DNA of 64,000 nucleotides from a virus (IMGVR_UViG_3300044681_000369:1-64000); one strand, 5' to 3'; positions 1 to 64,000 are shown, counted from the stretch's first letter. The notes: generated by a model from the letters alone, not told the origin. Numbers and translations: made by a program.

Positions 1-98
1 GCCTCTTCATCAACCCATTGCATCAGCCTACCACCAAACAATGTATTATTGGCATTTAGGTCTTCAGGCTTGACAAGTTTTCGTGTTAAAAAGCGCAT
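1..98 (-). CDS. Acyl-CoA thioesterase (hotdog fold, YciA-like), runs off the window edge
   Basis: Hand translation from ATG at 98: MRFLTRKLVKPEDLNANNTLFGGRLMQWVDEE; matches the DxNxxxxxxGG motif; not in ORF track. Confidence 0.8.
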   Translation of the reverse strand, partial: MRFLTRKLVKPEDLNANNTLFGGRLMQWVDEE

Positions 99-129
99 AA
101 AATTAAAATTGATACATTACCCAAAAGAT

Positions 130-205
130 TGGTGGACACTCTGGGGCTCGAACCCAGGACCTACAGGTTAAAAGCCCGTTGCTCTGCCTACTGAGCTAAG
201 TGTCC
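130..205 (-). tRNA. tRNA-Lys(UUU)
   Basis: GGACACT/AGTGTCC acceptor stem, loop CT-TTT-AA, TTCGA T-loop, encoded CCA. Confidence 0.95.
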
Positions 206-220
206 GAAATCATTATGAGC

Positions 221-249
221 ATAATACTACATCTGGTACTTGATGTCAA
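221..249 (-). promoter_or_regulatory. Sigma70-type promoter for tRNA-Lys/thioesterase
   Basis: TTGACA-N17-TATTAT. Confidence 0.75.
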
Positions 250-676
250 TAGGTTTTACCCTAAGCCCTGCCTTTGCCACTAGATCCTTGTAACCACGCC
301 AGCTCGGATGAATACCGTCTCCTGACAGATAGTTCGTGGAAATGACTGTATCTCCATACTTTAGGGCAACATATCTCACAGTCTCATTAACCTTCAACTT
401 ACAAAACTTCTTATTGCAGGGAGGCATAATCCAAATGACGTTTCCCATCTTGATCCGGGTGCGAATGCGCATCAACTCTTTTTCTGTGTTAACACCTGGA
501 TGATCATTGGTGCCTAGACTGATAACAATCGTCTTTGCTTCAAGCGGAGTGTTGCCCCACTTCTTGTTCCATTGCCATGTATTCCAGCCACCCACAGAAT
601 ATGAAACGCATTCTGTTGGCGCAAACATCTTAGTACCGACGGCAATACTATCGCCCATAATTAAACATTCTAACAT
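227..676 (-). CDS. SGNH/GDSL-family hydrolase
   Basis: GDSI, GTND and DGIHP blocks. Confidence 0.8.
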   Translation of the reverse strand: MLECLIMGDSIAVGTKMFAPTECVSYSVGGWNTWQWNKKWGNTPLEAKTIVISLGTNDHPGVNTEKELMRIRTRIKMGNVIWIMPPCNKKFCKLKVNETVRYVALKYGDTVISTNYLSGDGIHPSWRGYKDLVAKAGLRVKPIDIKYQM

Positions 677-691
677 CTTGCTTCCTTTCCT

Positions 692-1225
692 TTAGCAACA
701 CAGTTCCTCAAATGAGAATACCTCGTATGACCAAATCTGTTCTCCAATAGAGCCAGATTTCACATCTGGCTTACCGCCATCATTATTAAACTGAATTCGG
801 ATCTTGGTCTTCCAAGACTTTGAGCCATTGTTATAGAATTCAGGTGGGACTTTAAAGAAGTGAATAGTTTCGGTAATTGGATCTACCACAAGACATCGAA
901 GAATGCCAGTCTTATTTTTAGTGATAATATCGGCCGCCAAGTCCCTTTTAGCTATGGTACCCTGATTTGAAACCTTTGCCTTCTTCGCATCACTACCATC
1001 AGTGAAGTCCATACCGTCATGATCACATCGAATAAGATTGCCACATTTCGCAATCGCATTCTCTAAGATAGATTCAACAGCCAAATCTCCCTGTCGAACA
1101 GCCTTCAATAGTGTAGGTAAGTCTTTCTTGGTATATCCCGCATACGGGTAAATGGTATTAAGAATAATCTCATCTGATTTATATACGTCTGGATTAAATT
1201 TCGTTGCCATCACAAAGTCTTTCAA
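692..1225 (-). CDS. Hypothetical protein, possible PD-(D/E)xK nuclease (alternative start 1210)
   Basis: MDFTDGSDAK motif; ORF fills the gap between genes. Confidence 0.5.
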   Translation of the reverse strand: MKDFVMATKFNPDVYKSDEIILNTIYPYAGYTKKDLPTLLKAVRQGDLAVESILENAIAKCGNLIRCDHDGMDFTDGSDAKKAKVSNQGTIAKRDLAADIITKNKTGILRCLVVDPITETIHFFKVPPEFYNNGSKSWKTKIRIQFNNDGGKPDVKSGSIGEQIWSYEVFSFEELCC

Positions 1226-1227
1226 AT

Positions 1228-1313
1228 TGGTGCATGGGGCTAGATTCGAACTAGCGTAGCCGTAAAGCGGCAGATTTACAGTCTGCTGGTATTAACCACT
1301 CACCCACCCATGC
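1228..1313 (-). tRNA. tRNA-Tyr(GUA)
   Basis: GCATGGG/CCCATGC stem, CT-GTA-AA loop, class II variable arm, CCA. Confidence 0.95.
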
Positions 1314-1328
1314 ATTACATCATAAAAC

Positions 1329-1403
1329 TGGTACACCATAGGGGAATCGAACCCCTGTTTCCGCCGTGAAAGGGCAGCGTCCTAACCGCTAGACGAACGG
1401 TGC
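1329..1403 (-). tRNA. tRNA-Glu(UUC)
   Basis: CT-TTC-AC loop, cloverleaf, CCA. Confidence 0.95.
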
Positions 1404-1414
1404 ACCGACTTATT

Positions 1415-1508
1415 TGGTAGTCCCTACAGGATTCGAACCTGTGACGCTCTCTAATCTGGAGACGATGCCGCGTATAAGGCGGGTGTTTTACCACTAAACT
1501 AAGGGACC
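1415..1508 (-). tRNA. tRNA-Ile(UAU) with long variable arm
   Basis: GGTCCCT/AGGGACT stem, CT-TAT-AC loop, 24-nt variable region, ACAGG-TTCGAAT-CCTGT T-arm, ACCA. Confidence 0.85.
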
Positions 1509-1509
1509 A

Positions 1510-1584
1510 TGGTGCGGGATGAGAGGGTCGAACTCCCGACATCCTCGGTGTAAACGAGGCGCTCTACCACTGAGCTAATCCCGC
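1510..1584 (-). tRNA. tRNA-Val(UAC)
   Basis: TT-TAC-AC loop, cloverleaf, CCA. Confidence 0.95.
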
Positions 1585-2258
1585 GAAATAATCGTTATGT
1601 CTTGCTTCCAATCTTCTGCTATTATACACGTTTTTTCGTATTGGTCAAGCAGTTTTTGAAAATAATTTATGTTATAGTATACCCAAAAGGAACGAACATT
1701 TTCAGTAAGATACTCTTGGGATATCAAAGACTTGGTTTTACCGTTATCATCAAGCTGGTAAATGTAGCAATAGTCCATGTCTCGGTGTTCCGGAAAAAAT
1801 CTCAGAAATGCATTTGGTCCAACAAAGACATCGTTCTTTTTTCCGTATCCGCTCCAGGTAATGAGCATCTTTCCGTTTTCAGAAAGGTGACTATACAGCC
1901 AGTCTACTATTTCCAACATCTCTTCTTTGGATGTATGCGTAAAGACGCTATGCGCTACAATTAGATCATACTTTTTGTCCAAAACTGGAAGAGATTCCTT
2001 TCCACCTGGATTGTACTCCGGATTAAACCCATCATAGTGAATGAAGTTGGCATTCGGGAACATCTTTCTTCCCATGAGAATGGCATCTTCACAAATATCA
2101 ATACCCGTATAATTCTCTTGAGGAAAAGATCCTCGGGAACTCTCTAAGAATATTCCATGATTGCAGCCAAAGTCCAGAAGACTTCTCTGATCAATATCAG
2201 GTATTTCATTCTTTATAATGTGATAAACCGGAAGATTATAATGTAACAACATATGCAT
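1575..2258 (-). CDS. Class I SAM-dependent methyltransferase
   Basis: LLDFGCNHG motif I, GIDI, YDLIVAHSVFTH. Confidence 0.85.
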   Translation of the reverse strand: MHMLLHYNLPVYHIIKNEIPDIDQRSLLDFGCNHGIFLESSRGSFPQENYTGIDICEDAILMGRKMFPNANFIHYDGFNPEYNPGGKESLPVLDKKYDLIVAHSVFTHTSKEEMLEIVDWLYSHLSENGKMLITWSGYGKKNDVFVGPNAFLRFFPEHRDMDYCYIYQLDDNGKTKSLISQEYLTENVRSFWVYYNINYFQKLLDQYEKTCIIAEDWKQDITIISRD

Positions 2259-2267
2259 TACTCAATT

Positions 2268-2352
2268 TGGTGCGAGTGGTGGGACTCGAACCCACATGGA
2301 CAATGTCCGACAGGTTTTAAGCCCGTTGCGTATACCATTCCGCCACACTCGC
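2268..2352 (-). tRNA. tRNA-Leu(UAA)
   Basis: CT-TAA-AA loop, variable arm, CCA. Confidence 0.95.
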
Positions 2353-2358
2353 ATGATT

Positions 2359-2432
2359 TGGCAGGCCAGCAAGGAATCGAACCTCAATCTACGGTTTTGG
2401 AGACCGTTATAATACCATTATACCACTGACCC
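2359..2432 (-). tRNA. tRNA-Trp(CCA)
   Basis: CT-CCA-AA loop, G discriminator, CCA. Confidence 0.93.
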
Positions 2433-2442
2433 AACAAAAATT

Positions 2443-2518
2443 TGGTGGAGCCACGGGGGATCGAACCCCGGACCTACGGCTTGCAAAGCCGTCGCTCTCC
2501 CATCTGAGCTATAGCCCC
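2443..2518 (-). tRNA. tRNA-Ala(UGC)
   Basis: GGGGCTA start with G3:U70, TT-TGC-AA loop, CCA. Confidence 0.95.
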
Positions 2519-3070
2519 TTAAAGATAATGTACGCTCGACATCATGATATACTTATCATTGTCTGTTGGATTCTTGCCTCCATGTGGAAACATCCAAAGA
2601 GGAGGAAAAACCAGAAGATCGCCAGCTTTTGGTGTAAACTGTAAATCTAGCGTAGGAAATTCAGTTACTCCGTTGTTGTCGTTTAGATATGCCATAAAAA
2701 CTAATGCTCTATGACATGTGTTTCTATCTACAACATCAACATGAGGATCAAATCTATAATCACTATTTTTATAATACTTCTTCACTCTGGTATGTTCAAA
2801 GCCTCCGGTAATAGGCAGAAAGTTCTGTAGACCAAGATCACTAACATACTGATGAAGTTTCGGATAAGATGCGTGAACAAATGCTGTGGCAAGTTCAGCA
2901 AATCCGGTTTGATTTAAATCCCACTGATCAAACTTGTAATTTTCAGTTTCGTGCTTTTGAATAGCGTCGGCATCTTTAGGTGCCGAGTTGAATGCTGTAA
3001 TTACATTCTCGCATATCTTTTTAGGCACAACATCTTCAAACAACCTAACATAATCTTTTAGTTCTTTCAT
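2519..3070 (-). CDS. 2OG-Fe(II) oxygenase (prolyl-4-hydroxylase-like)
   Basis: HVD...H facial triad, YLND, FPPLWMFPH, KY. Confidence 0.85.
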   Translation of the reverse strand: MKELKDYVRLFEDVVPKKICENVITAFNSAPKDADAIQKHETENYKFDQWDLNQTGFAELATAFVHASYPKLHQYVSDLGLQNFLPITGGFEHTRVKKYYKNSDYRFDPHVDVVDRNTCHRALVFMAYLNDNNGVTEFPTLDLQFTPKAGDLLVFPPLWMFPHGGKNPTDNDKYIMMSSVHYL

Positions 3071-3531
3071 TACATGTAATCCCCGGGATTTCTAACGATG
3101 TGATCTGCCGCATTCGTTGCGGCAAAAGCAAATGGTTTAATTTTAGCTTCGACTCCAGTCATACCTCTAACGTATCCTAGGGCTTCTTTCACTGCGCTAT
3201 TACTTTTATACACCGGATTAGGATTGATGTCAAGATGTATTTCAAACTTTCTTTCACCTATGGCATCAATGACTTCTAGTGCCGCCTGAATTGCATATCC
3301 AGCCTCAGATATTAGTCGCTGTCTAAGATTTCCAAAGTCACGCTCTTCATACTTTTGTTGGAAAATTTTGCAACCATGTTTGCTGGCTTTATGCAGAATG
3401 ATAACAACAGAATATCTTGCAACCCATTCGCCCTTCTTGTTTTTGAGACGAATTGAGTCTGCGCCAATATAGACGGTAGAATCTAAGGATGAGTTACTGA
3501 TTGCACTTCTGGCTTCATCAAACATAATCAA
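3070..3531 (-). CDS. RNase H-like YkuK (DUF458) family protein
   Basis: YIGADS, IHLDIN, AATNAADH. Confidence 0.75.
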   Translation of the reverse strand: MIMFDEARSAISNSSLDSTVYIGADSIRLKNKKGEWVARYSVVIILHKASKHGCKIFQQKYEERDFGNLRQRLISEAGYAIQAALEVIDAIGERKFEIHLDINPNPVYKSNSAVKEALGYVRGMTGVEAKIKPFAFAATNAADHIVRNPGDYM

Positions 3532-4226
3532 AAATTTAATTGTTCATTGGGGTTAATATAGCTGTGTGAATATACAATATACTCTTTTAGTCCTACGGTG
3601 TCAAGTCTAATTTCCATTCTTCTTTTGGGAAGATACAAACATGTCTTTCCATATCTACTATCTATTAGAGGTAGATATGCGGCTCTATTATCGTAAACTA
3701 TCTCGGAATAAAATTGCTCTTCGGTAAGATCAGACGGAATGACCTTAAGTAGACAATAGTGTACATTGTCTCGGTTCTTTTCTCTGATTGCCGCAAATAG
3801 ATGTAGATTGTTTGTCTTTGAAATCTTTTCTTTCCAAACATCGACAAACATATCTTTTATGTTTTCATTATTTTTGTTGTGAAAATGTGTTGCCACAAAA
3901 TCACTCTCACGTTTATTGTTTTGTAGAAAGCTGGCTTCTGTTGTTAAGCCTTTGAGGAAGATATCTCCAACACTCAATCCCTTAACATCAATATCACAAG
4001 TTGGAGTTCGAACGTCAACAATACCATGTCCTGCGCCAACCCACATGCCACCGGGAATACTGTCTGAGACTGCATATTCCCAAGTCTCTTTCGCTAACTG
4101 AATTTTACGATTTTTGGAAAGAAACGGCTGATAGTAAGCCGACATTTCCGCAGAGAATTTCTCGTTGAAGTTGGAGCCCAGAATGCTTTCGTGGTATTCT
4201 TTGGGAACAGGCTCAAACTTCAACAT
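3528..4226 (-). CDS. Hypothetical protein, restriction-endonuclease-like
   Basis: E...VD...IDVK spacing resembles PD-(D/E)xK. Confidence 0.45.
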   Translation of the reverse strand: MLKFEPVPKEYHESILGSNFNEKFSAEMSAYYQPFLSKNRKIQLAKETWEYAVSDSIPGGMWVGAGHGIVDVRTPTCDIDVKGLSVGDIFLKGLTTEASFLQNNKRESDFVATHFHNKNNENIKDMFVDVWKEKISKTNNLHLFAAIREKNRDNVHYCLLKVIPSDLTEEQFYSEIVYDNRAAYLPLIDSRYGKTCLYLPKRRMEIRLDTVGLKEYIVYSHSYINPNEQLNF

Positions 4227-4250
4227 GTAATATCATCCTAAATCATAATA

Positions 4251-4327
4251 TGGTCGGGGAGAGAGGATTCGAACCTCCGACCCCCTGCTCCCAAAGCAGG
4301 TGCACTACCAGGCTGTGCTACTCCCCG
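4251..4327 (-). tRNA. tRNA-Pro(UGG)
   Basis: CGGGGAG start, TT-TGG-GA loop, CCA. Confidence 0.95.
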
Positions 4328-4684
4328 TTACTCGGTAGGTGGAACTGGAGGAACGGCAGGAGGAAACATCTGCATCCATCTAGTCATCATCCAAGGTGGA
4401 CAATCATTACCCTGTAGGGTATAAAAGTCGTTGACAGTAACTTCTGTCTGAGACATCAAATCAAAGTGTGTAACTTCTAGAATATTCGTGGCATTATCCG
4501 AGGCAATCCAAGCAACACATTGCGCTTCGGTTTCCCAAAGAATATATGTGGTTGTGGGATCTGCCGGACACCAGCCTAGAAAACCAGATTGACTGCGTAG
4601 AGTCTCAATCTTAACTTTCAAATCTTCTACGCTAAGGTTCAATTGCGCATCGGGATTAATTGTGTATTTGCAAACATGCGACAT
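4328..4684 (-). CDS. Hypothetical protein (weak dimeric alpha-beta barrel/ABM-like pattern)
   Basis: GGAG RBS, late promoter upstream; GFLGW...WETE pattern. Confidence 0.55.
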
Positions 4685-4723
4685 TTTTATTCTCCATAGA
4701 GGTTTTGCTTAATCTCTTACCAC

Positions 4724-4731
4724 TATTTATA
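4724..4731 (-). promoter_or_regulatory. T4-type late promoter
   Basis: Intergenic TATAAATA. Confidence 0.75.
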
Positions 4732-4736
4732 TACTT

Positions 4737-4819
4737 TGGTGCCCCAGGAGGGACTCGAACCCCCACTCTCTCGAACTTGCTCCTAAGGCAAGCGTGTCTA
4801 CCAATTCCACCACTAGGGC
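4737..4819 (-). tRNA. tRNA-Leu(UAG)
   Basis: CT-TAG-GA loop, variable arm, CCA. Confidence 0.93.
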
Positions 4820-4823
4820 AATC

Positions 4824-5354
4824 TTAACTCTGTGTCAACTCTTTCCATTCTTTTGGACTAATAACACTGCAATTTTCTCTGAAATACCGATACTGTGTTA
4901 GTTCTGTCCGTATTTTAGGATCCATAGGAACCTGGTCTTCTGTGACGTTGCTACTGTTTGTGACTTGAGTTGCTTTTGCTACCTGCAAATATTCATTCAA
5001 GTTCTCAAACGGAATAATTTCAAAATCTAAATCCTTAGGTATATTAAATAGAAAGGCTTCCCTGTGCTTATGAATAAAAAGTTCTTTATCCATAAATTTT
5101 CTATCGGCAAATATATCTGCCCAACCTTTAGCTTCCCAGTCTACGTTTCGAAACACTTCAGCAGACATCCACCTGTCTAAAGGATTTCTTAAAACTAAAA
5201 CTCGTCTTGTCTTAGACTGAATCCAATCTATCCAATCATCACTTTTAGGTTTATGATCTGTAATACCAAAATGACTTTTCATAGACGTATGTCCACACCG
5301 TAAAGCACAGACAACATGAACTTTGCCATTATTGTGTATAAACATGATCCTCAA
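4824..5354 (-). CDS. Sulfotransferase family 2-like protein
   Basis: RCGHTS (5'-PSB-like) and VLRNPLDRWMS (3'-PB) motifs. Confidence 0.65.
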   Translation of the reverse strand: MRIMFIHNNGKVHVVCALRCGHTSMKSHFGITDHKPKSDDWIDWIQSKTRRVLVLRNPLDRWMSAEVFRNVDWEAKGWADIFADRKFMDKELFIHKHREAFLFNIPKDLDFEIIPFENLNEYLQVAKATQVTNSSNVTEDQVPMDPKIRTELTQYRYFRENCSVISPKEWKELTQS

Positions 5355-6444
5355 TTTCTTTGTTAGCTTTGCTCAAAGCACTACCTATAACCTGATGCAT
5401 ATCATAATACTGATACTCACCTAGTCTCCCACCAAAAATTATATTTGGATGCTGTTTGGCAAGTTCTGCATACTTTCTATACAACTCTTTGTTTCTATCA
5501 TTATTTATAGGGTAATAAGGATCTACTCCGCGTTTCCAATCTTGAGGATACTCTTTAGTTATTAAAGTTCCTTTTGTCTTGGCGCCTGTGAACCACTTAT
5601 GTTCCATAACTCTAGTATACGGATGATCGTCTGAGCAATAATTTACTATCGCTCGGTCTTGATACTCATCCACATCATGATCTTCGTGTTCAAATCTAAG
5701 GCTGCGGTATTCTAGTTCACCATAACAATAATTAAAGAATTGATCTATACCACCAGAAAACACAATTTTCTTTGCTTTTGGCTCAATAGAACTAACATTG
5801 TATTCTATTCCAAGTTGAATGTCAATACCTTCTAGCATCTTTTCGAAAAGTTTTGTATATCCAAATTTGGGTATACCCATAAACTTATGATCATCACCAA
5901 AATAGTTATCATTCCAATCGAACCGCAGAGGAAGTCTGCGAATTATAGATGCTGGTAAATCTTTAGGATCAGCATTCCACTGCTTTCTAGTATATTCCTT
6001 GATTAGCAGTTCATATATTTCTGTGCCTACCATCTGAATGGCTTGTTCTTCCAAATTTTTAGGCTTTCTGCCAAGATTTGGTCTTTGTGACTCAATCTTT
6101 GCTCTTGCCTCATCTGGGTCTGTTATTCCCCAAACCTCTTCAAAGGTGTGCATAGTAAATGGCATTGAATATAGAATGCCATCTGTTCCGTATGCCTTTA
6201 ACTTGTGTTCATACGGCAAAAAATCTGAAAATTTATTTACAAAATTCCAAATCTTTTCGCTGTTTGTGTGAAACATATGCGGTCCATAAACATGAACGTC
6301 TACACCATTTTTGTTTTCGGTGTATGCGTTTCCTCCTATATGGGTTCGCCTATCAATGACCAAGCAAGATTTTCCTGCGTCTGTCATCACTCTTGCGAAT
6401 GTGGCGCCGAAAAAGCCGGCGCCAACAATTAAATAGTCGTGCAT
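5329..6444 (-). CDS. glf: UDP-galactopyranose mutase
   Basis: VGAGFFG FAD motif, HIGGNAY, YGPHMFHT, GRLGEYQYYDM. Confidence 0.95.
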   Translation of the reverse strand: MHDYLIVGAGFFGATFARVMTDAGKSCLVIDRRTHIGGNAYTENKNGVDVHVYGPHMFHTNSEKIWNFVNKFSDFLPYEHKLKAYGTDGILYSMPFTMHTFEEVWGITDPDEARAKIESQRPNLGRKPKNLEEQAIQMVGTEIYELLIKEYTRKQWNADPKDLPASIIRRLPLRFDWNDNYFGDDHKFMGIPKFGYTKLFEKMLEGIDIQLGIEYNVSSIEPKAKKIVFSGGIDQFFNYCYGELEYRSLRFEHEDHDVDEYQDRAIVNYCSDDHPYTRVMEHKWFTGAKTKGTLITKEYPQDWKRGVDPYYPINNDRNKELYRKYAELAKQHPNIIFGGRLGEYQYYDMHQVIGSALSKANKEIEDHVYTQ

Positions 6445-6463
6445 ATGATCTCACTATGTAATA

Positions 6464-6680
6464 TGGCCCGCCCTATGCCCTCCGGCTTCCAGAAGACATT
6501 CATCTCGCTCTGATCGACGGGCAACCAGAGTCATATCCGCTTGTGCTAGCCGACATGCGCCCAAACGGAAAAAGGCATGTCGGACTCTGGCTAAGCAAGG
6601 GAGGTGCGATATTGAAAAGACCCCCACAATTTGTGCCTTGAATCCTTACCGGTACCGGCGGATTCTTCCAGAGATTTATC
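6464..6680 (-). ncRNA. Unclassified structured RNA ending in CCA
   Basis: GC-rich non-coding segment with at least five stems, between tRNA-Asn and glf. Confidence 0.65.
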
Positions 6681-6756
<76 letters not shown>

Positions 6757-6760
6757 AAAA

Positions 6761-6834
6761 TGGTGCCGGTTGAGAGAATCGAACTCCCATCAGAGGATTA
6801 CAAATCCACTGTATTACCATTATACTAAACCGGC
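6761..6834 (-). tRNA. tRNA-Thr(UGU)
   Basis: GCCGGTT/AACCGGC stem, TT-TGT-AA loop, CCA. Confidence 0.93.
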
Positions 6835-6844
6835 TTAGTCTTAT

Positions 6845-6873
6845 ACTTTATCAAGATTTATAACGGTTGTCAA
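6845..6873 (-). promoter_or_regulatory. Sigma70-type promoter heading the tRNA array
   Basis: TTGACA-N17-TAAAGT, 10 nt before tRNA-Thr. Confidence 0.7.
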
Positions 6874-7300
6874 GAACTTTTCTACCATAATCACAACAAA
6901 TTGCATAACAGTTATATGTCTTGCCATTAGGATAGTCTGGAATGACAATCACAGTGTTATCGGTATAATTTTCCTGATCTACTGTCCAAATATAATTTCG
7001 ACTTGTTATAACATATTCGTCAACGTTATGCCAGAAAAAATTATATGGACGATTTCGTTTTGACAGCCACTCAAGTGCGGCTAAATTTTTGGTATGAATC
7101 CAGAGTTTATCGTTATTCAGAAATGTTGAGTCGATAGGATAATCTGGACCATCGTGACCCAAATAAAACCGATCTGCAACTTTCCACAAATCAACTTCAA
7201 CATCAAAGCCTAAACTCAATGCCTCATTAATTTGATTTGGCGAATTTTCCCTGTCAATATCGGGTCCGTCAAGAAGACCACGGTGCGCTATGATTTTCAT
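6851..7300 (-). CDS. Short glycerophosphodiester phosphodiesterase-like protein
   Basis: IAHRG, ENS, EVDL, LGHD. Confidence 0.75.
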   Translation of the reverse strand: MKIIAHRGLLDGPDIDRENSPNQINEALSLGFDVEVDLWKVADRFYLGHDGPDYPIDSTFLNNDKLWIHTKNLAALEWLSKRNRPYNFFWHNVDEYVITSRNYIWTVDQENYTDNTVIVIPDYPNGKTYNCYAICCDYGRKVLDNRYKS

Positions 7301-7991
7301 CGTTAAAATGCCTCAAATCTTCTGGTGTACCCAATCCCCACATTCTCGCAATCTCATATGTGCCAATCCTAAAATTATCAGCAATGGCTTCGTTGAATAC
7401 AGGGCAAACATAAAACTCATTGTTAACTCGTACATCTTTGGCAATCATCTGCCTAGCATACTTAACGTAGTCACTGCCTCTTTGCCAGTAATAGATGCCA
7501 ACTGTAGCATTATCACTGATAGGATTCTTTTCGGCAACTTGAACTACTAATCCATCCTCATTAGTCTTCGCATAACTCCATTTAGTTTCAGTTGCCTTAA
7601 ACGTCATGATGTTTCCATCATACCAATGACTACTATCGATAAAGTCTTTGACGCTACCCTCAACATATTGATCTGAGTTTGCTATCAACAAAGGCTGATC
7701 GTTGTCAATGTAGTCGGCTGCCAGAAGTGTGGTACATGCCGCACCTTCTGTCATGTAATCAATATCTATAATAGTACACCCTGGAGCGGCAGAAGTCAAG
7801 ATATTTTTTAAATCATATTTTTCCAGGTGACTCTTTTGGACGATAAAAATATAGTTCCCAGCTATTCCCAAGTTGTCAATGACAACCTCAATCATACGCT
7901 TACCGAATATCGGTATAAGCGGTTTAGGATCAGAGTATCCAGCTTGAGCAAACCTGCTTCCTAAGCCAGACATGGGAATTAATATATTCAT
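7269..7991 (-). CDS. Sugar-nucleotidyltransferase (capsule BcbE-like)
   Basis: IPMSGLGSRF...PKPLI, NSDQ, GLGTPEDL. Confidence 0.85.
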   Translation of the reverse strand: MNILIPMSGLGSRFAQAGYSDPKPLIPIFGKRMIEVVIDNLGIAGNYIFIVQKSHLEKYDLKNILTSAAPGCTIIDIDYMTEGAACTTLLAADYIDNDQPLLIANSDQYVEGSVKDFIDSSHWYDGNIMTFKATETKWSYAKTNEDGLVVQVAEKNPISDNATVGIYYWQRGSDYVKYARQMIAKDVRVNNEFYVCPVFNEAIADNFRIGTYEIARMWGLGTPEDLRHFNDENHSAPWSS

Positions 7992-9574
7992 ACTCTAGTC
8001 AAATCTTCTGCTCGGGTTATTAATAGTTCTTGATTTATAGGTAAAAAGCCAGCAATATATTTAAATATTAATGTTTCGGTAATATCTTTCGGGCTTTTAA
8101 CTCGTATTGCATTTGCATCAGTATTTATTGCTGAATGCCATCCAGTATCACTATCTTCAAAAATAATAGTTTTTCTAGGCTCATACTTTAGTTTATCGAT
8201 AATGTACTTATACATGTCTGGAGAAGGTTTGGGTTTAAGTCCGTCTTCGTTGCAAACGTATTCATCGATAAGTTCCAATAGCCCAAGTTTTTCCAATAGT
8301 AATAACGTTGTGCTTCTAATGCAATTTGTGACAACAACTATTTTGTTGCCTTCACCAGATTTTATGGATTTAAATACAGCTTGTAAGTTTTCATCTATGC
8401 TAACAGCAGTCTCAATCCTATCTCTTGTGAACTGTTGTTTTCTAGCATTAATCATTTCGAAATGTTCTCTCGACAGACCCTTTTCTACGCTTAACCTTTC
8501 TAATTTTTGTTTTGTAGAAGTACCTTCGTATTGCAGTCTTTCTTCAGGAGTAATAACATATTCTTTTCCTACCGTACAACTAATTGCATCATTAAGAGCA
8601 TCATAATGAAGGTCCATTGTATCAACTAAAGTTCCATCAAGATCAAATGCAAACAAATGATTTTTTATGTCTATACGAGTTCTCAATTTGTCCAAAGGTA
8701 ATCCTCTATTTCTGCATTTTACCCAAATGCCCCATTTTCTATTAACATCTGCAAATGTTTCGTTATGATTTGCTGGAAACCGGTTTATTTGTGGATGTGC
8801 TATTCTTTTTGTTCGTTGATCTTTCCAAGTAACATTTACATACTCATTGAAGTGGTCTAACTCAACTAAACCGGGAAACTCTACACACTTAAAATTTCCT
8901 TTTTGAGTTGCTTCTCCTAACCAACCATGCCAATTATATCGTTTTGATGTATCGGTGTTTATCCAATAAGTATGTAGATGATCGAAGTATTTCTTTATCG
9001 TGTCCGATGAAGCAAAAAAGAAAACGTCAGTTAAGAAACCACTTTCTCTAAATGGTCTTCTCTCATATACACCTATAAGATTTTTGTTTATAAAATTTTT
9101 GACAGCTTGCGGGCAAAACGTAAAACCGGAATCAGGAAAAAACAAATCTGGTCTTAGCATGAAAACATAGTCAAACTTGCCATGTTCCTTTTCAAGTTCT
9201 CGTAGATATTCGATTGCGAGTTTCCAAGATACCATAATTGGAGGTAATTGCTTTTTGCCGCCATCAACTGCATATTTTTTTGCGTATTTTGATAAATCGG
9301 ATCTTGACTGCATTCGAATGTGAAGTGGCAGATTGATATTGTGGTCAAGAAAAACTTTTTGTATATCAGACTTGGCAATCGGAAATGTTTCCCAATTAGG
9401 TTGCAATGCCAGACCAGAAATAGGATTAGCAGTTGTTGTCTCATTCCAGGTACTGAAAGCAATAGAGACATCAAAGTGTGTTGTTGCTAGAAAAGGAAAA
9501 TGCGACTTTAGGCAATACTCAAAGGTTCGGTATTCTCCGTTATATAATATCAGAACTTTTTGCTTATTGATCAT
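7988..9574 (-). CDS. Putative glycosyltransferase-like domain fused to HAD phosphatase
   Basis: N-terminal GEYRTF...RPDL...DVFF; C-terminal FDLDGTL, KPKPSP, FEDS. Confidence 0.75.
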   Translation of the reverse strand: MINKQKVLILYNGEYRTFEYCLKSHFPFLATTHFDVSIAFSTWNETTTANPISGLALQPNWETFPIAKSDIQKVFLDHNINLPLHIRMQSRSDLSKYAKKYAVDGGKKQLPPIMVSWKLAIEYLRELEKEHGKFDYVFMLRPDLFFPDSGFTFCPQAVKNFINKNLIGVYERRPFRESGFLTDVFFFASSDTIKKYFDHLHTYWINTDTSKRYNWHGWLGEATQKGNFKCVEFPGLVELDHFNEYVNVTWKDQRTKRIAHPQINRFPANHNETFADVNRKWGIWVKCRNRGLPLDKLRTRIDIKNHLFAFDLDGTLVDTMDLHYDALNDAISCTVGKEYVITPEERLQYEGTSTKQKLERLSVEKGLSREHFEMINARKQQFTRDRIETAVSIDENLQAVFKSIKSGEGNKIVVVTNCIRSTTLLLLEKLGLLELIDEYVCNEDGLKPKPSPDMYKYIIDKLKYEPRKTIIFEDSDTGWHSAINTDANAIRVKSPKDITETLIFKYIAGFLPINQELLITRAEDLTRV

Positions 9575-10275
9575 TTTGGTCTTCTTATTTCAATGCTGTT
9601 GCTTGAGACAATCTTGTCGAAATGCACCTGTTTATATTTAAACTCGTTCTTTATCCACCAGTGCCATTCCGCACCAAGTCTTTCATTAATAGTGTTTTTA
9701 TCATATTCTGTATAATAATGTTCAATTTGATTATATATTTCTTTTGACTTTCCAAAAAAATAATAATCTTGTAGAGTGTTCTCATAGTCTGGCGCAGTGG
9801 GCAGTATATTAAACAAATGTGTTAACATTTCATCATCGGACAAATATTTTAAATTGGCTTCAACATTAAACTGCAAATCAGGACGAGTTAAGAATATATA
9901 GTCGTACTGTTTGGGTAAACTTTTCGCAAAATCAATAGCAAGTTTCCATGAAATCATTAGAGGAAACAGATTATATTTTTTTGGCGTATCGTAGTCATGA
10001 ATTGCCACTCTTAGCGGTAAATCAAAAAAATTTGCCTTAAATGCATCTCTTATTCTTTGCTCACTTACTGGCGATAATGGCAGTTCTCTCGTAACCGCAG
10101 GTCGCCTAATCCTATGATTATGCGTCTTAGTTTTATTCCAAGTAGAAAATGCAACCTCAACATCAAACAAAGGTGTGTTTAAAAAGTTATGTGTACATAG
10201 ACACTCTTCAAACGTTCTATACTCTCCATAGTAAAGAACAAGAAGACTTGGCTTATTGTGGTCTGTATGGATCAT
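9571..10275 (-). CDS. Putative glycosyltransferase-like protein, paralog of the N-domain of 7988-9574
   Basis: Shared GEYRTFE, AFSTWN, SWKLAI, RPDL blocks. Confidence 0.65.
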   Translation of the reverse strand: MIHTDHNKPSLLVLYYGEYRTFEECLCTHNFLNTPLFDVEVAFSTWNKTKTHNHRIRRPAVTRELPLSPVSEQRIRDAFKANFFDLPLRVAIHDYDTPKKYNLFPLMISWKLAIDFAKSLPKQYDYIFLTRPDLQFNVEANLKYLSDDEMLTHLFNILPTAPDYENTLQDYYFFGKSKEIYNQIEHYYTEYDKNTINERLGAEWHWWIKNEFKYKQVHFDKIVSSNSIEIRRPK

Positions 10276-10753
10276 AAAATCTTCCCCAAAGCCAGCCAGC
10301 CGGCAATATAAAAGTTAACGGATCTACCAAGTGTGTTTTGCCGTTTGGTTCAACACACCAAGCCCTTCTCCTCTGTCTAGCTTTTATTGACATTAAGTTT
10401 CTTGTTTCCCAAGTATGTCTTCTTGCATACATTGGATTTGCATCAAATCGTCTTGTGCCTCGCATTGTACGTTTAATCTTAATTTTGGTTTCTTCTGCTA
10501 GTCCACCCCAGTTCGGATTATTACTCCCCGATAGCGAGTTCGAAATCTTACGTCTCGTCTCTTCTGAGTGTTGTCTTCTTTTTCTCTGAGTTACTTTATC
10601 GATTATCAAAAGACCAAAGCCCAGAAGTTCTGCCTTCTCCCTAATGATCTCTATATTTGAGTTCTGGAGAAGGAGTTCTCTGGGCTTTGGAACTTTAAGT
10701 GGACTATTTACAATCCACAACTCTTTCTTATGTTGAAATAGAAAGAATCTCAT
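10253..10753 (-). CDS. NUMOD3-motif DNA-binding protein
   Basis: HSEETRRKIS, NPNWG, NPMY...HTWET repeats; no evident nuclease domain. Confidence 0.65.
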   Translation of the reverse strand: MRFFLFQHKKELWIVNSPLKVPKPRELLLQNSNIEIIREKAELLGFGLLIIDKVTQRKRRQHSEETRRKISNSLSGSNNPNWGGLAEETKIKIKRTMRGTRRFDANPMYARRHTWETRNLMSIKARQRRRAWCVEPNGKTHLVDPLTFILPAGWLWGRFYDPYRPQ

Positions 10754-11135
10754 TTATTCTACCTCTATCCAGTAATGTCAATTCATGTTCTCTATCTATA
10801 AATTTATATTCGAAATTTACAGGCAAAAAACACTGAAATGCATCAAATACATCTTTTGGATTTAGTGTAGAACAAGTATAAACATCTAGTTGCATCAACG
10901 CTGGATCAACTTCATCCCATACATGCAATGCAATGTGTGAAGTTTCTATGATAGTTACTGCCGTTAGCCCTCGGTTGCCTGGCATATCAGAATATGCGGC
11001 ATAGGGTCCCATCATTATTTTCATGCCAATTTTTCGCACAAGATTTTCCATCCAAGGAATAATTTCCGTGGTCGAAACCGGAGGCTTGCGAAGATTTGCA
11101 CGAACTATTAGGTGCTTGTGTTCGAGGATTGGCAT
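10728..11135 (-). CDS. speD: S-adenosylmethionine decarboxylase proenzyme
   Basis: HLIV, ETSHIALH self-cleavage site, DVYTC. Confidence 0.9.
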   Translation of the reverse strand: MPILEHKHLIVRANLRKPPVSTTEIIPWMENLVRKIGMKIMMGPYAAYSDMPGNRGLTAVTIIETSHIALHVWDEVDPALMQLDVYTCSTLNPKDVFDAFQCFLPVNFEYKFIDREHELTLLDRGRINEILSIST

Positions 11136-11171
11136 TTACCATGTGAACCTTTCTAAAATAGGCAGAGCTTG

Positions 11172-11179
11172 TATTTATA
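11172..11179 (-). promoter_or_regulatory. T4-type late promoter upstream of speD
   Basis: TATAAATA. Confidence 0.7.
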
Positions 11180-11978
11180 ATGGATTTTGCCATATCGAAT
11201 CGATGTGATCTTGACCCCAAACCTCAACAGCAAAATTGTAGTTATCTTGCATTCTAGGATATTCCAAGAAAATCTTTTTCTGGTCCTTCTTAGTCAGTTT
11301 ATTAGGAGCAGGAAAACTAAACTCTTTCTTCTTGAAGTTCATTGGTCTGTATTCTATACCCAGATATGTTTCCTGAAGTTTTCGCATTTCTTCTTCACAG
11401 AACATTTGCTCATGGAATTGAATGTAAACTTCTCCGAAGGCAGTAAGACTGTTTGTGACAATCTCTCTCCAAGTGGGAATACCTAGAGGTTCGAATGCTG
11501 ACAAACCTTCCTTCAGAACAACATCGGCAGTAATCTTGTCTTCACTAAATGTTGCCGTTCCAGAATAGTATCTGGAAATATATGCACCAATCTCTTCCAT
11601 GTTTGATGCGTTTTTGGCTAAAGACTTTTGAAACTGTGTCTGAGATAGTATCTGCGCAATCGGATCTCTCAACGTCAACACCGGCTTGCCAACAAAGCCT
11701 CTCTTATCCAATTCTCTATTAAATTCCACCAAAGATTCTAATTTGGCATATCCATTAGCCGGAGTCATGTCCGCAAGAAAAGCATTTTCTGCCTTCATGC
11801 TGGCAATCTCGTATGGCTTCCAATACTCTTCCCGTGTTTTTCCGGTATTCAAAAAGTTTTGAAAATAGAATTGTTCTTTGGAAGGACCAAACTCACCGTC
11901 GCCACGGGCTTTTAATTCCCCAAACATCCAAGTGCTTCCTGCCCTTGGCATGCCCAAATAGATCAAGAACGGCTTCAT
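11175..11978 (-). CDS. Sulfotransferase
   Basis: GMPRAGSTW 5'-PSB loop, KE, LRDPIAQILS 3'-PB. Confidence 0.8.
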   Translation of the reverse strand: MKPFLIYLGMPRAGSTWMFGELKARGDGEFGPSKEQFYFQNFLNTGKTREEYWKPYEIASMKAENAFLADMTPANGYAKLESLVEFNRELDKRGFVGKPVLTLRDPIAQILSQTQFQKSLAKNASNMEEIGAYISRYYSGTATFSEDKITADVVLKEGLSAFEPLGIPTWREIVTNSLTAFGEVYIQFHEQMFCEEEMRKLQETYLGIEYRPMNFKKKEFSFPAPNKLTKKDQKKIFLEYPRMQDNYNFAVEVWGQDHIDSIWQNPL

Positions 11979-12500
11979 TTAATTTACCGATTGCGCTGAA
12001 GATTTTTTTCTTGTGGTCTTCTTCTTAACCTCTGGTGCTTTCCATCCGGTAAGAAACTTTTCCAAAACTGTGAGACGAGGATATGTCTCAAGTAGGGCTT
12101 GATCTTTAACTAGATCAAGTAGCTCTCTTTCGCCAGTCTGCAAACCAGAACAAATCTCAATCCAGATTTCCTCTCTACGCCACTGTTGCACATTCTTTGC
12201 CGTGCCATCTGGTAGCAGAGTCAGAATGCGTCTAAACTCTTGCTTGATTGTTGTGTCGCCCATGTCTTGAGGAAGTTGGTCGTCCTTTACCGGAGTTGTT
12301 CCATCAGGCAAATTATATGGACCTTGCTCATAGCCAACACCCCATGCTAGAAGTCGCATGAAGATTCCTGGTCCAATTGAAACGGAACAATGCTTTAATC
12401 TTACGATTAATTCATCATCTTTCTTTGCATCAAGACACCACTTTAGTGCGGCATCAAGTTGTTTAAATGTAGGTAATTTTTCTGCCATATTAGAATTCAT
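11979..12500 (-). CDS. Conserved T4-like hypothetical protein
   Basis: LPDGTTP...RREEIWIE; typical position after rnh. Confidence 0.7.
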   Translation of the reverse strand: MNSNMAEKLPTFKQLDAALKWCLDAKKDDELIVRLKHCSVSIGPGIFMRLLAWGVGYEQGPYNLPDGTTPVKDDQLPQDMGDTTIKQEFRRILTLLPDGTAKNVQQWRREEIWIEICSGLQTGERELLDLVKDQALLETYPRLTVLEKFLTGWKAPEVKKKTTRKKSSAQSVN

Positions 12501-13371
12501 CCACTAGTTCAATCATTTGTTTCATACGATTAGCAATAAAGTAATTCAACAGTCCACTTCTACTGCCGGTCTTTTGAGACTCATAACTATGTATAATGTT
12601 TTGCTTGATCTCTTCTGGAATCCTAGAGAGATCAACAAGTTCACGATTGCGCTGAAAGTTGCGCCACAACTCATCGCTAGTAATAAACTGTTCTGGCAAC
12701 TGATACTTCCACTCAGCCACCTTATCATTCTTTATAGGACGCTGGCGTCCGCCAGTTACGAACACATCATCAGCAGAAAACATATTAGGAACGCCATCGC
12801 CCTTATCGCCACGAATAATGTGTTCCATTAGAACAGCCTCAGGCGGTTCAGTCAGCTTTACCCACTTCTTCTGGACAGGGGCAAATTGTTTGACATTTTT
12901 CCACTTCTGCAACTGTTCGAAGTCGTGGTCACCAGACAGGACAAGAAACGGCTCTGCATCAGGAAGAAGACCTTCAGTGTTCGAAGTCTGACTGTATTCA
13001 GCAAGGGTTGCAATAACATCATCCGCTTCTGCACCGTCAACATCAATCACTGGATAAGGGAAATGTTCATCTAACTCTGCACGAACCTGATGTAGTGCTT
13101 CAAAGATGGAATTCCAGTCAAAGCCACTATCGGCACGGCTTTTCTTACGATTTGCCTTGTAGTGCGGAAAGTATTGGCGGCGCCAGTAGTGGCGATTGTC
13201 ACACGCAATAACAATCTCACCAAATTCTTCACCAAACTTCTTCTTATAAGACCGAATGGAATTAATGATCATATGGCGAATCAACGGAAGATTTACTTCT
13301 ACGTCGGTTCTGCCGCCAAGTTCTGCCATCATGTTGCTGATGGCAACCTGATTAAAGTCAATCACTATCAT
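12490..13371 (-). CDS. rnh: T4 RNase H (5'-3' exonuclease)
   Basis: YWRR...YKANR, EADD, SGDHDF, GDKGDGVPN. Confidence 0.95.
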   Translation of the reverse strand: MIVIDFNQVAISNMMAELGGRTDVEVNLPLIRHMIINSIRSYKKKFGEEFGEIVIACDNRHYWRRQYFPHYKANRKKSRADSGFDWNSIFEALHQVRAELDEHFPYPVIDVDGAEADDVIATLAEYSQTSNTEGLLPDAEPFLVLSGDHDFEQLQKWKNVKQFAPVQKKWVKLTEPPEAVLMEHIIRGDKGDGVPNMFSADDVFVTGGRQRPIKNDKVAEWKYQLPEQFITSDELWRNFQRNRELVDLSRIPEEIKQNIIHSYESQKTGSRSGLLNYFIANRMKQMIELVDEF

Positions 13372-13699
13372 TATCTTGTTCCTGTTGTTTCAAGCCATCA
13401 CGAATGTCATTCAATAGTTTAATTTCTGGTGTAAGAACGCCTGCTTGACGCATATATGCACCAACAAGAAGAACGGCAATCACAGCAATGTCGCCGTGAA
13501 AGCCGTCATCTTTAATAGATCCAAGTCTCTTTTCTAATGCTTTAGAAATGCCAACCATACATGCGGCAGAAAAACTTTCTGCATCTTGATACGCGGCATA
13601 CTCTGTGGCACCCTCAAAAAAATATTGCAATGATTCCTTGTCAATATTTTTAGGCTTGAATCTCAAGTAATGAATATTGTTCTTGTCATCGCTCATCAA
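13358..13699 (-). CDS. Hypothetical protein
   Basis: Translationally coupled to neighbours. Confidence 0.65.
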   Translation of the reverse strand: MMSDDKNNIHYLRFKPKNIDKESLQYFFEGATEYAAYQDAESFSAACMVGISKALEKRLGSIKDDGFHGDIAVIAVLLVGAYMRQAGVLTPEIKLLNDIRDGLKQQEQDNDSD

Positions 13700-14823
13700 T
13701 TTACCTTAATAATAACTGTAGTTGCAGTGAGTCGAGGACGAACACCACTTGATTTAGTTTTAACATCTTTGTACCAGGATGTCAAGTCACTTTTGCGCTT
13801 TTTCTTGGCAAACTCCGGAATTTGTTCTTCTGGCTTACGCATAGTCTTTGATGTGGACATCTTTTCATCATACCCGATGAGAGATGCGCCCTTAACAGAG
13901 ATGCCACCGGCATACTGAGAAGCATAGTGCGACAATTTTCGGGTTTTGGTGTCATATGCCCAAACTTCACTACAATTTATAAGAGTAGTTGGATCTTCAC
14001 TGGTAATACCGAGTGTATCATCCTTAGGCAAAAACTTCAAGCCGCGTACCATTTTCTTTTTGTCAGTAGGACGCTTTTTGCGAACCTTGCCGACCTGTGA
14101 TTTGATTTGCGCCTTTGTCAGATCGTCAACATAACTGTCTAGAAGTTTGACAACCTTGTTTAGGGTGCGAGTGGGTATATGGGCGTAACCTTCGATCAAC
14201 TGAAGTTCCCAGTCGGTCAGTTCCGATTCTTTACGCTTTCGATTTTCCTGTAGTTCAACAAACTCTGCTCGAATTTCTTGGACTTTCTTTGCACATGCGC
14301 TATGGTGATTATTCAGAACCCGAAAATCGACAAGCAAGGAAGCAATTGTCTTGGGTTCCTCGTCATTAAGTAGGGCAAATATTTCATCATCTACTAGAGA
14401 CTTGACCACATCAATGGCAAGAGGAACAGAAGGCGTTTTTGGCGCCGATGGCACAGACGCATCATCTGTATCATCGGAAGTGTCAGCACGGCGCAGGGCT
14501 TCCTCTTGAACCTTTAGCCAAATCTTGGCTTTATGTTCTTCAGTAAGAGGAAACCCACGCATGGACATTCTTGCCATGTTTGCGTATGTGGAAGGTAGAA
14601 ATTTATCGGGAATGGAAGCCAGAACCTGTAGCTGGTCTTTTGTACCATTTTCCTTAAAGTAATCTTGAAGGAACCCGCGAGAAGACTTTCGGTCTCCCAT
14701 ATAACTGTACCAGTTTAGGGCTTTACCCAATTCACTTTGGTACTTGTCTTCGGGAACATCTGTCCAGGTAGGCTCATTACCTACAAACTTGACTTCTTCT
14801 AGCGGGACCTTCAATTTATACAT
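13696..14823 (-). CDS. Conserved T4-like hypothetical early protein
   Basis: LNWYSY, EGYAH, KTMRKPEE; own promoter and GAGG RBS. Confidence 0.75.
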   Translation of the reverse strand: MYKLKVPLEEVKFVGNEPTWTDVPEDKYQSELGKALNWYSYMGDRKSSRGFLQDYFKENGTKDQLQVLASIPDKFLPSTYANMARMSMRGFPLTEEHKAKIWLKVQEEALRRADTSDDTDDASVPSAPKTPSVPLAIDVVKSLVDDEIFALLNDEEPKTIASLLVDFRVLNNHHSACAKKVQEIRAEFVELQENRKRKESELTDWELQLIEGYAHIPTRTLNKVVKLLDSYVDDLTKAQIKSQVGKVRKKRPTDKKKMVRGLKFLPKDDTLGITSEDPTTLINCSEVWAYDTKTRKLSHYASQYAGGISVKGASLIGYDEKMSTSKTMRKPEEQIPEFAKKKRKSDLTSWYKDVKTKSSGVRPRLTATTVIIKVN

Positions 14824-14847
14824 GATAAACCTCTAAATCAAAAACAC

Positions 14848-14876
14848 ATAATAACACGCATCAAAGAGAATGTCAA
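14848..14876 (-). promoter_or_regulatory. Sigma70-type promoter
   Basis: TTGACA-N17-TATTAT. Confidence 0.8.
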
Positions 14877-15112
14877 CAGAATTTTACATCCTTAACCGAA
14901 TCAAATCGGAATGAACGCCATGCGCTCTTGTCCAAGTCCCAAACCGACAAGACATCCGGTGAACGGGAAGTGGTAGTTGTGGATTCAGAAACCGGAAGAG
15001 CATCATCGCGGAGAGTGCACCGCATCACTCGTTCTGTTCCGTCAACCTTGGTAAAAGTAACTTTGGCATCCTGATTCCGCAGATTAGCCTTAAGTTCGTC
15101 ACGATCAATCAT
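14873..15112 (-). CDS. SH3-like beta-barrel (WYL_2/DUF2693-type) protein
   Basis: FTKVDGTERVMRCTL...WDLDKSAWRSFR. Confidence 0.85.
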   Translation of the reverse strand: MIDRDELKANLRNQDAKVTFTKVDGTERVMRCTLRDDALPVSESTTTTSRSPDVLSVWDLDKSAWRSFRFDSVKDVKFC

Positions 15113-16130
15113 CTTTCATACTCCTAACATTGGATTTATCAATAATAAGTTTATCTTTTAGCTTTGGCGGTCTAGGCGGATCTGGTGCTGGAACACCATG
15201 TGTACTACCTGTTGGGTCATGTTTTTCCATACTAAGAACATCAGCTTCACTTTCGACCACGACCTCTCGCTTCTTAGGCACCTCTTCCCTTAATTCGGGC
15301 ATAGGTACTGTAGTTGCTTTCTGAGGTACTGTTTCCATAGTAACAGGTTCTTCCTCAGGTGTCAAGTCTTTTTTCAACTGCAACAGGGACATATTTGCCG
15401 CTATAACCAGAAGGATAGCCAGCGGGTCCAGAACGGAAATGAGAACAATTATCATCATCCTCACTGCCTGGTCGATGGTGGACTTGTCTCCAGAGCCGTA
15501 GAATAGCTCTGCTACATACTTGATCGGACCAACTTCCGCTTCTATGGACAATTGGGCGGTCTCCAGAGACTGCTTTTCGTCAAGGAGTTGATCCATCTGT
15601 GTGGTTGCCCTAGTTATGATCTCCGTAAGATTGGACCGCTCTTGCTCTTGGGACTGTCTTACCGCTATGGCACCGTCGGCACCACGAATCCTTTCGTACC
15701 TGATGAGTGTATCTACGCTCTCATCCAACTGAGACACCACACGATTGGCGTCATCGATACGTCTTTGCTGTTCGGCAATTCTAGCATCAATACGTTCAAT
15801 CTGGATACTATTGTCACCAGTTGTTACCGAATGCTCAAGGTGAGCCTTCGACAGATATCCAAAAACACCCATGGATGTGATGAATGATAACACAATCACA
15901 GCCACAGTAAAATAGATTTTTAGAAGTTTATTTGCTACTTTCCAGTTTCGATATATCCAGGACGCTGTGGTCAACTTTGCAAATTCTAGAACCGCACCCA
16001 TTGCACCAACAGCATAGACTGAGCCTGGGAAAATTGCCATAAGACCAAGTATGGCAAAATAGCCAGCAATACTAGTAATCGACAGTGCGGCAAGAAGAAC
16101 AATTGCTACGAAAAACATCCTGGAGTCCAA
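15105..16130 (-). CDS. Membrane protein with coiled coil
   Basis: Three N-terminal TM segments, coiled coil, DPLA TM segment. Confidence 0.75.
   Translation of the reverse strand: MDSRMFFVAIVLLAALSITSIAGYFAILGLMAIFPGSVYAVGAMGAVLEFAKLTTASWIYRNWKVANKLLKIYFTVAVIVLSFITSMGVFGYLSKAHLEHSVTTGDNSIQIERIDARIAEQQRRIDDANRVVSQLDESVDTLIRYERIRGADGAIAVRQSQEQERSNLTEIITRATTQMDQLLDEKQSLETAQLSIEAEVGPIKYVAELFYGSGDKSTIDQAVRMMIIVLISVLDPLAILLVIAANMSLLQLKKDLTPEEEPVTMETVPQKATTVPMPELREEVPKKREVVVESEADVLSMEKHDPTGSTHGVPAPDPPRPPKLKDKLIIDKSNVRSMKDD
15337..15365 (-). promoter_or_regulatory. Intragenic sigma70-type promoter
   Basis: TTGACA-N17-TACTAT. Confidence 0.55.
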
Positions 16131-16450
16131 TCTGGTATTTTTAATTCTTTGAGATGGGACAATCTAAGTCGGACATTCCACATATCATTAATACAGCGGG
16201 GATCGTTTCGATATTCCCACTGTAAAATGTGTTCCAATGCTTTTGCATGAGACTTACTATCATACACAGCGACAGTTTCCTTACGCATATTGCCAGTATA
16301 GTTTGTCACATAAGAAGAACTACCGAAATATTGCTCATACAATTTTTCAGACTTACATGAGTATCCGATATAGTATTTACCATCATCAAAGTATGTACAA
16401 TAAACTCTATGTACTTTCTTTTCTTTTGGTTTCTTTTTTCTTGTGGCCAT
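16106..16450 (-). CDS. Small GIY-YIG-family nuclease-like protein
   Basis: RVY...YYIG, YFGSS, E, N. Confidence 0.7.
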   Translation of the reverse strand: MATRKKKPKEKKVHRVYCTYFDDGKYYIGYSCKSEKLYEQYFGSSSYVTNYTGNMRKETVAVYDSKSHAKALEHILQWEYRNDPRCINDMWNVRLRLSHLKELKIPDWTPGCFS

Positions 16451-16499
16451 AATACACCTTTTCAATCAGTGTATTATTTATTACGCTCCAATATGGGTG

Positions 16500-16685
16500 T
16501 TATTCTTCAAACCAATCATCTGGGTCGTACTGTGCGACCTTTTCTGAACAAAAGGGGCAATATATTACTTCATATTCCTCTTCGTCCATCTCATGGTCTA
16601 CGGCAAATACTGCCTCACAAGAAAAACATTCTAAAAGTTCTTTTTCTTTCTTTTCGTCTAGAAACACTAAGATGCTACTCCCCAA
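16500..16685 (-). CDS. Small Zn-ribbon protein (start uncertain)
   Basis: CFSC...YCPFC, acidic tail. Confidence 0.65.
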   Translation of the reverse strand: MGSSILVFLDEKKEKELLECFSCEAVFAVDHEMDEEEYEVIYCPFCSEKVAQYDPDDWFEE

Positions 16686-17644
16686 ACGTCATCCCATTTG
16701 CCTGTTAGTGCACCTTTAGCATAATCTGTTGCTCTATTTTCAAAAAAGTTGGTGTGTGTAGGAGCGTTAATCATCTCTTCTACCCAGGGTAAAGGATTAC
16801 GTTTTACCTTAAAAATGCCCTTCATACCCAAAGAAATCAATCTTCGGTCCGCAATATAGCGTATGTATTTCTTAACATCTTCAGATGTCAAATTTTCCAT
16901 AACGCCCATATTAAATGACAGATCGATGAACTTGTCTTCCAACTCTACCATCTTCTCTGCTATGGTATATATCGCAGACTTGGTTTCATCATTCCAAATT
17001 TCTAAATTCTGATTTACATATTCTCTAAACAGCTTGATCATCGACTCGGCGTGTTGAGTTTCATCAACAATCGACCAAGTAACGATCTGGCCCATACCCT
17101 TCATCTTTCCGTGACGAGGAAAGTTGAGGAGCATGATGAAGGATGAGAACAGTTGCATACCTTCAGTGAAGGCTGAGAACGCCGCAATATTAGTAGCAAC
17201 CGACTGTTTCGTGCCATTCGCATTCGACAAATCTGTAAAGTAGTTGTGCTTGTCTCGCATGGCTTCGTATTCAAGAAATTCTTGATACGTTGTCTCTGGC
17301 ATTCCAAGCGTTTCAATAAGGTGTGAATATGCCGCAACATGTAATGCCTCCCTTGCCGCAAAGCCCATCAACATCATTCTAATTTCTGGCTGAGGAAAAT
17401 ATGGCAGATAGTTCTTTACATAACCGCCTGCTACGTCAATGTCGCCTTGAGTGAAGAACCGAAAAATATTTGTAAGAAAGTGCTTTTCACTTTCTGTTAG
17501 TCTCTTTTTCCAATCGTTAACGTCCTCAATCATCGGAACTTCTGTGTGAAGCCAATGTGACTGTTCGTGTTTTAACCAGGCATCATATGCCCAAGGATAG
17601 TTAAACGGCTTAAAATACGACCGCTCTTGTAAAATATCTGACAT
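16667..17644 (-). CDS. nrdB: Ribonucleotide reductase class Ia beta subunit
   Basis: FFTQGD, EALH...Y, EG, DETQH, NFFE. Confidence 0.97.
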   Translation of the reverse strand: MSDILQERSYFKPFNYPWAYDAWLKHEQSHWLHTEVPMIEDVNDWKKRLTESEKHFLTNIFRFFTQGDIDVAGGYVKNYLPYFPQPEIRMMLMGFAAREALHVAAYSHLIETLGMPETTYQEFLEYEAMRDKHNYFTDLSNANGTKQSVATNIAAFSAFTEGMQLFSSFIMLLNFPRHGKMKGMGQIVTWSIVDETQHAESMIKLFREYVNQNLEIWNDETKSAIYTIAEKMVELEDKFIDLSFNMGVMENLTSEDVKKYIRYIADRRLISLGMKGIFKVKRNPLPWVEEMINAPTHTNFFENRATDYAKGALTGKWDDVWGVAS

Positions 17645-17880
17645 TATGCCTCCGTTGCCCAATTCACTAGTTGCTCATACCCACCAACATACTCACCATT
17701 AATCCAAATCTGCGGAACAGTCGTAACAGTTGGTAATTCTGCTTTAATATCTTCCCATGTACAATCTTTACCTAATACTAATTCGGTATATTGAATTTCC
17801 ATACCTTTCATAAACTCTTTTGCTTGCACACAATATGGGCAATCTGGTTTAGATACTATTTGGGCAAAGTATTGTGGCAT
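17644..17880 (-). CDS. Glutaredoxin
   Basis: CPYC, TVPQI, GGY. Confidence 0.92.
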   Translation of the reverse strand: MPQYFAQIVSKPDCPYCVQAKEFMKGMEIQYTELVLGKDCTWEDIKAELPTVTTVPQIWINGEYVGGYEQLVNWATEA

Positions 17881-17881
17881 G

Positions 17882-18928
17882 TTATTTTCCTCGTTGTCTT
17901 TTTAGTATTTGTTCAATACTGGTTTTGTAATCTATACGCCAAAGATCCGATGGCGTATACTTTCTATTCTTATAATCTATTCCGCTTAGTGTCTTATAGT
18001 CTTCTAAGCTAAATTCACTTCCTAAGCCATAAATACCCGGCAATTCATCAATAACTATTTTCTGCAATCTTTCATTCGATCTATGAGTTATAGTCTGATG
18101 TGTAAATCCAGTTCTGTTTTCATTTTCTGTTTCGTCCCAAAATAATGCCCTAGTTCGTTTTTCGTGATCAGTATATAGATGAAATAGTGGCATCTTCTGT
18201 ATATGCAGAATATTATATCCGTTAGTAATTAGTCTCAAAGCTAAAGACGGCTCTTCTCCAGAAAACATTAATTGTGGATCATACGGAACATCTTCAACTA
18301 TACTACCCAAACTAAACAAACCGCCGGCACTAAGAAGAAAGCCATGGACATATGGTTTAACTGTGTCTACCCAAAGACTTCTTCCTACGATAAAACCACT
18401 AGAAAGATCATGAAACGTTGGCTCTGATGGTGGTGGAGCCAAAATCACTGGCATATTATTTCGTTGATAATCAAAATGCTTCTTTATCGCTTTACCATCA
18501 GCATCAAATTCCAGAATACTAGGATAATTAGTTATAACTGGATTTTTATGATATTGCAAGAGTTTTAATATGTGATTTACAAGAAGTTCATCCCATCCGT
18601 AATCAAATGCAGTATGCGAATCTATCTGAAGATAGAAATCTTCTCCTGCATATAAAGACTGGACAACACTTCTAGCCCAACAACATCCTCTACTCTGCTC
18701 TGGATCAACTCTCACATAACGAATTTGCTCCTTAAACTTGAGTCTATCCAAGTCTAAGGAGCGTTCTTGTTTTTCTTGTTCGACTACGCCGAAAACCAAA
18801 CGATTTGGTTTTGCAGCCATCGTGTGCGCTTGCTTTAATGTGAACTCCAGCAACTCATCACGATAACTAGCAATACTTATAAAAATCTTTCCGCTAGCCT
18901 TCACACGCAACACAAGTATCACCTTCAA
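17882..18928 (-). CDS. GT60/Gnt1-like GlcNAc transferase (likely GTG start near 18904)
   Basis: IFISIASYRD, GCCWARS, LQIDSH, VPYDP, FSGEE. Confidence 0.8.
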   Translation of the reverse strand: MKVILVLRVKASGKIFISIASYRDELLEFTLKQAHTMAAKPNRLVFGVVEQEKQERSLDLDRLKFKEQIRYVRVDPEQSRGCCWARSVVQSLYAGEDFYLQIDSHTAFDYGWDELLVNHILKLLQYHKNPVITNYPSILEFDADGKAIKKHFDYQRNNMPVILAPPPSEPTFHDLSSGFIVGRSLWVDTVKPYVHGFLLSAGGLFSLGSIVEDVPYDPQLMFSGEEPSLALRLITNGYNILHIQKMPLFHLYTDHEKRTRALFWDETENENRTGFTHQTITHRSNERLQKIVIDELPGIYGLGSEFSLEDYKTLSGIDYKNRKYTPSDLWRIDYKTSIEQILKRQRGK

Positions 18929-20690
18929 TCATAGCTTTAAAGTCTATTTCTTTAATAGCTTCACGTTCAATCTTTTTCGATACTTTATCTGCTTTACCAA
19001 TCTTTTCTGAACGGCAATAATAAAGTGTCTTTAGTCCTTGTTTCCATGCAAGATAGTGAATAGCATGTAGATACTTGATGTTAGCATCTGGACGGAAGAA
19101 CACATTCAACGATTGTGCCTGATCAATAAACTTTTGCCGATCAGCCGCAAGATCAATTACCCATCGTTGATCGATTTCCATTGACGTTTTGAATACATCT
19201 CTAGTCCACTGATCCATCCAAGTCAGATGTTGAACAGAACCATCGTTTGCAATGATTGACGACCAAACATCGTCTGCCCAACCCTCTTTCTTATCCTTGG
19301 CTTCTTTTTGAATAATCTCATCAAGATACTTGTTCTTATTGAGGTGTGCTCCAGAAAGAGTATCTTGGCGATACGCATTAGCACGATACGGCTCAATAGA
19401 AGGAGAAGTATTTCCCATAATAATAGAGGAAGATGCATTGGGCGCAATTGCCTGCATATGTGAGAACCTGCGTCCGGTGCCTTTGGCATCGGGAGCTTCA
19501 CCGCGCTCTTTACCAAGTTCCATATTAGCATCATGCAGTTTCTTCTGAATCAACTTAAACATACGCATGTTTGTTCCCTTGGCCATTGCTGATTCCCAGG
19601 GAATATTTTTTCTCTGCAAGTATGCATGAAATCCTAGTGCGCCGATTCCAATGCTTCGCTCACGTTTTGCGGAATAAACAGCCCGTGAAACTTGCTTTGG
19701 TGCATTATCAATAAAATACTGGAGAACATTGTCTAGCATTTCTGCCATGTCCTTCAGGAACAATGGATCTTTCGACCATGCATCATAGTATTCCAAGTTG
19801 ACAGAGGACAGACAGCAAACAGCAGTTCTTTCTTTGTTTGTAGGAAGAATGATTTCAGAACAAAGATTTGACTGATGGATTTTCAAACCCAAGTCCTTCT
19901 GAAACTGCGGCATTTCACGATTTGACGTATCAATGAAGTGAATATAAGGTTCACCCGTCATCATACGCAATTCTAAAATCTTTTGCCACAGCTTTTTAGC
20001 AGATACTACTTCACGCAATTCACCACTATGCGGATCACGCAATTCCCAGTTGTCATCAGCATTCGGATCTTTCATGCATCGCTCAATAATCTGCATGAAG
20101 TCATCTGTAATATTAATGCCATGATGCAGGTTCAATGCCCGCATATTCGGATCGCCAGTTGGCTTGCGCATCTCTAGAAAAAGATTAACGTCAGGATGAC
20201 TGATATCTAGATATGCGGCATAAGAACCGCGCCTTGTACGACCCTGACGATAAGCCATACTAGAAGCATCGTAAGTGCGCAGGTGAGGCATAACGCCAGT
20301 AGACTTATCATCTGCCGCTCGAATGCCAAAGCCAATGCCAACACCGCCACCAAGCATAGACAGCCAGTTCGTTTCGGAAAGATTATCAACTAGACCTTCA
20401 GCGGTATCATCAATAAAATTCAAGAAACATGAAATAGGCATTCCTCGCTTGGAACGACCAAATGAGAGAATAGGCGTAGAATATGACAGCCAGTGCTTGC
20501 TAGAATAATCGTATAGCCGTTGAGCATGTTCCGCATTAGAAGCAAACATTCGACTAACGTATGCAAATCGATGTTGAGGTGAAGTTTCATCTTCCCTCAT
20601 GTAGCTTTCTTTTAATCTCTGAATGCCGAGTTTGTCGAACAATTGATCTCGACTAAGATCAATCTCAATACCTAGATGTGTCTCTTTCAT
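18894..20690 (-). CDS. nrdA: Ribonucleotide reductase class Ia alpha subunit (short, no evident ATP cone)
   Basis: ISCF, SNLCSE, APNASS, YY, C-terminal CVAC. Confidence 0.97.
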   Translation of the reverse strand: MKETHLGIEIDLSRDQLFDKLGIQRLKESYMREDETSPQHRFAYVSRMFASNAEHAQRLYDYSSKHWLSYSTPILSFGRSKRGMPISCFLNFIDDTAEGLVDNLSETNWLSMLGGGVGIGFGIRAADDKSTGVMPHLRTYDASSMAYRQGRTRRGSYAAYLDISHPDVNLFLEMRKPTGDPNMRALNLHHGINITDDFMQIIERCMKDPNADDNWELRDPHSGELREVVSAKKLWQKILELRMMTGEPYIHFIDTSNREMPQFQKDLGLKIHQSNLCSEIILPTNKERTAVCCLSSVNLEYYDAWSKDPLFLKDMAEMLDNVLQYFIDNAPKQVSRAVYSAKRERSIGIGALGFHAYLQRKNIPWESAMAKGTNMRMFKLIQKKLHDANMELGKERGEAPDAKGTGRRFSHMQAIAPNASSSIIMGNTSPSIEPYRANAYRQDTLSGAHLNKNKYLDEIIQKEAKDKKEGWADDVWSSIIANDGSVQHLTWMDQWTRDVFKTSMEIDQRWVIDLAADRQKFIDQAQSLNVFFRPDANIKYLHAIHYLAWKQGLKTLYYCRSEKIGKADKVSKKIEREAIKEIDFKAMIEGDTCVACEG

Positions 20691-21232
20691 CCTTCGTAAC
20701 CTTGGTCTTTAAGTACCTTATTAATATCTGGCTTAAAATATGTATCTGGCTTTAAAATCTTGCCATCTTCTCGTTTTAGAATTTTACCATTGTTGGAAAC
20801 TTTGCTCATGTTTGAAGATTTTACTTCTTTCCATACTTGATCAAAGTCAATTCCAAGTGTTGTAAACAGTCCCTGAACTACCCAGACTAGATCAGCACCG
20901 CCGTCTGCAATATCACCAATATGTCTGCGAATGAAGCCATCACAAAGTTCTTTAAACTCTTCATCGATCAGGTCAATATATAGCTTGGCCTGTGTTTCAT
21001 TGTTTTCATCCAGATGCGGAGTAGCGCCGATATATTGATCGGCAGCAGACATGAAAACTTCTACATCATCTTGATAGTTCATATTCTTTTTCCTTATTGT
21101 CCAAGTTCCATCATTGTTGTCGATCCACTCAACAACATCGCCAGGGTACATTCCAGCTTTTTCAAAAAGATCCGAGACGAGATAATATTCATCAGTTTCT
21201 TCATTATATTGTATTTTGGCAGTCTCAATCAT
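20687..21232 (-). CDS. AbrB-like N-domain plus MazG-like NTP pyrophosphohydrolase
   Basis: PGDVVEWIDNNDGTW; EEFKE...D..AD, SNMSK, REDGKILKP. Confidence 0.8.
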   Translation of the reverse strand: MIETAKIQYNEETDEYYLVSDLFEKAGMYPGDVVEWIDNNDGTWTIRKKNMNYQDDVEVFMSAADQYIGATPHLDENNETQAKLYIDLIDEEFKELCDGFIRRHIGDIADGGADLVWVVQGLFTTLGIDFDQVWKEVKSSNMSKVSNNGKILKREDGKILKPDTYFKPDINKVLKDQGYEG

Positions 21233-22080
21233 TTTTCATACTCCAATGCGCTGGTGCACAAATCTTCTAGGGTTGTGGTTTCAGCAAAAAACTTACTTCT
21301 TGTGGGAACAACAGAAATCGCAACTTCTCCAGGTCTTCGATCAGCATCAACACATTTAAAATCCCAGGAAACGGCTTTCATTGCAGTAACTACTTCTCTG
21401 ACCGTGTGTCCGTTTGGTGAACCAAAACATTCGATACTATTTGTGGAACCGTATTCCGCTAAAGCCACAGTAGCGTTGACGATATCTTTAACGTGTGTAT
21501 AATTTCGTATTGTTGTTCCGTCTCTAGTTTCCCAATCTGTTCCAAATATTTCTAATTGCTCAAATTTGCGATTTGCAACGGCAGCCGCTTTTCTGATTAG
21601 ATGCATATAACCGTCTTCAAACTTTCGCATTCCGTCATTTCCCGAAACATTGTAAAATCTTACAATCGAATATTTCGGCAAAATCGATACCAAGTCTTCT
21701 CCGGCTCTTTTGCTAGTTGCATACGGACTAGATCCTGGATTAAATGCACTACCAGTGCTACAGTAAATGAAATGCTCACAGGGTGCCGCATTTATGACGT
21801 TTTGTGTACCAATAACATTTGTGTGGTAGTATAGGTAAGGGTTAGTCATGGATAATGACACCATCGTCTTGGCAGCCAAGTGTACTACAGTGTCAAACTC
21901 TCCGATAAAATTGGTATTGTTTATGTCCCAGGGCAAAACATCTCCACCCATGACATATTTGCTTATATCATTTTGGTTTAGATTATAGTCTGTAGCATAC
22001 ACCAAATGTCCCCATTCTGCAAGAGATTTTACAAGATGAGAACCAATATATCCGGTGGCTCCAGTAACCAATATCTTCAT
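21229..22080 (-). CDS. galE: UDP-glucose 4-epimerase-like NAD-dependent epimerase
   Basis: TGATGYIG, YATSK, RFYNV, DGTTIRNYTHV. Confidence 0.85.
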   Translation of the reverse strand: MKILVTGATGYIGSHLVKSLAEWGHLVYATDYNLNQNDISKYVMGGDVLPWDINNTNFIGEFDTVVHLAAKTMVSLSMTNPYLYYHTNVIGTQNVINAAPCEHFIYCSTGSAFNPGSSPYATSKRAGEDLVSILPKYSIVRFYNVSGNDGMRKFEDGYMHLIRKAAAVANRKFEQLEIFGTDWETRDGTTIRNYTHVKDIVNATVALAEYGSTNSIECFGSPNGHTVREVVTAMKAVSWDFKCVDADRRPGEVAISVVPTRSKFFAETTTLEDLCTSALEYEK

Positions 22081-22162
22081 TTAACTTCCCGACTTTTCCA
22101 GTCAATTTTTTGGCGAGAAAAAAATCGCACTATCCTGTTTTCCGAGGTACCAGGTATTTTGG

Positions 22163-22867
22163 TCAAGGTAGTTTTCTTTCGAACTCTGCCCACTCTGCCA
22201 TTTCATCAAGTGCCTTGATTACATCTGGGAAATGCTGACCAATGATCGACCAACATTGCTCCGCTACAATACGATGTTCCTTCTGTGTTGCCTTGTCCAT
22301 ACGAAGCTGGCAGTAGTGAACCCACGAACGAAGCGAACCGCTCATGATCATGACAGACTCGGTGTTACCCTCGGGTAAAACAGCACGGGCTTGTTCCTTG
22401 GCAATACCACGTTCGATTGCCCAGTTGTATGCCATCTTTGATGCATTGATGGCTTGCGTCTGCATTACATTCCATTCTTCTGCGAGACGATTTTCATCAG
22501 GCGTTAGTTCTATTGAATTCTGTCGATTCTTCTTGTCTTGCAGACGAGCTTCTCTGGTTACGAACCCGAGGTCCTTAGTTGGATCGGCGTAACGCTGAGA
22601 GTATTCCTGAAACGAAAAGGAGCGATGGCGCAGAATTTGCCGAGCGATATCGCGGGTGGTTTTAATTTCCATAGAAACATGGACAATTTCCAAAGGTGAC
22701 CAATGCTGGTTCTGAATAAGATAACGAACCAACTTGGGTGCTGTTGCTGTGTTGTTTTGATTTGAAGGATTAGAAACTCTTGCTGCCCATGCCACCAGTT
22801 CATTTGCAGTGGTACATTCTGTGTATGCAGATGGTTTTGTAATGCCAATTAGATTTACTTCACTCAT
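22163..22867 (-). CDS. thyX: FAD-dependent thymidylate synthase
   Basis: RHRSFSFQEYSQRY, EQAR, TQKEHR. Confidence 0.97.
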   Translation of the reverse strand: MSEVNLIGITKPSAYTECTTANELVAWAARVSNPSNQNNTATAPKLVRYLIQNQHWSPLEIVHVSMEIKTTRDIARQILRHRSFSFQEYSQRYADPTKDLGFVTREARLQDKKNRQNSIELTPDENRLAEEWNVMQTQAINASKMAYNWAIERGIAKEQARAVLPEGNTESVMIMSGSLRSWVHYCQLRMDKATQKEHRIVAEQCWSIIGQHFPDVIKALDEMAEWAEFERKLP

Positions 22868-23058
22868 TCTGCGATAACTCCCAGTGTCCAATTTTCAGCT
22901 ACATCTTCCGCATAATGGAGAGAATGAGGATATACCTCAACATCTCTTACCCATTTTCCATGCTCATATAATGCAACGAAATAACCCTCGTTGTTTTTAA
23001 GTACCTGAGCCTGACGGTAGGAAAAATCATCTACGCCATACATTTCAGTAATTACCAT
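22864..23058 (-). CDS. Hypothetical protein
   Basis: TAATG/ATGA coupling; HSLHYAEDVAENW. Confidence 0.7.
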   Translation of the reverse strand: MVITEMYGVDDFSYRQAQVLKNNEGYFVALYEHGKWVRDVEVYPHSLHYAEDVAENWTLGVIAE

Positions 23059-24104
23059 TACACTTTTCTCCACATAGTAAATCGGGCAGTTGCCGACAGT
23101 CCACAAAACGTATTATGATTTATAATACTTTTGATCTCATCCGTAGACATTCCAGATAAAATTAATTCGTTTATATCTTTACCCGGAAGAGAGTCTGGCC
23201 AAATAACAACTCTATAATTCTGTTTAATATAATCACCAATTAACTTAACAACTTCTTTGTTTTTTGGCTGATTATCGAATATGATCGTCACTTTGTCTTT
23301 TGGAATTGGAAGACTTGATATTTTATTAAAAGATGTTCCAGCGCAAGCAATACAATTATCTAGAAATAAGGAATCAAGAGGTCCTTCCACAACAAATATG
23401 TCTTTTTCAATATCAATTTTGTCTAGACCAAATACAGTTGGCGCATCCTCATCTACTTTAACTAGAATGTACCTAAGAGACTCGCCACGCATAGCACGAA
23501 GAGAGACAGCAGTAAGTTTGCCGCTCCGATCAAAAAAAGGAATAGCGAGGCGCGGCTCACTAGTAAGTATGGAGTTCCTATACTTCTCATTAAGACCGAC
23601 AATGTGCTTGATATTATCAATGAAATAGAGGCGATCAAATGAAGTGATTGGTAGTCGTCTACTAGTTGCATATTGTACGGCTTCGTTCTCTGTTGGTAAA
23701 CTGTCAAGACGATCCATTATCGAATCGATCAATCTGGCAGGCTTATTAACTTTGGGCGTAAAGTCAAACTGGTCTTTGACGTTATCCATGGACTTAGTTT
23801 CTGGTTTATAGAATGCTCCGGCTTTATTTCCATGAGCATACTTCTCAACAACAAACTGACCATATTGATTGGTATCAAATTGTTTAAGAAAATTGCCAAA
23901 ACTCATTGACACGCCGCAATTATGGCATTTATACTGTAGATCGGCTTTACCCAAAAAGAAGTAACCCCTCGCTTTATTCTTTTTGCGAGAGGAATCGCCG
24001 CAGATGGGACACCTGCAGTTCCAAAGGTCGTTTGATTTTTTCTTGAAATTCTCTAGGCGATAGGATATCGCATGAAGGAATTTAATATCAATATACATGC
24101 TCAT
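23058..24104 (-). CDS. gp61: DNA primase
   Basis: RCPICGDS...CHNC Zn finger, EGPLDS, DNQP, KDIN. Confidence 0.96.
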   Translation of the reverse strand: MSMYIDIKFLHAISYRLENFKKKSNDLWNCRCPICGDSSRKKNKARGYFFLGKADLQYKCHNCGVSMSFGNFLKQFDTNQYGQFVVEKYAHGNKAGAFYKPETKSMDNVKDQFDFTPKVNKPARLIDSIMDRLDSLPTENEAVQYATSRRLPITSFDRLYFIDNIKHIVGLNEKYRNSILTSEPRLAIPFFDRSGKLTAVSLRAMRGESLRYILVKVDEDAPTVFGLDKIDIEKDIFVVEGPLDSLFLDNCIACAGTSFNKISSLPIPKDKVTIIFDNQPKNKEVVKLIGDYIKQNYRVVIWPDSLPGKDINELILSGMSTDEIKSIINHNTFCGLSATARFTMWRKV

Positions 24105-24110
24105 GGGACT

Positions 24111-24139
24111 ATATTACATCCAATGAGCCATGAAGTCAA
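24111..24139 (-). promoter_or_regulatory. Sigma70-type promoter of primase
   Basis: TTGACT-N17-TAATAT, ATG 6 nt downstream. Confidence 0.7.
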
Positions 24140-24146
24140 TAGATTT

Positions 24147-24614
24147 TTAGAACATATTCATGACTAAAGGAAGAATTTTGGAAATGATAAAACCTACGGC
24201 CGTACCAATACCAATCATAATATACTTGGACTTTTCAAGTTGAGCAATCCTTTCCGCGGTACGCTCTTCTTCTTTTTCCACAGCCTTCTTTAGATCAGCA
24301 ACAGCGGCAAGAACCTTCATTTCAGATTGTACAATTTTGTTCTCAAGTTCTCTGGTTGTGGTCGTAATGCGAGAGTGTAGTTCGGCATTACTTTCTTTAG
24401 TTTCTTGTCTATGCACTTCCAAAGCCCTGTAGATGTCTTCGTTTACTCTATCTTGATGGTCCAACTTCTCGTTATGCACAGCCAAAACTTTATTGATCCC
24501 ATCACAAAGATCGCCAATTTTTGTTATGGCTAAATCAAGACGGTCAAAAACTTTTTCAATCTGCTTGATATTGTTTTCAAGAACCGCGATCTTTGTCATG
24601 GGAGTATCAGACAT
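24147..24614 (-). CDS. Coiled-coil protein with C-terminal TM (holin/XhlA-like candidate)
   Basis: Heptad pattern, hydrophobic C-terminus, downstream of endolysin. Confidence 0.55.
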   Translation of the reverse strand: MSDTPMTKIAVLENNIKQIEKVFDRLDLAITKIGDLCDGINKVLAVHNEKLDHQDRVNEDIYRALEVHRQETKESNAELHSRITTTTRELENKIVQSEMKVLAAVADLKKAVEKEEERTAERIAQLEKSKYIMIGIGTAVGFIISKILPLVMNMF

Positions 24615-24628
24615 GGTATAAACTCAGC

Positions 24629-24943
24629 TTACTTTTTTGTTTTTTTAGGACCGGTGCGCTTTTTACCTTTAGCGGCTGCAACAACATCTTTAGACTGAGT
24701 TACAACTTCTTTTGCCGCATCAACAACGTCTTTTACTTCAACGGCAACAGCTTTTGCCCTAACTTTGGTTTCTGCTACTACTTCTTTTGTTCCTGAAACA
24801 GCTTTGTCAAGAGCAAGTTTTGCGTCTTGCAAATCAACATCACCATCTTGATCAACGTCAGCTCCAGTCTTACGATTGAAGAAAACAATCAAGCCAGCAA
24901 CAGCAACAACAGCCAAAAGAATGAGCCAAGATAATGTAGACAT
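24629..24943 (-). CDS. Membrane-anchored protein with DxDxDG motif
   Basis: N-terminal TM, DVDQDGDVD, basic tail. Confidence 0.65.
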   Translation of the reverse strand: MSTLSWLILLAVVAVAGLIVFFNRKTGADVDQDGDVDLQDAKLALDKAVSGTKEVVAETKVRAKAVAVEVKDVVDAAKEVVTQSKDVVAAAKGKKRTGPKKTKK

Positions 24944-24980
24944 AGTAATCTCCTATAAATTAATATTGCGTCTCTATTTA

Positions 24981-25598
24981 TTATTTCAAATAACTGTAGT
25001 ATTTTTTGGTCTTTTCAGTTCTGTCTTCCAGACCATGATAACCACCATTAATGCGCTTAGTCAACTCTTTAATTGCTTCATCGTTGACTCCTTTATCACA
25101 AATTTTCCAAAGACCGTTTTTCTCAAAGAAAAACATTGCAGATTCAAATGAATAGTCTTCTGCAACTAAATCTGGATCAGTCATGATTTCAGGCTTTTTC
25201 AGATAATCAGAAAATGCTTTATAATTATCTTTTCCGGTAAGTTGTAAAGCTCCGCGACCGCGATACTTCCAACCATCACCACTAGAAATGTCACCGTTGC
25301 CCATGCGAGAAGCATATACAACGTTTGCAATCATTTCTGGTTTTCTTGCGTATTTATTGGCGTCTCTACCAGCATTTTTAAAATATTTTGGAAAAATTTT
25401 ATTCAAACCGTCCGCTGAATAATTAAGATTTTCCGAGAATGCTTTAAAACCACCCGATTCGTGGGCAGTCTGAGCGAAAAAATGTGCCGCTCTAGCATCA
25501 GACAATTTATAGTAGGCTTGTGCCGCCTTTAGTGTGCCGGGACCAAAAATACCGTCCGCAACCGCACCAATCTTTTTCTGCAAACTCTTTAAGGACAC
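24981..25598 (-). CDS. Endolysin, PG-binding plus GH19 domain
   Basis: DGIFGPGT; HESGGF, ENLNYS, YRGRGALQLTG, INGG. Confidence 0.92.
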   Translation of the reverse strand: MSLKSLQKKIGAVADGIFGPGTLKAAQAYYKLSDARAAHFFAQTAHESGGFKAFSENLNYSADGLNKIFPKYFKNAGRDANKYARKPEMIANVVYASRMGNGDISSGDGWKYRGRGALQLTGKDNYKAFSDYLKKPEIMTDPDLVAEDYSFESAMFFFEKNGLWKICDKGVNDEAIKELTKRINGGYHGLEDRTEKTKKYYSYLK

Positions 25599-25609
25599 AA
25601 CTAAATTCC

Positions 25610-26095
25610 TTACTTTGTGTTTCTTCTAACTACACCATTTGAGTTGCGCCATTTTTTCTGCATCTTCTTAGATACACCTGGCTCGGCTTGACCTTCTTTA
25701 TTTGGATTTTCAATACCGATGCCAGCAATGGCACCACCCGCTACACCCATTTCTTCCTTCTGCATCTCTCTGCTTGTGCTAGAATAGGTGTTTAGCTCAT
25801 AAGGGTGTGAGCCACCCTTGTTATAAACCTGCATGTGGATCATGTGCTTCTTGCCAGTCTTTTCGTGTGTGGCTGGAAGATTTACCGATGTGGTCTTACC
25901 TTCACTTGGCTTTTTAGACATGACTCCGATATGATGCATACGATCATCATCAGAAGCCTTTAGACCACCCTTTGAGTGATGGTCAAGGGCATGATTTACT
26001 GCATCTGTGTAAGACTTGTGATAGAGTTTATAGTCGGAACCTCGTGTTTCCACTACATTAAAGTCTTCTTCCAAGTATTCTTTAAAGTCTTTCAT
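25610..26095 (-). CDS. Hypothetical protein, probable head-internal protein
   Basis: N-terminus MKDFKEYLEE resembles T4 capsid-targeting sequence. Confidence 0.6.
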   Translation of the reverse strand: MKDFKEYLEEDFNVVETRGSDYKLYHKSYTDAVNHALDHHSKGGLKASDDDRMHHIGVMSKKPSEGKTTSVNLPATHEKTGKKHMIHMQVYNKGGSHPYELNTYSSTSREMQKEEMGVAGGAIAGIGIENPNKEGQAEPGVSKKMQKKWRNSNGVVRRNTK

Positions 26096-26454
26096 TAGAT
26101 TCCTCTTAATAACTTTGCTATCTTTAAATCTACTGTAACATCGGGCAGATCATCTGGTGTCATTCTATTTAAAAATATTAGAAAAGTTTTTAAATAGCTC
26201 CAGTAATTTTGCTCATTTAACTTAAATAGCAACATTAAGGTTGCCGCATCACCAAAAACGTTATATAAAACGATTATGTGATTTAATATAAGTCTTTCGC
26301 TCATATTACCTGTTGCGGCATAACGGCGAAATAGTCTTTTTATATATTTAAATCTTTTTAAATCTTCTTCTAAATCTGACATCCCGATACAACCGGGATT
26401 GTCATAATTTTTTATAGCGAAGATCAAAAAGTTATCATAATTTAATTCGAACAT
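26095..26454 (-). CDS. Conserved T4-like hypothetical protein
   Basis: YDNP.C...DLKRFKYIKRL...RLILNH. Confidence 0.8.
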   Translation of the reverse strand: MFELNYDNFLIFAIKNYDNPGCIGMSDLEEDLKRFKYIKRLFRRYAATGNMSERLILNHIIVLYNVFGDAATLMLLFKLNEQNYWSYLKTFLIFLNRMTPDDLPDVTVDLKIAKLLRGI

Positions 26455-26909
26455 TATTCAACTACTGTTGCTGTACCACCGACAAAATACCATTTGTTAC
26501 CAACAAACAATAGTTGAGCAGTTGCTCCAGTCATATCAAATTGAATTGCAGTGTGTCCAATATCGCCGGTCAAAACTATAGCATGACCGGCAGTATTCGA
26601 AGACATCACAATAAACTTTGTTTGTCCTTCCGTTCCTGCGCCAATAGTCAATGAATATGATCCATCTGGCTCGGAAATAACCGTAATAGTTTTTGTGGTA
26701 TCAACGCTTCCGCCATTAGAGACAGTCTGTTTTGATCCGCCAAACATTACCAAATTTTCAAAAGTTACTGGCGCAGGAATACCACCAAACAAATTGGCGA
26801 TAGTTACTTTATGATCATATGGGCTTGTAGCTGGCTTGACAACGTACATGACATCCGTAGATGCCAAGGACGATGCCGAAATCATGCTTGTCACTTTACT
26901 ATCTGCCAT
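26454..26909 (-). CDS. Putative virion decoration/structural protein
   Basis: MADSKVT start, beta-rich. Confidence 0.6.
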   Translation of the reverse strand: MADSKVTSMISASSLASTDVMYVVKPATSPYDHKVTIANLFGGIPAPVTFENLVMFGGSKQTVSNGGSVDTTKTITVISEPDGSYSLTIGAGTEGQTKFIVMSSNTAGHAIVLTGDIGHTAIQFDMTGATAQLLFVGNKWYFVGGTATVVE

Positions 26910-26928
26910 GAGATATTATCCTCGGTTA

Positions 26929-27174
26929 TTAGGCGTCAGGAACATCGTCGTCATCATCATTGCCGCCTTCAGCTTCATACTCTGCGTCTGTAAATGGATC
27001 TGCCATTGCAACAAGAGTTTCCCACTTAACTCTAGAGCCAACTGTTTGCTTGCGCACCCAGCCTGGCTGAGCAATGCCTGGGTTAGCGGCAACTTCTGCT
27101 TCATCAACCATGAAGATTTCTTCAGCAGGGATACCAGTGATTACTGGCTTAACTGTTTTTGACCATGCGGACAT
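26929..27174 (-). CDS. Small putative virion protein
   Basis: MSAW...PGWV...RVKWETLVAM. Confidence 0.7.
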   Translation of the reverse strand: MSAWSKTVKPVITGIPAEEIFMVDEAEVAANPGIAQPGWVRKQTVGSRVKWETLVAMADPFTDAEYEAEGGNDDDDDVPDA

Positions 27175-28148
27175 TACTTGTCTCCTTTTTTATAGTTTTT
27201 ATCTACGAAATTGAAAAATTCTTTTCGCTTCTCTTCGTCAAGTTCAGATGGCGACTTAACACCAAACTGGGTTAATGCTAAATCAAAAGTTTGCTTGTAG
27301 GATTCATTGAGTTTTTTAACAGCCTCAATAGAAGCCATAGCCTCTTCTTTTCTTGTACTCATAACTTTACCATAACTTGATTTCATTGAAGCGCCGCCGT
27401 CACCCCAGCCTTTGGTCAATTTGATTCTATTAGAAACGGCTGGAGAAGGGTTAACTTCTTTTTTCTTACGATTTACTAAGTCTCTAACATTAGTATGATA
27501 TTTATCTATGCTAGAAGTAGTTGGCGTTTTTGTTGGCAGAACTGGACTATATCTTGCCTCATTAGCCATTGCTTTCTTGATCGCTTTATCTCTTGAACCC
27601 ATGTACTCATCTTTACCAGATTCGATCTTGCCGTCGCCGTCATGGTCCTTCTTAGCAAGTTTCTCTTCTGTGGCAACATGTTTAATATCGTTTCTATAAA
27701 CATCAATGCCAGATGTGCCCTTCTTTGATTTCCACTTTTCGGCAGCCTTTTTGGCGGCATCGTAGGAAGAAGTTCCCTTAACTACGGTTTTACCATGCTT
27801 GGCATGAACAGCAGTATATTCATATTCTTCCTCATCCAGTGCCTCAACGCCCTCTAGAATGGTTTCTAGTGCGCTAAGATCAAGTTCTTCTGCCGCAAGC
27901 AACTTGGCTCTCTGGAAAATAGTTTCATTTCCTAGAACAATGTAAAGCATAGAATTAATAAACGTGGTTAGTACATCACGCTCTGCACCCTGGAGAACAA
28001 TGCCTGTGCGCAAACGCAACAAGGCTCTCTTTAGAATAGGCAATGTGTTATACGGCATCAGCCCTTGACGAACAAGGATTTCAAGACGCTGGCTCAAATC
28101 GCCAACATCTTCTGCGCATAACTCTCTAACTGTTTTTTCTAGGCTCAT
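27174..28148 (-). CDS. Charged modular protein, probable prohead core/internal protein
   Basis: E/K-rich modules, DHDGDGKIES. Confidence 0.65.
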   Translation of the reverse strand: MSLEKTVRELCAEDVGDLSQRLEILVRQGLMPYNTLPILKRALLRLRTGIVLQGAERDVLTTFINSMLYIVLGNETIFQRAKLLAAEELDLSALETILEGVEALDEEEYEYTAVHAKHGKTVVKGTSSYDAAKKAAEKWKSKKGTSGIDVYRNDIKHVATEEKLAKKDHDGDGKIESGKDEYMGSRDKAIKKAMANEARYSPVLPTKTPTTSSIDKYHTNVRDLVNRKKKEVNPSPAVSNRIKLTKGWGDGGASMKSSYGKVMSTRKEEAMASIEAVKKLNESYKQTFDLALTQFGVKSPSELDEEKRKEFFNFVDKNYKKGDK

Positions 28149-28161
28149 GGGTTACTCCACT

Positions 28162-28599
28162 TTATTTTAATGAAGCACGAATCATCCAGCCGTGCTTTGC
28201 ATGTTTATCTAATCGATCTTCTAGAAGATTTACTAATCCTCTTATATTCTTTTCTTCTGCCAACTTATGTGCTTCAATTAGTGACTCAACAACAGCGTCA
28301 TTTGCCGCTTCTAAATCGGCAAGCATACTTGTTACGTTTGTTCCTACAATATCTTTTTCTGAAATTGTAGTCATATCACTAAGAGCCTTCATATTAGCTG
28401 GAGCATATCCATCAATTGCTCTCAATTCTTCGGCAATAACATCGATTGCCGAGTAAACTTCCTGGTAAATATTACCAAAAAAGTCGTGAAACTGTGAGAA
28501 GTCTTTACCCTCTACATTCCAATGAAAGCCATGCGCCTTAAAATACATCGCATAGCTATTTGCTATCAATACTCTAAGAGAGGTTTGCAACTTTTCCAT
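28162..28599 (-). CDS. dps: Dps ferritin-like protein
   Basis: FHWNVEG...FHDFF...D.IAEELR, WMIR. Confidence 0.93.
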   Translation of the reverse strand: MEKLQTSLRVLIANSYAMYFKAHGFHWNVEGKDFSQFHDFFGNIYQEVYSAIDVIAEELRAIDGYAPANMKALSDMTTISEKDIVGTNVTSMLADLEAANDAVVESLIEAHKLAEEKNIRGLVNLLEDRLDKHAKHGWMIRASLK

Positions 28600-30284
28600 T
28601 ATTTTTTCTTCGCTTTATTTGCAACTCGTTGTCTGTCTCTGACACGCTCCTTCTGAAGCATACGGACAGACAATCTTGCAACCATAGGTGCCATGCGCTT
28701 TGCCATGGCTTCATATCTAGTCTTCTCTGCGGGAGACAATGATGCTCTGTCTCTACCTCTTAGAAGTCTCTTGTATACCATATTTCTGGCAGTTCTAGTT
28801 GCTCTCTTTTTAATTCTATCTGGAGTAGCAATTCTCTTCAACTGCAAATTTTTGGCAAGATTTCTCTTATTTTTTGTGCGAATTGCCGCAAACTTTTTCT
28901 TTAGACGACCTTGTGGAGTTAGCCCTTCCTCAAGCTCTTCACTCTCGTCTTCGTCTTCCTCATCACAATTTAGGTCCCACTCATCGTTATCATAAGTGGA
29001 CAGCAACTCTTCCCATGTTGCTTCCTCAATCTCGTTCGCAACTTCTAGTTCAATTTCATTTTGTTCAAATTGAGAAAGTTCAGGAACTGGATAGTTTGGT
29101 CCATCAGTCATAGGTGCAATCTTTTGCACAGCGGTATCACAATCGCCACAGCAGTCTGGAGTTCCACAGTTTACATGTTCCTCTGAGATTGCTCTCATAA
29201 AATCTGCATGTGATTTGTGCGCACGTTTTACTAAACCCTCTTTCTCAATAGAAGACTTGAGAGAATGGTATCGATCATTAAATTTCTCGACATGATTTGG
29301 TGCTACATGATGTTCACCACCATCACGAAACTTAACTTTAGAACCGATAGAGGTTGCTTTCCTCAATTGCATAACCAAATGCTCATGCGGTGCGCCTGGA
29401 TTGGCAGCCTGTTTGGTGTTAGCCACGTCTTGCTTCGCTTTAGCCCTAACTTTTGGGTCAGCAAGTCTACTTCTTAGTTTAGCCGCGAATTCAGCCCGCT
29501 TTTTTGCCCCTAGTGCAGATATCTCATTTAACGCTTCTTCTTTATATACTTCGGGAGCAAAACCTTTGTGAATATCCATTTCAGGAATCTTATCATTTGC
29601 CATGCACTCTTGACCTGGGGTCATTGTGGCAAACTTCTTGCGGAGTTCAGGACGACCCCACTCATTTTCTTTGCCTAGAACTTCGTCTAGTTGGGTTTCT
29701 TCATTACAGTTCCAACGGCGCAGTGACATAGCCTTGCGAGTTGGACGACCCTTCTCATCCTTCATTGGACCTTTCATGCCGCCCATACGGGCGCAGAATG
29801 ACTTGCGGCGCTTTGCAGCCTTGCCGTTTGGATCTAGCTTGCTTGGAGGTGTAGTAACAGCAGTCTTTACACCCATTGCCTTGGCACCCTTACGAGTTAA
29901 ACCGGCACCATCTTCTGTCTTGCGATAATAACCTTTTTTGTCGGCGCCTCGCTCCATTATAACTTCTTCATTGGTCGACTTGGCTGCCTTACTTCCCTTT
30001 ATCGCGGCATTCATGGCTTTCTTTGCAAGATGTTTGGCAATGTTCTTTACTTCATTACCATATTCATCCTTATAAGTTCCTTTCTTGCGTGAAGGATTCT
30101 TTGGATCTTCATGCCAAGGTAAATCTTTAGACTCTTTAACTTTTGTGACTTGAGCATTTAGTGGATAATATGTCTCTTCTGGCACACAATTAGGGACCTC
30201 TTTGGCACCCTTCTTTTTCATGCCCACCATTTTATACCCCTTCCAACAGGGATCATTTTTCATTTTTTTAAATGTTTTAGCCAT
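28599..30284 (-). CDS. Large modular late protein (DUF6321-like block)
   Basis: CWKGY...VPNCVPE, RRKSFCARM...RRWNC; GGAG RBS before 30284. Confidence 0.75.
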   Translation of the reverse strand: MAKTFKKMKNDPCWKGYKMVGMKKKGAKEVPNCVPEETYYPLNAQVTKVKESKDLPWHEDPKNPSRKKGTYKDEYGNEVKNIAKHLAKKAMNAAIKGSKAAKSTNEEVIMERGADKKGYYRKTEDGAGLTRKGAKAMGVKTAVTTPPSKLDPNGKAAKRRKSFCARMGGMKGPMKDEKGRPTRKAMSLRRWNCNEETQLDEVLGKENEWGRPELRKKFATMTPGQECMANDKIPEMDIHKGFAPEVYKEEALNEISALGAKKRAEFAAKLRSRLADPKVRAKAKQDVANTKQAANPGAPHEHLVMQLRKATSIGSKVKFRDGGEHHVAPNHVEKFNDRYHSLKSSIEKEGLVKRAHKSHADFMRAISEEHVNCGTPDCCGDCDTAVQKIAPMTDGPNYPVPELSQFEQNEIELEVANEIEEATWEELLSTYDNDEWDLNCDEEDEDESEELEEGLTPQGRLKKKFAAIRTKNKRNLAKNLQLKRIATPDRIKKRATRTARNMVYKRLLRGRDRASLSPAEKTRYEAMAKRMAPMVARLSVRMLQKERVRDRQRVANKAKKK

Positions 30285-30306
30285 ATTAACTCCAAGGTTC
30301 TTCATC

Positions 30307-30314
30307 TATTTATA
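30307..30314 (-). promoter_or_regulatory. T4-type late promoter
   Basis: TATAAATA. Confidence 0.8.
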
Positions 30315-30317
30315 AGA

Positions 30318-30707
30318 TCAAGACCCTGGATCCTCTGTTGTTGGTTCTTTAGGCTTTGCTTGCTCTTCATAATATACAATTAATGCTTGTTGTTGACCAA
30401 GATATCGTTTAATCTCGGCAAGATTTAGTGCCATATTTTCATATGTAGGAACACTAATTGCATAGAATACAAAGTTGCCATTATCTCTAATGAATTTGGC
30501 TTTAAACTCTTCAAAGTTTTCTGGAGTAACCACATACCAACGGACTTCATGAAGATCCAATGGCTTTGGTCTTCCTTGAATAGGAATAGTTCTCTCTACA
30601 GTCTGTATTTGAGTTACAATTCTTTCTTTAGGCTTGAAAAAAGCACAGCCAGAAAGAAGCAAGCTACTCGCTAGGAGTGGGAATAGCAGTTTGCTGTTCG
30701 AGATCAT
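30318..30707 (-). CDS. o-spanin (Rz1-like lipoprotein)
   Basis: Lipobox LLSGC; overlaps 3' end of the i-spanin. Confidence 0.75.
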   Translation of the reverse strand: MISNSKLLFPLLASSLLLSGCAFFKPKERIVTQIQTVERTIPIQGRPKPLDLHEVRWYVVTPENFEEFKAKFIRDNGNFVFYAISVPTYENMALNLAEIKRYLGQQQALIVYYEEQAKPKEPTTEDPGS

Positions 30708-31047
30708 TGAAAATTGCCTGTGTTGCATCGTTAATTCTCTTTTCTATCATACCGGGTCTTTGCTCAGACAATCTTGTTAAATCGTGTCTGCGCAATTTTG
30801 CAATTAATTCGTCTTGATATGCTTCAGCTTCACGCAAATTTACATTGAGTGTTTCGACCTTTGCTTGCGTTGAAACCATATCGAGTTGCAGTTGATCAAA
30901 AGCCTGCTTATTTGCAACTGCGGCAGTTTCTGCTTTAGCCAGATTTGCGGCTGCTAATTCTAAACGCTCTTGTGTATCCTTATAATATAGATATGCGCCA
31001 CCTAAAGTGGCAATTATAAAGATATATGGTAACAATCTAAAAAACAT
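30664..31047 (-). CDS. i-spanin (Rz-like)
   Basis: N-terminal TM plus coiled coil. Confidence 0.75.
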   Translation of the reverse strand: MFFRLLPYIFIIATLGGAYLYYKDTQERLELAAANLAKAETAAVANKQAFDQLQLDMVSTQAKVETLNVNLREAEAYQDELIAKLRRHDLTRLSEQRPGMIEKRINDATQAIFNDLEQQTAIPTPSE

Positions 31048-31049
31048 GA

Positions 31050-31229
31050 TTATGCTCTCTCATCTATCTTGTGTGGTCTCACTTCAGCAATTTCTAATTT
31101 ACCTTTATGGTTATAGGTATAAACAATAAAGTTTATGGCATTTTGAGTGGGCTTGATAACAGTTTTAATAATCTTTGGACGAAAATAATCCAAAAACGTA
31201 TCAATAGCAGATATCTTGCTTATTTCCAT
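31050..31229 (-). CDS. Small hypothetical protein, 59 aa, missed by ORF track
   Basis: MEISKISAIDTFLDYFRPK...KIDERA; fills the gap exactly. Confidence 0.65.
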   Translation of the reverse strand: MEISKISAIDTFLDYFRPKIIKTVIKPTQNAINFIVYTYNHKGKLEIAEVRPHKIDERA

Positions 31230-31825
31230 AAAGTTAAAAATTGCTTAAATGATACGGCTTCTCTCACACCCATGCCACCTCTAACTGCATGGTACATTTC
31301 TTCTTTATCTTTTTCCGACATAGCACTTGGTGCCATGGCATGAAACGCTCTTTGATCGCCAGATGCGGCAGCCGATCTCATCTTGGATGCCGAGGCGCCT
31401 GCTACTCCAACTTCATCATCACCTCGCTCTTCGCCTACGGTGTGAATTTTAATCTTGTTGAATTTATAGTATCCGTGTCTACCCTCTACGCCATTATACT
31501 TATTCATCAATGCATGAAACTCTGCGGCTCTGTCCGAACCAACATGCATATGCAATTCCGTTACACCCTGACTATGAAGTCTTGAAAGATGGTGTAGGAG
31601 TGTTGGGTAATTCTTATCTGCGGTAATAACGTTTGCACCAGGAAATGCTTTCTTAGCAAAATTCAATTTCTGATCTGGTGTTAGAGGATTCTTCTTAGCA
31701 TCCTGTGAACCAGTTAGAATGATAGTATGTCCATTTTCTCCTGCGGTATTTCTAACTTGATTGACTACAAGTTCATGACCAGCATGTATAGGATTCATTC
31801 TTCCTTGCGTAATATGATGGATCAT
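31220..31825 (-). CDS. Cytidylyltransferase-like (HxGH) nucleotidyltransferase
   Basis: GRMNPIHAGH, KNPL, VGSDR, SASKMR. Confidence 0.85.
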   Translation of the reverse strand: MIHHITQGRMNPIHAGHELVVNQVRNTAGENGHTIILTGSQDAKKNPLTPDQKLNFAKKAFPGANVITADKNYPTLLHHLSRLHSQGVTELHMHVGSDRAAEFHALMNKYNGVEGRHGYYKFNKIKIHTVGEERGDDEVGVAGASASKMRSAAASGDQRAFHAMAPSAMSEKDKEEMYHAVRGGMGVREAVSFKQFLTLWK

Positions 31826-32964
31826 TTTTTCATCCTCGAGGCTTTTAATTGCTTACTTCTTTCTCGATTAGCTTTAGAAAAGCCTTCTCTGTCAACGATC
31901 TTTAGTCCATTTGCAACATAACCTTCACCACCGGCTGCTTTGCCACCGACATGTGTGGTAAATCCACCCGAGCCATGGCGATCAAGACCTCTTGCCATAA
32001 TATTTGTAGCACGTTGAATATTGTCGTGAATATCAAAGGACTTATAGAAATCGTTTTGATTATTATCAACATGATCTAAGTCATCTTGCATAGTCTTTGC
32101 TTTGGCGTCTTTTGTTTTCTGCATCTTAACGGCATCAATAAGTTTCTGGTGCTTATTTCTCAGAAAATCTTTATATCCTTTGACGCTAGGTTGATCGCCA
32201 GTTTCTACGGTCTGATTGATGTAAGACCGCATATGCCCTTCATGACCTCTTAGATGATCCCAAGAATGCCCATGCATCAATTCGGATGCACGGTCAAGAT
32301 GTTGTCTTGCTTGTTCTTTATCTTTAGCATTCAAGAGCATGTGTTCCGGTTCAACGATGTGTGGAACCATGTGAACGTCTGGATGAGAACCAAAGTCGGA
32401 CATATCTGTAATTGGTTCAGCCTTACGTTCTGGACCAACAAGACGAGTGTGTACTGTGAGGCTTACTTTTGATCGGGCAAGTCTTTGTCCTTCTGGACTA
32501 TTTTTATGTGCCCGATATTCGACTGTGTTTGGTGTATGAGAAATTTCACCAGCAGGAGTAACTGTTCTAGTCTGTGGGGTAGACATAAATCCACCCTGAT
32601 ATTCTCCTGGCTCTTTAGGAAGAACTTTACTGGCGTGTGCTAAAAGTGCATGAAGAGGACCAGCAACATAAGGCTTATCGGCATACTGTGCATCGATGTC
32701 ATCTGGAGTATGATTGTATCTTGCGCCCTTGCCTTTATATTTTACTGAGACTGAACCGTCTGGATTTCGCATAAGATGGACTGACATTCTATCATCAATC
32801 TTGCGAGTCATGTTGGCTTTACCAGCTAAAGCGCCACGCAATGTCTTCATTGCGTGGTCAGCGGCTTCAGCTCCATCAAAGTATCTGTCAGATGGATGCT
32901 CAATGTGAGCAATTCCATCTTTATGTTCTACTTCTTCAGACAAGTATTCTCTAAACAAAAACAT
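31822..32964 (-). CDS. DUF6267-like protein (ligase-like motifs)
   Basis: HIEH, KIDD, YQG, PNTVEY, EGYV, KIVDR. Confidence 0.7.
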   Translation of the reverse strand: MFLFREYLSEEVEHKDGIAHIEHPSDRYFDGAEAADHAMKTLRGALAGKANMTRKIDDRMSVHLMRNPDGSVSVKYKGKGARYNHTPDDIDAQYADKPYVAGPLHALLAHASKVLPKEPGEYQGGFMSTPQTRTVTPAGEISHTPNTVEYRAHKNSPEGQRLARSKVSLTVHTRLVGPERKAEPITDMSDFGSHPDVHMVPHIVEPEHMLLNAKDKEQARQHLDRASELMHGHSWDHLRGHEGHMRSYINQTVETGDQPSVKGYKDFLRNKHQKLIDAVKMQKTKDAKAKTMQDDLDHVDNNQNDFYKSFDIHDNIQRATNIMARGLDRHGSGGFTTHVGGKAAGGEGYVANGLKIVDREGFSKANRERSKQLKASRMKK

Positions 32965-32995
32965 AGGAAGTCCATAACTTTTATACAGTACCCCC

Positions 32996-33003
32996 TATTT
33001 ATA
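32996..33003 (-). promoter_or_regulatory. T4-type late promoter
   Basis: TATAAATA. Confidence 0.8.
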
Positions 33004-33007
33004 AGAG

Positions 33008-33466
33008 TTAGGCTTCAGTTTTTACGTTTAATCCGGTTGGAAGGTTTGCAAAAATTCGCTCAAGCTCTTCTTCAACATCAATTTCAAGTAGATTAATAGG
33101 AGGAAAATCTACTGCACCATTTAGATTCAACTGAAAATGTTCTGAGTTTGTGGGCATGTCAGCGAGATATATTTGCCAACCAGCAACAGTTTCCCTCTGA
33201 TCAAAACTACCACCCTCAAACATGTGGGCAACTTTTTGCACCTGTTGTACAATCTCTTCCATGGTTGGAGGACCCTTAAAAAATCCACCTAGATATTCTT
33301 TACCACCAACAATCTTCCATAGGGGCATATCTGTATTACCCACATTTGCCCAGGTATGACTTGCGATAATCAACTTTAGAGGCAAATCTTCTTCGGGAAT
33401 TGTAGGAACATCTAGTTCCACATTTACCGGTTCTTTTAAATTAATCTGTACTACATTATCACTCAT
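33008..33466 (-). CDS. Hypothetical protein
   Basis: GAGG RBS; follows tRNA-Arg. Confidence 0.7.
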   Translation of the reverse strand: MSDNVVQINLKEPVNVELDVPTIPEEDLPLKLIIASHTWANVGNTDMPLWKIVGGKEYLGGFFKGPPTMEEIVQQVQKVAHMFEGGSFDQRETVAGWQIYLADMPTNSEHFQLNLNGAVDFPPINLLEIDVEEELERIFANLPTGLNVKTEA

Positions 33467-33483
33467 TATTTACCTCATTAAAC

Positions 33484-33560
33484 TGGCGTCCCGTAAGAGA
33501 TTCGAACTCCTGACCTAGTGCTTAGAAGGCACTTGCTCTATCCGGCTGAGCTAACGGGAC
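33484..33560 (-). tRNA. tRNA-Arg(UCU)
   Basis: GTCCCGT/ACGGGAC stem, CT-TCT-AA loop, GCCA. Confidence 0.95.
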
Positions 33561-33568
33561 ATATTATT

Positions 33569-33597
33569 ATAATAGCAAACTTCTATTGGGATGTCAA
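33569..33597 (-). promoter_or_regulatory. Sigma70-type promoter of tRNA-Arg
   Basis: TTGACA-N17-TATTAT. Confidence 0.8.
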
Positions 33598-33598
33598 G

Positions 33599-34981
33599 TT
33601 AAAAATTAAATTTACTTACATCTCTTTTACCAAAGGATGAGTTTTCGAACACCGGAACATCATCACCAGAGTCGGTAATATCTGCCTGTTCGGATTCCTC
33701 AAGATCATACAGCCGCATCTTGCCCCGGTCAATACCAACCATAAAGCGTTTGTTTATACCAGGATCATTGTATCGATTCTTCAACTGCTTAATCATTAGC
33801 TGTCCCATCTTCTCTAGGTCTTCGGTGGAAATTAGGGCAAACATCAAGTCGGCGGTTGCTGGCAAACCAAAAGATTCGGATGTGTCTGTAAGTTCAACAT
33901 CTGAGTTTGCATAACCACTGCGAGTTGTTTGTGTAGCAGATACAATAGGAACATTAAACTCGACAGCAAGACCGCGCAACTCTTCTGCAATACTCTTAAC
34001 ATATGTATAAGAATTTACGGAACCGCCCTGCTTGATTCGACTTGATGCCGCAATATTCAAGTAGTCAACAAAAATAATGTCCGGAGAAAAGTTTCTCTTT
34101 AGTGCAAGTTCATTCAACAGGGCTTTGAAGTGACCCACGTGGGCACCAGCAGTTGGATATTCCTTGATGATCAATCTACCCTCGGTCTTCGATTTGATCT
34201 TACTAATTCTCTGCTCAAACATTTTCCGAGGCAGGTCTTTAAGTTCTTGAATATTGACATTCATCAAGTTGGCGTCAATACGTTCGGCAATGCGCTCTTC
34301 TGCCATCTCTAGGGTAATATAGAGTACATTCTTTCCTTGTGATAATGCACCGGCTGCCACATGACACATAAACAAAGATTTACCAACGCCAGTACCAGCA
34401 AGGGCAATATTCAAAGTCTTGTTTGGCAAACCACCATTAGTGATTTTATTTAACATTTCAAGATCAAAAGGAATCTTTTCTTCCTTCTGATGGTAGAAGT
34501 CATAACGATTGTCGGCATTATCGATATAATCGTGTCCGACATTATTGTCAAACCCTACGGCAAGGGCATCGGATAAGATTGAAGGAATGCCATCTTGAGA
34601 AAAGTCTTTGTTACTACCATCTATAATCTGAATAGACTTCATGATGGCATTATATACGGCTTGATCTTTACAAAACTTTTCTGTGGATTCCAAAAGCCAA
34701 GAAGTATTTACTTCAACATCATCATCAATTCCAGTAAGTGTTTCAACAATTTTGGTAAACTCACGCTCGTTTATGCGTTTATCATTTTGTACTGTAATTG
34801 TGATTGCATCAACTGTAGGCAAGGCATTATACTTACCAACAAACTCTCGCACATAAGAAAAAATGGTGCGCTCGGCACCGTCCTGGAAATATTCGTCTTT
34901 TAAAAACGGAATAACCTTTCGCAAATAGTCTTCGTCTGAAAACAATTTACTGAGAATGATTGTCTCTATCTTCTTCTGCAT
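33599..34981 (-). CDS. gp41: Replicative helicase
   Basis: AGTGVGKS, LEMAEE, VDYLN, SESFGLPATAD, KNRY. Confidence 0.97.
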   Translation of the reverse strand: MQKKIETIILSKLFSDEDYLRKVIPFLKDEYFQDGAERTIFSYVREFVGKYNALPTVDAITITVQNDKRINEREFTKIVETLTGIDDDVEVNTSWLLESTEKFCKDQAVYNAIMKSIQIIDGSNKDFSQDGIPSILSDALAVGFDNNVGHDYIDNADNRYDFYHQKEEKIPFDLEMLNKITNGGLPNKTLNIALAGTGVGKSLFMCHVAAGALSQGKNVLYITLEMAEERIAERIDANLMNVNIQELKDLPRKMFEQRISKIKSKTEGRLIIKEYPTAGAHVGHFKALLNELALKRNFSPDIIFVDYLNIAASSRIKQGGSVNSYTYVKSIAEELRGLAVEFNVPIVSATQTTRSGYANSDVELTDTSESFGLPATADLMFALISTEDLEKMGQLMIKQLKNRYNDPGINKRFMVGIDRGKMRLYDLEESEQADITDSGDDVPVFENSSFGKRDVSKFNF

Positions 34982-35183
34982 TTATTTCCTCAAACAGTTC
35001 ATCATTAAGAGTATCTAGCCACGCTTGTTCGGCACAATTTTCACAAACGTATACTTCAAATTCTACACCAAGTTGTTCTCCATGTAAACAGATTGCGGCA
35101 TCTTTTTTGGGGTCGATGCCGCAACCACATTGATCACAAATTTTCGTATTCTTCTGAAATATCTTCGTCAGAAATTTCAACAT
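34947..35183 (-). CDS. Small Cys-rich hypothetical protein
   Basis: CDQC...CENC; between uvsX and gp41. Confidence 0.55.
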   Translation of the reverse strand: MLKFLTKIFQKNTKICDQCGCGIDPKKDAAICLHGEQLGVEFEVYVCENCAEQAWLDTLNDELFEEINAEEDRDNHSQ

Positions 35184-36222
35184 TATCTGTCTCCAGCATT
35201 TGACCACCAGCCATGCGATAGCGTTTCTCAATCCATTGAGCAAATGTTTCATCAGTTAAAATGGGCATCCAAAATTCCTTGGAATAGGTATCTTTGATGC
35301 GAAACTTCTTATCTTCAACTTCACCGGTGGTAATATTAACCCTAGAATACCAACCGTTGCTCGGCTTGACAACGTGACCAGATGCTATAGCCATATCTAG
35401 CAATCCTGACCACTTGGCAATACCACCCTCAAATGTAACCTCAATAGGAATCTTAGACTTCTCTCGGACGTAGCGTGACTTCTCTACGTTAATGATGAAG
35501 TTATAACCTACAATGTCTGTGCCCTCTTTCTCTTGCTGGCGACCAATGATAAAGATGTTGTCAGCAGAGTAGTAAATGCCTGTTCCGCCAGATACGATAT
35601 CCTTAGGAAACATGCCGATTTCTTTGTAGGTGTGATTGACAACAATAGCAGGAATATCTTTAAGCGTCAAGTGTGGAGTGATCATACGAAACAGAGACTT
35701 CATCTGCTTGGCACGGGTCATGTCAGCAACCGACTTACCATCAATTGCATCTTCAACTTCCTTCTTTGAAGCAAGATTGCCAACGGAATCGACAACAATC
35801 ATCACTCGGTCAGACCTTTCAAGATCATTCAACTGCGACATAATATCATGCTTCAACTGTTCGATATCAGTGATGGGCGTATGTACAACCTTGTCAGTAT
35901 CGATACCAAAGTTCTCAAAGTATGCTTGAGGCGCACCAAACTCGGAATCATAAAACAGAATAATACCATCTTCATACTTCTGTTGAAAGCTCTTGGCAAG
36001 CAACATAGCAAATGCTGTTTTGAAGTGCTTAGATGGACCAGCAAATACAGTCAGACCTGGAGTCAGACCGCCATCAAGTTTACCAGAAAGTGCCACGTTT
36101 AAAACTGGCACAGAGGTCTGGATCAAATCTTTTGTACTAAACAGCTTGCTACTTGAAAGAACACTAGTTTCTTTAATGGTGCTGTTCTTCTTCAGTTTCT
36201 CTAATAGATTACTCATTGCCAT
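35134..36222 (-). CDS. uvsX: RecA-like recombinase
   Basis: GPSKHFKT, YDSEFG, DMTRAK, SGGTG. Confidence 0.97.
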   Translation of the reverse strand: MAMSNLLEKLKKNSTIKETSVLSSSKLFSTKDLIQTSVPVLNVALSGKLDGGLTPGLTVFAGPSKHFKTAFAMLLAKSFQQKYEDGIILFYDSEFGAPQAYFENFGIDTDKVVHTPITDIEQLKHDIMSQLNDLERSDRVMIVVDSVGNLASKKEVEDAIDGKSVADMTRAKQMKSLFRMITPHLTLKDIPAIVVNHTYKEIGMFPKDIVSGGTGIYYSADNIFIIGRQQEKEGTDIVGYNFIINVEKSRYVREKSKIPIEVTFEGGIAKWSGLLDMAIASGHVVKPSNGWYSRVNITTGEVEDKKFRIKDTYSKEFWMPILTDETFAQWIEKRYRMAGGQMLETDNVEISDEDISEEYENL

Positions 36223-36646
36223 AGCCCTTCCACTCTTCAACATTTATACCGTTATTAATATAGACTTCACAACCACTAGATTGCCAGCCAGCATCATCTA
36301 AAAATTCAAAACCAAGTTCACCGTGTTTCTCTATGAATTCCTCTTCTTCATCGGAATCCATTTCTGTGCCGTGAAAATAGATGTCTTCCGAACAGCCGTC
36401 ATAGGTAGAGAGTAGTTCCCACTCAGAAAAGGCAGAAACCTCAAACTCCTCTTCAGACAAAATGCCTTCATGTAACATGACAACCTCATCCTCATCGGCT
36501 GGCACGATAACATATTCGCCATATCTCCAGCAGGTAACAACTTCAACGCTACCTGGAAGATCCGAATGATTAAAGTATTCACACTCAACGACAGACTTTT
36601 TAAACTTCGGTTCTACCCGATAAGACTTTCCGATTTCAATCATCAT
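36209..36646 (-). CDS. Acidic hypothetical protein
   Basis: GGAG RBS and upstream promoter. Confidence 0.7.
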   Translation of the reverse strand: MMIEIGKSYRVEPKFKKSVVECEYFNHSDLPGSVEVVTCWRYGEYVIVPADEDEVVMLHEGILSEEEFEVSAFSEWELLSTYDGCSEDIYFHGTEMDSDEEEEFIEKHGELGFEFLDDAGWQSSGCEVYINNGINVEEWKGYGNE

Positions 36647-36677
36647 TTATTGCACTCCTACAAGTTTTATTAGGAAG

Positions 36678-36707
36678 AATATAACACAAAGATGTCATGT
36701 CTGTCAA
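36678..36707 (-). promoter_or_regulatory. Sigma70-type promoter
   Basis: TTGACA-N18-TATATT. Confidence 0.6.
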
Positions 36708-36713
36708 GACATT

Positions 36714-37505
36714 TTATAAAATACCGTCTCGTCTCATCGACTCTCGTATCTTTGTGGCACTAACAGAATGGATAGCATCATCGAATACTTCTTGTTCAAT
36801 CTTATATCCGACATCACGACCATAAGTAATGTTTACGATGTTTGGTGCAAGATAAATTCTAAACTTACCTGCATACTCATATAATTCTTGTTCGATGTTG
36901 GCGGCAATATCCGCTTGATTCCAAGGATTACTTTCCGAAATAGGCATATCACGAATTAGAATAGCTACCTGTCCGTGCTTTGCCAATGCTCTCTCAAACA
37001 ACGCACGGTGCCCGGCGTGAAATGGCTGAAAGCGACCCAACATCTGAGTGGTTGGTTGATTAGTTTGAAACTCGCTATCCTTAATATCGACAGCCAAGAG
37101 TTTAGCCCAACGTTCAACCCATTCATCACTCCACCACTCGTCGGCTGTAATTTCCATATCAACGATATCTGGTGCTTCAAACATCTTGTTGGTATCTTCA
37201 AAGCGACCTTCTTTGATGGTGTTCATCCAGATCACATAGTCAGCTTTAAATTCTTCACGCAACGCTTGTGTCGGACATACAAAGTCAGCCATGCCATAGC
37301 GACCGTCCAATACACTCTTCCAGGTAAGATCGTACATGCGCTTCATTTGACGGGTACGACCTTCTGGGCTAAAATCCCAATCATCAAACTGCTTACGAAC
37401 ACTGTCGGCATTATACCAGTCAGCGTTACCAAGTGTTTCCTTTAAACGTTTAGCCAGCGTAGTCTTGCCAGCCCCAGGTAAACCACATATCAAAATCCGT
37501 TTCAT
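36714..37505 (-). CDS. cysC: APS-kinase-like domain fused to HxGH nucleotidyltransferase domain
   Basis: GLPGAGKTT, NADSVR, DFS.EGR, FVCP, FEAP; GRFQPFHAGH, SATKIR. Confidence 0.8.
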   Translation of the reverse strand: MKRILICGLPGAGKTTLAKRLKETLGNADWYNADSVRKQFDDWDFSPEGRTRQMKRMYDLTWKSVLDGRYGMADFVCPTQALREEFKADYVIWMNTIKEGRFEDTNKMFEAPDIVDMEITADEWWSDEWVERWAKLLAVDIKDSEFQTNQPTTQMLGRFQPFHAGHRALFERALAKHGQVAILIRDMPISESNPWNQADIAANIEQELYEYAGKFRIYLAPNIVNITYGRDVGYKIEQEVFDDAIHSVSATKIRESMRRDGIL

Positions 37506-37538
37506 ATATTACCCTTTAAAAATATTAAATTACTCCCA

Positions 37539-38267
37539 TTACAGGTCCGTTCTCCGCCTTTTGTTTGCTACAAGTGCATCTAAAAATACATTAGGATTGT
37601 TATTGCACAAAGATGCCATGTGCGTCAAGTCTTTTGGTAAACATTTGCCACCAAAACCAAAATTACCATCTGGTCCAGGAACATTCCAATGTGTTCCTCC
37701 TACAACAGGATCAGCCTCTAAGAGACTGTGAAGCATGTCATAGTTCATATGATAATCATTACAAATTTGATAAAATTCGTTTGCTATAGCAACTCTCATT
37801 GCAAGTGCAGTATTTCTAGCCAACTTATACATCATCGCTGGCACATTGCTTACATAGTAGCAACGCTTATGTGGAAAATATTCTTGTAGAGTTTGGCATA
37901 AATTTCCATCACCTACAATGATGGGCAACAAAGGATCATCCACATCTTCTTTCCAATGTTTTTCCCTTAGAAATTCGGGCATCATAATTGCTCCCGGAAA
38001 TTCAGGAACTTGATCTGGTCCTATGGTGCTTCTAATGACTACTGTGCCTTTATCTTTCCAATACTCATAGCATTCAGAAAGAACGGAAATGTCTAGAGAA
38101 TTGCCAACCAATGGAGTTGGAACACATAGAAAAATATAATCATAGCTATCTTTATCGGCAAACATCATCTTTGCCGGATCATCAATATCGATATCTACAT
38201 CAGTATTTCTAAAAAGATACTCTGTGGCAATTCCAACAAAGCCATAACCAACAATTAAAATATTCAT
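37539..38267 (-). CDS. ugd: UDP-glucose 6-dehydrogenase (short form)
   Basis: GYGFVG, CVPTP, PEFLRE, GFGGKCLPKD. Confidence 0.88.
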   Translation of the reverse strand: MNILIVGYGFVGIATEYLFRNTDVDIDIDDPAKMMFADKDSYDYIFLCVPTPLVGNSLDISVLSECYEYWKDKGTVVIRSTIGPDQVPEFPGAIMMPEFLREKHWKEDVDDPLLPIIVGDGNLCQTLQEYFPHKRCYYVSNVPAMMYKLARNTALAMRVAIANEFYQICNDYHMNYDMLHSLLEADPVVGGTHWNVPGPDGNFGFGGKCLPKDLTHMASLCNNNPNVFLDALVANKRRRTDL

Positions 38268-40762
38268 GCAAACAAGTCCTCAAGTGATGCTTTCGGTTCA
38301 GTATGCCAGCCAAGACCCTTGATAATGCCATCTAGCGGATCGAGGAAAGACTTCTGAAACATAGTATTGTAATCAACGTACTTATGTATATCAAATTCTG
38401 GCGGCAATTTGCCTAGGAATGAGATACAATTTTCACGCATGGTATTAGGTTCAGTAAGGTAAAGATATTTGATCTTCTCGCCCTCTTGAATTGACTCATA
38501 CTTTTTGGTAAGTTTGTTTTGTTCAAGGTAAAAATTGTATAGCAGTGCGCCACGAACATGAAGCGGCGTACCCTTGCTGTAGATGTCTGCCCTAGAGGCA
38601 TACTTCGACATACCATTTACGCTCCGTGGGAAGGCAATATCTTCTGGCGGCAAGGCTTTGAAGTCTTTTCTAACCGTCTCAATGAAAGCCTGAAGTGTAC
38701 GCTCATCCTTGGTTAAAATCAGACGCACGGCTTCTCTAAGAGTTTCACGAACTGGTGCGGGAGTGGAAGATTTGACAATTTCCAAACCCATGACTTTCAG
38801 TTTTGGGGTTTGATACCTAACACCTTCATTATCCAGGACATTAAGGGCATACCGCTTCTTCGCAACCCAAATGCCACGTTCCGCGATTGCTTCACGCTTG
38901 AAGATAATCTTCTTCTGAAATGCATTCGTGTATTCCGCCAGCTGATCGCAGGATTTGTTGATTGCCTGCGATATCTTCTCCTCACAGACCTTATCCAAAA
39001 TGCCAACGAGTTTATCATTACTGACACCATGATAATACTTATTAACAAGAGGCTCCAGGGAAATATAGCAAGAGTCAGTATCACTGTAGAAAGAGTAGTC
39101 GTAGTCATCCGTTCCAACAACCTTGTTCAAGAAGACATTGATCGAATTGCCGACTTGTTGAATGACATACTGACCAGTCATGGTAATACCCTCTGCAATT
39201 CTGGCATCATAGTAACGAAAGTATTCATTACCCATGGCACCAAAGAGAGAGTTCAACTGGATCTTTCTAGCCATCTGGAAGTTATTGTACTTCGAAATGT
39301 CATTTTTTAGTTTGGGATCTTTGGTCTTTTCGTATTCCTGTTGTGCCTTGATCATCAACTTCTTGTACCGTTGGCGATCATCAAAAAACTTTTCGACAAT
39401 CTCAGGAAATAAACCTTGCTTTTCTCTGGTATAACAATAGCCATTTGCGGCCATACAAAGATTTTCTTGCTTGAGATTTTCAAAGTCTTGCTTACCGTCA
39501 AGCAATGCGGCAACAGTGGTATCATAGACATTCGTTGGCTTGAATGTCTCCGGTGACATGTTGTATTGCATAATGATGGAAGGATACAGTGAGGTGGCGT
39601 CAAACGAAACTACCCAGTCATACTTGCCAGGCTTAGGCTCTTTGACATATGCACCTTCGATACCACGACCTTGCTGGTCACGTTTTTGTGGTATCTGAAT
39701 ATTCTTCTCATGAAGGTGATTGTAGATCAAGCAATCCCAGGTGCGTACTTGCGAGAATACATCCTGATAGTTACACTTGGCGTCATACGCCATAGTCAAA
39801 ATCAGTTCAACCAGCTTCAGTTTATGTTCCAGTTCATCCACAAGTTCAACGTCATGGATGTTGTACTCAACAAATCTTTGCCAGTCTTTGGTATAAAACT
39901 CGCGGAAACTATCGTAAGAATGTTCTAGTTTCTTTTTACCGAGTTCCTCGGCTGCAATATGATCCAGCTTGTAGGACTCTTGGCGGGTGTATGTAAACTT
40001 CTTATATAGATCAAGGTAGTCAAGCACCGCAACGCCGGTGATGTCATATTTAATGAAGTCACGCCCCATGATGTTCTGCACATTTCTGCGAACAAGACCC
40101 CAAGGCGAGAATTTCTTTTTCCACGTGGTATCTTCTTCATCACACATTGTCCGTTCGACTCGGGCAAGGAGATATGGAATATCAAAGAGTTCACAGTTCC
40201 AGCCAGTTACAACGTCTGGTTGATCAGCCGACCACTCTTGAATGAATGCCTTGAGAAGAGATTCCTCGTTGGCATATTGCCGATAGTCCACATCATCACG
40301 ATGGTTATTGAAGGGTCGAGTACCCCAGGTAATTATCTGTCCAGAGTTCAGGTCTCGGATAGAGATCAGCAAAACTTCTTCAACGGGGTTTGCAATCTCT
40401 GGGAAACCAAACTCGGTTGAAGTCTCAATATCAATTGTCCAGATTTTAATCTTGGAAATATCCCAGTTAATCTCGCCGGGATAATTTGCCGTGATGTACT
40501 GATAGCCAAAGTTAGTCTGGCCATAGATAGGAAAGTTCTCAACGTCTTTGTATTGCTGAGTAAATTCCTTGGCTTCTTTGCCATCGGTAAAGTTTAGCGG
40601 CTGAAGATATTCGCCATAAAGCGACTTATATTTGGTCGGTTCTTTGGCCTTAACGAACAAAACGGGAGAGAAGTCTGCCCGCTTTGTGACTCGTTTGCCG
40701 TTCTCTATGCCACGGGTGAGAACCTTGGCACCATATTGATACGCACAGGTATAGAAGTTCAT
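38264..40762 (-). CDS. gp43: Family B DNA polymerase
   Basis: DIET exo I, FDATSLYPS, KIQLNSLFG, SDTDS, KKRY. Confidence 0.98.
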   Translation of the reverse strand: MNFYTCAYQYGAKVLTRGIENGKRVTKRADFSPVLFVKAKEPTKYKSLYGEYLQPLNFTDGKEAKEFTQQYKDVENFPIYGQTNFGYQYITANYPGEINWDISKIKIWTIDIETSTEFGFPEIANPVEEVLLISIRDLNSGQIITWGTRPFNNHRDDVDYRQYANEESLLKAFIQEWSADQPDVVTGWNCELFDIPYLLARVERTMCDEEDTTWKKKFSPWGLVRRNVQNIMGRDFIKYDITGVAVLDYLDLYKKFTYTRQESYKLDHIAAEELGKKKLEHSYDSFREFYTKDWQRFVEYNIHDVELVDELEHKLKLVELILTMAYDAKCNYQDVFSQVRTWDCLIYNHLHEKNIQIPQKRDQQGRGIEGAYVKEPKPGKYDWVVSFDATSLYPSIIMQYNMSPETFKPTNVYDTTVAALLDGKQDFENLKQENLCMAANGYCYTREKQGLFPEIVEKFFDDRQRYKKLMIKAQQEYEKTKDPKLKNDISKYNNFQMARKIQLNSLFGAMGNEYFRYYDARIAEGITMTGQYVIQQVGNSINVFLNKVVGTDDYDYSFYSDTDSCYISLEPLVNKYYHGVSNDKLVGILDKVCEEKISQAINKSCDQLAEYTNAFQKKIIFKREAIAERGIWVAKKRYALNVLDNEGVRYQTPKLKVMGLEIVKSSTPAPVRETLREAVRLILTKDERTLQAFIETVRKDFKALPPEDIAFPRSVNGMSKYASRADIYSKGTPLHVRGALLYNFYLEQNKLTKKYESIQEGEKIKYLYLTEPNTMRENCISFLGKLPPEFDIHKYVDYNTMFQKSFLDPLDGIIKGLGWHTEPKASLEDLFA

Positions 40763-40786
40763 AATATATCCTTACTTTATTCAATC

Positions 40787-40815
40787 ATTATATAACATCC
40801 ACATACGAAAGTAAA
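40787..40815 (-). promoter_or_regulatory. Sigma70-type promoter of gp43
   Basis: TTTACT-N17-TATAAT. Confidence 0.7.
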
Positions 40816-40820
40816 GAGGT

Positions 40821-41264
40821 TTATTTGCACCAGGGAGACTTTGTTCCTCCGTCATATGGTACAGCCAGGCCTTCACGGATCTGCATATCAGCAAAGGATA
40901 CCCCATTGATGTAGACATGAGCATCTATACGGCCACCGTACTTGTCCCAGCTTACCAGAACGACCTGGACGATCTGGCCAGGCTTGATAGTAGCCTTTGC
41001 GTATTCAGTTGCCTTGTCTCCTAGCTTCGCCTCCGCTGTGCATTTAGCTCTGCCACCCTTCTCTGGAGTGTCAATCCCAACGATGCGTAGGGCAATATCG
41101 TCACCTAGCTCCTTTGGTAGCCAGGGCGCCTTGACCCGAATGGTGTCACCGTCGGTTACCTTTGTGACCTCGTAGTCATACTTTGTCTGGGCCTGGGCAG
41201 GGACGGTGGCTACAATTCCAACCAAAAGGAATGTAACAATCCCTAACAAGTTTTTCATACGCAT
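40821..41264 (-). CDS. Thermonuclease (SNase) with signal peptide
   Basis: DGDT, RIVGIDTPE, DKYGGR; hydrophobic N-terminus with AQA. Confidence 0.9.
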   Translation of the reverse strand: MRMKNLLGIVTFLLVGIVATVPAQAQTKYDYEVTKVTDGDTIRVKAPWLPKELGDDIALRIVGIDTPEKGGRAKCTAEAKLGDKATEYAKATIKPGQIVQVVLVSWDKYGGRIDAHVYINGVSFADMQIREGLAVPYDGGTKSPWCK

Positions 41265-41268
41265 ACCC

Positions 41269-41574
41269 TTAGTTTGTGAAAATTTGTTTCTTTGGGAGTA
41301 CAATACCTTTACCAAACTTGGTGTTGTACTCGTTTTTCATTCCTGTTTCGGGTTCGTAAACTGCAATAACAGCCCCAGCCATGACAGGCACAATTCTATC
41401 TTTAGCATGAGGACAGAAAGGTGCTAGTCCGATGCCAAACTCTTTTCCGGTACCATTTGGTACCATCATTACCAGTAGTGGGTCTTTGAGGACAATTAGC
41501 CCCTGGACGCTCTCATCAATTTCAGCAATGATATCTTCACCACTGATTAACTTAATACATTTGACATCGGACAT
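41269..41574 (-). CDS. Conserved small Sm-like hypothetical protein
   Basis: KLISGEDIIA...YNTKFG.GIV. Confidence 0.75.
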   Translation of the reverse strand: MSDVKCIKLISGEDIIAEIDESVQGLIVLKDPLLVMMVPNGTGKEFGIGLAPFCPHAKDRIVPVMAGAVIAVYEPETGMKNEYNTKFGKGIVLPKKQIFTN

Positions 41575-41591
41575 AGCGACTCCATTAAATA

Positions 41592-42065
41592 TTATTCAGA
41601 CAAGAATTCTTTGGTAGATTTCTTACCAATAGTAATTGTCTTGGGTTTCTTTTCTTCTGGAACAATTCTCTTCAGATTGATATGAAGAATACCATCTGTG
41701 AATTCTGCTCCCAGAACTTCAACATCATGGGCTAGTGCAAATGAATGCGTAAAGTTTCTAGCACCGATGCCACGGTGAATGTATTCACGATCTGATTCAC
41801 CACGATCTTGGATACCCTGCACCACCAGTTTGTTTCCTTCTGGAACAAGATTGATGTTGAATTCTTCTTCACGGAAACCAGCACATGCGATCTCAATGAG
41901 ATATTCTTCTTCACCAGTCTTTACGATGTTGTAGGGCGGATAGCTTGGGCTTTTGAGTTCTGACACATTATAAAAATTGTCAAAGACACGATCAAACCCA
42001 ACTGCGAATGGTTTTACCTGATCGAAAATTCCGGACAATTGTCCTGTTGTATACTTACGTACCAT
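41592..42065 (-). CDS. hsp20: Small heat-shock protein
   Basis: YPPYNI, AGF, HRGI..RNF, DGILHI. Confidence 0.96.
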   Translation of the reverse strand: MVRKYTTGQLSGIFDQVKPFAVGFDRVFDNFYNVSELKSPSYPPYNIVKTGEEEYLIEIACAGFREEEFNINLVPEGNKLVVQGIQDRGESDREYIHRGIGARNFTHSFALAHDVEVLGAEFTDGILHINLKRIVPEEKKPKTITIGKKSTKEFLSE

Positions 42066-42071
42066 AATAGT

Positions 42072-42088
42072 CTCCTTAATAAAGCGAG
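42072..42088 (-). promoter_or_regulatory. ROSE-like RNA thermometer hairpin over the hsp20 SD
   Basis: CTCGCT-TTATTA-AGGAG with bulged G. Confidence 0.65.
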
Positions 42089-42095
42089 TGTTAAT

Positions 42096-42124
42096 AAAAA
42101 AGGTGCCACCCGAAGCATGGCACC
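42096..42124 (-). terminator. Intrinsic terminator-like hairpin
   Basis: GGTGCCAT...GTGGCACC followed by T6. Confidence 0.65.
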
Positions 42125-42127
42125 CTT

Positions 42128-42158
42128 TATTTATACTAGATTTTTAGGAAAAAGTCAA
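42128..42158 (-). promoter_or_regulatory. Composite sigma70/late promoter of hsp20
   Basis: TTGACT-N17-TATAAATA. Confidence 0.75.
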
Positions 42159-42160
42159 TA

Positions 42161-42904
42161 TTATTTTCTAATAATTTCCCATGTTCCATCATAATTTTCT
42201 ACCAATGCAGTGCAACTTTCGCACCAGTCACCATCATTCATGTAAACAATATCATCATAATGAGTTATTTCTGCATGATGAATATGCCCACAGATAACGC
42301 CATCATAACCCTTGCGCTTACAGTAGTATGCCATCTCTTGTTCGAATGCACCAATATAATTGGCAGCAAGTTTTGCCTTTCGTTTCAAGTATTTTGACAA
42401 ACTCCATGGTTGCATTCCAACGGTTTTTCTAAAATCATTAACAAGTTTGTTAAGATAGATTAATGTGTCATATGCAAAGTCGCCCATATGCATAATGAAT
42501 CTACCTGTTTTGGTTCGCATCAAATTGTCAAACAGGTCGCCATGTATGACTAAGTATCGTTTACCGTCTATGCCAGTGTGAACATACCTATGTTCTACTT
42601 GGATTTTACCAATTGTTATATCCGGAAACGATCTAAAAATTTCATCATGATTGCCAGTAACATATACCACTTCTGTTTTTTCAGAAAGTTTTAGTATTTT
42701 TCTGACAATTTGATTGTGTTTCTTTGGCCAATACCATTTCTTTTTTAGGCGCCAACCATCAATAATATCCCCGACGAGATATAGTTTTTGTGTCTGTATA
42801 TTTGAGAGAAAATCTAAGAGAGCATCAGAATTACAATGCTTAGAACCAAGATGCAAATCTGATATGAAAACAGATTTATATTTGTTACCAGTATTTTTTG
42901 GCAT
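42161..42904 (-). CDS. LpxH-like metallophosphoesterase
   Basis: SDLHLG, GDIIDGW, GNHD, HGD, GHIH, NDGDWCE. Confidence 0.88.
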   Translation of the reverse strand: MPKNTGNKYKSVFISDLHLGSKHCNSDALLDFLSNIQTQKLYLVGDIIDGWRLKKKWYWPKKHNQIVRKILKLSEKTEVVYVTGNHDEIFRSFPDITIGKIQVEHRYVHTGIDGKRYLVIHGDLFDNLMRTKTGRFIMHMGDFAYDTLIYLNKLVNDFRKTVGMQPWSLSKYLKRKAKLAANYIGAFEQEMAYYCKRKGYDGVICGHIHHAEITHYDDIVYMNDGDWCESCTALVENYDGTWEIIRK

Positions 42905-43589
42905 CTATTTTCTTCCAGTGTTCTTCGTTGTCTCTATTCAGGAAGTTCTTAATCAAATACCAAGTCATACCGAGATAACCCATCTTCTTAAATCTACGAC
43001 TGTCTTGGCCAAAGTAGTGATCAGCGATCATAAACTTACTAGGCTTATACTTCTTAGACAGAAAGAAGTCTTCGGATGTGGCATACTTCTCAGGAAACCC
43101 GCCAAGCGAATTAAACCTATCTGTTCTAGTAAGCATATATGCACCGACCGCAAAAGGACACCAACGAGATAGGATCTTATTAATAAAGTTAAAGATCATG
43201 AATGCTATAGAGGTTCTCAATGAACCATCATAACATTTAATTTTTAAGCCAATGAGATCCAGATTTTTGTTTTCAAGTAAATTTACTGTATCTTTGATAA
43301 CAGTCGAACTGAAGAATCTAACATCAGCATCTATAAAAAGAATATATGGAGTTGTTACTAACTTAGCACCATTATTTTTAGCAGTTGAAACTGGACCACC
43401 ATCAATAACAGTAATATTTAATCCCTGAGAGTTATTCTTGATTACTTCTCTGGTCGAATCAGTTGAGGCATCAGCAATGTATATTGTAACACCGCCGATG
43501 CCTTCTTGAGTTTTTAAATTATTTAATAAATGTGCAATATACTTTTCTTCGTTCTTACATGGAACGACAATGGAAAGTTTTTCAAACAT
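42885..43589 (-). CDS. GT2 glycosyltransferase
   Basis: IVVPCKNEE, STD, FIDAD, SED. Confidence 0.9.
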   Translation of the reverse strand: MFEKLSIVVPCKNEEKYIAHLLNNLKTQEGIGGVTIYIADASTDSTREVIKNNSQGLNITVIDGGPVSTAKNNGAKLVTTPYILFIDADVRFFSSTVIKDTVNLLENKNLDLIGLKIKCYDGSLRTSIAFMIFNFINKILSRWCPFAVGAYMLTRTDRFNSLGGFPEKYATSEDFFLSKKYKPSKFMIADHYFGQDSRRFKKMGYLGMTWYLIKNFLNRDNEEHWKKIDAKKYW

Positions 43590-43598
43590 ATAAATTAA

Positions 43599-44015
43599 TT
43601 ACTTTTTGCGACCAATGTTATATTTCTGAACCAGCTCCCATTGATCTTTTTCTTTATAGGCAATGATCTTAATTTGATTCATAGGTGCCTTATCTTGATG
43701 GAGTTCTGGCTTTAGTATCTTGACTAGTCCCCAATCCGCAAGTAATCCGGCTACCGCATTCCTGCGCTGTAAGTCATTCTCACTAAAGTCAGCCGCTTTG
43801 CCATCTAGTGCAAAGAGTTCCTTAAAGTGAGTAATGAAGTATCTGCCTTGTTTATGCAGGATGTGACAAGATTGATATAAAATCTTATCTTTTCTGGAGG
43901 CAACACCGATTCGAGATAGTGTCTCACGAACTTTTAAAAAATCGTCAGGATTAGTTAATGTGACTTCCAGTGGTGCATATCCAGGGTATCCAATGTCAAA
44001 AAAATCTTCACTCAT
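43599..44015 (-). CDS. regA: Translational repressor
   Basis: DDFLKVRETLSRIG, LYQSCHILHKQG, HFKELF. Confidence 0.97.
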   Translation of the reverse strand: MSEDFFDIGYPGYAPLEVTLTNPDDFLKVRETLSRIGVASRKDKILYQSCHILHKQGRYFITHFKELFALDGKAADFSENDLQRRNAVAGLLADWGLVKILKPELHQDKAPMNQIKIIAYKEKDQWELVQKYNIGRKK

Positions 44016-44467
44016 TTTTTACCACCTTTATACAATTTCTCTTTTATATAATGTTTTTGTTGTTCTGTGAGAATTGTTAGAGCTTGGCGTGCCTTTTCAT
44101 TGCTATAGCCATAATACTCCTTAACCATCTCAAGTTCGGCATCGTCTACGATTTTGATCCATTTATCAAATCGCTTTCTAGACCTAATTGTATTTATAAG
44201 GAACGCATTTTGCATGGCGTTTGGCAAGTGTGAGCGACAATTCATGGCATTGGCTTGATGAATTGTTTCTTGGTTGAAACTTAAACCTCTATTGATGATC
44301 CAGGGATTATATTGCTTTTCCGACCACTCATCGACAATAAGGTTCTTCTTACCAGAATTGATATCATTGATGAAGTCAAACGGGGAGATTCCCTTCTTCT
44401 TTTCCTTGAAGTCTTCTTCCGAGTACTGGACTTTTGGTGCACCCAAGCCTTCTAGAATGCCGTCCAT
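44012..44467 (-). CDS. gp62: Clamp loader small subunit
   Basis: YNPWIINR, ANAMN, YYGYSNEKA. Confidence 0.92.
   Translation of the reverse strand: MDGILEGLGAPKVQYSEEDFKEKKKGISPFDFINDINSGKKNLIVDEWSEKQYNPWIINRGLSFNQETIHQANAMNCRSHLPNAMQNAFLINTIRSRKRFDKWIKIVDDAELEMVKEYYGYSNEKARQALTILTEQQKHYIKEKLYKGGKK
44191..44198 (-). promoter_or_regulatory. Possible late promoter inside gp62 serving regA
   Basis: TATAAATA. Confidence 0.5.
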
Positions 44468-45399
44468 TATTTCCACTCCGATGAAGCCATAATCTCTGCG
44501 AGACAGGCTACAAGGTTGATCTCCTGGTTTGCGGCAAAGGCAGACTTATACTGATAGTCAGCAAGTAGTACAATCAGTGCGGCAGGGAACTTAACTTCAT
44601 CGACAACAACATCATAAATCTTACGGAAGATCATGCCAGCGTCATTGTCCATATTGTCTACAACCCATTGACGGACTTTCTTGAAGTCTTTGGCTTTAAG
44701 GGCTGTGGTCAGTTCTTTCATGTTGACCTCTTGGACATTTACCAAGATGCCCTGGTCAATAGTGCCGCTTACGCTGTATCGCTGTAGTTCATTGAGAACC
44801 CGGCGATAATCTGGGAAGTGCTTCTTGAGGACTTCGGCTACAACCTTTTCATCGTACTTAACATTTTCGGCAGTAAGAATATCGGCAAGCCGCTTCATAA
44901 AGCGACCAGCCATCTTTGGGCGATCGGCTTTAGAAATCTTAAATTCGATTACTGAGGTCCGACTGTGAAGCGGAGTGATGATTCGGTTCTTGAAGTTACA
45001 AGTAAAAATGAATCGGCAGTTGTTGGAAAACTCCTCGATAAAAGCCCTGAGTGCGGGCTGTGTCGAGTTGGGATTGAGATAATCCGCTTCGTCTAGAATG
45101 ACAACCTTGGTCTTTCCGGAAAAGGAAACACTTGAGGCAAAGTCACGAATTTTGGTTCGCAACACATCAATACCAGACTCTTCGGATCCGTTGATGATGA
45201 TATAGTCACAACCGAGTTCCTCACAAATGGCTCTAGCGATGGTAGTCTTACCAACACCTGCCGATCCACAAAGTAGCATGTTTGGAATTTCACCAGATGC
45301 TACAAACTGGTTAAAGGTTTCTAGTTGATCCTCGGGAAGGATACAGTCAGAAAGTTTGTGTGGGCGATACTTTTCTACCCACAGGAATTGTTCACGCAT
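44467..45399 (-). CDS. gp44: Clamp loader large subunit
   Basis: LWVEKYRP, GVGKTT, DEAD, LHSR. Confidence 0.97.
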   Translation of the reverse strand: MREQFLWVEKYRPHKLSDCILPEDQLETFNQFVASGEIPNMLLCGSAGVGKTTIARAICEELGCDYIIINGSEESGIDVLRTKIRDFASSVSFSGKTKVVILDEADYLNPNSTQPALRAFIEEFSNNCRFIFTCNFKNRIITPLHSRTSVIEFKISKADRPKMAGRFMKRLADILTAENVKYDEKVVAEVLKKHFPDYRRVLNELQRYSVSGTIDQGILVNVQEVNMKELTTALKAKDFKKVRQWVVDNMDNDAGMIFRKIYDVVVDEVKFPAALIVLLADYQYKSAFAANQEINLVACLAEIMASSEWK

Positions 45400-45484
45400 G
45401 AAATATCTCCATAATAAAGTAAAGTGCCCGTCACGATGTTAGTGCATCCACGGACTCTGGCTTAGAGGACCAGCATTCAATATA

Positions 45485-46027
45485 TCAGTTGTTACGCAAC
45501 CAGTCAAGAATATTTTCCGGTGAAGTTTCTCCATACGGATCAAGTTCACAGTTATCTTCAATACCCGGCTCAATGAACCACTTCTCAATAAGACCGTTGT
45601 TCACAACACAGGCATATCGCCAAGAACGCATACCAAAACCAAGATTGTCCTTAGCTACAAGCATGTTCATCTGATCGGTAAATTCACCAGACCCGTCTGG
45701 AATAACCTTTACCTTCTTGATCTTCTGAGACTTAGCCCAAGCATTCATAACAAAGGCATCATTTACTGAAGTGCAATAGATGTCTTTAATACCAAGAGCC
45801 TTAAATTCTGGGAACAGCTTTTCGAACCCAGGAAGCTGGTATGTCGAACAAGTTGGCGTGAATGCGCCAGGAAGAGAGAAGAGAACTACCCGCTTGCCAG
45901 CAAAGTAGTCATACGTTGACTTATTTTCCCAGCGGAAAGGATTAGGTCCTTCAATGGAAGTATCACGAACCCGAGTCTTGAATACCACAGCGGGGACAAT
46001 TGATGGAAGTTCCGTCTTGTATGTCAT
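45485..46027 (-). CDS. Peroxiredoxin (Prx5-like)
   Basis: PGAFTPTCS, SVNDAFVM, RSWRY. Confidence 0.93.
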   Translation of the reverse strand: MTYKTELPSIVPAVVFKTRVRDTSIEGPNPFRWENKSTYDYFAGKRVVLFSLPGAFTPTCSTYQLPGFEKLFPEFKALGIKDIYCTSVNDAFVMNAWAKSQKIKKVKVIPDGSGEFTDQMNMLVAKDNLGFGMRSWRYACVVNNGLIEKWFIEPGIEDNCELDPYGETSPENILDWLRNN

Positions 46028-46037
46028 ATGTCTTTCC

Positions 46038-46697
46038 TTAGATTGACGATGAGGGATCCATTGCCAGATAATAGGTCAGTGATCGACCCTTACTGACAAA
46101 AGACATGGCACGTTTACTACCAAGAGTAACAGTGTAGTTATCAGGAATAACCTTTAGGTTTTCCGTCTTCAGTCGGCAATCAAAGACTGGCGCGGCAGTA
46201 TTTGAGATAGTCTTGGTAAATGAGTTAGACGATAGATTGGTAGGATCACCAACACGCAACTCTACAGTATTGCCGTCAGATACAATACTGATCATCGGCG
46301 CACCAGTAATAGATGCGGCACGGAAAATCATATTGACAGTATCGGTAGTCATTTCGAATGACCAAACTGGGTCAATCTCAAGATCCTTATCCGGAGCGGC
46401 AGTTACAGTACCAGGGTCTGAATAGAAGTATTCAAACTTTGATCCATCTTTGGTAACTCGGATCGACTTTTCGCCGAACGTTACATCTTGGTCTTCCATC
46501 AGGGTCAGTAGACCCAAGAAGGAATTGAGATCATAGATCGCAAACTCTTTTGGGAAAGATTCCGAAACTGTGGCTCGGGCAAAGATGTTCTTACCAGGGC
46601 TTACCGTAGCAAGAGTCGAACCTTCACGGAACAAAATGTTTGTGTTAATGCCAGCATAATTTTTTAGCAGGCTCAAAGTTTCATTTGAAATTTTCAT
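46038..46697 (-). CDS. gp45: Sliding clamp
   Basis: LKNYAGIN, FAIYDLNSFL, NLKVIPDNY. Confidence 0.95.
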   Translation of the reverse strand: MKISNETLSLLKNYAGINTNILFREGSTLATVSPGKNIFARATVSESFPKEFAIYDLNSFLGLLTLMEDQDVTFGEKSIRVTKDGSKFEYFYSDPGTVTAAPDKDLEIDPVWSFEMTTDTVNMIFRAASITGAPMISIVSDGNTVELRVGDPTNLSSNSFTKTISNTAAPVFDCRLKTENLKVIPDNYTVTLGSKRAMSFVSKGRSLTYYLAMDPSSSI

Positions 46698-47182
46698 TAC
46701 GAATTTTTCTCCTTGGTTGTATCTGAAATTGAAAGATTCATATTATCATACAAACCGGAATCTGTCAAGTCAAATGTGGAAAAATAATTATTACCAGACA
46801 GGGTAATGGATTCAGACACGGGAATATCTACAGTCTGGCTTGCTGCCGGGAAGGTCAGAGTAGTACCAGCCATAAGGTCATCATATTCATCCAGAATATC
46901 TCGGATCACAGGATGTTCTTTATCGTGAACATACAGGGCAATCAAGGCATAGTGTAGAACCTTCATTAGATCCTTGCGGTTATAACCATCTTTATTGCCG
47001 TATCGTTGGGCATACTTCATGATGTTGCCAATACAGAAGCCCTCACCATGACCACCATCAATAATAAATTCGGTGGCTTGAAACTTATTCCTAGAATAAT
47101 GTGCGGAATAAGTAGAGTCTACATACTCCCGCAGTTCCGAAATCAAAGCATCTTCATTAAACTTATAATCGATCAACTTCAT
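46697..47182 (-). CDS. DUF3310 (T7 gp1.7-like nucleotide kinase) with C-terminal extension
   Basis: HY, GNIMKYAQRYG.K...DLMKVLHY. Confidence 0.8.
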   Translation of the reverse strand: MKLIDYKFNEDALISELREYVDSTYSAHYSRNKFQATEFIIDGGHGEGFCIGNIMKYAQRYGNKDGYNRKDLMKVLHYALIALYVHDKEHPVIRDILDEYDDLMAGTTLTFPAASQTVDIPVSESITLSGNNYFSTFDLTDSGLYDNMNLSISDTTKEKNS

Positions 47183-47194
47183 TTTAGTATCTCC

Positions 47195-48400
47195 TTAAAA
47201 AGGCACCTCGTCAGTGGATGCAGGTTCGTTTTCACCCACCGGTTCAGCGGTGTCACTATTAATTGCCTTCGCATCAACCTTGGTGTAAAGATCAAGGAAG
47301 GCAGCCTTGGTATCCGAATCAAAACGGTTCACACACAACTCAACTGCACGGGCACGATTGCCAAACATGGCGAAAGCATTGACAATGTGTTCCAGACGGC
47401 GGGTAGAAATCAGGTCGTCAATACCACCATCGTAGAAAGTCTTACGGATGATTTCAGCCCAGGTGACCAGGTTGTCGGCAAACTCCTCGTCAACCGCACC
47501 AGCCTTTTCCATCTTATTCAGAACAATCTTCTTTTCGACGGCAGCGGAAGGATATTCCTGCTCGACAGTGATAGCGAAACGTTCGAGGAAGGCGTCATCC
47601 AGGATCTGGGCCGAGATGAACTTACCATCATCAGAACCACGACCCTTAGTGTTGGCCGTAGCAATCACATTGAAGCCCGGCGCAGGGTAGACAGTCTCGC
47701 CAGTCTTCTTATTGAAGTAGGGCTTGCCTTCGAGGATTGCCTGGAGGCACATCATCTTATTCGAGCCGCGGTCAATTTCATCCAGAATGAGGATCGCACC
47801 GCGCTTCATGGCAGTGAGAACGGGACCTTCGCGGTACACCACGTTACCATCGATCAGGGTGTTGCCACCGATCAGGTCGTCTTCATCCGTCTCAACTGAG
47901 ATATTGACACGCAAGGCTTCACGCTTTAGGGCCGCGCAAACCTGCTCGACCATGGTGGTCTTGCCGTTACCAGACAGACCAGAGATAAAGGTGGGGTAGA
48001 AGACCTTAGCCTTGATTACCTTGGTCAGGTCCTTGTAGAACCCAAACGGCACAAAGGTCGGATCCTTGAAGGGCACCAGATTGTCTACTGTCACTTCCAT
48101 CTTGGCTTGAGTAAGTACCTTAGCTGGTTCTGCCGCTACTGGACGCGGCTTGGAAACAATCTCGGTAACTGGCGCGGGCTTACTGATAGAAACCACATTG
48201 GCGGCAACCGAAGAACTGTTACCAAGAAAACCATTGAGGTCGTAAACGCCGCGAGAAACGTTATTGTCCTTATTCAACAGCCACTCCAGCTTTTCAATAC
48301 CCATCGGGTGAGCGATGGCAAAAACGTCCTTCTTGCGGAAGAGACCGTTGTTGGTATTGGCCGAACGGAGGGCTTCAATCAAACTATCATTAATATTCAT
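47195..48400 (-). CDS. cobS: CobS-like MoxR AAA+ ATPase
   Basis: GLSGNGKT, DEID, TANTKGRG, AFLERF, ISTRRL. Confidence 0.92.
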   Translation of the reverse strand: MNINDSLIEALRSANTNNGLFRKKDVFAIAHPMGIEKLEWLLNKDNNVSRGVYDLNGFLGNSSSVAANVVSISKPAPVTEIVSKPRPVAAEPAKVLTQAKMEVTVDNLVPFKDPTFVPFGFYKDLTKVIKAKVFYPTFISGLSGNGKTTMVEQVCAALKREALRVNISVETDEDDLIGGNTLIDGNVVYREGPVLTAMKRGAILILDEIDRGSNKMMCLQAILEGKPYFNKKTGETVYPAPGFNVIATANTKGRGSDDGKFISAQILDDAFLERFAITVEQEYPSAAVEKKIVLNKMEKAGAVDEEFADNLVTWAEIIRKTFYDGGIDDLISTRRLEHIVNAFAMFGNRARAVELCVNRFDSDTKAAFLDLYTKVDAKAINSDTAEPVGENEPASTDEVPF

Positions 48401-48444
48401 ATCTCAATCACCTTTTGCATAATAAATCATCAATCAACATGTAT

Positions 48445-48525
48445 ATAATACGAAATCCTGGGGTAAAAGTCAACACATTTTTTAAAGAAAGTGATAACTT
48501 TTACCCTATGGATATCAATAACTTA
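48445..48525 (-). promoter_or_regulatory. Early promoter with upstream IHF-consensus site
   Basis: TTGACT-N17-TATTAT; TATCAATAACTTA at 48513-48525. Confidence 0.75.
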
Positions 48526-50814
48526 CGCAACCGCCTCAATCATCTTGGTAAGCACCGAGCGGCTGGTACCCTTCTTGACCTGCATCTTCTTGAAGGCCTT
48601 CAGGATCTGTCCCTTAGCGGCACCGTCTTCAACCTCAAGAATGTCATCTTCAGTATTGAGACTGCCACCCTTCAGGATAAATTGCTGGTCAAATCCAGAC
48701 ACACCAGAAAGGACTGCGGTACCTTCCTTGAATTCCTTACGAACTTTGTTCCGGGTTTCCCAGTCGATTTCCTTAGTTCCGTAGCAGAGGTCATCAATGT
48801 AATATGCAGCCTGACGCCGGTCAGCCACAAAGAAATTGATTACCCTAGAACCAGTAGTTTGCTTATACAACTTCAAAAGTGCGGTAGCAAACATACGGCG
48901 ATTGCCAGAACCATAACGATCAAACTGACCAGTGCTAGGCTGAATTACAGTAAGATTGGTCTTTGCATCCGTGATTGCCATGTTATTCCTGCCGACACGG
49001 ATATTATTGTCCATAGGCGAGAAGTGACCGTCGCCATCGCCGTCAGTAAGGAACACGGTAGAGAGAACCTCAACACGATACTTAGTCCGGAATTCTTCAG
49101 CCAGATACCGAGCAACCATAATCGACTCTTCCAGAGGAGTGCTAGAAGACAAGCCGATCTTTGCCGAAGTTTCATTGGTAAGACAAACACTGCCACCCAT
49201 TCCAGCCGCTTGACCATATACCAGAAGGTTGCGCATCTGGATCTTGAACTTGGTGGAAGAAACATTGGTGCTAACCAACTGAAGGATACGGAAGTAACTA
49301 TTATCGATTTGAAGGTTTTTAGTGTCAGTGCGGTCATTACGCCCGTAGAGTGCATCCAATTCGGTATACTCTTGCGGGCAATAGTGATTGCTAGTAAAGC
49401 CATAGACTTCAAAAGGAATTCGAACTTTCTGGCAAAACGAAGCCAGAAGAACCAGCTGTTCCATCGTACCTTGAATGTTGGAACGCATTGAGCCAGACAT
49501 ATCCAAGAACATCAGAATGCCGTGGTTCTGCCCGTTGGGCACAACTGTCTGCTGGAGAAAAACATCTTCCGTCAGCTTATATGCCCAAATTTTATCCATG
49601 TTGATGCGACCAGTCTTGGAAGACCGCGCACGGGCAAATTGCTTGGCCTGCTTCTTGCGGTCAAAGTCCTGAACCATTGCATTCAGGTACTTATTATTCT
49701 TTGCAAGAAATTCCGCGTAAACTTTGGCTGGGAAAGCATTGATATCCTCGACAGGATCATTATTGTAAAACGGATAATACCGGCTGGTCTGGGACTCAAT
49801 CTTGACATTATTGTGGAAATAATCAACACCGAGAATAAAGTCAGCGGGGTTCAACTTGCCGAGGCGTACATAGGTATTTTCGCGGGCGTTGTCATCCAGA
49901 AGACTGTCCTCGCTTTCACGGAACTTTTGATCCGTGTAGCTAGACGGCTCAGACGGCTCTTGGTCTTCCTGAAATTCACCACCACTACCAGGAGTGGAAT
50001 CAGTATCGGCACTGTCCTTGTCTTGATTTTCGGTATTGTCTGATTCGGCATCAGAAGACTCGGCAGTTTCATCGGCAGCCGCCTCTTCAGCAAGATCACT
50101 CTTTTCATTAGACGAGCCGGGTTCGGCCTGAGCGTCCTCTTGCGGTTCGGTCTGCTCACCAACAGGAGCATCAGACGGCATATCAAGGCCATCCATTTCC
50201 ATTTCTTCAGCCAGAGACTGCATGGCATCCATGAAGTCTTCCCACTGAGACTCCTCTTGAGTGGTGTCAGCCCGCTCATAGAGTTCGGTAGCCAGGGCTA
50301 CCACATCGTCCCAGGTATTCAGAGTGTCAAGACGGTTAACAAAGGCTTGTTCATCAGCCGAGAACTTGATGTTAAGGAAAGAGCCAATCTTGGCGTAAAG
50401 ATTGATACGGTCGATAAACTTTAGCTTGTTAACGTCCATACCCTTGACGCCAAAGAAGTCCTTGTCGAACAATTCTTTGTAGCCGTTGAAAAACGAACGG
50501 CGAAGACCTGGATACTTTTCCTTCTGCATCCGTTCGATACGGGCGTCTTCAATGATGTTGAGAAAGCCCTTGAAGCCGCTGCCACGCTCACTCACGGAGT
50601 CGTGCCAACCTTCTTTGGGGGTGTTGAGGGCGTGACCAACCTCGTGACCAATAAGCAGGTCATAAAGATCGGGCGACATGTTTTTCCAGATGGGGAGAAC
50701 TACCGTGCGGGTAGCCAGGTCGAAGTAGGCAGTCTGTACCTTCTTATGTTCGACCGAGATGTTTTCAGTAGCCAGCAGTTTGGCTAGAATGGACTTTTCA
50801 GCAACATTGGTCAT
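48523..50814 (-). CDS. CobT-like protein: HExxH metallopeptidase, acidic linker, vWA domain
   Basis: HEVGH, EDARIE, DMSGS MIDAS, TP, LTDG. Confidence 0.88.
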   Translation of the reverse strand: MTNVAEKSILAKLLATENISVEHKKVQTAYFDLATRTVVLPIWKNMSPDLYDLLIGHEVGHALNTPKEGWHDSVSERGSGFKGFLNIIEDARIERMQKEKYPGLRRSFFNGYKELFDKDFFGVKGMDVNKLKFIDRINLYAKIGSFLNIKFSADEQAFVNRLDTLNTWDDVVALATELYERADTTQEESQWEDFMDAMQSLAEEMEMDGLDMPSDAPVGEQTEPQEDAQAEPGSSNEKSDLAEEAAADETAESSDAESDNTENQDKDSADTDSTPGSGGEFQEDQEPSEPSSYTDQKFRESEDSLLDDNARENTYVRLGKLNPADFILGVDYFHNNVKIESQTSRYYPFYNNDPVEDINAFPAKVYAEFLAKNNKYLNAMVQDFDRKKQAKQFARARSSKTGRINMDKIWAYKLTEDVFLQQTVVPNGQNHGILMFLDMSGSMRSNIQGTMEQLVLLASFCQKVRIPFEVYGFTSNHYCPQEYTELDALYGRNDRTDTKNLQIDNSYFRILQLVSTNVSSTKFKIQMRNLLVYGQAAGMGGSVCLTNETSAKIGLSSSTPLEESIMVARYLAEEFRTKYRVEVLSTVFLTDGDGDGHFSPMDNNIRVGRNNMAITDAKTNLTVIQPSTGQFDRYGSGNRRMFATALLKLYKQTTGSRVINFFVADRRQAAYYIDDLCYGTKEIDWETRNKVRKEFKEGTAVLSGVSGFDQQFILKGGSLNTEDDILEVEDGAAKGQILKAFKKMQVKKGTSRSVLTKMIEAVA

Positions 50815-50847
50815 AAATCAACTCACATAATCATCATCAACATGTAT

Positions 50848-50928
50848 ATAATAGCAAAAGGGCTGACCGTAGTCAACCCTTTTTATCGTTTTTTTCAAAT
50901 TTTCTTTTCGTTTGGAATCAACCACTTA
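50848..50928 (-). promoter_or_regulatory. Early promoter with upstream IHF-consensus site
   Basis: TTGACT-N17-TATTAT; AATCAACCACTTA at 50916-50928. Confidence 0.75.
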
Positions 50929-51282
50929 GCGACATACATGTTCCGCCAAGCGATATGGACGACCATACCTGTCAAATTCCGTGGTGTATACTGTATAACA
51001 CTTGACTCGGTAAGGCATATCACGGTAAACACCACGATAGCGGCGATCCTCATAGCGAGTGTCAGGGTAGTCATACCCACCACAACCACGACGGCAAGCG
51101 TCTCTACCACCGCGATGTCCGCGGTCATCATCCAAGGCTTCGTTGATTGCCGCACCAATAATGATGCCACCGATCAGTACGGCTGCATCGTTGTTACGTC
51201 TCCCATGATCGGCATATGCAGGTGAAGACACCATAAAAGCCAGAGCAAGGGCAGAAGCAACAGTAGCAATTTTCTTAATCAT
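50926..51282 (-). CDS. Secreted Gly/Arg/Tyr-rich small protein
   Basis: Signal peptide with AYA, glycine-zipper LIGGIIIGA, Cys pairs. Confidence 0.7.
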   Translation of the reverse strand: MIKKIATVASALALAFMVSSPAYADHGRRNNDAAVLIGGIIIGAAINEALDDDRGHRGGRDACRRGCGGYDYPDTRYEDRRYRGVYRDMPYRVKCYTVYTTEFDRYGRPYRLAEHVCR

Positions 51283-51313
51283 TTCTGTATCTCCAGATTT
51301 ATCTCACAGTTAT

Positions 51314-51382
51314 ATATTAACATATACCTATGGCAAGTCAATACTTTTTTAAAACTTTAACCGTAGCAAAATCAAGCACTTA
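51314..51382 (-). promoter_or_regulatory. Early promoter with upstream IHF-consensus site
   Basis: TTGACT-N16-TAATAT; AATCAAGCACTTA at 51370-51382. Confidence 0.65.
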
Positions 51383-51631
51383 GAAAGTTTTCTGCAAAAT
51401 ATACGATACGGGCTGAACCACCTTGATTTCGTGGCGTACTCCGTTGACATCGTTGAATATAAAATGCTTATCGCTAACCTTTATTACCTTAGATAGAGTG
51501 TATACCTTTAGTGTAGTGGACTCAAGTCTTGTTCCGTCTGGCAAAACTTTTACATCATCTGGAAAATAGATAGTCAACTCCCATCTATCCACAAACAGCC
51601 ACTTTAAAAAGTTTTTAATAGAGGTTAACAT
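51380..51631 (-). CDS. Hypothetical late protein
   Basis: ORF 5 nt after a late promoter. Confidence 0.7.
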   Translation of the reverse strand: MLTSIKNFLKWLFVDRWELTIYFPDDVKVLPDGTRLESTTLKVYTLSKVIKVSDKHFIFNDVNGVRHEIKVVQPVSYILQKTF

Positions 51632-51636
51632 GAAAC

Positions 51637-51644
51637 TATTTATA
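51637..51644 (-). promoter_or_regulatory. T4-type late promoter
   Basis: TATAAATA. Confidence 0.7.
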
Positions 51645-52296
51645 CTTCGTCGGATGTTTCCTGAGTCTTCTCAATCTTCTTTGTTCTTTTTGATCTAGTT
51701 TTATTTTTCACTTCATCTGGTTTCTGAAGTTTCTGAAGTCTCTTTATAACTTCTTGGGCATCCATCCAAATGTCTTTATTGTCCAACATAGATTTAATTT
51801 CATCGTTGGTCAGGAAGTCCTTATAAAAAGAAGTAAACAGTTTTTCAGACCACGTTCTGAAGTGTGTGATTTGATCATACATTTCTCCACCTTTGCCCAT
51901 GGCACCACTAGAGTAATTGTGGAACATAAACATGGTGTGATCGGACACCTCGTATGAATGACCAGCTAAGAAAATTAAGGTTGCGGCAGACATGCATATG
52001 CCTTCAACAGACACAATCACATGACCTTTACATTCTTCAATTGCTCTAACTAACTGAAGTGTTGCAAATAGATCGCCACCCTCGCTGTTAATACGAATGT
52101 AGACAACATCGTTTTCGCTTACGCCTCGAAGAATTTGAAACCATTCAACATACTCTTCTGCGCCTTGTATTGGTCCACAAAGATATAGATTTATTACCCT
52201 TGCGATGGGTTGCTCAAAGAACTTCGGTCTAAACAACGCTTCAATATCGTTCGTAGTATCTGGTAATTGCTGTGATTTTTTCGATTTGCGCATCAA
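51640..52296 (-). CDS. ClpP-like protease
   Basis: INSEGG, CMSAATLI (Ser), FMFH (His), DIWM. Confidence 0.85.
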   Translation of the reverse strand: MMRKSKKSQQLPDTTNDIEALFRPKFFEQPIARVINLYLCGPIQGAEEYVEWFQILRGVSENDVVYIRINSEGGDLFATLQLVRAIEECKGHVIVSVEGICMSAATLIFLAGHSYEVSDHTMFMFHNYSSGAMGKGGEMYDQITHFRTWSEKLFTSFYKDFLTNDEIKSMLDNKDIWMDAQEVIKRLQKLQKPDEVKNKTRSKRTKKIEKTQETSDEV

Positions 52297-52621
52297 TGAT
52301 TGCTACCCTGTTTGGCCAATGAATGTATTCCTTTTCTGGATTCTTCATTAGGTTATATAATAGTGGAAGAATTAAATTTTCTACGTCCTTGAGTTTAGAT
52401 GCCACATCGGATTCAACTAGAGCCTTGTATTGCTCTACTTGTGCACCGTTATCCATTCCGATTAGTTTCGACTCAAGATCAAAAAGTTTTTTCATGATCT
52501 CGTCTTTCAGGTCTCCGGTATCAACGGTTACCTGAGTTGTAGTAGGTTGTGCTTGAACCTCTACAGGATCTTCAAACGAAAATCCAAAATCATAAGTTGT
52601 GTTGGAGATATTTCCTGACAT
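52241..52621 (-). CDS. Conserved hypothetical protein
   Basis: DFGFS, PLLYNLMKNPEKEYIHWPNR. Confidence 0.8.
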   Translation of the reverse strand: MSGNISNTTYDFGFSFEDPVEVQAQPTTTQVTVDTGDLKDEIMKKLFDLESKLIGMDNGAQVEQYKALVESDVASKLKDVENLILPLLYNLMKNPEKEYIHWPNRVAIIDAQIEKITAITRYYERY

Positions 52622-53108
52622 ATTTCTTTGCTCTCTTTTCTAGTGATTTTAATGCCATCTTCATCTTTAACTCAGACGCATGATCAGAAAAATTCAAGCC
52701 TTCCATATGATCATATTCATGCTGAAAAATTCTAGCAGGCAAACCATCCAGTTCTTCAACAATAGTTTCGCCCGTCTCATTTTGATAGCTTACAACTACA
52801 GACTTAGGTCGCTTAATATTTAGCCATAGTCCAGGATAACTCAAGCATCCTTCCTTGGCAATATTGGTTTCTTCAGATGTGGAAATAATCTTAGGATTAA
52901 ATACATTCTTTCTGTTGTTTTGATCCACGCCCATAACAAAAACTCTAGCATCGATTCCAACTTGATTTGCGGAAAGACCTAGACCCTTTAATTGTCTACA
53001 TTTATTCCAAAGATCGTTAGCCAAATCTCTGGCAGATGTGGTTTCATCAAACACAAAGACTGATGGTTTGACTCTAAGTTTTGGATCGGTAAATTTAAGA
53101 AGTTGCAT
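52590..53108 (-). CDS. def: Peptide deformylase
   Basis: GLGLSANQ, EGCLS, QHEYDH. Confidence 0.95.
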   Translation of the reverse strand: MQLLKFTDPKLRVKPSVFVFDETTSARDLANDLWNKCRQLKGLGLSANQVGIDARVFVMGVDQNNRKNVFNPKIISTSEETNIAKEGCLSYPGLWLNIKRPKSVVVSYQNETGETIVEELDGLPARIFQHEYDHMEGLNFSDHASELKMKMALKSLEKRAKKYVRKYLQHNL

Positions 53109-53109
53109 A

Positions 53110-54825
53110 TTATACTACCATCTCACTATAGTTATTTTTCTTTTCGAACCGAATCAAACTACGGAACTTATCGAATAGTTGATCACCCTTATGACTGATA
53201 ACAAAGATGTTTGTCTCTTCGCCCATTGTATTTAGCAAGTTCATAACAAAGTCTGTACCATTATTATCTAGCGAGGAATCAAAAACCTCATCCAGAATTA
53301 ATAGATTGGTTGCCACAGAATTCTTCATCTTTGCAATAGTTCGCCAAGTAAATAACAATGCTAGGTCAATACGTTGCTTTTCTCCTTCAGAGAAAGATGC
53401 ATAGCTAAATGTATCACGATGGCGAGACTTTATAGTCTCATTGAACTTTTCGTCCAAATTAAATTGGACAAAGAAGTCCATAGACTGCAAATATTTATTT
53501 ACCAACTTGTTGATTACCGGCAAATATTGCCGAATAATTTTCGTCTTAATACCGGTATCTTTAAGAAGTGCGGCAGCGGCATCAAGATAATGCTTTTCTT
53601 CATTCAAACTGGACTTCTCATGATTTTGAGTAACCACATCTTTAGCCAAAGTCTTTAGCTTCGATTTCTCCACATCGATATCACCAGTCTTGCTGATAAT
53701 ATCATTGAGTTCCAAGTTTAGTGTTTGAATTAACCTCTGTTGTACGATAATTTCATTGTTCAACCCTTGAATTGCAGTGTTGATATTGTTTATCGATTGG
53801 GTTAATTTTTCATCCTCTGCAACCAAGGCTTCAACCTTAGCAAACTCCGCATCAAGTTTTTCAATACCCGCATTGATCTCTTCAATCTTAGCTTCTCTAA
53901 TTACCAAAATTGTTTGCTTGTGGTGGTGCGGTATGCCTTGCTGACAGGTAGGACATTCATCTGTTTCATTATAGAATGTAACTTCCTTGTTAAGGTCTCG
54001 CAGTTGCGAGGAAAACTTGCTCTTGAATAGTTCAAGTTTCTTCTGCTTATCCTTATAATTACCAAGGGCATTTCTAGCATCTTCACAGACCGTTTTGCCG
54101 GTTTCTTTGAGTGCTACATTTTTGGAAAGAGTATCGATTTCGGTCTGACAACTTACAATCTTGGCATTGATTTCATCAACTCGTTTATCTTTATTTGCTT
54201 GTAGGGTGTCAACATATTCTTTCTGAATAGCGGTCTTCTGCTTTAGAAGTTCCAGCTTGTTTTCGGCATCCTGAAGTTTAGCCTTAAGCTCGTTTGTTTT
54301 ATCCTTCAGTACGGTATTCATTGTAGTGAAAATCTGAATGTCCAGGATGTCTTCAATAATTTCTCGTCTTGTGGCGGCAGGCAATTGCATAAAGGGTGTA
54401 AATGACGCAGACCCTAGAATTACAATCTGTGTAAAAGACTTGAAGTTCAACTTTAGAATTGATTCCTCTAGATACTTTTGGTAATCTCTAGCGGCTGCAT
54501 CTTGGTTTATAAGTTGATCATTAATATAAATTTCAAATATACCTGGCTTAATACCCCTAACAATACGATAAGTTTTGCCAGACAGAACAAACTCTACATG
54601 CACCTCCGTCTGCTTATCATTGATTGTATTTACCAACTGTGGCTTATTGATGTTTCGAAAGGGTTTGCCAAATAGAGCAAAGCACAATGCATCTAGCATC
54701 GTGGACTTACCACTGCCATTCTCACCAACTATAAGGGTGTTTGGAGATCGATCTAATTTAATCTCGGTAAACTGATTACCAGTGGAAAGAAAATTGCGAT
54801 ACTTTATGCTCTTAAAATAAATCAT
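53110..54825 (-). CDS. gp46: Rad50-like recombination ATPase
   Basis: GENGSGKS, CPTC hook, FSEGE, LDEVFD. Confidence 0.97.
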   Translation of the reverse strand: MIYFKSIKYRNFLSTGNQFTEIKLDRSPNTLIVGENGSGKSTMLDALCFALFGKPFRNINKPQLVNTINDKQTEVHVEFVLSGKTYRIVRGIKPGIFEIYINDQLINQDAAARDYQKYLEESILKLNFKSFTQIVILGSASFTPFMQLPAATRREIIEDILDIQIFTTMNTVLKDKTNELKAKLQDAENKLELLKQKTAIQKEYVDTLQANKDKRVDEINAKIVSCQTEIDTLSKNVALKETGKTVCEDARNALGNYKDKQKKLELFKSKFSSQLRDLNKEVTFYNETDECPTCQQGIPHHHKQTILVIREAKIEEINAGIEKLDAEFAKVEALVAEDEKLTQSINNINTAIQGLNNEIIVQQRLIQTLNLELNDIISKTGDIDVEKSKLKTLAKDVVTQNHEKSSLNEEKHYLDAAAALLKDTGIKTKIIRQYLPVINKLVNKYLQSMDFFVQFNLDEKFNETIKSRHRDTFSYASFSEGEKQRIDLALLFTWRTIAKMKNSVATNLLILDEVFDSSLDNNGTDFVMNLLNTMGEETNIFVISHKGDQLFDKFRSLIRFEKKNNYSEMVV

Positions 54826-55877
54826 GTTGTAATATTCTGAGCCTCAACATATAGTGTTCTTAGCAAAGTTTTGATCTTAGACTTATCTAGATCCGTGCTA
54901 ATGGTATCGATGTAGTCATCTAGCACGGACATAGTATCTTCGACATTCAAGTCCTCGTCATCTGTTGCATCTGCTTCAAATTCCGAAAAGTCTTCTATAA
55001 TTTTTAACTCTACCAGATCACAATCATATAGCTTATCAACAAACCGATCAAACTTATAGAAGTCAGTCTTCTTTACCACAACCAAACGAACACATTTGCC
55101 ATTATACTTTTCACACACTGGTTCGGCAAGAGTTTCTTTGGTGTCATCATAATATATCTTCTCAAAAATCCTGTTTGGATTTTCATGAAACTCTATCTGA
55201 TTTGTTTCCGTATCGTAGATATGATATCCTCTAGGATCATCATAGTCAGACCAAGTAAGCTCGTAACTATTCCCAAGATAAGAAATATTACCCCGGGTAC
55301 TACGATGATGAAAGTGACCGCTACAAACGAGAGGAAAATTTCTAAAGTTAGTAGTGTCCATTCCGTGGTCGTTTTTATGACCTCTATACATTTCAAACCC
55401 AGAGAATTCAAAATGTCCAAAAACTGCTTGAGCATTGCTCTTCTCCACAATCTTCATGGTAGCTTCATAGTTACTAGAATTTATCCAGGGAACAAGCAAC
55501 AACTTCTTCCCAGAAATAATAATCTCTTCTGCTTCGGAATAAGTAACGATGTTTCCGTATTCTCCCAGTAAGAGATCCAATGAGTTGACTTCATTGGTGT
55601 TCTTAAAAAACGTGTCATGATTACCGGCAAGCATATGAACATCTATGCCCAGTTTCATGGTATTATCAAAGAAGTATTCTTTGCAGTTTTTTAATGTGTT
55701 GTAGTTGATATACTTTCTTCGATCAAATACATCACCAAGATGGATAATCGTTTTGATTTCTTCCTTCTCTAAATGCGGAAAGAAGGTCTCTTCGTAAAAT
55801 TTACGAAAGAACTTATCAAAAGGAATAGAATCGGATCTTGCGCCGAAATGCGTGTCCGTGATTAGGGCAATCTTCAT
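54822..55877 (-). CDS. gp47: Mre11-like nuclease
   Basis: TDTHFG, GDVFD, GNHD, SGHFH. Confidence 0.97.
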   Translation of the reverse strand: MKIALITDTHFGARSDSIPFDKFFRKFYEETFFPHLEKEEIKTIIHLGDVFDRRKYINYNTLKNCKEYFFDNTMKLGIDVHMLAGNHDTFFKNTNEVNSLDLLLGEYGNIVTYSEAEEIIISGKKLLLVPWINSSNYEATMKIVEKSNAQAVFGHFEFSGFEMYRGHKNDHGMDTTNFRNFPLVCSGHFHHRSTRGNISYLGNSYELTWSDYDDPRGYHIYDTETNQIEFHENPNRIFEKIYYDDTKETLAEPVCEKYNGKCVRLVVVKKTDFYKFDRFVDKLYDCDLVELKIIEDFSEFEADATDDEDLNVEDTMSVLDDYIDTISTDLDKSKIKTLLRTLYVEAQNITT

Positions 55878-56419
55878 GAAGTAAGAACCTTAATTAGTGT
55901 CTTGGTTTGACTCAGCGCATCATCTAGTGCATGATGGTGTGTATCATTTTCCGACTTGCGAATATCGGAATTTCTGATGCCCATAAGGTTCATCACAGTT
56001 CTAAAACACATGATATTCCAGTGCTTCCAAGGATATCTAGATACACCGACAGCCTCAAATGCTTCCTCAAGAATAGTAACGTCAAAAGAGGCGCCGTTGC
56101 CCCAAATCATAATCTCATCATTGCCGCACCATTCATAAAACTTATTCATTGCAACCGTTAGTGGTTGCGGATCAACAAGCAATGCTTTGAGTGCTTCCTT
56201 ATTCTGTTCGCTCCACCATTTTACGGTGTCTTTAGACACATGTAATCCTGCTTCTTTGCAGGACTTACCGTCAACATTAATATAAAACGTATCAATAATA
56301 CCCTTACCAAGGGTAAACCTTACCGCTCCTATCGACAGGATGGTAGCGTTTGCTCTAGTGCTAAGGGTCTCAAGGTCCACCATAATATGAACCTGATTTG
56401 GATCTGTAGGATTTGCCAT
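55874..56419 (-). CDS. DEDDh 3'-5' exonuclease (DexA-like)
   Basis: DLET, WGNGASFD, HHALDDA. Confidence 0.88.
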   Translation of the reverse strand: MANPTDPNQVHIMVDLETLSTRANATILSIGAVRFTLGKGIIDTFYINVDGKSCKEAGLHVSKDTVKWWSEQNKEALKALLVDPQPLTVAMNKFYEWCGNDEIMIWGNGASFDVTILEEAFEAVGVSRYPWKHWNIMCFRTVMNLMGIRNSDIRKSENDTHHHALDDALSQTKTLIKVLTS

Positions 56420-56451
56420 TGTTAATTGGTTCTCAAATTGCCATTCCGACC

Positions 56452-56480
56452 AGTTTAATCTAAATCTAGCTCATTGTCAA
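56452..56480 (-). promoter_or_regulatory. Sigma70-type promoter
   Basis: TTGACA-N17-TAAACT. Confidence 0.65.
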
Positions 56481-57024
56481 TAGATTTTTTGTCAAGATAT
56501 TTTGGTCTTCGTTTTGGAATATTTCTAGGCGGTTCACCAGATGGCCGATCATGATCTTCTACCATATCAATCTGCTTTTTCAGATAATCGATAAATTCGT
56601 TGTGATACTCATCACCGTCATGCTCTTGCGTGACTAAATCATGTATGTCTAGGCTCTTGATGTACCGATATTTTGCCGCCTGCATTTTCTTTTCCTTCTG
56701 AATGCGGCGCAAAAATGCATAGTATGTGATCTGGGTAAAGTATGCAAAAGGATTCTTGGACTTGTCAGGATCAAAGTTGTCGATATAGGTAATGCAGTTT
56801 TCTATACCGTCAAGGATCATTTCCTCACGATAGGTATAGTTGATAAAGTTGGACTTATACGCAAGATGATTTGCAATCTTTAGAAAGCATTCGCCAATGT
56901 AGTTTGGCACCCTAGGCTTTTCTTTACCCGCATCTTTTGCTTCAATAACACTCTTTCTATATGCAACCATTGCTTCTAAAAAGTCGGCGTTATTGACGTA
57001 ATGTGCGTTCTTCTGTTTGTTCAT
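56455..57024 (-). CDS. gp55: Late sigma factor
   Basis: HYVNN, NFINYTYREEMILDGIENC, NPFAYFTQ; GGAG RBS before 57024. Confidence 0.97.
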   Translation of the reverse strand: MNKQKNAHYVNNADFLEAMVAYRKSVIEAKDAGKEKPRVPNYIGECFLKIANHLAYKSNFINYTYREEMILDGIENCITYIDNFDPDKSKNPFAYFTQITYYAFLRRIQKEKKMQAAKYRYIKSLDIHDLVTQEHDGDEYHNEFIDYLKKQIDMVEDHDRPSGEPPRNIPKRRPKYLDKKSIDNELDLD

Positions 57025-57048
57025 AATTACTCCATTACCATTTTGTTC

Positions 57049-57077
57049 ATCATACACTCATAATGTTACGTTGTCAA
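57049..57077 (-). promoter_or_regulatory. Sigma70-type promoter of gp55
   Basis: TTGACA-N17-TATGAT. Confidence 0.75.
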
Positions 57078-57099
57078 GAGAAAAAAATTTAAAAATCTA

Positions 57100-57128
57100 T
57101 TGACGACCCCGCCATCCGTCTATATAAT
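57100..57128 (+). promoter_or_regulatory. Divergent plus-strand sigma70 promoter with no downstream ORF
   Basis: TTGACG-N17-TATAAT with upstream A-tracts. Confidence 0.65.
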
Positions 57129-57150
57129 AGGCTGTGTAAGCCTTTAAGAA

Positions 57151-57543
57151 TCAATGTAATATCTTCTTGCTTTCAGACAGTTGCTCTTGAAGAAATTTCA
57201 TAAACTCATCTTCTTCGTCATTCTCTAGCTCTTCAATCTCATCGGAGAGATTGTCTTGTGCGTAATAGTATTCGTTCACAAAGTTGTCATACTGATCGGC
57301 AATCTTACTTGTGACGTTGGCAAATGTCAATATATCTTTTTTGGCTATAAGGAATTTTCTATCACCAGAAAGAGATAGCCACGGACGAAACATAAAAGTT
57401 TCTCCTATCATCCCCTCTTTTTGCGTAGATATCGACTGAATTTGCACAGGGCAAACAACCCAAACAAGGGCATCGCTTTCTTCCTGAAAAGATGCTACCA
57501 GCATTTCTCTGTTCTGTAGATATATTAACTTAGGATCAGGCAT
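57151..57543 (-). CDS. Conserved hypothetical (Sm-like) protein
   Basis: Typical uvsW-gp55 position; PW motif, acidic tail ending LH. Confidence 0.75.
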   Translation of the reverse strand: MPDPKLIYLQNREMLVASFQEESDALVWVVCPVQIQSISTQKEGMIGETFMFRPWLSLSGDRKFLIAKKDILTFANVTSKIADQYDNFVNEYYYAQDNLSDEIEELENDEEDEFMKFLQEQLSESKKILH

Positions 57544-59026
57544 CTAGTTTTATCCGAACAAGTTTGTATTTGAAACCTTCTTCATTATATATTTTTATTC
57601 TCTCTATCAAGTGCTGAAGAGTATAGTTCTTTTTGCTCTTCCAGACTAACTCATCACCGATGTCAAATAAATTGCAGGTTGTCTTCTCAGACCCCTTTCG
57701 TAATCCTCTACCTATCGACTGCAAATTTCTAATTCTGCTTTTGCTGGGTGAGGCAAATATAACGTTGTGTAAGTTTCTAATATTTATGCCTGTGGAAAAC
57801 GTACCGTAGGACGCTATGATTATGGCGTCTTTCTCTTTTTCTGTGATATCTCTGATAGCTTCTCGCTGTTGCGTATCTGTGCTACCGTGGACAAAGAATA
57901 CTTTTCTGTCTTTTCCTACCTTATCGTTTACCAGATCAAATAAGACTTGACCGTGTTTTTCTACATACTGAAACAACACCAGTGTGTTGCCCTTTTGTGT
58001 TGTGGCTAGATTTTTAATGACGTTGTTTCTTTTCTTGTGACTTACTAGCCAGTCCATTTCTTCCTGGTAATTCATCTTGCTTACCAGCTTCTTTTCTTCA
58101 TCTGTATATTCCAACATAAGACAGGTTATGGCAAGATCAGCAACATCACCTTTATCCATAAGTTCTTTTGTTGAAATTACTTTCTTTACTTTACCAAATA
58201 AGCCCTCAAGAATGAGTTTGTGTGTCTTAGTGCCGTCCAAAGTTCCTGTTGTGCCTATTCTGTATTTTGTTTTAGTGCATTTACCGAATATGGTAGTCAG
58301 GGATTTCGATTTGAAAAGATGCGCTTCATCGCCGTAAATAACGTCAAAGCCATCAAAAAAACTTTTTGGCAACTTGTAGATACTTTGCCAGGTTGATATA
58401 GTAATGGGATACTCATTCGACTTCTCGAACCCTGAATAAATTCTTGCGCAATTATATGATGCTTTCCATTCCGTTTCTGAGGCATAATCTTGAAAGTCCT
58501 TATACATTTGTTCTACTAGGGATGTAGTAGGCACAATAATTAATTGTTTCTTACCAAACATTTGGTAGTAACGCATTAAGATATAGATGATTAGAGATTT
58601 ACCAGATGCGGTTGGAGAAAGAAGCAATGCTCTTCCTGTTCTGATTGAATATCTAACAGCGTCTAACTGATAGTCTCTAGGCTCAATAGGTTTACCCAAA
58701 CTGTGCAAATTCAACTTTTTTGCGAAATCCCGCACATCTTCTATAGTTACTGGATCCCCTATTGGATCAATATCAACTTCTAAGGTGTATTCTAATCTGT
58801 CGCAAAACTCTCTTAGATATGGCAACAGACCAACATAAAGCTCTTGGGTAAACATATTGTAAAGTCTGGCTTTGCCGTCCCACATACGAGACTTGTATGC
58901 AGGCATAAAGCGGGCGCCGGGTACATCAAAAGTAAAGTATTCGTTTAGCTCTTGCGCAATTCCAGGTTCGCAAGAAACTTTTAGATATACTTCATCTTTT
59001 TTTGAGACTTTCAATATGTCAGTCAT
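57536..59026 (-). CDS. uvsW: SF2 helicase
   Basis: WDGK, PTASGKS, DEAH, QSIGRGLR. Confidence 0.97.
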   Translation of the reverse strand: MTDILKVSKKDEVYLKVSCEPGIAQELNEYFTFDVPGARFMPAYKSRMWDGKARLYNMFTQELYVGLLPYLREFCDRLEYTLEVDIDPIGDPVTIEDVRDFAKKLNLHSLGKPIEPRDYQLDAVRYSIRTGRALLLSPTASGKSLIIYILMRYYQMFGKKQLIIVPTTSLVEQMYKDFQDYASETEWKASYNCARIYSGFEKSNEYPITISTWQSIYKLPKSFFDGFDVIYGDEAHLFKSKSLTTIFGKCTKTKYRIGTTGTLDGTKTHKLILEGLFGKVKKVISTKELMDKGDVADLAITCLMLEYTDEEKKLVSKMNYQEEMDWLVSHKKRNNVIKNLATTQKGNTLVLFQYVEKHGQVLFDLVNDKVGKDRKVFFVHGSTDTQQREAIRDITEKEKDAIIIASYGTFSTGINIRNLHNVIFASPSKSRIRNLQSIGRGLRKGSEKTTCNLFDIGDELVWKSKKNYTLQHLIERIKIYNEEGFKYKLVRIKLDA

Positions 59027-59466
59027 TACATCAAGCCGTTAGTAAACTTGGTCCACTCAATGGCATTCTTGATGTCCCAAGTTCTGCTATTCAGCGACTT
59101 CATTATATATTCTAAGTGGTTTATCATTGTTTTTAGATATTCTGTTTTATCCACAAGTCGAATAATGTCTTCATCACAATTGATGCGATCTTCCAAATCA
59201 TTCTTTAACGGCTTAAGGCCCTGATACTGATCCCAGCCAAGTTCCTCTAATTCCTGTTTAGTCATCTCACCCCGGAAATATTTGGTCTTGTTCCCACGGA
59301 GCCGATAGTAATCTGCCTCTGCTTTGCGCAACAGCAGTTTTGTGTTCGATAGCGTGTTTAGATATTTGGCATGGAGTTCGGCAGTCTTTAGTGCGGACTT
59401 TCCTAAATCAAGTTCATTGATTTTAGAGTCCTTCTGCCACTCTTCTTGGACTTCGGTAAGTTTCAT
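59026..59466 (-). CDS. uvsY: Recombination mediator
   Basis: WQKDSKI, LHAKY, IKNAIEW. Confidence 0.92.
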   Translation of the reverse strand: MKLTEVQEEWQKDSKINELDLGKSALKTAELHAKYLNTLSNTKLLLRKAEADYYRLRGNKTKYFRGEMTKQELEELGWDQYQGLKPLKNDLEDRINCDEDIIRLVDKTEYLKTMINHLEYIMKSLNSRTWDIKNAIEWTKFTNGLM

Positions 59467-59494
59467 TTGTCACCTCAAAAACGAAAATAATGTA

Positions 59495-59523
59495 ACTATA
59501 GCAAATTTTTATGGAGTTGTCAA
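59495..59523 (-). promoter_or_regulatory. Sigma70-type promoter of uvsY
   Basis: TTGACA-N17-TATAGT. Confidence 0.8.
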
Positions 59524-60102
59524 TAGCTCCATGGTATAATGTCTATACCTAAATGATGTCATTCCTACCAGATATTCCGATGATCCAGACTGAAGATCGA
59601 AATCCAAAGACTGTAGGCTTGTGGGAAAACAATCAAAGAATGTAAACTTAACGCATGGATTATTGTTGGCATCCAAAATAAACAAGTCTGCATCTGAGAA
59701 GTTTGACACACCCATACGTCTTTTCTTTATTGAGTATGGATATCTATATTGTTGTCCATCGTTATATCTTATATATTCTGATCTGTCATTGGGAAATCCA
59801 AGACCTACCAGCCATTGATATAACTCAATGTAGTTTGACATATTTTCTTGAATTAAGAATTTAAGGATCAACTCACCATATTGGAGTTTATCTCCAGGCA
59901 TATGCAGATCCGAAAGCGGCGTAGGTGCAATTGCATCACCTAAACCAATTGACGGAATGTTTGCAGACTGACAGAAATAGGAAACATTAGGAAGATTGTG
60001 AATTTGAAATTTGAATCCGTTTGGTTTCAGATAATTCAAATCAGACGGCTGCCTATTTTCCCATGTGCCCTCTGTAACGCCTAGTTCTGTTTTTAAGACC
60101 AT
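59509..60102 (-). CDS. gp3: Tail tube terminator/completion protein
   Basis: NYLKPNGFKF, FCQSANIP, PGDKL, FPTSL. Confidence 0.9.
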   Translation of the reverse strand: MVLKTELGVTEGTWENRQPSDLNYLKPNGFKFQIHNLPNVSYFCQSANIPSIGLGDAIAPTPLSDLHMPGDKLQYGELILKFLIQENMSNYIELYQWLVGLGFPNDRSEYIRYNDGQQYRYPYSIKKRRMGVSNFSDADLFILDANNNPCVKFTFFDCFPTSLQSLDFDLQSGSSEYLVGMTSFRYRHYTMELLTTP

Positions 60103-60485
60103 TACAATCTATTCCGTGTTATATTCTGCTTCTCATGGAATCTGCCCCAAATACAATGGGCAAGTTCATGACCTAAAAATTCTGGCTCATATTGTACTGA
60201 TGCATCCATTGTGTAGATTGTACAGTTATTGCCTACCGTACTTAGGCTACCAAATGCCGCAACAGTCTCAACTGGGAAATTTTTTCCTAGTTTTTGTCTT
60301 GCTGTTTCTTCAAACTCTCTTCTTGTTTGAAATAAAACAACTGTAACTCCAAGAGAAGTTCTTTCAAATTCCTTCTCTTCAAAATAATAATTGTCTGCGC
60401 CTTTTTTAGGCGCCTGATCGCAACTTGATAACAGGAATGTACCAAGCCCCAGAATTAATAAAGCAGTTATTTTTAGTTTCATCAT
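60102..60485 (-). CDS. Lipoprotein with HExxH motif
   Basis: Lipobox LLSSC; GHELAHC; start moved to after the promoter. Confidence 0.7.
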   Translation of the reverse strand: MMKLKITALLILGLGTFLLSSCDQAPKKGADNYYFEEKEFERTSLGVTVVLFQTRREFEETARQKLGKNFPVETVAAFGSLSTVGNNCTIYTMDASVQYEPEFLGHELAHCIWGRFHEKQNITRNRL

Positions 60486-60490
60486 ATTAG

Positions 60491-60498
60491 TATTTATA
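60491..60498 (-). promoter_or_regulatory. T4-type late promoter
   Basis: TATAAATA. Confidence 0.75.
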
Positions 60499-60503
60499 AC
60501 GGA

Positions 60504-60530
60504 TAAAAAAAGGGGTGCCGAAGCACCCCT
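60504..60530 (-). terminator. Intrinsic terminator after gp23
   Basis: AGGGGTGC-TTCG-GCACCCCT followed by T-run. Confidence 0.92.
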
Positions 60531-60559
60531 CAAAATCGTCCCTTAAGGGATTCTTTTTA

Positions 60560-61846
60560 TCACATTAGATTTGTGACTTTTACTCGGCGGTAGTACTGGT
60601 TGCGGTTTGCAGTGAAGTTGTCTGCATCGGTGTTGCCCGAACCGTCTACAACGAATGGGTTAGCGATCATGCCATAACGGGTCTTGAAGCCAATCTTTGG
60701 CTGGAAGCTGTCTGGGTCAATCGCACGAACCATCTGGAGAGGAACGTATGGGCAGTAGAAGAGACCAGCATCATAAGCTGATGCGCCCTTATAACCAACA
60801 ACATAGAACTGGCTGGCAGCACCGGTGTTAGCTGAGTAAGGATCGATGTAAACCTTCTTGCCGCTGATTGTACCAACAAAGGTGTTGCCTGTGTCGTCTG
60901 AATCAAGAGCAGGTGAACCCTGTAGGGCACGACCGGTGTCAAGAACACCAGCCATTGCAAGAGCAGCCGCAACATCTGAAGAACAGATGATGAAGTTACC
61001 CTTACCGCGACGGGTATCTTGTGCGATTACGTTAGCATCACGCTCAATGTTGAAGAGAAGACCCTTGAAACGCTCAACTGACCAGCGACCGTTTGAGTCA
61101 ACGTCTAGGTCGAAAGTACCAGGAGTAGCTGTTGAAGCGGCGCCTGTCTTAGCAACCTTGTAGATTGTGCGGATAACTTCACGGTTGATTTCGCCAAGAA
61201 TTTCCTGTGAAAGGATATTCGAAAGCTCTGACTCTGCATCAAGACCGTGAATTGCTTTTAGGTCCTGAGCAAGCTCAACTGTGTACTCTGCTTTGAGCGC
61301 ACGGCTCTTAGCTGTAACAGTTGTCTTCTCGATTGAGAAAGCCATCTCGCCGAATGAACCACCGCCTGAGGTGCCTAGGGCTTCAGCGTCGGCAGTTGCA
61401 AGACCAGTACCGGTTGTGTAGGTACCATCAACTGGGTTTGAACCAGCGTGTGTGCCTGTACCGGCGAAGTCTGTGTCGGCTTCGTTGAAGAGGGCTTCTG
61501 CGCCAGCCTGTGTGCCATAGCGTGACTTCATAGCGAAGATCAAGCCAGTTGGGCCAGTCATTGGCTGAACGCCAGCAACGTCATAAGCCATTAGGTTAGG
61601 TAGAGCGCGGCGAACCAAGCTGATTAGAATTGGATCGTAGCGGTCAATTGCCGAAGCGCCTGAACCAGCGATATTGTTAGCAGGTACGGCCTCAAATAGT
61701 GCAGCCTTTTCTTCACGAAGGGCTTTTTCTTGGTTCTCAAGAACTACTGATGTGACCGCTCTCTTGTATGGGTCCGAAATCTTGCCTAAACCTTCATGGT
61801 TTAGAACGGGTTCCCACTTTTTCTGTAATTGCTCTGAAAGAAACAT
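60560..61846 (-). CDS. gp23: Major capsid protein
   Basis: GVQPMTGPTGLIFAM, ELAQDLKAIHGLDAE, FQPKIGFKTRYG. Confidence 0.99.
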   Translation of the reverse strand: MFLSEQLQKKWEPVLNHEGLGKISDPYKRAVTSVVLENQEKALREEKAALFEAVPANNIAGSGASAIDRYDPILISLVRRALPNLMAYDVAGVQPMTGPTGLIFAMKSRYGTQAGAEALFNEADTDFAGTGTHAGSNPVDGTYTTGTGLATADAEALGTSGGGSFGEMAFSIEKTTVTAKSRALKAEYTVELAQDLKAIHGLDAESELSNILSQEILGEINREVIRTIYKVAKTGAASTATPGTFDLDVDSNGRWSVERFKGLLFNIERDANVIAQDTRRGKGNFIICSSDVAAALAMAGVLDTGRALQGSPALDSDDTGNTFVGTISGKKVYIDPYSANTGAASQFYVVGYKGASAYDAGLFYCPYVPLQMVRAIDPDSFQPKIGFKTRYGMIANPFVVDGSGNTDADNFTANRNQYYRRVKVTNLM

Positions 61847-61881
61847 GTAGTTATCTCCTTTTGGGGTGTTCTCAATACAAT

Positions 61882-61889
61882 TATTTATA
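61882..61889 (-). promoter_or_regulatory. T4-type late promoter of gp23
   Basis: TATAAATA. Confidence 0.85.
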
Positions 61890-61894
61890 AAAAA

Positions 61895-63085
61895 TTAGTT
61901 TTTAGCCATCTTGTTGAGTGCTTCAACATACTTACTGACTGTAGAATCGTCCATATATGCAACATCATCGTCAACTAGTTTGTCCTCAGAAACAATCTTG
62001 CTCTTTGGGAAATAGTTTTCTTTGATTACATTAAGTTTGTCTTCAAAAATTTCTGCATTCTCGAATTCTACATCAGCAACTAATGACTTGAACTTTTCTA
62101 CTTCAGTCTTTGCAAGACCTTCAGAAACAGAGGCAAAAACACCATCTTTCTGTAGTTCAATATTATTGTTGTGCAGTTCTACATTTGCAGATAGTTGCTC
62201 GTCCAATTTTGCCTTAAGTGTGGCAATTTCGGTCTGCATTTCACCAAGCACATCATATTTCTCTTCGGGAACATCGATGTAGTGTTCGGCGAATAGATTC
62301 TTCATACCATTGATGAAGGATTCAGTAATGTCGTTGCGAAGACCATTTTCTACGGCCAGCTTATTTTCTTCTAGCCACTTCTCAACAACATAGTTCATAT
62401 AAGAGTCAAGTTTATCAATCATTTCGGCTTTAAAATCTTCAACAAGTTTAGCAGACTCTTCAACAAGTTGTTCTTCAATCTGCATTACTTTGTCGTTAAC
62501 TCTAGCGGTTACAACGGCTTCAAATAGAGAAGATGCTCTGGTACGAAACTCTTCTGAAAGTTCTTCGTTACCATCAAACAATGAAGAGATGTCAACAACT
62601 TCTTCTGTGGATTCAGCATCTACGATTTCATCTTCTAGAATAATTTCCTCGTCTTCTGTTGTCTCAACTTCTTCTTTAGCAACATTGCCCTTAGAAGATG
62701 CTTGATTTACAACATTGCGTGGATCTTCTTCATCTGTGAAGTTAGGAGCCTTGCCTGCACCTTTTTGGCTAACGGTGCCTTGGTTGCTGCCTGAAACTGG
62801 AGCGGCTTCTTTAGCTCCTGGATTTTCCGTCTCATCGTCACGGGTGCTGGATACAGGAGCATCCTTCGAATCGCCTTGACGTGGCTGTGTCTGATCGCCA
62901 GCAACTTTTGCGGGAATAGAGGTATCTTTACCTTTGTCTGCTCCCATTTTACCGGCTGATGGAGAGGCTTCAGAAGAACCCTGCTTAGGATTAGCAGAAT
63001 CGCCTGCCACCTTTTCTTCTAGAACTTCCTCTGATAGTTGCTTTTTGCCTTCAAGCAACTCTCTGATTTTGTTTTCTACGCTCAT
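61895..63085 (-). CDS. gp22: Prohead core scaffold
   Basis: LSEEF...FEA, YMNYVVEKW, IKENYF. Confidence 0.93.
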   Translation of the reverse strand: MSVENKIRELLEGKKQLSEEVLEEKVAGDSANPKQGSSEASPSAGKMGADKGKDTSIPAKVAGDQTQPRQGDSKDAPVSSTRDDETENPGAKEAAPVSGSNQGTVSQKGAGKAPNFTDEEDPRNVVNQASSKGNVAKEEVETTEDEEIILEDEIVDAESTEEVVDISSLFDGNEELSEEFRTRASSLFEAVVTARVNDKVMQIEEQLVEESAKLVEDFKAEMIDKLDSYMNYVVEKWLEENKLAVENGLRNDITESFINGMKNLFAEHYIDVPEEKYDVLGEMQTEIATLKAKLDEQLSANVELHNNNIELQKDGVFASVSEGLAKTEVEKFKSLVADVEFENAEIFEDKLNVIKENYFPKSKIVSEDKLVDDDVAYMDDSTVSKYVEALNKMAKN

Positions 63086-63115
63086 TTTAATCTCCTAAGT
63101 GCGGATTTTATACTT

Positions 63116-63123
63116 TATTTATA
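63116..63123 (-). promoter_or_regulatory. T4-type late promoter of gp22
   Basis: TATAAATA. Confidence 0.85.
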
Positions 63124-63129
63124 AAACTT

Positions 63130-63789
63130 TTATTTTACAGATAAGTTTTCTAGGAATTTATTGAAGACAGCAAGTTTTGCCTCTTCAAGTTGCTTTTTAT
63201 TGGCTTTGCGGATGTTACGCTTTGCCATATCACAGTGTTGCTCTGTCCATACGCCGTTTACTATTACCCACTCTTTGTTTTCCATAATGCCTCTAACAAA
63301 AGCATCTGGTGCAGATGGGTCTGCCACAATATCGGCAGCAGTTGCTAAATGAAAATCATCTTGTACAACTTGAACGCCTTCTTTATTTTCTCTAAGAGTA
63401 CCTAAACCGCGAGAAGATACTGCTAATTGCCCGCCAGATTCGATAAGGCCTCGGGCAATATTGCCCATAGGTGTTTCTGTGATTTTTGCTTTACCCATCC
63501 AGTTGTCACCGTCTTTCCATAACTCAGTAATGATATGTGAAACACGATCTAGATTGATAGAAGGGCCATCAGGATGACCTAACTCACCAAACGCTCTTTT
63601 GTTTGCAACCGATTCTTTCATGTAACGGTCGACTTCTTTTTCCATGACTTCGCCTGGATACATACGACCGTTACGATTTTTTAAATTTGATTGTAAAAAG
63701 ATGCCTTCAATGTAAAGGTTCTTTTTGCCTGAAGATGACTCTTCGGCAATGTAACGAACTTGCTCGTTAACTTCTGTGATAAGTTTCAT
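63130..63789 (-). CDS. gp21: Prohead protease
   Basis: NRNGRMY, GELGHP, SSRGLG, DIVADPSAPDA. Confidence 0.98.
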   Translation of the reverse strand: MKLITEVNEQVRYIAEESSSGKKNLYIEGIFLQSNLKNRNGRMYPGEVMEKEVDRYMKESVANKRAFGELGHPDGPSINLDRVSHIITELWKDGDNWMGKAKITETPMGNIARGLIESGGQLAVSSRGLGTLRENKEGVQVVQDDFHLATAADIVADPSAPDAFVRGIMENKEWVIVNGVWTEQHCDMAKRNIRKANKKQLEEAKLAVFNKFLENLSVK

Positions 63790-64000
63790 TAGCCTAGACT
63801 CCCATCAGCGTCTTGATGCTGTTGTGGTCCATAACCACTTACCTTAACGCAATCGATAATAACTATACTGTCGCCGTTATGAAATTCAACAACAATATCA
63901 GAGGCATTTTCTTGATTGTCCGAAAATCCATTGAAGTCTAAATCTCCGTTTCCGAACAAATGCCAACAGTGAACGCCATTTCTTAAAATGATTATTTCAG
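63789..64000 (-). CDS. 3' part of hypothetical gene upstream of gp21
   Basis: Open frame EIIILRNG...DGSLG*, TAATG-coupled to gp21. Confidence 0.7.
   Translation of the reverse strand, partial: EIIILRNGVHCWHLFGNGDLDFNGFSDNQENASDIVVEFHNGDSIVIIDCVKVSGYGPQQHQDADGSLG

Follow-up and report, generated by a model that had tools for sequence, protein, structure and literature searches.

Directly behind tRNA-Asn in the tRNA operon of a T4-type phage lies X, a folded RNA about 210 bases long that is real, conserved and listed in no RNA catalogue. The reading we prefer, though tentatively, is that X is a stable passenger RNA of the tRNA operon in T4-like aquatic myoviruses, released by the nucleases that process the tRNAs, in the manner of T4 RNA C/D, GOLLD or manA.

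The window is the whole stretch of DNA that was analysed, 64,000 nucleotides in length. It comes from the start of a 141-kb IMG/VR record (G000, estimated to be 86% complete), of which it covers the first 64 kb. The phage is a T4-type myovirus with a family-B DNA polymerase and gp41-, gp46-, gp23- and CobS/CobT-like genes, and in the major capsid protein it shares 66-68% identity with Methylophilales phage Melnitz and the Pelagibacter phages HTVC008M and Mosig.

The gap behind tRNA-Asn

X follows two tRNA genes and precedes glf, in this order:

6845..6873, minus strand: sigma-70-like promoter (TTGACA, 17 nt, TAAAGT, with TG), called by consensus match only
6761..6834, minus strand: tRNA-Thr(UGU), found by ARAGORN and Rfam
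6681..6756, minus strand: tRNA-Asn(GUU), CCA encoded, the 5' neighbour of X in both phages that carry it
6674..6680, minus strand: A/U-rich 7-nt spacer GAUAAAU (homologue: UUUUAGA), read from the sequence
6464..6673, minus strand: structured RNA X, about 210 nt, two domains (folding, covariance models, comparison)
5329..6444, minus strand: glf (UDP-galactopyranose mutase; Pfam GLF, E 2e-74), start 19 nt past X

The promoter-like site just upstream of tRNA-Thr is the likely start of a transcript that covers tRNA-Thr, tRNA-Asn, X and glf. The spacer at 6674..6680 has a putative role in processing, as an entry site for an endonuclease.

The gene-free gap at 6445-6680 is 236 nt long, has a GC content of 52% and contains no credible gene. 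In the genome's remaining gaps the GC content lies at 29-38% (0.29-0.38), save for one 209-nt gap outside the window. With minus-strand ORFs of at least 45 aa and tRNAs masked, the coding-strand gaps of at least 120 nt in the window are this one, the contig end and one of 122 nt, with no others. A sequence-only reading of the window had singled out a long, GC-rich, non-coding stretch that starts directly after the tRNA-Asn CCA and itself ends in CCA, and each of these points held. The gap is the only one of such size in the window and begins at the next base after the tRNA (6680), and X ends GGGCGGGCCA at 6464, an ending that describes the gene sequence and not a mapped RNA end. The other GC-rich gene-free gap of the coding strand, outside the window at G000:115153-115361 (209 nt, 49% GC), matched neither Rfam (at E ≤ 0.01) nor the models of X.

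X is non-coding by composition and without protein relatives. A 57-codon frame that opens from a GTG in the gap would yield a product rich in Arg, Ala and Cys; it was rejected as a gene, having no relative among 5.8 billion protein clusters.

Over 6464-6680, ARAGORN and the Rfam tRNA and tmRNA models are blank, in agreement with the earlier view that X is neither a tRNA nor a tmRNA. The Rfam search proposed at that stage returned no family, at gathering score or at E ≤ 10. A loose resemblance to c-di-GMP-I riboswitches (RF01051) had also been suggested and was not borne out, there being no such Rfam hit at E ≤ 10 in 6350-6800. Likewise, wcaG RNA (RF01761) had no match in the window at gathering score or E ≤ 10. 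manA RNA (RF01745) was matched neither in the window nor in the whole genome, by the same method that finds manA beside the homologue of X, and X did not match the manA model in either phage. A CRISPR-repeat-like Rfam hit on the opposite strand, with an E value of 1.1, was treated as noise.

A second copy and the shared fold

One true homologue of X was found, at about 6638-6848 of L217, a 25-kb IMG/VR contig, via a 16-mer from an internal loop in the 3' part. L217 is a fragment of a distantly related T4-like phage with 15 tRNAs, and its proteins are 45-77% identical to their orthologues in the window. A model made from the window alone finds the L217 copy at full length with 75 bits, and a model made from the L217 copy alone finds the window in return with 88.6 bits. 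The L217 copy starts directly past tRNA-Asn(GUU) (L217 6565-6639), which itself stands behind tRNA-Leu(UAA). Both copies start 7-8 nt past the tRNA-Asn CCA and end GGGCGGGCCA, after which comes an A/U-rich stretch. Reciprocal full-length match, the same 5' neighbour and compensated helices, the marks by which a new family is recognised, are thus found together in the window and L217.

Comparison of the two copies gives the following features:

6585..6673, minus strand: 5' domain, P1 closing P2 and P3
6668-6673 with 6585-6590, minus strand: P1, CUCUGG/CCAGAG against UGCGGG/CCCGCA in the homologue, three double changes
6640..6665, minus strand: P2 hairpin, sequence wholly different and shape the same, six double changes
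6593..6638, minus strand: P3 (AGGCA/UGCUU, invariant)
6620-6623 with 6602-6605, minus strand: P3a, inside P3, one compensatory pair
6536..6569 (6563-69 with 6536-42), minus strand: P4 with a small inner stem, 3-4 double changes
6508..6530, minus strand: P5, conserved 9-bp hairpin (CUCUGGUUG, loop CCCGU, CGAUCAGAG), two wobble-to-Watson-Crick changes and no double change
6500..6507, minus strand: strand joining P5 and P6, CGAGAUGA, invariant
6475..6499, minus strand: P6, hairpin of 11 bp, loop of 3 nt; one double change (U-A to G-C) and one wobble change (U-G to U-A)
6464..6474, minus strand: 3' tail AGGGCGGGCCA, invariant

The 3' domain consists of P4, P5, P6 and the tail. The strands of P4 read UCCGUUU/AAGCGGA in the window and UCCUAUC/GAUAGGA in the homologue. 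At the apex of P2, both copies have a perfect 10-nt palindrome, CCGGUACCGG at 6649-6658 and AGUUGCAACU in L217. The P5 loop CCCGU is complementary to GCGGG of the 3' tail, and weak pairing of the tail is possible at 6574-6579 (P7), at the P5 loop or at 6516-6522; as a long-range helix P7 is weak, with only 79% of its cells paired.

In a model-fitted alignment of the two sequences, 95.5% of the cells in helices pair, and at 15 pairs both partners have changed, counts that are inflated in that there are two sequences only, with the structure taken from one and the alignment fitted to it. None of 500 shuffles reached these values, and controls in which the partner strand was slid by 1-3 columns gave 34-45% pairing and 0-2 double changes. 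RNAalifold recovered the same helices. Judged from these comparisons, X has a two-domain fold that appears to have been kept through compensatory changes.

Folding energies add detail. The minus strand of the stretch reaches -83.9 kcal/mol (z -2.3; two of 200 shuffles do equally well), compared with a z of -1.6 for the plus strand. Among sub-regions, the central part (z -3.5) and the 3' part (z -2.9) stand out, and the 5' third alone folds no better than shuffles. The minimum-energy fold of the L217 copy is the conserved structure (z -2.9). That of the window differs from the conserved fold and is 5.5 kcal/mol better.

All stems listed in the sequence-only reading are present as complementarity, but the homologue supports just two of them, 6640-45/6660-65, which is P2, and the 11-bp stem 6475-85/6489-99, which is P6. 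The stem 6550-58/6575-83 is not one of these two. The 10-bp stem 6523-32/6583-92 belongs to the minimum-energy fold of the window and is impossible in the homologue, where changes in the upstream strand have abolished the complementarity. More mixed is the 7-bp stem 6466-72/6516-22, which can pair in both copies since the sequence is identical there, but which competes with conserved P5 and is part of the window's minimum-energy fold. In the window only, four segments (6668-6673 CUCUGG, 6585-6590 CCAGAG, 6525-6530 CUCUGG and 6508-6513 UCAGAG) can pair as 1:2 plus 3:4 or as 2:3. The 2:3 pairing is the energetically favoured form of the window and cannot form in the homologue. A pairing of an Asn codon or anticodon in the P3/P1 junction was considered and rejected, as it is not conserved between the two copies.

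Downstream of X, the two phages differ. In the window glf follows, and in L217 the order past X is a linker of about 95 nt, a manA RNA (RF01745, 96 nt past X, scoring 55.3 bits at a cut-off of 55.2, E 1e-13), a phrog_9155 ORF and peroxiredoxin. This arrangement bears on the idea that X is a cis leader, either riboswitch-like, as proposed for manA and wcaG, or a 5' stabiliser or processing insulator of the downstream mRNA. Its targets would be glf in the window and the manA-RNA/phrog_9155/peroxiredoxin unit in L217. The manA and wcaG RNAs lie in the 5' UTRs of sugar/exopolysaccharide genes in T4-like cyanophages (PMC2864571), glf lies close by on the same strand with no terminator between, and the exclusive pairings of the four segments in the window would suit an attenuator. 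We nevertheless consider a cis leader unlikely. The genes downstream are unrelated between the two phages, the 2:3 alternative is impossible in the homologue, and the conserved neighbour is the tRNA on the 5' side. No terminator-like site occurs between the tRNA-Thr promoter and glf, and no pairing of X with the glf ribosome site was seen, so that this site is not sequestered. Ten other glf loci, mostly viral, were compared (one further row duplicates the L003 contig), and leaders there are short or missing: in 8 of the 10 the gap to the upstream ORF is -14 to 23 nt, and in the remaining two, from metagenome contigs, it is 98 and 131 nt.

Because the downstream genes differ and the glf loci have a short leader or none, tRNA-Asn, and not the 3' gene, is the conserved partner of X. 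X appears from its gene order to travel with the tRNA array rather than with glf. The proposal that X regulates the glf-sulfotransferase genes in cis is accordingly disfavoured, the homologue having neither glf nor a sugar gene downstream, the glf loci having little leader or none, and terminator and ribosome-site pairing being absent. A glf riboswitch is unlikely, and the annotation is corrected: the tRNA operon has an RNA gene in the gap before glf.

Structured RNAs stand in series in the tRNA arrays of these phages, in L217 X, the linker and manA, the latter two at 6849-7115. The linker is GC-rich, has two hairpins and is 76% identical to G001:130661-130773, which comes after tRNA-Met in the closest relative of the window's phage. 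Beside the tRNA array of L217, at 3440-5485, is a gene for a 681-aa CHASE2/adenylate-guanylate cyclase protein (PF05226 and PF00211; phrog_35576), of which G001 has a 74%-identical copy at 108-2150.

Conservation is uneven along X. Between the window and L217, identity is 44% in the 5' domain, 45% in the centre and 88% in the 3' domain, and the adjacent tRNA-Asn is about 75% identical. Third codon positions of orthologues are 36-47% identical, or 44-50% where the codons encode the same residue. Since these third positions of real orthologues are only 44-50% identical, neutral sites are saturated, and the 88% identity of the 3' domain therefore points to constraint at the nucleotide level.

Constraint of this kind might come from a peptide as well as from an RNA, and the 3' domain does contain a short frame:

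6454..6534, minus strand: 26-codon frame in the 3' domain, 27 codons open in the homologue

The domain would then encode a peptide of 26-27 residues, MTL[V/I]ARRSERDECLLE[A/P]GGHRAG..., possibly as part of a dual-function RNA. We find this quite unlikely. The same AUG, inside GGAUAUGA, opens the frame in both phages, and three in-frame stops precede it in the homologue. By hand count, the first 23 codons have seven nucleotide differences, five of them synonymous third-position changes and two of them residue changes (V/I, A/P). However, no Shine-Dalgarno sequence stands at a usable distance, the AUG falls within the P4 helix, and its abundance of Arg, Gly, Ala and Cys sets the peptide apart from the proteins of the phage. 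The extended 57-aa frame is the one without a relative among the protein clusters, and the 5' domain has no shared frame. In same-residue codons, 16/21 third positions (76%) are identical, compared to the 44-50% of real orthologues, and coding alone therefore does not explain the conservation. P6 pairs third positions with third positions, so compensatory changes in the RNA look synonymous, and our own binomial estimate for the third-position bias is p ~0.1-0.3, allowing for three frames and the coupled pair.

The tRNA operon and its putative passengers

In the records searched, X is rare. Searches by blastn with the window and L217 copies against 50,697 phage records returned no relative, and an exact 18-mer and 16-mer from the central junction gave chance matches only in IMG/VR. 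In IMG/VR, the structure-aware pattern GATATGA, 8-10 nt, CCCGT, 8-10 nt, CGAGA picked up L217 and otherwise chance matches alone, and a stricter form of it gave only chance matches in 185,579 prokaryote genomes. No relative of X turned up in the neighbourhoods of glf homologues, and of homologues of the GDPD-like gene upstream, that were read in IMG/VR and metagenomes. Apart from these loci, Glf proteins 99% and 82% identical to the window's exist. Covariance models R1 and R3, the latter built from two sequences (window and L217), showed X to be absent from 93 other related phage records, including those of Melnitz, HTVC008M, Mosig and the closest relative; L217 itself, as positive control, was detected. 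Because it is missing from the closest relative and from these 93 records, X appears to be dispensable and rare.

Among complete IMG/VR genomes, G001 (171.6 kb, capsid 88% identical) is the closest relative, and its gene order agrees on either side of this region. Where the window has X, glf and a 176-aa ORF between tRNA-Thr/tRNA-Asn and tRNA-Leu(UAG), G001 has tRNA-Met, GOLLD and tRNA-Ala. The GOLLD RNA of G001 (L171 11244-11706, which is G001:131244-131706; RF02032) has tRNA-Lys(CUU) embedded in it at L171 11308-11379. GOLLD was not found in 27 other related records. Since G001 holds GOLLD at the corresponding place, between tRNA-Asn and tRNA-Leu(UAG), this slot of the array looks like a home for free-standing structured RNAs.

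The window also contains a glycan block (4824-10256: glf, a nucleotidyltransferase, a HAD-fusion protein, a GDPD-like gene and others) that is absent from G001, where the genes flanking it abut the tRNA array instead. The block is an insertion into a plastic tRNA region. Rearrangements that brought in the glycan genes could have left X behind as a functionless, decaying remnant, for example of GOLLD or of tRNAs. The slot is indeed hyperplastic, as G001 illustrates with its tRNA-Met, GOLLD and tRNA-Ala and no glycan island, and X is missing from nearly all relatives. Yet conservation extends over the full length of X despite saturated synonymous sites, with compensatory pairs and the highly identical 3' domain, and the genome is otherwise tightly packed, which makes a remnant highly improbable. 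Nor is there similarity to GOLLD. With a model of its conserved 3' half (416 positions, cut-off 150 bits), which scores 187 bits on the positive control in G001, the best score in the window's genome is 7.6 bits and lies elsewhere in the genome. Compared with the variable 5' half of the G001 locus, X has a Smith-Waterman score of 26 (shuffle mean 24.9), and a covariance-model search of X against that locus with filters off gave 6 bits at best. X as a GOLLD remnant was rejected, neither the model nor the locus being similar.

Several other features of these genomes deserve mention. At 1415-1508 on the minus strand, the window has a tRNA-Ile with anticodon UAU, 94 nt in length and with a long class-II extra arm (ARAGORN; Rfam tRNA 60.9 bits); such an arm is unusual for tRNA-Ile. 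A permuted tmRNA of alphaproteobacterial type (RF01849, 112 bits) is present outside the window at G000:119841-120216 (L247 9388-9729) and at G001:14720-15093, and the tags in the window's phage and G001 are ANDNEGYALAA and ANDNVAFAGYALAA. This form of tmRNA hints at an alphaproteobacterial host. Genes for tmRNA have already been reported for Melnitz-type phages (PMC9004378).

The fixed position of X, a few nucleotides past the tRNA CCA in both phages, might be taken to indicate a processing device for the 3' trailer of tRNA-Asn, either a self-cleaving ribozyme or a dedicated nuclease target, comparable to the theta ribozymes known beside phage tRNAs (PMC10879173). Theta ribozymes are minimal, however, and lie no more than 5 nt from the cleavage site (PMC10879173), and X has no match to the HDV family or to any Rfam ribozyme at E ≤ 10. 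Its plan is not the HDV-like nested double pseudoknot: the two strands of P1 are some 80 nt apart, enclosing a pair of hairpins and 70 nt. Other tRNAs in both arrays manage without such an element, and X, at about 210 nt and with its invariant distal 3' domain, is much larger than a trailer cutter has to be. We judge a processing device very unlikely.

The passenger RNA of the tRNA operon remains our preferred reading. Transcription from the promoter-like site at 6873-6845 would produce X together with the two tRNAs, tRNA-Thr and tRNA-Asn, and the host nucleases that mature tRNAs would free it at the A/U-rich spacers on both sides. Endonuclease cuts may be followed by 3' trimming that halts at the G+C-rich GGGCGGGCCA end. 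X would then persist as a compact two-domain particle, presumably stable, and could act in trans through its near-invariant 3' domain (P5, CGAGAUGA, P6 and the tail), with a conserved protein, an RNA or further copies of X as its partner. A stable RNA processed out like T4 RNA C/D had been one of the two roles proposed from the sequence. It fits best and is partly supported, in that the homologue is again 3' of tRNA-Asn and beside structured RNAs. Counter to this, the comparison covers two sequences, the minimum-energy fold of the window beats the conserved fold, X is missing from the relatives named above, the 19 nt between X and glf leave room for a role in cis, and a short frame is open in both copies.

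A passenger RNA could also assemble with itself. Because the apex is palindromic in both copies, the 4-nt P2 loops, GUAC and UGCA, are both self-complementary, and P2 might serve as a homodimeric kissing loop. The P5 loop CCCGU could, by pairing with GCGGG of the tail, link X molecules head to tail. We consider it unlikely that X self-associates in the manner of manA and GOLLD. If it did, the tRNA arrays of these phages would encode a set of RNA-only assemblies, of which X would be a new one.

Comparison with known phage RNAs

Phage tRNA clusters are emerging as nurseries of large folded RNAs. To these X, which the catalogues lack, adds a compact two-domain RNA with its own place behind tRNA-Asn and a near-invariant 3' half. 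X is a tractable object too, since 210 nt can be synthesised, probed and imaged.

T4 RNA C and RNA D have gone unexplained for 50 years. These RNAs (species 1 and 2; rnaC, rnaD) are stable non-tRNA RNAs in a tRNA cluster, a place like that of X. RNA D starts 1 nt past tRNA-Arg and ends ...GCGCACC, with RNA C directly after. By analogy, X and the T4 RNAs presumably share the same kind of place and the same biogenesis. RNA C has a tRNA-like T arm, whereas X has none, and relatives of rnaC and rnaD are confined to Tequatrovirus-like (T-even-like) phages of enterobacteria. The best local alignment of X with rnaC/rnaD is a shared 10-mer, UACCGGUAAG, which 25 of 500 shuffles match or beat; homology to RNA D through this 10-mer was set aside, as 5% of shuffles align as well. 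The function of the T4 RNAs is still unknown (PMC3014915).

Theta ribozymes share with X a position directly 3' of phage tRNAs (PMC10879173). They are minimal HDV-like nested double pseudoknots of gut phages that start no more than 5 nt from the tRNA end and have a catalytic C in J4/2 (PMC10879173). X is about 210 nt long, with another topology.

manA RNA (RF01745) is, like X, a structured RNA of T4-like aquatic phages, about 190 nt in length, and it adjoins X in L217. Long a riboswitch candidate near sugar genes (PMC2864571), it forms RNA-only cages according to a 2026 preprint (10.64898/2026.07.01.735769). The helix plans of the two differ, and the oligomers reported for manA are only a possibility for X.

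GOLLD (RF02032) is, like X, a phage RNA among tRNA genes, large where X is four times shorter. GOLLD and ROOL, too, are reported to form RNA-only cages (10.1101/2024.12.08.627333). In G001, GOLLD comes after tRNA-Thr, tRNA-Asn and tRNA-Met, in the slot that X, glf and the 176-aa ORF fill in the window.
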